The notes under the pieces: model-generated
What the model was told of the DNA's origin: nothing
What the model saw: the letters and a program-made list of their open reading frames with translations, nothing else
The model's database searches: none
Assembly: GCA_000934665.2 (NCBI GenBank)
Contig: KZ538233.1
Coordinates: 1 to 64,000, forward strand
Direction: 5' to 3'
DNA from: Catajapyx aquilonaris
Lineage: Eukaryota
DNA length: 64,000 nucleotides
Translations under genes and position numbers: made by a program
Shown: positions 1-64,000 of the stretch, one piece after another
How the letters are laid out: the number at the start of each line of letters is the position of its first letter
Numbering within the stretch: position 1 is the first letter of the stretch

Positions 1-24
1 TTCCAAAAAATTTCACACATCACT

Positions 25-96
25 TGGGTGTCACCCCCTTTGAGGGTGGCACCCGGTGCGGTCCGCACCCCCCGCACCTGCCTAGCGACGCCACTG
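25..96. mobile_element. Probable terminus of a non-autonomous DNA transposon (MITE-like), end reads CAGTGGCGTCGCTAG on the - strand
   Basis: GC-rich block gggtgtcacccc...gggtggcacccggtgcggtccgcaccccc...ctagcgacgccactg resembles CAGTGGCG-type MITE termini common in arthropod genomes (recognised from memory). The partner end would lie outside the window. Confidence 0.4.
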
Positions 97-279
97 CTTT
101 TAATTTGTTTGGTGTTCGCCACATGTCCTCAGTCATTGGCTGATCAGATGAGATCAGAAAGAGGATCAGATAAGACACGCCACGAGAAACATTCCCCTGG
201 ACATGCTGGAGCGCATTATGAAGGGTTTTGTCCGGCGCTTGGAGGAATAATGTGTTGCCCGAAAAGGTGGACATCTATC

Positions 280-414
280 CGGTGTTGTTTTCAAAAAGTG
301 ACTTTTTTGGACCTCGATCCATAAATGGCATATCTTTCTCTGTGTAGAGTAATTTTTTTACTTACGACATGCTGCGTCTTTTAAATCCGCCCATGACTTT
401 TGCCCCACCCTGTA
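280..414. mobile_element. Right end of a Tc1/mariner-like element remnant
   Basis: Ends ...gacttttgccccaccctg|TA (reverse complement TA|CAGGGTGGGGCAAAAGTC), a typical Tc1/mariner terminus with TA target. Left boundary uncertain. Confidence 0.4.
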
Positions 415-991
415 CAAAGTGCAGAAAGAGCATGCTGCTTGGTTCAATCAAAATAATAACACTTTCCATCGATTTTTACTTTGCCTTCTAGAAAAAGTCA
501 CTGGCATCTGTACAGCAGAGCAGCATCAAGGAATATATCGAGAGACAATCTTTGACAAAAAGAATGGTGCACCTCGCTCGTGTACTGCACCAGCATTTTT
601 GTGTTGTGATGGGTGGATCAGAAAGTCATCCTAACCAGGCGGCAACCTGCACAGCTCCTTCCTTATGAGGGACACGATCCTTCCAGGATAAACACACCCC
701 ACCCATCCAGTCAACACATCCTTTGATCACTGAGCTAATCTGATGTACACTTTCTCGTCAACTAAATAACACAATCACGATTTCATGTGAAACTTAGCCA
801 TAAGCTTGTCTTGGCCCTATTCGGCACTAAAGAGTTCAATAAATACTGTACATTTGCATGACTTGATTCGTAGAGAAAATTTAAATGCAAGATGATGTAA
901 TCAGCAGATGATCAGAAAGCGGAAGATGTGAATGTCATCATTTTTGTGCAGCATTGAACAGTATCTGTCACTGTTTGGCAAATACGGGGGT

Positions 992-1030
992 TATATAGCT
1001 GAGTGGTAAGAGTAGCGTCGTCAGCAGTGT
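992..1030 (+). promoter_or_regulatory. Candidate TATA box and initiator of the C-type lectin gene
   Basis: TATATAG at 992-998 and TCAGCAGT about 30 nt downstream, ~360 nt upstream of the signal-peptide ATG at 1387. Confidence 0.4.
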
Positions 1031-1386
1031 GGGCAGTCAGCGATTGGCCTGCACTTGAAGGAGGCAGCACCTGAAGAAAGAAAGTGGAGGAGACTAGGCA
1101 AAGGTGCGCTGCTGGGGCCTCGGCTCAGTTGTTGTCTGCCACTCACCCACTCTCCTTCCACCTCTCAGGGAAACAACTACCGTTACTCTACCAGGTATCG
1201 GTCAACTCTAATCCGGTGGACTCCTGATGGACTGGGGGGCCAGCCGAATGGGAACAAACGTCTTTGTGTGAATCGGTGCTGACTGTTCCTTGTGCTTGAC
1301 CAGTGGTCGTCAATCCGTGCTGAAGAAGACGGGGGGTGGCTGGGGGGGACGGTTTATCACAAGAAGAAGGGTGCATGAGGTGAAAT

Positions 1387-1495
1387 ATGGCTGCCTGGGG
1401 GTGTCATCAGAGGTTCGTGTTGTGTGTGTTTTTGGTCACCGCCGTGGCCATCCCCCTCGATGGACCCGTGTCCGGACAGAGGAGTCACGCTGGGA
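1387..1495 (+). CDS. C-type lectin exon 1 (signal peptide)
   Basis: MAAWGCHQRFVLCVFLVTAVA-IPLDGPVSGQRSHAG, hydrophobic core and A-x-A cleavage site, donor A|gtaagt, phase 1. Confidence 0.75.
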
Positions 1496-4400
1496 GTAAG
1501 TACCGCTTACTTTCTCGTCCTGTGCGTCCTTTATTGTGTCGGAAGTGCGTGCCGTGATGGACCGATTCATCTCCATCACTTTCACCTCGTGGAAACATAT
1601 GCACATCGCACATGCTCGCGTTCCACATTCAAAAAAACATCGCTGGGAATTTCTGGCGCTAAATTCTCTCTGGATGAGCAATAATATTTAACGACTAATT
1701 GCTTCTTATAACGGAAAGGTTACGGTAGTTGCCTCAATTTATGTCACGGACTACCAGTATACTAGTAAACTTGTACCGCGAATCCAGCAGCCCTTGTCCA
1801 TAATAACTGCCCTGTACATACTGGCAAGATGTGTTATTGACGAGTTTTTCCGCCCATTAAAAAAACCGCAGCTAACCTATATGTCACTCTATCAGCCTAT
1901 TTGTGCACAGAATAATGTCCCAAGGTCGGGACCTGCCCCGCCCGAGGCTTCGTCACACCTTGAGGGAATCGAAAGTTAGACTTCTTGTTCTGGTCTTCCC
2001 GTGGTGTGCGGTCCACTTTATTACATATATTTTTTTACATATATAAATATGACAAGTGCGATGCCACTCCTCCGATTGTTGTCCTTCCCATAGACAAGAC
2101 CTTCCGATTCTCGTGCATCGCTCTTCCTTTCACTTACGCCACTATTGTGTTTGATCCTTGTTAATCATGAGTCGTGACGTTTCACTGATTTCACCAGAGG
2201 CCTCATCATTTATTCGCACAATATTTTTTTTGGCCCCTTTCCCCACACGCATGTCTCAGAAATAAAACACACATAAGTCAAATATTATGACGAATAAACA
2301 AATGGAAAGATGTCAGCCAGCGGCTAATTCTCGGGGGGGTCTCCATTTTGGATCGGGGACACTGACTTTCTTCAGGGAGCCAAGGTTCTTGTCATTCATA
2401 GCCCAACACCAGCCTTATTTTCCGCCTATCATGCAAATGGCATACTTTCAGTGTCATTCTTAATGAAGTAATCAGCAATTACGTCAATGTGCTGTAATTT
2501 CCCTACACGTCCAAACAGGTGATAGATGACTCCAAAATTATACGCAACAATGGCGACTAAACCTTGGCCATTCCAGGTAGTGACTTCATACTATTGTAAT
2601 TACATTCAAGGGGTGAGCCTGCAAATAGAGTTGACAAATTTGGCCTCATTTGTCATTTTTAAAGCACAACAATTAGTTGCTTCTTTGCCCTACTTAATAG
2701 CAGATCATTCCACCTGCAGATTGTCATGCAGTTGGCAGCGGAATTTGTCTGAGAATCCGAAACCGGTTGGGCCTACTGACCTCAATTGTACCCCCCCACT
2801 TCTTATTTTGGAGTGTTTACAGAGGTGACAAGTCCGTACGGTGCTAGGACGCATTGGATGCGTGCAGACAACATAGAAAGGGAAAACGTTCCTTACGCAA
2901 TTCTCGATATATTGGATCTTATCGTGATCATCCAGGATTGTGTCGGCGTGGCAGAGGAATTTTCCCATGCTCTGAGGTAATACAGTTAGTCACGACTTTA
3001 GTACAGGGCCATACGGATTTCCCGGGGCTAATCGTGGGATGTCAAAAAATATATAGCACACTTCAAAAACCGTTATCCAAAAAAAAAACTTTCACGCACC
3101 AACAAAATACACAATGTGAGGTAACTTCTTCCGTCCCGGAAATAATTTTTTTTGGAAGAGAGAAATCCGTAGAATAAACAATGCAGCGGAAGTCAGATTT
3201 TTTTTTTTGGTCGGATTTTTGTGAATCTTACTGCAGATATGGGCTGCGAGGCTGCATCGGAAGGGTTCCAAAGGTCACCCATCGCTAGTGCGTGGAAGTC
3301 TTGCTGGGCAACTTTCACCGCGAGTCTTTTTGATTAGGGAAGTGGAGGAGGAGTAGGCCAGAAAAATATTGGGGATGAAAATTTTCGGAGGGGCGGTGGC
3401 CTCTTGTCGTATATATATATATAGAGAACATATCGGTCTTAAATTAGGCAGCCTGACAACAATTACGGCGAATCAGTGCTTTCTAATAGAGCCAGCGGGA
3501 GGGAAAATGTCAATGTGCAATTAGCCTATTCAGAAAGTGTGATTTCACTCGTAATTTTCTCCACCAATAAAACCACGTTTCATTTTTATTAGCATGTTTC
3601 CAAAAATATTCTGAATAGAAATCAGATTGTTTAATTAAATTTTTTTTTTNGTTCAAAGTCACACTTTCTCTGGAGGGGCCCGGCCACTTGAACTGATGAC
3701 CTCAAAAGGCTGTCCAAATCAAATAGGTGCTGGTCCTTCATAAAACGAGCTCATCACTAGGACCACACGTGTAAAAAAAAAAAAATGATGGAAACTACTG
3801 ATACTCGAGAGAAAGTGAGTTTTCAATTTTTGAAAAAAAAAAGAAAAAGAAAAAAACCCTTTGTTGTTGTTGCTGCTGCTGTTGTTGTTGTTGTGGGTTA
3901 TACCATCTTGTGAATGGAGGTGAAAGGCCAGTTCCGAAACGTAACAGATTCGCCATTTTGATAATCACATTGTAGGATTATACCAATGTTATAATACTCG
4001 AGTTGGCTTAACGGCCGTTAACGGTCATACGCCCTTATGATACGAATCAAATCGTGTGAAGAGGATCAACAAAAACAATTTGCACTACTTCTATCCACAT
4101 AGTATGTAAAGCAAGTAGTTACTATCAGATCAATCAAACCCGCAACCCACCCTTTCACTTTCCTCGCCATTTATCCCAAATCCCTGTCCGACTTGGCACA
4201 CAATATATAGTCGGACAATAAAAATCCGAAAAATTATAGCCCAACAATTCGGCCCCATAAAAATGGCCTCAGACACCTTATGGCTGATGTTCGAAAAATT
4301 CCACATAAATTTACCGCACTTGGCATTTTAATTGCTGGAAATGTATAAAAATAATAAGTTGCTATAGGGGGAGTGTCTGGACCGTGTTTCTTCGTCTTCT

Positions 4401-7400
4401 TCCTTCCCAAAGCTGAAGCAGGTGCCCTTTGAGAAATCGAGGCCAACGGGATAGTCTACCGACTGGCCAAGGCTGCGAAATACTGCCACTTTTGGGTTGC
4501 AGCAACAAATTTTTTTTTTTTGTGCACGCTCACCCCCTCAAGGCAAGTCAGGTCAAAGGGTTGAAGACGTCATTTCAAATGTCTTTATTGGACATATCCG
4601 CCTGTTGCAACCAGTGTGTGGGACGATATTGTACCACCCAGTTTAAAATCCGGGTCACGAAAAAAAATAACCCCTGAAAAATTCGCCGAATGGCATCAAT
4701 GTTGCAATTAATTGGACATACGTCAGCAATTTCACCTAAATTTTTTCTCTCTCCAGATGTCCAACGCCTCGTGGCAACATTCCTTTTAAACTTTTCATTG
4801 GCAACCAAGTGACCTCACTTTCACCGCTCGTCCGAAAGAACCGCATTCAATTAGCTTCTTTTGCCACTGTAGGAAATGACATTAACCGTATATACAGTAG
4901 TTTAAAAAAATGCCGCCTCGATTCACCTTTATCCGTTTAAATTTCCGGCTCATAAAACTCTCCGAGGTGAACTTGTACCGCCCCATAAAAGTTGGGAACA
5001 TCGCTGTCAGCATTGTATGCATGACGATACAAGATGCTGACAATTAGTATAAGAGCGCACTTTGCTAAAAAAACATCCATCATCTAAGTGGCCAATTTAC
5101 ACCCAATTCTCCGACAAGCACGAATGGTCCATGGTCACACCTCGGGGCTATTCCTGACCTTTCTGTTCTCCCCTCCTTGGGACTTGACTCTATGTTGCGG
5201 TGGTTCAGTTCTCAAAAAATTCTTCGGCACTTTATTGTAAGACAAGGGAAGGTCTTGTTGGTTACCCCGCTGGTTGAAAACATTTTTCTGTGCACAAATA
5301 AGCAGATTGACCTTCCATTGACCTTTGTTGCCCCCCCCGAGTTTAGTTTGTAATAAATGAACCGAACCGCCCCAACGCAACTGAGTGTTTTGTCCCGTCT
5401 TCCCATCTTCCCTAGGGTCCCGGCCAGCTTCTTCCACTTCTTCGGCGGTCAGCAGAGACTCCCAGCAGCAGTTGCTGGTGCGGTACCTCCTGAGCAGGCT
5501 AATCACTCCTCCTGCTACCCTCCGTCCACCGTCCCCCCTGGCACCCACCACACCAATTCCTCCAACCCAAAGGAAGCTGCCTCTACCACCACCAGTACCC
5601 AGAGCCAGGAAGATCACCCCACCCAGGCTGTACCTCCAACACAACCAGAAGCAGCCGGAACCAGAGTACGACGACCAAGACCAAGATGACCACTACCAGG
5701 AGTACGACTATGACGAAGACAGGCCACCAGATGAGGAAGAGGAGGAAGACAGTGGTGGAGGACACCACCAACCGGATGACGACCCCAGTTCGACCCCCAG
5801 TATATGGGACAAAATATGGGTTCGGGACAGGAACAGACCCAGGCATTTGCCTAGGACGTTACCAGGGCTGAACCGGTTGTTGGGGGAGATACAGCAGGAG
5901 TTGGACGCAAATGCGAGCAGGATCCAACACCATCAGGGTGACGAAAGGAAGCTGCAGGAAGAGGAAGTGTGGAGGTGGAGGGGTGGTTGGGAGGAGGATG
6001 AGGCAGTGCTGCAGGGCAATAGTTGGGGTGTCCCACGGGGCAGGGACCACGACAGGGATCCTCAGAGTGGACATGAGACTCAGGATGCCTACCATGTGGT
6101 GTTCCCTCCATTCAGTTTCGACGACAATTCAGGTACCAAATAGCAGAGTTGGGAGTGAACCACTGCTTTAGGACACACCCTTAACCTCTTGCCCTTTGGC
6201 CAAGGTCTTAAGCAGTGGCCTAATTATACACATTGCATTCCGACCCACTTTATAAAGGGCGGGGTCCGCACTATTTCACACTATTTTCCAAGCGCAAAAT
6301 GTCACGTTCATGGTAGCAGTTTAATAATTGTCCTTGAATCGTATATTTGGCTGCAAGTCAAACAAAACAACATCACTGCCAATTACCGCCCATGAATATC
6401 CAAAATGGCAGGCTGACATTTCCGAGTTTGATTGGCATGGTGTGCGGAAGTATAATGATGACAGGGATATGCATTGACCTCACCTTTAAGATCAGGGTCA
6501 TTTTTATTACGCAACTTTGAAAAAAACAAACGTGGCATTTAGGACCGAAAATATGAACCCGACTGGCAAGTTGGGTTGCATAACTGCCAGGAGACACTGG
6601 GTGTGTCGTCTAAGAATACAGCTAAAAAGAGGGCCACCTTGGGCCAGTCGCAGCAAGGGCGTGGTGACCTCACCCCAGGTCCAATACAAGGTCACTGTCA
6701 CATTTTCCCCCAAAATTCACACAAAATTTTTCGTAATCATTACGTAAGGGATTGCAGTAATTAAGGCGAGCAGGATATAAAAGTAAAACGGGATCGGTTC
6801 CAGTAGCTAGTCGCAAGTCACCAACAAAAAGCAGTGCATGATTGGTGATGTTTCTCAAGAATCCTGCTGTGTGCAGATTTTACTGCTCAGCAAGGTTTCC
6901 CTTTCTCTTGCAGTCTTGGCCGGTCTTGGCCAATATTCAAGTTCCGCGTGGTGTTGGATGATGATGATGAGGAATACCGCACCATCAAGCTGGACTGTTC
7001 CTCACCTTGGCATTTACAAACAATAAAATATATATTTCCTCCAAATAAATATATTCGCGATTTTTAAAAATATTAAATTGCCCCACCAAATGTCACTGCA
7101 GCCAAATGACCCGCAGCCAATTGTCCGGCAGCCATCACTGTCCTTTCACCGTCTGGATCTTCCACAAAATGGGCTCATATATTTTCATCCTTCAGATGCA
7201 CAACATGATTTATGATGTACGATTGAACAAAATAGTCTTCCTGGAGAGTGAGGTCTTTTCATATGGCTGCAGAAGATGCCTTTTGGTTTTACGAACAAGG
7301 TCCTGGCAGGGAGGAATTCGAAGGTGTGCAAAAATGGTCGTCCTTGAGAAGTTGCTCTTCTCGAGCCTTGGATTGCAACGGGGTGAAAGCGAGAACGGAC

Positions 7401-10020
7401 AGGTTTTCTAAGGGGTCGGTACCGGTACACTCTGTGACAAGCGCATAGAATTAAAAAAACCCTCTGGGCCAAAAAATAGGCCCTATAATGGTATTTGCGT
7501 GCTGAAAATTGATATCACCGTGGCCGATCGGTATGTCGGCAATGAAAGTGTGCAATTATCCCGTTTGCTAGAATTTTTATGCTTGAAAATTTTCGTGAGT
7601 GACATAATCCCCCTCTAGGTGCTGGGTGTACATACTGACTTGCTACCTTGAATTGCAGGTTGCGCCAACTGCATCGACGATGGTTCCAGTTCGGCGGCGG
7701 CCAAATGGACCATGCCCTTCGTCAAACTAGGAGACAAGCGATACTACCTGGGGATCTTCTTTAAGGTGGGAAATATCGAAATGTCAGAGGTCACCAGGTG
7801 GCCCTCTCGCTTTCACTTGTACAGATCTTAGTCGGTCGGGGGCCGCATTCCAAATATATTCGCACACACATTTTTTACTAAATTCGCAATGACCTTACGC
7901 ACCCGGAAAAGCCCTGTTGGGTATGGCCCCGGACATAACCTGCAATCGGCAGGCAATAATTCCACCTACCTGCAAGCAACGGAATTTGTCCTTCGTATAT
8001 ACTAGTCTGCAATTAACTCACAATTTTGTGCGTTATCCTACACAGAAAAATGTGCCCACATTATTCTGTAAAGGACAACACAAAAAAATTGTTTGTAGCA
8101 ATTAGCGATTTCACCATTGTACAATCATCATTATTTCGTAGTGCACGCCTCTTTTCACTCTTTTTTATTGTTTTGATGATTACGTTTTAGTCGCACTTTC
8201 GGGCCCTGTTTCCTATACCGCACCTCTCAGGCGCCGTTTCAAATCAAATGATGTCAAAATGGCATTGTTGCGACCGCACCTATCTTCCCCGTCACACCTG
8301 GCTTTGAATGCATGCTGCAATTTTTCACCGTTGCACCAACACACTGACATAAAAGTCTGCCTAAATTTATTGACGCTATAGGACAGATAAAATATCCTGT
8401 TCGCAAGGCACTAATGTTCGGTGTCGGTGGCAATTCGGGTCACTTAAAATCGTTATCGGACGGAGATCCAAGTGCTGTCAAGATTTTACCGCCCAGATCA
8501 AACGCATTTTGAATATCTAATTGTTGGGGGCAAGAATCACAGTCCGACGCATTTTCTGCTCAGATTAATGGCCAATATTTCGCACCATATAAATTCCTGG
8601 GTTATAAGTAAACGACTTGCGTAACAGTCTGGGACAGGAAAGTTAAACATTGTAGCCAAAACAAATTAGGAACAATATTGCGTGTCTTTCATGGAACAAA
8701 GTGGAATGCAAAGTAACCTAAGGCTTTACGGAGCCAAAAGCACCCAAGGCAGGTTGAACTAGTTAGAATGGAAATCCAATCACTCAGTTACGTAGTACAT
8801 GTCGGATCACTTTCATTACCTCCCCTCAAGTGTCACTAATGTCCTACCAAATATTGCGAAACAGAAATGCGCATATGTGCATATGTAGTTGCCTAACATG
8901 CGCCTGCTTGCTTGCACCTGCACGCTTGGTTTATTGGTTACTGGACGCTACCACCAGATGCCTCTCTTCCTCCTCTTCCCACGCTGCTTTGCTGGTAACG
9001 GTTTTTCCACTGGCGGTTGGACCATGGTATAAAGCGGCTATGTCTTTCCAGGCAAATTGGCATCGCGCCCAACAGTTCTGCCGATATCATAGTCTAGAGC
9101 TGGCCAGCATAGACAACGCAGAGACGAACAAGCTTCTCCAGGACCATGTAACCGAGCAAGGTACTCCTCGTTGGCGGTACCTCCTACTTCCTTGCCTATC
9201 CCATCCTTCTAACTCGGGCAGATAGGCGCGGATAGACGCGATAGTATGGCGCCTCAGAGACGGAAACGGGGCCTGACGATAGTGCAGGGGAACTGTTGAA
9301 TGACAAGTAGGTCGTTTTGCAGGCCAACTGGTTCAAAGGAGCTCAGTACTGCCGTTACCACGGGATGCACCTGGCTAGCGTAGAGAGCCAAGAAGAGAAT
9401 GAAAGGCTCAACAAATACATTCAAGACTTCGGTAAGTAGATGTGTATACAAGCCCAGCAGCTATTTGCACGAAAAGAAAGTGGACAAATATCGCCATAGA
9501 GGCATCAAACTAATTGATCGCTTCGGAAGGTAGGTTTCCTTTTACTTTGAAGCATGGGTCATGTACTGCATGGTATTGCCCAACCTTATGTCGAAACAGA
9601 TGTCATAAAGCTAGGCATGCGGCTTCAACAACCTCCGCGTCAAGAAAGTCATCCTTACTTTTTTTTAAAGCATGTTTACACTCATTGTCAGTTTTAACAA
9701 CGCCCCATCCAATATTAACACACGAACCAAAAAAGAGAGACATAAATCCTATTCTAACTCAACGCTCTTGTCCAGGGCTTGGTCACGAGCACTTCTGGAC
9801 GTCGGGAACCGATCTGGCCGAGGAAGGCAGCTTCTTCTGGATGGCCACCGGCCGACCTTTGACCTACACCAACTGGAACGCAGGAGAACCCAACAACTTC
9901 CGTTACGAGAACGGCGAGGAAGAGAACTGCCTGGAACTATGGAACCGAGATGGGAAGGGCCTCAAATGGAACGACTCGCCGTGTTCCTTCGAGACATTCT
10001 TCATCTGCGAAATCGTCTAA
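1387..10020 (+). CDS. Secreted single-domain C-type lectin (EPN/WND, mannose-type), conserved insect-type CTL (resembles Drosophila CG9134 from memory)
   Basis: Exons 1387-1495, [5416-6132], 7659-7765, (9052-9160 or 9323-9431), 9776-10020. All GT-AG with matching phases. 428 aa with exon 2, 189 aa without. CTLD: KRYYLGIFFK-ANWFKGAQYCRYHGMHLAS...FWTSGTD...WNAGEPNN...ENCLEL...KWNDSPC...FICE. Confidence 0.92.
3861..3893. repeat. (GTT)n/(GCT)n compound microsatellite next to an A-rich tract
   Basis: ttgttgttgttgctgctgctgttgttgttgttg seen directly. Confidence 0.8.
5416..6132 (+). CDS. C-type lectin exon 2, Pro-rich/acidic low-complexity cassette (239 codons)
   Basis: Acceptor tcttccctag|G, donor TCAG|gtacc, phase 1-1, open in the frame of ORF 5385-6143, joins exon 3 in frame. 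Confidence 0.7.
7659..7765 (+). CDS. C-type lectin exon 3
   Basis: aattgcag|GT...AAG|gtggg, encodes CANCIDDGSSSAAAKWTMPFVKLGDKRYYLGIFFK (start of the CTLD). Confidence 0.9.
8193..9285 (+). promoter_or_regulatory. Long-range intronic complementary pair (8193-8237 with 9246-9285) flanking exon 4A, candidate docking/selector splicing structure
   Basis: 8199-8213 pairs with 9262-9276 (15 contiguous bp, 2 G-U). 8224-8237 pairs with 9246-9259 (13 of 14, 1 G-U). 8193-8197 pairs with 9281-9285. All colinear and antiparallel. Confidence 0.65.
9052..9160 (+). CDS. C-type lectin mutually exclusive exon 4A
   Basis: tttccag|GCAAATTGG...CAAG|gtact, 109 nt, ANWHRAQQFCRYHSLELASIDNAETNKLLQDHVTEQ, paralogous to 4B. 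Confidence 0.85.
9323..9431 (+). CDS. C-type lectin mutually exclusive exon 4B
   Basis: ttttgcag|GCCAACTGG...TTCG|gtaagt, 109 nt, ANWFKGAQYCRYHGMHLASVESQEENERLNKYIQDF. Confidence 0.9.
9776..10020 (+). CDS. C-type lectin terminal coding exon (EPN and WND motifs)
   Basis: tgtccag|GG, GLGHEHFWTSGTDLAEEGSFFWMATGRPLTYTNWNAGEPNNFRYENGEEENCLELWNRDGKGLKWNDSPCSFETFFICEIV*. AATAAA at ~10180 and ~10676-10696. Confidence 0.95.
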
Positions 10021-12261
10021 CCCCCTTGTGTGAAAACCAGATCCTTTCCCTATGGACGTGTTTGTCCACCGTGATGCCCGCAGACACATGGACTGCCACA
10101 GTGCACCTTGATGGACTCGCGAATATTTGGACACTGGTATAGATCTTACACCGAACAAGAAGAAGAAAGGAACGCTCAAAATAAATTTGATATAAGTTAC
10201 AAGTTCCTTTCTTCCCAGCTTGACAACGCAAACTAGTCTCGCAGAATTTGACAGGGAGCCAGTTAGCTATCTACAGAGTCTCAACCGCACCCTTTCTCGA
10301 AAAACTGCTGGCAAAATGTCTTTGGTAGTTGTGTAGATTCTGAAGGACGCACTTTGAGAGGGGCATTAAAGTAAGGTAACTGATTGGGTGGCAGGAATCG
10401 AACCCAATGGTTCCAAAATTCGTTATGGCGCTGTTGTATAGTAAACCATCCATGGAAGTCAGCGCTAGTGTCACTTTCCTTACACTAACAGTCTCTTGAG
10501 TAGTCATCAGCTGTTGTTATTCATCGACGTATACGTTTCACGTTGACACGTACAAATTCAGCAGTGCTTCATTATATTTCCTTCGCCATGTGTATGTGCA
10601 TGTGACAAACACCGTGCGTGACAACCGTTACGGACCTCTTTTCACTTTATACTGTAGATTACGCTATCTGTACATAATAAACAGTGTACAAATAAAACCA
10701 CGTTTATTGAGGCACAAACTGTGCTTGAGGTCGACTTTCCCCAACTTCCTTCCTTCCTTTCCACAACAATTGAAAGCAAGGACAAAGGAGCAACGTACTT
10801 CGGAGGGAGGTTGGAACCACCCAGCTTCCTCATAAATCACGAGAGGCATTGTTTACAACGAAATATCGATGTCATTGTCAGGTTTTCCTTCCTCTACCTT
10901 TCTCCACACCCGATTTTTCTTCTCCAGATTTCCCATGCTCGTTACCCAAATTATTCGCTCTCAAGGTCTCGACGTGGTTGCTCCAGCACAAATGTTTGTG
11001 TAATGTCATAGGTATAGACCATTACGTCCGATATGCAAATACGCGCTTTTTGATCTTTAGCAGAAATAATCCGCGGTGATGTCATATGGCAAGTTGCTGA
11101 GGAAGCAAGTACCGGACGACCTTGCCATACAGATCTACCAATATTTACACGTCCGGAACAACAACGAGAACAAAAACAGAGGCGCGGACACCCCTTTTTA
11201 TGTTTAGATCCGAAACCGGTGCCACATGCATAGGCTAACTTTCTACTACCCATAAACAGGTTCTACTACTTGTCAGAGAACAAGTGATTCCAGGAATTTC
11301 CTCCCAAGACTTTTCTTCCTAGTTCTCCCCCCCATAGATGCATCGGTGTCCATATTTGCGAGTCCGGAAACCACCCCGGATTCCCGCACCCTGTGGAGGA
11401 CCCGAACGTCAATAACTCCTGAGGGAGTGAATGGGACAGCTTTCTCCTTGTGCTGCCTACCTGCAATGACCCACAATTTGACATTTAGAGAGGTAACCTC
11501 ACACTATATGATCAATTCTGATCTAGCCTTTACATGTGTTCCACCCCAGTTCCGATGCCAGTTACTTATTTCATAACTGAAAAACAGAGGCGACAAAATG
11601 AGGCTCGTCGTAAAACAACACTTTTACCGGCGGTTATGGGCCAGGAGAAAGTTGGGTCGACCCAGTGAGACAAAAGACAAAAGTGCGAGGAATGCACTGG
11701 GATTTCATGAAAATATACTCAGGTTACGACACCTGATGTAATCCCAGTTACAAGTAGACTTGAACAAATTAATTAAAATGGTATAAAATTCGCATGGGTA
11801 TATCACGTAAGGTTTACGCAACTTGATGATTCGTGACCTATTTTTAATTAGCATTTTTTTTTGTACCCACCCTAGATGTTGTAGGAAGGGAAAGGCTCAG
11901 GTGAAAGTGGATCTAACTCGTAGGGAAAAATGGTGGGTGTTCACATTTGTCACGATTCCTATCGGCCATGGCCTTGGCGCCAATTCCCTCACTAATGGAC
12001 GTAACTACAGTAGTGAAGGAAAAAAAAAAATGCGGTGCTGGTTATTTCATCGTGAGGACAGGGTGCTACTCCTTTTTAGGGGCTAAAGGTCGAGGTCAAT
12101 TCGGGTGGGCTAGTGGTCAGCGCTTTCCTCCTACACCTACCACCAACTTCCACATTCCAGTCTGAGATTTCTCTTTCGGCTACCCCCAGCTTTTACCTCC
12201 AAAGCCGGTTCCTACTCGCCATTTTGAGTCTACCAAGGTACCTTACTCTTTCCTCACCATA

Positions 12262-12334
12262 TACAGGGTGGACCATAAGTATCCCTGAGACGACCATATG
12301 AGCTTTTTGGCATAATTGGTTGAAACACCCTGTA
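12262..12334. mobile_element. Internally deleted Tc1/mariner-type remnant (69 bp between TA dinucleotides)
   Basis: TA|CAGGGTG (12264-12270) ... CACCCTG|TA (12326-12332): terminal inverted repeats with TA flanks. Confidence 0.55.
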
Positions 12335-13805
12335 CCCAGAAGATCCGATCAGTCACGACCACTTTTCGAGGATAGCACTCGAATAAAAACAAATTGGTCC
12401 TCCTGATGGTGAAAGTGGTTCTACAGGCCCAAGGCCACCTTGGGACATCTCGAATTTGCTATTTGCCAATTAAAACGTATGGCTTATTCAAATATCCTCA
12501 TGATAGGATCAGTCCCACATCTGAACCCAACCTGAAGATCTGGCTATTCAAATCTGACAGGATTATCCGATCCCTTCTGAAGACGTCAGCACCCAAATCA
12601 CAGTGTCACTGTGGATGTGAAACTTCTGCCGCTCTCTTCCTCTCCCACCAAAGTGAAAGTACTCGAGTACTGAATGAAATGTATCATTTCCGCACAAATT
12701 ACAACGCCTTTCCTCGCAATTACGCACCCAAAAAATTCCTGAAAGTGATCAACCGATTAATCATCCAACGACCAGGATATACAAATGACCTTATGCATGA
12801 TGGGGGGTACGGATATGAAGATCACGACCATATGAATTTGGGAGGAGTCGTAAAAAATTAATGATAATAAAACGAAAGGTAAAACCTTCAATGTACAGAT
12901 TGGCCCCCTCTCGCTTTTTTTTTTAAAAAAAAAAACTGACATGAAGAGAATCGCAAGGACGCCTAAAATGACTTGCAGGTGTATCGTGACGTGTAGACGA
13001 TTCATCTTCACTTGATACAATAGCCATAACCTTAATTTGCACGATCAGGACCAAATTATCGTGGCCTGTGAATTAGAGCGTTTCGTAACATACCAGCAAG
13101 AATGCGCGCCACAAGGTCCGTAATTTTTTTTAACGTTCAGATTTTATAACCCGTAATTTTTCTTACATGGTACGGTGACAGCATTGTAAATGAATATAAG
13201 TGGGTCATTACATCAAGTAGGACATTGTATATAAAAAAATAATAAGCATAATTTTAAAGTGATCGATTAATGGAGTACCACATGCTTTCATAATTGTTAT
13301 TAGCTATTTGAACTGCATTAGTGTTGTTGTGAACCATAAAAGCAAGCTATGTTGATAATATAAATTAATTGTTGTTGTTAAGTAAAGAGCAAGGTTGCAT
13401 TCCAACTGTCAAGAACACAGCATCCCTGGAATTTTTCCAGCAGTCAAACTATGCATACAGAACTACTGCAGAATAAAGTTACGAGTTTGCCCTTCCTCTA
13501 TTTGTAAACAAGTACTCAATAGGCAGAGTCACCTGAAGGCCACGGCAGCCGTTTGCACTATATGTCATACTAAACCTTTCCGATGAACATGATCTTTAGA
13601 ATGCCCACTACATGCCACCTGGTTCAATTATTGCAAGCAAGACCTTGGTCATTTTCTTGCCTTAGGTATAGGTTCTTTTAAAACACTCGACATATTGCAT
13701 AATAATAAATGGTCAACCCAATTTAAAGTACCATAATTAACACTTACTGTTTCAAAGGGGATGCAACCAGTTCCACTTGTCAGCTTCTGTCTGAAAGAGC
13801 CTTTC

Positions 13806-14038
13806 ACTAGTTGTTTAAAATTCAGCACAGTAGGTTTCAAATACCTCCTTCTTACCTCTTCAAGTCAAACCTTGAATTAATGCATATAAAAGCCTATCAT
13901 CAAATGATTTCCATCAGTACTGCTGTACTGCTAGAAATCACTTGATGATAGGCTTTTATATGCATTAATTCAAGGTTTGACTTGAAGAGGTAAGAAGGAG
14001 GTATTTGAAAATACTGCGATGAATTTTAAACGACTAGT
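13806..14038. repeat. Long near-perfect inverted repeat (hairpin, ~115-nt arms, 4-nt loop)
   Basis: 13835-13903 is the exact reverse complement of 13942-14010 (69 bp). Pairing continues inward to loop tgct (13921-13924) and outward to ACTAGT ends with few mismatches. Confidence 0.95.
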
Positions 14039-14118
14039 AGGCAGCACCTACACTCATTGACGTAAATAAATAGCATGACATGGGTCATCTTACCAACACC
14101 AGCCAGCAGCCATCCCTG

Positions 14119-14159
14119 AAAACTGCATATAGCCAACCTAAAACTGCAATAGCCAACCT
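14119..14159. repeat. Short tandem duplication (~20-21 nt x2)
   Basis: aaaactgcatatagccaacct followed by aaaactgcaatagccaacct. Confidence 0.8.
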
Positions 14160-16351
14160 ATGAATAGGTAATCAAATGACACCTTTCACATTGGATATAA
14201 TAATGATACTTTGTAAGAAATATAGCCCACAAACATGAGCTGGTATGTGCCGTGATCAAGTCCTAATCATTAAAAAAGACGGTGGGATATGGCATGTCAG
14301 ACAAATCTTTTCCATAAACACTTTATATTACATAATAACAGTAAAAAGTACATTTCTCTCACAGTTTATAACAGTGGACATTAAGTATTTCCGTGGCGTT
14401 ATAACTTGTATGAACACCGCAGCAATCCTACTTCTCATGAATAAGCGACGTTACCTCAACAGAGGAGAGAATAAAAGAGGCTCAGTTGAGAATGAGATTG
14501 ATGCGCAGAACTCGTCCTCTGCACAATATGTACAATATTGGTATGCATTTGGCAGTTTACTTCTATTGAGGCTGCTGGGGAAAAGGGAGGAAACAAAAAG
14601 CACTATCACTGCCCACCTTACCAATTGAAACCAGCTGAGAAGCTGGTACTGTTTCACCAAAAAACAAAGTTTAGACAGAAAAGAGAGAGACGTGGTCATG
14701 ATCATGAACACAACATAGTTGATGGGGAAGAATAAGTTCCACACACCTTGCCAGTGGCACTCCAAACAGCTTCCAGTATTATTGCTACAACACTCAAGTA
14801 CTCTTTGGTACGTTTAGCTCCTACAAACACTGCGCACTGCACTTTTCACTGCACAAGCTGCCTCCTAGGAAATCCACTGTTTCACTAATATTATAAAGAA
14901 CTGTATGGGGAGGGACTGGGGAGGACAGGGCAGTATACTATTTCCTTTTTTTTTCATGGCAGTAGAAGAAGACAGGAATGGCACTGGTCATGTCCCCACA
15001 CTTAGGATTGAGTTGAGCCGAGTAGTAAAATGGACAAGAACAATTAACAATGTTGACTTGGATTTTTCTTTTCTTTTTTTTTGTTCTTGACTCCAGCCTT
15101 TCAGTCAAGCTGCAACTATTCAACAGGCCTATGCACTACATTGTCTTGTCAAACGACAAGGTGTGCTTCAGTCCTTACTGTGACCCACCAAATGAGGGAT
15201 ACGAAAACCCCAAGTGGCATGAGTTATTCTTCTGGTTACCTTGACACTATACGTGAACTGAACTAAGAGTAAAGTCATTGATGAAAAGTGTTTACAACAT
15301 GAAAGGTTTGTACTCAGCCTAACCCTGCCCTCAACTGGCCAAGCCAAAATTAAGATTAACAAAGAGTTCAAGACAACTCATGCCACAAGGGATCATATAC
15401 TGTTTAACAGTAACGTAACAAATCCATTTTCCTTGGCATAGATCAGTTCAAATTCATCACTGGCCAGTCACTACTCAAGATAAATTAAGCTCCTTAAAAA
15501 CCTAGCTGCAGCATCCGTACGCAAACGTGCTGTTTCAAGGTATATGGCATTATCATTGTGTTGCATTGTTTCACGAATAAATAAAAATGAAGAGAAAGAA
15601 AAGATCTTGAATAATGTAGCTACTCTGCGCAATTGGTCTCTGTGATTGTATCATCGAACATTGGTAAAATAACACAAGCACACGCAGAAGATGAACTGCA
15701 ATGGATGCAAAGTGTCATTGTCGGGACGGACCTACCGCAAAATACTGCTCAAGTTCCTTCCTTTTGTACAACGTCACATTACTAGACTGAGATGAAGGAA
15801 CTTTTTAATCACTCAACAGCTGCTATAGAAAAAATACTGCATCTGCTGCTGGCAGTACCAAAATAAATCAAGCCACCTGACTCCTAGTAAGCGTCTCTTT
15901 AACCTCTCTTACAGGGGTGGGAGAAAAAAGTGTTCCCACTGGCTGGGTCAATTCAACAGAAAATTTCACATCCAAAATTACCGCAAGTGTAAAATTAATT
16001 TAAATGAACGGCCTAATTATATGGTACCTACAGTATAGTTGTGATGATACTCTAGCATCACAATGATTACTACCACCAATACGTCATAATCAATTACAAT
16101 GTCACACAGTAAGAATTTAAATAAGGAATTTAAAATATATCCGAGTATTAAGAAACACCGTCGCTTGATACACAACCTGAGACAACTTCTTAAAATGTTG
16201 AAAGAATATTCCTAAGTGAGCATATGCAGTACAAAGCAGACTGATTATAACCCTGCAACTCTGATCCAAAATGCTTTTGTCAACAAATAAAGAGGATGGG
16301 AGTTGGGTAAGTGAAACTCTGTATAGGAAGTAGAGGGACCATCTTGACTTC

Positions 16352-60538
<44,187 letters not shown>

Positions 60539-63500
60539 CTAAATATGGAAACCAATGCATTAAAAAATAGTAGATCACAACACTGGTACACTGTTGGACA
60601 TTAATCGCGTCGTGAATAGAAAACTCACAACAAATACAGCATGAAGTTTACCTATTAACCTGTGTCCTCTTCGAACAACAATATAGACTGCAGTGTAAAT
60701 CAACTCTAATCATAGCATGGCTTTCATTTAAAATTCAAACCATGCAATTTCCAGATAATTGCTAGTTATCCATAGAACACACTCACTAGGGAAACAGGCT
60801 TACACCAAAAGGGATAATGGGAAAGCAAGTTTCAGATAGAAGAAAATTGTCAGGATTATCCGGTGAAAACAGACAAGCATCAGCAAAAGTCCTTGCGCCA
60901 AAGTGTATAGATCATCAGGCCTTTTTTTCCGCCAGAATTAGCATACTGTGCCGCGGGCTTTGCATGCGATTGTTGGAGAAGCGAGAAAATAAAGTGAAGA
61001 GGAATAATGAAGCGTTTTTAAGGCGTGCTTGACGGACTTAATTTTACCGATGGAGAAAATCTGTTTTCAGGCGCTTGATGGATCTTGTTGATGGATGAGG
61101 AAGGTTTTGGACAAGAAGCCTGCGATGGGTTTCCAAACGAGACGGAACGAATTTACCCATTGCTCTAATGCAAATGGGATTAAATTCACGGCATATATGC
61201 AATTGGCAGTAAAAGTGACAGTATTAATACGATCAGCGCCACCACAATTATTATTTTACACAATAATGTGTTCTACATAGAATGTGAAATTAATCAAAAG
61301 CAATGCATGCGAATGAAGTAGAAAGACAGGCCACGCTGCTCACTAGGTGGAACCATAATATTTTAGTGCAGCTTGTTTATTACCTGGATGATAAGAATTA
61401 TTGCGTCCAATATCATGGCCACTTTTGCTGTTTCGCTTCACGTAAGGGCTTATTTTTTGATTCGTATAAATACAAAGGCACAAAAATTCTCGGTATATCA
61501 AAAACCAGTCACACAAATGCTATTCAGTTATACGTTACTGCATTATCTACCCATCTAATATACAATCAGCGATTACACATCTAGTAAGATACAAGATGTT
61601 TAAAAACCCGTGCACATTAATTCTACACTCACTACATAAAAATTCATCCAGCAGCAAAGGAGGTACATTAAAATTCGCAGTAAAAAATACGCCGATAAAA
61701 CATAACGTGCCCATAAAAGTAAGCCGTTAGCAACAGCAGAACCGGGCCCAGAACTGGAAGAGACACCCTCGCTCCAAATGTCCCAGTTGTCCCCTTTCCC
61801 ACCACCTTTCCCAACAAAATTCTAAAGCATTTGATCTGTTGGTAAACACGGTTCGATTGAACCCAAACCCCTCGACTGTTAGCTCCGGAAATGAGTATCC
61901 AAGATTTCACTTCGTCCCAGAGTTCGATGGCTTATCTGCTCCTAAAAGTTCAGAAACTCCCAAGTTGGAGGCCGGAAACTTGGACCCCGTCCGGAATTTT
62001 CTGACGTTTTATCAATTTATGGCTAAACCATGTAAGAAGTCGCATCCGCTCGAATTATGGCCCACTCAGTACCCATTTCCTACCGTTTGATATCCAGTTA
62101 CGGTATCTCTCTCGTGACATCAGTGTGCTGTGGCATTTTCCATTTGCTTGCACAGTGAAGGTTAATCAATCAAAAGGTCAGGTAGCATACAGTCTCATCG
62201 ATTCAGACGTGTCCGTGGGAATTGGGCTGTATCCTAAAGCCTCAGGTGGAATGTCAATTGGGTGGGATCAACTGAACTTGGGAACCACACTACTTTAAAA
62301 CCTAAACAAAAGCGGCTCTATTGATCGCGGATACAAATATGGTAACATTTTCAACGAACTGAACATAGAGTTGTAACCAGCTTCTTATGAGTTAGCTCAA
62401 AATGTATAATAACTAATGCATCACCATGCCGTCAAATTTTCACAAATGGCAGAGGTCGCCCAATCAAAACGTCAATAAAAATGCGGGAACAAGTTCCAAT
62501 CGGCAGTAATAAGCCTGAACAATAAACGTGGACGCGTTTAATTTAAAGGATCATATTATGTCGAAGAACAATAGGTCCCTGGTCTTCTGCATACAATATT
62601 TCCATTAGCGGGCTGGAATTCATTAGCTTTCATTACTCTCACGCGGTGACAAAAAATTAAGCCTTTTTAAAAGCTCATTTGCTTGAACACAATGATTTCA
62701 ATAGTTTGGAATACATAATTATATAGCGTCATGGACGATGGGACGTGACGCTTTGTGCTGATGTACAAAAGATTCTAGTCCTACTATATCTGTCACAAAG
62801 GCCTAATAACTACATCATGTCCGATTTTATATCGCCATTCTAATTACATCCAGATATATGCCCTGAAGAAACACGTGAAAAGCTCATCAGAATGCAGCAC
62901 CGTCTCCGAAGGTGATTTCAAGCCCAGCCGGGTTCTCATTAAGCTCTGTCAGACGTTTCTTTTTAATTCTGCTCTCTTCTGTGCAAAAAACGAATGGCAT
63001 AAAAAAACGTGACATTCGTTTTTGCCATTTCCTGGTGAGAGACTTTGACGAATGCTTCGGAAAGCCCCACTTTCACACCTCATTCCCCAAAGGTTCATGA
63101 CATCATGCGTTGTCTTCGGGTCCGGATTTTTGTGACTGGAGCGGACGATGCCCCCCCCCCCCCCNCCCCCCATAATGGCGGATGCTGCTCGGGTTGGCAA
63201 TGTGTTCTGGAAGCCCCTGCTGTCGAAAAAAGGATTGTGTTTTTTCAAATTCCCCGCGGGGTTTCGACAACTGTGGCATTTCCGGATACAAATGACATAT
63301 ACGGTGCCTCGTTCCAGCGTGCACAGCACAGTATGCAAGCAGCTAATCAGACTTCTCCTTAATGGGGTCATATTGTCTACCACTAGAGTTTGAAATTAGA
63401 GTTAATGGGCTACAGTGCATCATTACCATTCGCTACCAGGGACAGACATTATTATTAGCAAGGTTTGTACATAATTAGTATTTCCATGTCATTATGAATG

Positions 63501-64000
63501 CTACATGCGGTTGGTCCCCCAAACTTTCAGTCAGATTTTCTATTATCAAATCATATGGTGTATGTCACAACTATAACCCATCACACACAGTATACATTCC
63601 ATATGAATTCATTGGTGCATTGTGCTATTATTACAAGCTAGCGCTGTAAATATGTGACATGGTCTGTCATTCTTCAACACCACTGACCTTTGATAAATAA
63701 ATTTTCAACGAGTAATTACCACAAGTAGGTCTACTGTAAATGTGTCCACAAGCTGCGACATCCCCGATTTAATTCAGCAATTAACGAGTAATCACTGGGT
63801 TCACGACAATGATAAGATTATACATTAATATGCCTGCAGTGATCTAAAACTGTCGCGAGTAACTGGCAAGAAAATAACGTGCCGCAGCCTGCAACGCATC
63901 AAAATACGACTATGTTGTGGCCAACATCCCTCTCGAAGGCCGGTCAAGATCAAAATTAGACTCACCGCATGTTTACAGTACATAGGTGGCCAATGTCATC

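Follow-up and report, generated by a model that had tools for sequence, protein, structure and literature searches.

The tfc-like lectin gene of Catajapyx aquilonaris carries two tandem homologous exons, 4A and 4B, for the first third of its C-type lectin domain, and the intron that precedes the pair is complementary to the intron between them over 57 bp. This duplex is the strongest pairing not of low complexity in the window, i.e. the whole stretch of 64,000 nucleotides that was analysed. By analogy with stem I of srp and with the exon 6 cluster of Dscam1, the upstream bridge may loop out exon 4A and favour the use of exon 4B, a reading to which we assign a probability of about 0.5.

By sequence comparison, the gene is orthologous to Drosophila triforce (tfc, CG9134), which encodes a C-type lectin of the secreted type. 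The last exon of the gene is 84-92% identical to insect tfc-named orthologs in protein comparison; against Drosophila tfc, tblastn gives 90% identity for the last exon and 71% for the B-type exon. Exons 3, 4 and 5 align with the proteins of Drosophila, Schistocerca, Phlebotomus and Ischnura, and the exon structure around the domain is the same as in the tfc orthologs, so that both domain identity and exon structure place the gene among the tfc/CG9134-type lectins. Pfam Lectin_C is matched on exons 4A, 4B and 5, the last of which contains EPN and WND, the sugar-binding motifs of C-type lectins. The Drosophila protein P0021 carries only the B-type exon. This lectin is treated in Dembeck et al. 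2015 (PMC4416719), and the papers found for CG9134 contain nothing on splicing by title or abstract. The features of the locus are collected in Table 1.

Table 1. Exons, candidate duplex arms and candidate competing elements of the lectin locus (window coordinates)
Feature	Position	Strand	Evidence
Exon 3, constitutive; ends ...YYLGIFFK; donor AAG/GTGGGA	7659..7765	+	sequence and frame, splice-site strings, tblastn of Ischnura, Cloeon, Drosophila, Schistocerca and other homologs
Upstream arm (candidate "docking" element), in intron 3, 428 nt after the exon 3 donor; core 8193-8237	8193..8291	+	helix list, MFE fold
Candidate weak competitor tggtataaagcgg just before 4A, unsupported	9025..9037	+	docking region against 8900-9051: -49.9 kcal/mol, 99/300 shuffles as good
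Exon 4A, A-type alternative, 109 nt; acceptor ...GTCTTTCCAG/G; weak donor AAG/GTACTC	9052..9160	+	translation, Pfam Lectin_C, codon-position pattern, tree grouping, frame tests
Downstream arm (candidate "selector"), in the 4A-4B intron; core 9246-9285	9215..9285	+	helix list, tile test, MFE fold
Candidate pairing with 9685-9706, whose formation would place 4B in a loop, not significant	9287..9306	+	MFE helices of 4+7+6 bp; -25.4 kcal/mol
Exon 4B, B-type, 109 nt; strong donor TCG/GTAAGT	9323..9431	+	translation, Pfam Lectin_C, homolog comparison, frame tests
Exon 5, last coding exon, remainder of the C-type lectin domain; EPN and WND motifs, stop codon	9776..10020	+	translation, Pfam Lectin_C, 84-92% identity to insect tfc orthologs

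The two alternative exons, 4A and 4B, have the same length (109 nt each) and phase (0 to 1), and each matches positions 4-36 of Lectin_C, with scores of 23.4 bits for 4A and 21.5 bits for 4B. They are separated by an intron of 162 nt, which ends in the 4B acceptor AG at 9321-9322. When spliced in silico, the arrangements 3-4A-5 and 3-4B-5 are both open to the natural stop; inclusion of both exons (3-4A-4B-5) leads to a premature stop at nucleotide 54 of 4B, and omission of both (3-5) to one at nucleotide 85 of exon 5. Judged from the sequence, all structural properties of mutually exclusive exons are present in the pair, which forms a tandem of homologous exons such as is seen in the mutually exclusive clusters controlled by RNA pairing. 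The identity between them amounts to 19, 25 and 11 of 36 at the first, second and third codon positions, respectively, with synonymous sites saturated, a pattern that marks both copies as being under coding constraint. The sequences flanking 4A and 4B show no residual similarity above that of shuffled controls (80/300 and 278/300 shuffles as good).

The pair is old and arose by tandem duplication. The same tandem of two 109-nt exons, A then B, is present in the metagenome contig L014, and A-type exons are also found in mayfly and damselfly proteins. In the Ischnura elegans protein P0274 an A-type exon is joined to exon 5, and a spliced, transcript-like contig (L003) contains an A-type exon as well; exon 4A may be spliced in Catajapyx aquilonaris too. 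In the tree, exon 4A clusters with the A-types of Ischnura, Cloeon and L014 with a support of 80/79. The B-types group with all other insects, and the branch of 4A is the longest among the exon sequences (0.52). The pair of A and B was seen only in the window and in L014, and A-type exons otherwise only in the mayfly and damselfly proteins and in some transcripts. Among the matches listed, all 116 of the 116 insect homologs with this exon have the B-type. L003 and L026 were considered as two isoforms of one species, a view that was rejected since they are only 77-87% identical and thus come from different species.

A representative protein search with 4A alone yields 188 proteins at E <= 0.001, in which the best single-stretch matches are 50-66% identical. 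These are orthologous exons of other arthropods and were rejected as near kin of 4A. No close A-type protein relative of 4A was found in the protein collections, where a read-through of 44 residues gave two candidates, neither of which scored. Metagenomes scanned with a read-through of 50 residues from 4A gave 200 pattern matches with none confirmed, and scans of genome and viral contigs with exon 5 returned only distant (<=72%) lectin-domain matches of bacterial or giant-virus-like type and no arthropod locus. No relative closer than L014 was found in the metagenome, genome or viral contig collections.

The core of the duplex consists of three helices of 5, 15 and 13/14 bp, which agree in extent and position with those of the earlier note: 8193-8197 pairs with 9281-9285 (5 bp), 8199-8213 with 9262-9276 (15 bp, two of them G-U) and 8224-8237 with 9246-9259 (13/14 bp, one G-U, and a C.C mismatch at 8228/9255). 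The energy of this core is -52.1 kcal/mol. An alternative register, in which 8227-8240 pairs with 9263-9276, is likewise present (14 nt, 93%). The pairing is larger than had been noted, with four further colinear helices formed by 8264-8272 and 9237-9245, 8274-8277 and 9228-9231, 8279-8285 and 9220-9226, and 8288-8291 and 9215-9218. The full pairing of 8193-8291 with 9215-9285 comprises 8 colinear helices with 57 bp, 51 of them Watson-Crick and 6 G-U. It has 2 mismatches, and the loops between the helices are very asymmetric (10 vs 2, 26 vs 0, 1 vs 5 and 1 vs 4 nt).

All 8 helices appear in the minimum free energy fold (MFE) of the 2.1-kb pre-mRNA segment 7659-9800, with mean pair probabilities of 0.81-0.97 in the core and 0.46-0.995 overall. 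Relative to exon 4A, the docking arm is located 761-859 nt before the acceptor and the selector arm 55-125 nt beyond the donor. As had been noted, 37 nt separate the end of the selector from the 4B acceptor, which puts the selector outside the likely branch-point region. When 9150-9335 is folded locally, the selector region is only weakly self-paired (z = -0.93); the corresponding value for local self-structure in the middle intron of L014 is z = -1.64. The duplex is real; it stands out within the window, dominates the global fold and is placed where a docking site and the selector of the distal exon should sit.

The pairing exceeds shuffled controls. With the whole intron, the duplex has an energy of -112.2, and none of 200 dinucleotide shuffles of 9161-9322 reaches this value (mean -94.7, sd 4.6, best -110.6); the pairing-alignment score of 58 is reached by 2 of 1000 shuffles. 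Intron 3 thus holds an element outside the exon pair that is complementary, beyond chance, to sequence adjoining one of the variable exons; the cruder alignment score is equalled or exceeded by 17 of 372 real segments of the window, and by itself is therefore not rare in this genome. A thermodynamic comparison, in which each 40-nt tile was paired with the sequence 300-1500 nt upstream of it, gave a mean of -26.4 (sd 5.45) over 3030 tiles. The selector arm reaches -52.5, and the 3 tiles that are as strong or stronger are all of low complexity; the GCN/CAG repeat 21401-21460 and the purine-rich tile 5961-6000 account for them. The strongest remaining pairing of the 3030 thus falls within the 162-nt intron between 4A and 4B.

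Neither arm has a second copy within the 64-kb window, and no extended inverted DNA identity connects them, the best local alignment being 24 nt. For this reason an extended inverted duplication of 4B together with its intron was rejected, and within the window the arms do not have the character of a transposon-type inverted repeat (MITE or foldback). The open reading frames over the arms give no Pfam signal, and no coding potential is seen on either strand. A search of 7000-10500 against Rfam returned nothing at the arms, with sub-threshold miRNA-like matches only at 8023-8085. Elsewhere in the window, 13835-14010 forms a contiguous 97% foldback (inverted repeat 13806-14038), unlike the interrupted pairing of the arms.

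It had also been proposed that the G-U pairs of the core point to a structure formed by the sense RNA. Three of the four non-Watson-Crick positions of the core are indeed G-U, and the argument drawn from them is weak, as the energy of the sense strand differs little from that of the antisense strand (-52.1 vs -49.9 for the core; -89.7 vs -80.5 kcal/mol). The duplex as a whole contains 6 G-U against 1 A.C (one-sided binomial ~0.06), which is only suggestive of an RNA-level structure.

Pairings that might compete with the duplex are at shuffle level. The weaker partner that the earlier note placed just before 4A exists as a string, but its pairing with the docking region is matched by about a third of the shuffles (99 of 300). 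On the downstream side, neither 9286-9322 (49/300 shuffles as good) nor the selector arm itself (80/300) pairs significantly with the downstream intron. Neither several selectors nor an upstream pairing opposed by a downstream one could thus be discerned, and since no competitor beats the shuffles the locus has one docking site and one selector rather than a competition. The 4A donor is covered by a 7-bp local hairpin in the MFE. L014 is the only related genomic locus with both exons, and 327 nt are available upstream of its 4A; when its upstream or downstream intron was paired with the middle intron, no significant pairing between introns was observed (-29.0 vs a shuffle mean of -28.1, and -27.9 vs -27.3).

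The proposed mechanism begins when transcription has passed the 4A-4B intron, at which point the segment 9215-9285 would pair with 8193-8291 in intron 3. The interrupted 57-bp duplex would then enclose exon 4A together with its two splice sites in a loop of ~920 nt and reduce the effective distance between the exon 3 donor and the 4B acceptor to ~470 nt, so that exon 3 would be spliced to 4B and 4A skipped. Exon 4A would be used only if the duplex fails to form, with fast co-transcriptional splicing, helicases and binding proteins among the conceivable causes. The first third of the lectin domain would in each case be supplied by one of the two tandem 109-nt exons, as both or neither would put the message out of frame. 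As there is no supported competitor, the model leaves the choice of 4A, and the skipping of 4B once 4A has been used, unexplained.

The closest precedent is the pair of exons 4.1 and 4.2 of srp, where pairing of the intron after exon 3 with the intron between 4.1 and 4.2 directs the use of 4.2, as mutations that disrupt the pairing and others that compensate for the disruption have shown (Yue et al. 2016, PMC4691838). The lectin locus resembles stem I of this system in being a two-exon tandem in which an element after the upstream constitutive exon pairs between the variable exons and loops out the proximal one (PMC4691838). In srp, however, a second, downstream pairing directs the proximal exon, and the four elements are conserved across Drosophila (PMC4691838), whereas in the lectin gene the downstream pairing is at shuffle level and the duplex is much longer (57 bp over ~100 nt). 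The genes also differ in class, srp being a GATA factor.

The exon 6 cluster of Dscam1 similarly has a docking element upstream of the cluster and a selector just before the chosen exon, with the intervening exons looped out, but there 48 selectors compete for one docking site and a repressor silences the unselected exons (PMC6071210), in contrast to the single selector without a supported competitor observed here. In 14-3-3zeta, Mhc and MRP, the choice among tandem homologous exons is likewise linked to intronic RNA pairing, although their docking sites lie downstream of the cluster, a polarity opposite to that of the lectin locus (PMC6071210). Of the systems named in the earlier note, 14-3-3zeta and Mhc are therefore the more distant, given their downstream docking sites (PMC6071210), and Dscam1 exon 6 and stem I of srp are the closest architectures. 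A model in which competing structures arise by tandem duplication predicts that the selectors are duplicated and that the flanks retain some similarity (Ivanov and Pervouchine 2018, PMC6071210). The lectin gene agrees with it in having a duplicated exon pair with complementary intronic segments around it, but has flanks at shuffle level and one selector.

The duplex could be thermodynamically real and yet incidental, a relic of an old inverted duplication or of two old repeat insertions, or else a lucky match, with the exon choice set by splice-site strength and protein factors. The donors do differ in strength, that of 4A (AAG/GTACTC) being weak and that of 4B (TCG/GTAAGT) matching the consensus, and inverted repeats occur in the genome, e.g. 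at 13806-14038. The 17 of 372 segments with an equal crude score, the near equality of sense and antisense energies, the lack of supported competitors and the lack of comparable long-range pairing in the available part of L014 are all in line with such an origin. An incidental match would nevertheless have to account for the strongest non-low-complexity pairing of 3030 tiles lying exactly in the 162-nt intron between duplicated exons, and for arms without another copy in the window or extended DNA identity to each other; the intact helices, with 2 mismatches and several large asymmetric loops, also fit poorly to neutral decay of a repeat. We regard this explanation as rather unlikely; the duplex may affect exon choice.

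It is improbable, though conceivable from the 116 of 116 listed homologs with the B-type, that Catajapyx aquilonaris has ceased to use 4A as a coding exon, the duplex and the weak donor being a constitutive silencer of a decaying or harmful exon rather than a regulated switch. The longest exon branch in the tree (0.52), the lack of a close relative in the protein collections, the hairpin of 7 bp over the weak donor in the MFE and pair probabilities above 0.9, which suggest that the duplex forms nearly always, would all agree with silencing. A decaying exon is difficult to reconcile with the open frame, exact length and phase, two splice sites and retained Lectin_C core residues of 4A, which scores slightly higher than 4B (23.4 vs 21.5 bits), or with second codon positions that are far more conserved than third ones (25 vs 11 of 36); A-type exons are, moreover, used in other species (P0274 and the transcript-like contig L003). 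Flanking inverted repeats promote back-splicing of other circular RNAs, and the arms on either side of 4A (761-859 nt upstream, 55-125 nt downstream), being strongly and stably paired, have a fitting geometry to drive the formation of a 109-nt circle, with any effect on 4A and 4B as a by-product. This is the least probable of the explanations considered and is held to be very unlikely: the 4A donor is weak, a single-exon circle of 109 nt is near the small end of the usual range, and the loop-out of 4A, a mechanism demonstrated directly by experiment in other tandem alternative exons, explains the same geometry fully.

Only in a few insect genes has RNA structure been proven to control mutually exclusive exons; Dscam, MRP, Mhc, srp and 14-3-3zeta are listed, and a wider spread is argued for (PMC6071210). 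A functional link of this kind between duplex and splicing would be unsurprising in principle. As a candidate from a different gene family the lectin locus is compact and clean, with two exons, a 162-nt middle intron, one strong duplex and no supported competitor, features that would suit it well to a minigene assay. A literature search by listing, covering mosquito and insect lectins, found no published description of mutually exclusive splicing of a C-type lectin.

Tentatively, a wider picture is possible, in which the A/B switch of Triforce is ancient and swaps the first third of the lectin domain. The A-type, which resembles the exon of crustacean-like relatives, would have been kept in mayflies, damselflies and Catajapyx aquilonaris and seems to be missing from the fly, beetle, moth, bug and ant proteins that are annotated. 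One very strong docking-selector duplex spanning ~1 kb would set the switch in Catajapyx aquilonaris, and the switch would be the first mutually exclusive splicing controlled by RNA structure in a lectin, in a minimal, one-selector form of the Dscam and srp systems.

In the highly conserved tfc lectin, the N-terminal third of the lectin domain thus exists in a second version, which is old. Since EPN and WND lie in the shared last exon, the switch would alter a surface other than the sugar site and, if true, bears on what this poorly understood lectin binds.

The alternative-exon region lies within the 3′ half of a plus-strand gene, and the last exon shows 84–92% identity with insect proteins called tfc or triforce in several sources, and 90% with P0021 of Drosophila melanogaster. 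Together with the Lectin_C matches this identity makes the gene, by sequence comparison, the ortholog of Drosophila tfc (CG9134), a C-type lectin that was given its name, according to an excerpt, in a pigmentation study (PMC4416719). No protein in the collection searched with the last exon is identical to that of the window, and C. aquilonaris therefore appears to be unannotated there. An open frame at 5385–6143 (+), of low complexity and rich in proline and acidic residues, probably belongs to this lectin gene as an upstream exon. Within it are a QQQLLVRYLLSRL segment similar to N-terminal regions (EQELL.KYLL.RLL) of the transcript-like contigs L005, L013 and L015 and, in addition, a PSIWD motif with a counterpart in the Phaedon protein P0004.

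Exons of the 3′ half of the tfc-like lectin gene and the evidence for each
Feature	Position	Strand	Evidence
Exon 3	7659–7765	+	sequence, frame, tblastn, splice sites
Exon 4A	9052–9160	+	Pfam Lectin_C 23.4 bits, profile positions 4–36
Exon 4B	9323–9431	+	Pfam Lectin_C 21.5 bits, profile positions 4–36
Last exon, includes stop codon	9776–10020	+	Pfam Lectin_C match

Exons 4A and 4B are 109 nt each and share a common phase, and joining exon 3 to the last exon through either one keeps the frame open to the natural stop. If both are included the frame closes at nt 54 of 4B, and if both are skipped it closes at nt 85 of the last exon. The copies agree at 56 of 109 nucleotides, with 19/36, 25/36 and 11/36 identities at codon positions 1, 2 and 3 and saturated synonymous sites, the pattern expected if both have long been under protein-coding constraint; no similarity is retained between the flanks of 4A and those of 4B. 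Exon 4A has a good acceptor and a weak donor (AAG/GTACTC), while the donor of 4B is consensus (TCG/GTAAGT).

The three helices claimed by the earlier note between intron 3 and the 4A–4B intron (8193–8237 with 9246–9285) are present with exactly the coordinates and pairs described. They are part of a set of eight colinear helices, 8193–8291 with 9215–9285, comprising 57 bp (51 Watson-Crick and six G-U). The set is interrupted by two 1x1 mismatches, one C.C (8228/9255) and one A.C (8278/9227), and by asymmetric loops, four in number (1 vs 4, 10 vs 2, 26 vs 0 and 1 vs 5 nt). When 7659–9800 (2142 nt) is folded, all eight helices appear in the minimum-energy structure, with mean pair probabilities of 0.81, 0.94, 0.95 and 0.97 for the core and 0.71, 0.995, 0.99 and 0.46 for the extension. 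A two-strand calculation also suggests helices nearer to the 4B acceptor; in this fold their probability is close to zero. The argument that the G-U pairs reveal a sense-strand, RNA-level structure fares less well, as the strand signal is weak: sense and antisense energies are close for the core (−52.1 vs −49.9 kcal/mol), and are −89.7 and −80.5 kcal/mol for 8160–8300 with 9205–9322. The ratio of six G-U pairs to one A.C is no more than suggestive.

In the proposed comparison with shuffled controls, none of 200 middle-intron shuffles reaches the energy of the real whole-intron duplex. The pairing-alignment score of 58 is reached by two of 1000 shuffles; by this crude measure the pairing stands out less against real sequence, where 17 of 372 segments of the window equal or exceed it. 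The best of these is the near-perfect foldback at 13806–14038, which has 86-nt arms (97% complementary), a 4-nt loop and an outer pair of 27-nt arms and is probably a small element of the foldback or MITE-like kind. A thermodynamic test gives a clearer result: across 3030 overlapping tiles of 40 nt, each set against the sequence 300–1500 nt upstream, best energies average −26.4 (sd 5.45), or −32.1 (sd 5.4) for the 517 tiles of similar G+C, as compared with −52.5 for the real arm. Only tiles within a GCN/CAG repeat (21401–21460) and a purine-rich tile (5961–6000) are as strong, and the duplex is thus, low-complexity sequence aside, the window's strongest long-range pairing; its downstream arm sits in the 162-nt intron separating the duplicated exons. 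The minus-strand long open frames of 19565–21756 hold GCN/CAG runs (poly-Ala/Gln-like, especially 21401–21480 and 20061–20120), which give the strongest self-complementary tiles of the window, and the adjoining minus-strand frames of 16624–19590 resemble exons of a large gene. Single N bases occur at 3650 and 63165.

A dispersed-repeat origin of the arms finds no support within the 64-kb window: neither has a further copy there, and no extended inverted DNA identity was found between them. Open frames over the arms have no Pfam match, and the arms no Rfam match. The few in-helix mismatches combined with several large asymmetric loops appear unlike the usual neutral decay of an inverted repeat. 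At 8023–8085 intron 3 contains a local hairpin that matches Rfam miRNA precursors below threshold on both strands (best score 27.6 bits, gathering score 70), probably by chance.

Three competing pairings were tested, and 16–33% of shuffles are as good as these: the weak partner before 4A (9025–9037) put forward in the earlier note, which is thereby not upheld, a downstream pairing in the minimum-energy structure (9287–9306 with 9685–9706), and any pairing between the selector arm and the downstream intron. No competing structure is supported, and since none beats shuffles, the architecture is one docking arm and one selector arm.

Judged by sequence, the exon pair is old and also present outside this species. 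An exon 4 equivalent occurs in 116 of 120 listed last-exon homologs (the region is absent in the other four), and every one of the 116 scores better with 4B than with 4A. Scanning metagenomes with the last exon gave 80 loci, 27 with an exon 4-like match, and L014 alone with two: an A-like exon (328–436), a B-like exon (689–797), both of 109 nt with AG/GT borders, and a last exon (1709–1953), in the A-then-B order seen in the window. A single copy was present in nine other genomic loci that extend at least 1 kb upstream of their exon 4 match. The L014 A exon shares 33 of 36 residues with an exon of two predicted Cloeon dipterum (mayfly) proteins, and 'isoform X2' of Ischnura elegans (damselfly; P0274) carries an A-type exon joined to the last one. 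A tree of the 36-residue exons, built on few columns, with moderate support and with a mis-extracted row labelled Dmel disregarded, places 4A with the exons of Ischnura, L014-A and Cloeon (80/79) and this group with unnamed crustacean-like sequences (92/93); 4B and the L014 B exon fall among all other insects. By tblastn the Ischnura protein matches 4A better (61 vs 47 bits), while 4B is the better match for the proteins of Drosophila, Schistocerca and Phlebotomus. Eight further sequences (P0190, P0204, P0243, L005, L023, L032, L034 and L036), probably non-insect arthropod orthologs, have one exon 4, the second half of which (..SAEEQ..LQ.HI..) is nearer the A-type; because of this resemblance the A-type may be ancestral and the B-type an insect innovation.

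The collections searched yielded no closer relative. The L014 sequence begins 327 nt upstream of its A exon, whereas the docking arm in the window starts 859 nt upstream of 4A; as far as it covers the introns, L014 shows no significant pairing between them. A 17-bp local stem in its middle intron (438–454 with 561–577, 94%) covers the A-exon donor, and the partner segment overlaps a perfect 12-bp stem (572–583 with 625–636); 561–576 is also partly complementary to 1152–1167 in the intron after the B-type exon (16 nt, 81%). These stems could select between the exons by another, local route, with tile and fold tests not significant (whole middle intron, z = −1.64). The donor-covering stem is paralleled in the window by a 7-bp hairpin over the weak 4A donor (9159–9165 with 9176–9182, AGGUACU/GGUACCU) in the global minimum-energy structure; the local fold of 9150–9335 is no better than shuffles.

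An RNA-duplex switch of the lectin exons is the best reading, at about even odds; it is plausible but unproven. Once formed, the duplex would enclose 4A and both its splice sites in a loop of ~920 nt and reduce the distance from the exon 3 donor (7766) to the 4B acceptor to roughly 470 nt. The main form is predicted to contain 4B, use of 4A would need the duplex not to form, and out-of-frame products would be removed or non-functional. None of the features found at the locus explains how 4B is skipped after 4A has been used. Less likely, though of appreciable weight, is that the duplex is incidental and leaves splicing unaffected. It is improbable that the duplex is a constitutive silencer of a 4A exon no longer used, and slightly more so that it drives 4A circularisation.

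The proposed switch matches the srp upstream pairing, which, in the portion of PMC4691838 consulted, directs distal exon use as demonstrated by disruptive and compensatory mutations; the duplex in the window would likewise loop out the proximal exon, 4A. Of the precedents named earlier, Dscam exon 6 also matches, with an upstream docking site, while 14-3-3zeta and Mhc are less close because their docking sites lie downstream (PMC6071210, in excerpt). Titles and abstracts on mutually exclusive splicing in C-type lectins, or on CG9134, mention no such switch. The docking/selector mechanism itself is already well known, and a lectin exon pair with a single duplex makes it easy to test.

Follow-up and report, generated by a model that had tools for sequence, protein, structure and literature searches.

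Organization of the Lectin Gene and Its Tandem Exons

The window, by which we mean the whole 64,000-nucleotide stretch of DNA that was analyzed, contains a gene that, judged by its sequence, encodes a secreted EPN-type C-type lectin and corresponds to the insect gene carrying the NCBI label tfc in Eurosta. The exons and the intron considered here are collected in Table 1. The last coding exon is 87.5% identical to P0013 (tfc isoform X2 of Eurosta solidaginis), 86 to 90% identical to 11 aligned insect orthologues, and 87.5 to 91% identical to dipteran orthologues when compared by tblastn, while exon 4B aligns with P0013 at 70.7% identity over 41 residues and with the dipteran protein P0010 at 81% over 36 residues. 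Both the high lectin-domain identity and the shared exon structure that define the tfc (CG9134) group are found in this gene, the comparison having been made through the label of the Eurosta protein P0013. Exon 3, which lies between the splice sites ttgcag/GTT and AAG/gtggga, is matched by five insect orthologues (tblastn, E 5e-05 to 1.5e-11). Further upstream, a probable large exon of the same gene falls within a frame that is open from 5385 to 6143, and the sequence there reads as an acceptor (ccctag/G) at about 5415 and, around 5751–5754, a candidate phase-1 donor. This exon bears a loose likeness to the QQI..YLERRL and acidic stretches of the dipteran orthologues P0004 and P0010, and was not matched when insect orthologues were compared with the 64-kb window by tblastn.

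Table 1. Positions of the lectin gene features in the window, with the evidence for each.
Feature	Position	Strand	Description	Basis
Upstream coding exon (probable)	5416..5754	+	Large; proline-rich, then acidic; same lectin gene	Boundaries inferred only
Exon 3	7659..7765	+	107 nt; CxNC motif and first lectin-domain strand (...KRYYLGIFFK); ends in phase 0	tblastn and splice sites
Exon 4A	9052..9160	+	Diverged alternative copy; 109 nt; phase 0 to 1	Splice sites, homology, Lectin_C match
Intron between 4A and 4B	9161..9322	+	162 nt	Measured from exon bounds
Exon 4B	9323..9431	+	Canonical copy; 109 nt; phase 0 to 1	Homology, splice sites
Last coding exon	9776..10020	+	245 nt including the stop TAA at 10018–10020	Lectin_C profile, orthologue identity

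Exons 4A and 4B each begin in phase 0 and end with one spare base, are free of stops, and are preceded by AG and followed by GT. Exon 4A lies between ttccag/GCA and AAG/gtactc and encodes the peptide ANWHRAQQFCRYHSLELASIDNAETNKLLQDHVTEQ, and exon 4B lies between ttgcag/GCC and TCG/gtaagt, the latter being a consensus donor, and encodes ANWFKGAQYCRYHGMHLASVESQEENERLNKYIQDF. Joining exon 3 through either of these exons to the last exon gives a frame that is open to the natural stop, whereas the first stop is met at residue 90 if both are included and at residue 64 if neither is, a consequence of the 109-nt length, which preserves the frame only if a single one of the two exons is present.

At the protein level the two exons share 14 of 36 residues, and at the DNA level 56 of 109 bases, compared to 31 of 116 bases in their flanks, which is the level expected by chance (exon versus flank, Fisher p 0.0002). 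Insect orthologues searched by tblastn against the window match 4A with E values of 1.4e-07 to 7e-10 and 4B with E values of 1e-15 to 3e-17, both through one and the same exon of these proteins, such that the homology of the two exons goes beyond chance. An earlier note on this DNA had described 4A and 4B as homologous, stop-free 109-nt exons of phase 0–1 whose joint inclusion or joint omission shifts the frame. The sequence, the identities, and the tblastn matches confirm the description, the stops at residues 90 and 64 confirm the frame shift, and the neighboring junctions that the note gave, at 7765 and 9776, are correct.

The Exchanged Part of the Lectin Domain

The 4A/4B pair corresponds to positions 4–36 of the Pfam Lectin_C profile (PF00059), and the last exon to positions 40–106 (33 bits). 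The EPN (9886–9894) and WND (9967–9975) motifs, which were read directly and are a sign of mannose or glucose preference, here predicted from sequence, are both in the last exon, and the cysteines are divided as one in 4A, one in 4B, and three in the last exon. Scored alone, 4A reaches 23.4 bits versus 21.5 bits for 4B, so that, relative to the curated cut-off of 22.6 bits, 4B alone falls just below and both 4A and the last exon lie above.

Based on these profile positions, the part that is swapped is the N-terminal third of the domain, and the sugar site stays constant. This bears out the proposal that the exons exchange a helix-containing N-terminal part around an unchanged EPN/WND site, with the helices themselves appearing only in a low-confidence model. 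Specifically, the AlphaFold model of P0191, the 4A-type isoform from Ischnura discussed below, places two helices and a short strand in the exon-4 stretch, at a mean pLDDT of 49, which is poor and limits the use of the model to secondary structure. The nearest solved single lectin domains to P0191 by sequence are those of mosquito mosGCTL-1 (PDB 9t9z, E 4e-22) and macrophage mannose receptor CRD4 (1egg, E 1e-15), which have the same C-type lectin fold and match across both the exon-4 and the sugar-binding parts, but belong to other subfamilies than this lectin.

Divergence and Constraint of Exon 4A

Exons 4A and 4B have a synonymous difference of 0.84, which is saturated, versus a non-synonymous difference of 0.41. 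They differ at 17, 11, and 25 sites in codon positions 1, 2, and 3, respectively, a bias that is only marginal (chi-square p 0.06). A sign of constraint comes from comparison with 88 other exon sequences: of the 14 columns with conservation of 90% or more, 4A keeps 11, versus 6 of the 22 variable columns (Fisher p 0.005), and it retains W3, C10, LASI, and L29. Three positions (G14, M15, and E25) that every other 4A-type exon keeps are lost in 4A, which could reflect relaxed constraint. The 4A donor, gtactc, has non-consensus bases at three of its six intron positions and is weaker than the 4B donor. With no indel, no stop, and intact splice sites, 4A looks from its sequence like an old, well-kept copy and not a decayed one.

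Taking these features into account, one could also read 4A as a former alternative exon that, in this lineage, is now unused or included only as splicing noise, that is, as a pseudoexon early in decay, with protein made from 4B only. Its weaker donor would fit such a history, as would the loss of three otherwise conserved positions together with the long terminal branch (0.48) that we obtain for it below. In addition, a single one of the 53 metagenome loci considered in the next section has both copies, which would make loss of one of them a frequent event, and a protein search returned no protein with a 4A-like stretch, although this last point is weak. However, 4A has kept its length, its frame, and its full set of four splice dinucleotides despite flanks that are fully randomized, its Lectin_C score is not lower than that of 4B, and its substitutions avoid conserved columns (p 0.005). 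Any decay would therefore be very recent, and we consider this explanation unlikely, while regarding it as one to be taken seriously.

Counterparts in Other Species

The same pair of exons is found on an insect contig from a metagenome (L027), where both copies are 109 nt long, flanked by AG and GT, and in the same order as here. The first copy, ANWYKANRYCRYHGMHLASIDTEEENKLLQETIADQ, is identical to 4A at 20 of 36 residues, and is followed by a 252-nt intron and then by a copy of the canonical type. L027 is the only one of the 53 metagenome loci with an exon-4 match to have two copies of this exon, many of the loci being spliced transcripts. The pair is therefore patchy in distribution, or of more than one origin. 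Among 29 pairs of metagenome transcripts with last exons at least 95% identical, the exon 4 was the same or exon-4 data were missing, and none had a differing exon 4.

Exons of the 4A type are also found in annotated insect proteins of the same gene family, with the same exon boundaries as here, from orders distant from that of this gene. P0191, listed at NCBI (RefSeq) as C-type lectin 37Db isoform X2 of Ischnura elegans, joins exon 3, a 4A-type exon, and the last exon into a complete in-frame lectin, and its exon is the nearest to 4A (21 of 36 residues, 58%). Two models from Cloeon dipterum, P0138 and P0190, likewise join exon 3 to a 4A-type exon and then read through to a stop in the following intron. 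The exon 4 of these Ischnura and Cloeon proteins is assigned to the 4A type by its KANR or LL..DHV..Q features and its terminal Q. Separately, we note an odd exon in P0184.

No close orthologue of 4A emerged from an exhaustive HMMER search with this exon, the 188 matches (E up to 0.001) being headed by multi-domain lectins, with no single stretch above 66% identity. A protein search with the 42-residue stretch around 4A gave no match among longer proteins, a weak result, as even for 4B the best matches there do not go beyond 71 to 73% identity over 41 residues. A scan of genome contigs gave lectin-domain loci from bacteria and archaea only (30 to 72% identity), and no insect contigs. Taken together, the sequence comparisons mark 4B as the canonical exon, with deep conservation, and 4A as probably a member of an old alternative class, two points that the earlier note does not make.

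Exon Trees and the Origin of the Pair

Tree topologies for the exon, which provides 36 columns, were compared using IQ-TREE and the AU test. A first quick tree (89 rows) was unreliable, the constrained searches having given better likelihoods. Placing 4A in a clade with the other 4A-type exons costs 0.76 log-likelihood units (p-AU 0.62), versus 13.5 units (p-AU 0.041) for placing it as the sister of 4B. A position of 4A among the canonical exons of Diptera is tolerated by the test (p-AU 0.136). A recent, private duplication giving rise to 4A is disfavored by these trees (p-AU 0.04 to 0.14). The branches leading to 4A and 4B have lengths of 0.48 and 0.22 substitutions per column, respectively, compared to a median of 0.03.

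These values also bear on the alternative that the canonical exon was duplicated independently within the dipteran-like lineage of this gene, giving 4A, with its likeness to the mayfly and damselfly exons being due to convergence or long-branch attraction, in which case 4A may still work as an alternative exon. The small number of columns in the tree, the long branch of 4A, its tolerated placement among the dipteran canonical exons, and the patchy distribution of the pair all leave room for such an origin. Against this, the sister placement of 4A and 4B is disfavored, the order of the copies is identical to that on L027, the ID...NKLLQ states are common to 4A and the first copy on L027, and the terminal Q of 4A occurs in only 5 of the 89 unique exon sequences. 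On this evidence, we consider a separate duplication to be unlikely.

Intron Pairing and Splicing Control

Pairing between the introns of the window is limited to a 12-nt pair of a T-run with an A-run, the fold of 9140–9335 shows no significant structure (z -0.98), and no clear case of docking or selector pairing near 4A and 4B was found in these introns. In L027, a 17-nt pair that is 94% complementary begins one base past the donor of the first exon (z -2.13), and this element has no counterpart in the window. A long-range duplex between introns 1 and 2 has a calculated energy of -112 kcal/mol, versus -94.5 ± 4.5 kcal/mol for 60 shuffles, but the duplexes are filled with bulges and unphysical, and we draw nothing from them. 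At 162 nt, the intron separating 4A from 4B has the length that ordinary splicing requires and gives no sign of steric hindrance.

It has also been considered that 4A could be mainly regulatory, with its co-inclusion with 4B (stop at residue 90) or read-through past its donor to the stop of this frame at 9223–9225 giving truncated or decay-targeted mRNAs and hence less lectin. Both Cloeon models do end in read-through after their 4A-type exon. We regard this reading as highly improbable, since fold residues need not be conserved in a poison exon, whereas 4A keeps W3, C10, LASI, L29, and the Lectin_C match, and since the isoform of Ischnura gives a full lectin in frame.

Proposed Explanation

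We favor, with moderate confidence, the explanation that 4A and 4B are mutually exclusive exons derived by tandem duplication, in an insect, dipteran-like orthologue of the secreted tfc-labeled lectin. Each exon would provide the first helix, the second strand, and the second helix of the C-type lectin domain, including a cysteine predicted to pair with the C-terminal cysteine, and exon 3 and the last exon, with the EPN/WND calcium and sugar site, would be common to both isoforms. Messenger RNAs with both exons or neither would have early stops and would presumably be removed by nonsense-mediated decay. Given its consensus donor and deep conservation, 4B would be the default form, and 4A, with its weaker donor, an old alternative whose inclusion probably depends on a regulator. 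As the 4A form would present another helix face with the same sugar site, it would probably differ in its binding partner or oligomer state; the earlier note had likewise proposed that the isoforms may differ in surface or partner binding and not in sugar specificity. We infer the use of 4A in this species from the pair on L027, the 4A-type isoform of Ischnura, and the long-term constraint on 4A.

More speculatively, 4A and 4B may be an ancient switch that predates the split of mayflies, damselflies, and flies, through which a conserved EPN lectin keeps its sugar site and exchanges a helix face, and with it an oligomer state or partner. We offer this as a tentative extension that is, at present, unlikely to hold in full. 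If it does, the 4A form has been missed by most insect annotations.

The mutually exclusive arrangement matters because tandem-duplicated exons of this kind are among the few cases of alternative splicing that dependably yield two proteins, both folded and working. Should both forms be produced, the gene would encode two lectins that share a sugar site but differ in surface, which would be a clean natural experiment on the role of the lectin helix face, and would be a reason to recheck insect annotations that list the canonical form only. If 4A is unused, it is an ordinary leftover of exon duplication.

Comparison with Known Systems

The D. melanogaster lectin triforce (tfc, CG9134) has the same domain type as the lectin described here, and its mutation or knock-down alters abdominal pigmentation (PMC4416719). 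The portion of that paper available to us reports no alternative exon 4 for the fly gene. Supplementary exon catalogues aside, our literature searches found no such exon pair described for CG9134 or for a C-type lectin domain.

Mutually exclusive exons that arise by tandem duplication are nevertheless a known class, for which the available parts of the literature give prediction criteria (PMC3228551), human events (PMC9741552), and, among insects, the examples of Dscam1, Mhc, and the nAChR alpha6 subunit. The 4A/4B pair differs from this class in that its exclusive use is predicted from the frame, and in that it has no clear docking or selector pairing. With the class it shares neighboring exons that are homologous, match in length and phase, and carry compatible splice sites, the exchange of a single structural module within a domain, and a reading frame that survives only when one copy, and no more, is included.

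Exon Anatomy and Identity of the Gene

On the forward strand, 7659–10020 covers the final three coding positions of a gene for a secreted C-type lectin, the middle one being present as two exons, 4A and 4B (Table). The earlier note had described these as tandem, homologous 109-nt exons of which one alone preserves the frame, and every detail of that observation (lengths, phase, homology and frame effect) is confirmed. Each exon is preceded by AG and followed by GT, starts in phase 0 and leaves one base over, with introns of 1286, 162 and 344 nt in order from exon 3 to the last exon, and the two peptides share 14 of 36 residues. With exactly one of them present, the natural stop is reached in frame; inclusion of both gives a first stop at residue 90, inside 4B, and omission of both at residue 64. 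The first exon of the gene was not found. We note that the 4A frame is free of stops for 152 codons, including 95 that precede the exon and lie within the intron, which we take as chance.

Table. Features of the window and of metagenome-contig locus L027
Feature	Position	Strand	Description
Probable large upstream exon, lectin gene	near 5416–5754		boundaries inferred
Exon 3	7659–7765	+	107 nt; codes ...CANCIDD...KRYYLGIFFK
Open frame around 4A	8767–9225	+	
4A	9052–9160	+	109 nt; alternative copy
4B	9323–9431	+	109 nt; canonical copy
Last exon	9776–10020	+	245 nt; stop 10018–10020
EPN motif	9886–9894		in last exon
WND motif	9967–9975		in last exon
DUF676 gene	16624–22362	-	large open frames, lipase-like domain
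Receptor-like frames	32071–33673	+	resemble seven-helix membrane receptor with long inner loop (from translation only)
L027 first copy	328–436		109 nt; AG/GT bounded
L027 second copy	689–797		109 nt; AG/GT bounded
L027 inverted repeat	438–454 and 561–577		17 nt; 94% complementary

Elsewhere in the window, the DUF676 gene (Atlas first match 0.97, the domain being present in 100% of members) also contains long low-complexity exons, rich in serine and proline, that code for 635 and 571 residues.

A protein search with the 4B stretch matched 38 insect proteins (E ≤ 1.8e-11), all with Pfam Lectin_C, from Diptera, Hemiptera, Orthoptera, Blattodea, Hymenoptera and stick insects; one of these, from Eurosta, is labeled "tfc isoform X2". 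In Drosophila, abdominal pigmentation changes when the C-type lectin tfc (triforce, CG9134) is disrupted (PMC4416719). Across the last exon, identity is 86 to 90% to 11 insect orthologues and 87.5 to 91% to the three dipteran ones, and the motifs ANWFK, TDLA.EG and EEENC are common to the window gene and the three dipteran proteins, being absent from the other orthologues compared, a pattern that may suggest a dipteran-like organism.

The Exchanged Part of the Lectin Domain

The proposal that the two exons swap the N-terminal part of the domain, with its helices, and leave the sugar site unchanged also holds, because the 4A or 4B peptide alone matches Lectin_C profile positions 4–36, the last exon matches positions 40–106 and carries both EPN and WND, and exon-4 residues 87–122 of an Ischnura elegans isoform form two helices with a short strand between them in a poor AlphaFold model (mean pLDDT 49; 55 to 71 across the exon-4 stretch).

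Age, Upkeep and Probable Use of 4A

On the evidence of sequence, 4B is the canonical exon (81% identical to that of the dipteran protein P0010, and clustering with canonical exons in the tree) and 4A an old, kept copy. The synonymous difference between them is saturated (0.84), the nonsynonymous difference is 0.41, and their flanks agree at the level of chance (31/116 bases), against 56/109 in the exon (p 0.0002). Drift over so long a time should have cost a copy its frame, length and splice sites; 4A retains all three. Its pyrimidine tract (11/16) is better than that of 4B (8/16), its Lectin_C score no worse (23.4 and 21.5 bits), and its changes spare conserved columns (11/14 kept, vs agreement with the consensus in 6/22 variable columns; p 0.005), with the limit that seven of the 14 are fixed by the row-collecting pattern and that 4A keeps four of the remaining seven.

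We lean toward 4A being a working alternative exon in Catajapyx aquilonaris. It is possible that 4A is instead under relaxed constraint or recently disused: its terminal branch is the longest in the tree (0.48), it no longer has G14, M15 and E25, which other 4A-type exons keep, and its donor (gtactc) is weaker than that of 4B (gtaagt).

The Exon Pair in Other Insects and Its Origin

When metagenome contigs were scanned with the last exon, 80 loci were recovered. Among L001–L064, over which exon 4 was counted, 53 match exon 4 and L027 alone has two copies, spaced by 252 nt and followed by 911 nt to the last exon. Apart from 3 of 36 residues, its first copy is identical to the exon of two Cloeon dipterum (mayfly) gene models, where this exon is joined directly to exon 3, and the damselfly Ischnura elegans "C-type lectin 37Db isoform X2" (NCBI) reads exon 3, ANWYKANRFCRFHGMQLASISSAEENQLLEDHVKAQ, last exon. 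Window 4A is nearest to these 4A-type exons (Ischnura, 21/36 residues; L027 first copy, 20/36), vs 15/36 for the L027 second copy, and has in common with them a terminal Q and an LL pair, found in just 5 and 4 of 89 unique exon sequences, respectively. In genomic loci whose single exon 4 is preceded by 2 to 10 kb of sequence (L043, L046, L047, L050, L052, L053, L054, L060 and L064), no second copy was found, and the distribution of the pair is patchy.

At L050:4936 and L059:2672, exon 4 is continuous with the last exon (…DFGLGHEHFWTS, one frame); the intervening intron has been lost, and an exon swap is impossible at these loci. The database protein P0184 has an exon-4-like open frame, ANWYRAAQHCRYHGMELASINNQEENDKLIEALETL, with a canonical first half and an odd second half (66% identity to window 4A over residues 1–29), which may represent a further type of alternative copy from an insect.

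The quick tree of all 89 rows grouped the four 4A-type exons (SH-aLRT 79), although this was a poor search, better likelihoods coming from constrained searches. In topology tests on 37 chosen rows, the free tree (log-likelihood -917.46, p-AU 0.621) and a 4A-type clade (-918.22, 0.62) stand beside 4A within the dipteran canonical group (-927.87, 0.136) and 4A as sister of 4B (-930.95, 0.041). A common old origin of the 4A-type exons is favored by the sequences compared; a separate duplication giving rise to 4A in the window gene's own lineage is possible.

Splicing

The splice sites of the region are ordinary GT-AG, and the 162-nt intron between 4A and 4B argues against steric exclusion, given minimal intron sizes. 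Within the window, no convincing case of competing RNA pairing was found around the two exons. At L027, the first arm of the inverted repeat begins one base past the first (4A-type) exon's donor, and folding of this region is more stable than in shuffled sequences (z -2.13); this pairing, which could hide that donor, is without counterpart in the window. Most simply, exclusivity would come from the reading frame and decay of out-of-frame mRNAs, with 4B the presumed default and an activator probably needed for 4A.

Comparison with Known Systems

In the literature searched, we found no paper tying CG9134 or a C-type lectin domain to mutually exclusive exons. Exons that arise through tandem duplication and are used in a mutually exclusive way are a well-known device, of which 4A and 4B are probably a case; what is new here is the gene and the domain that carry such exons.
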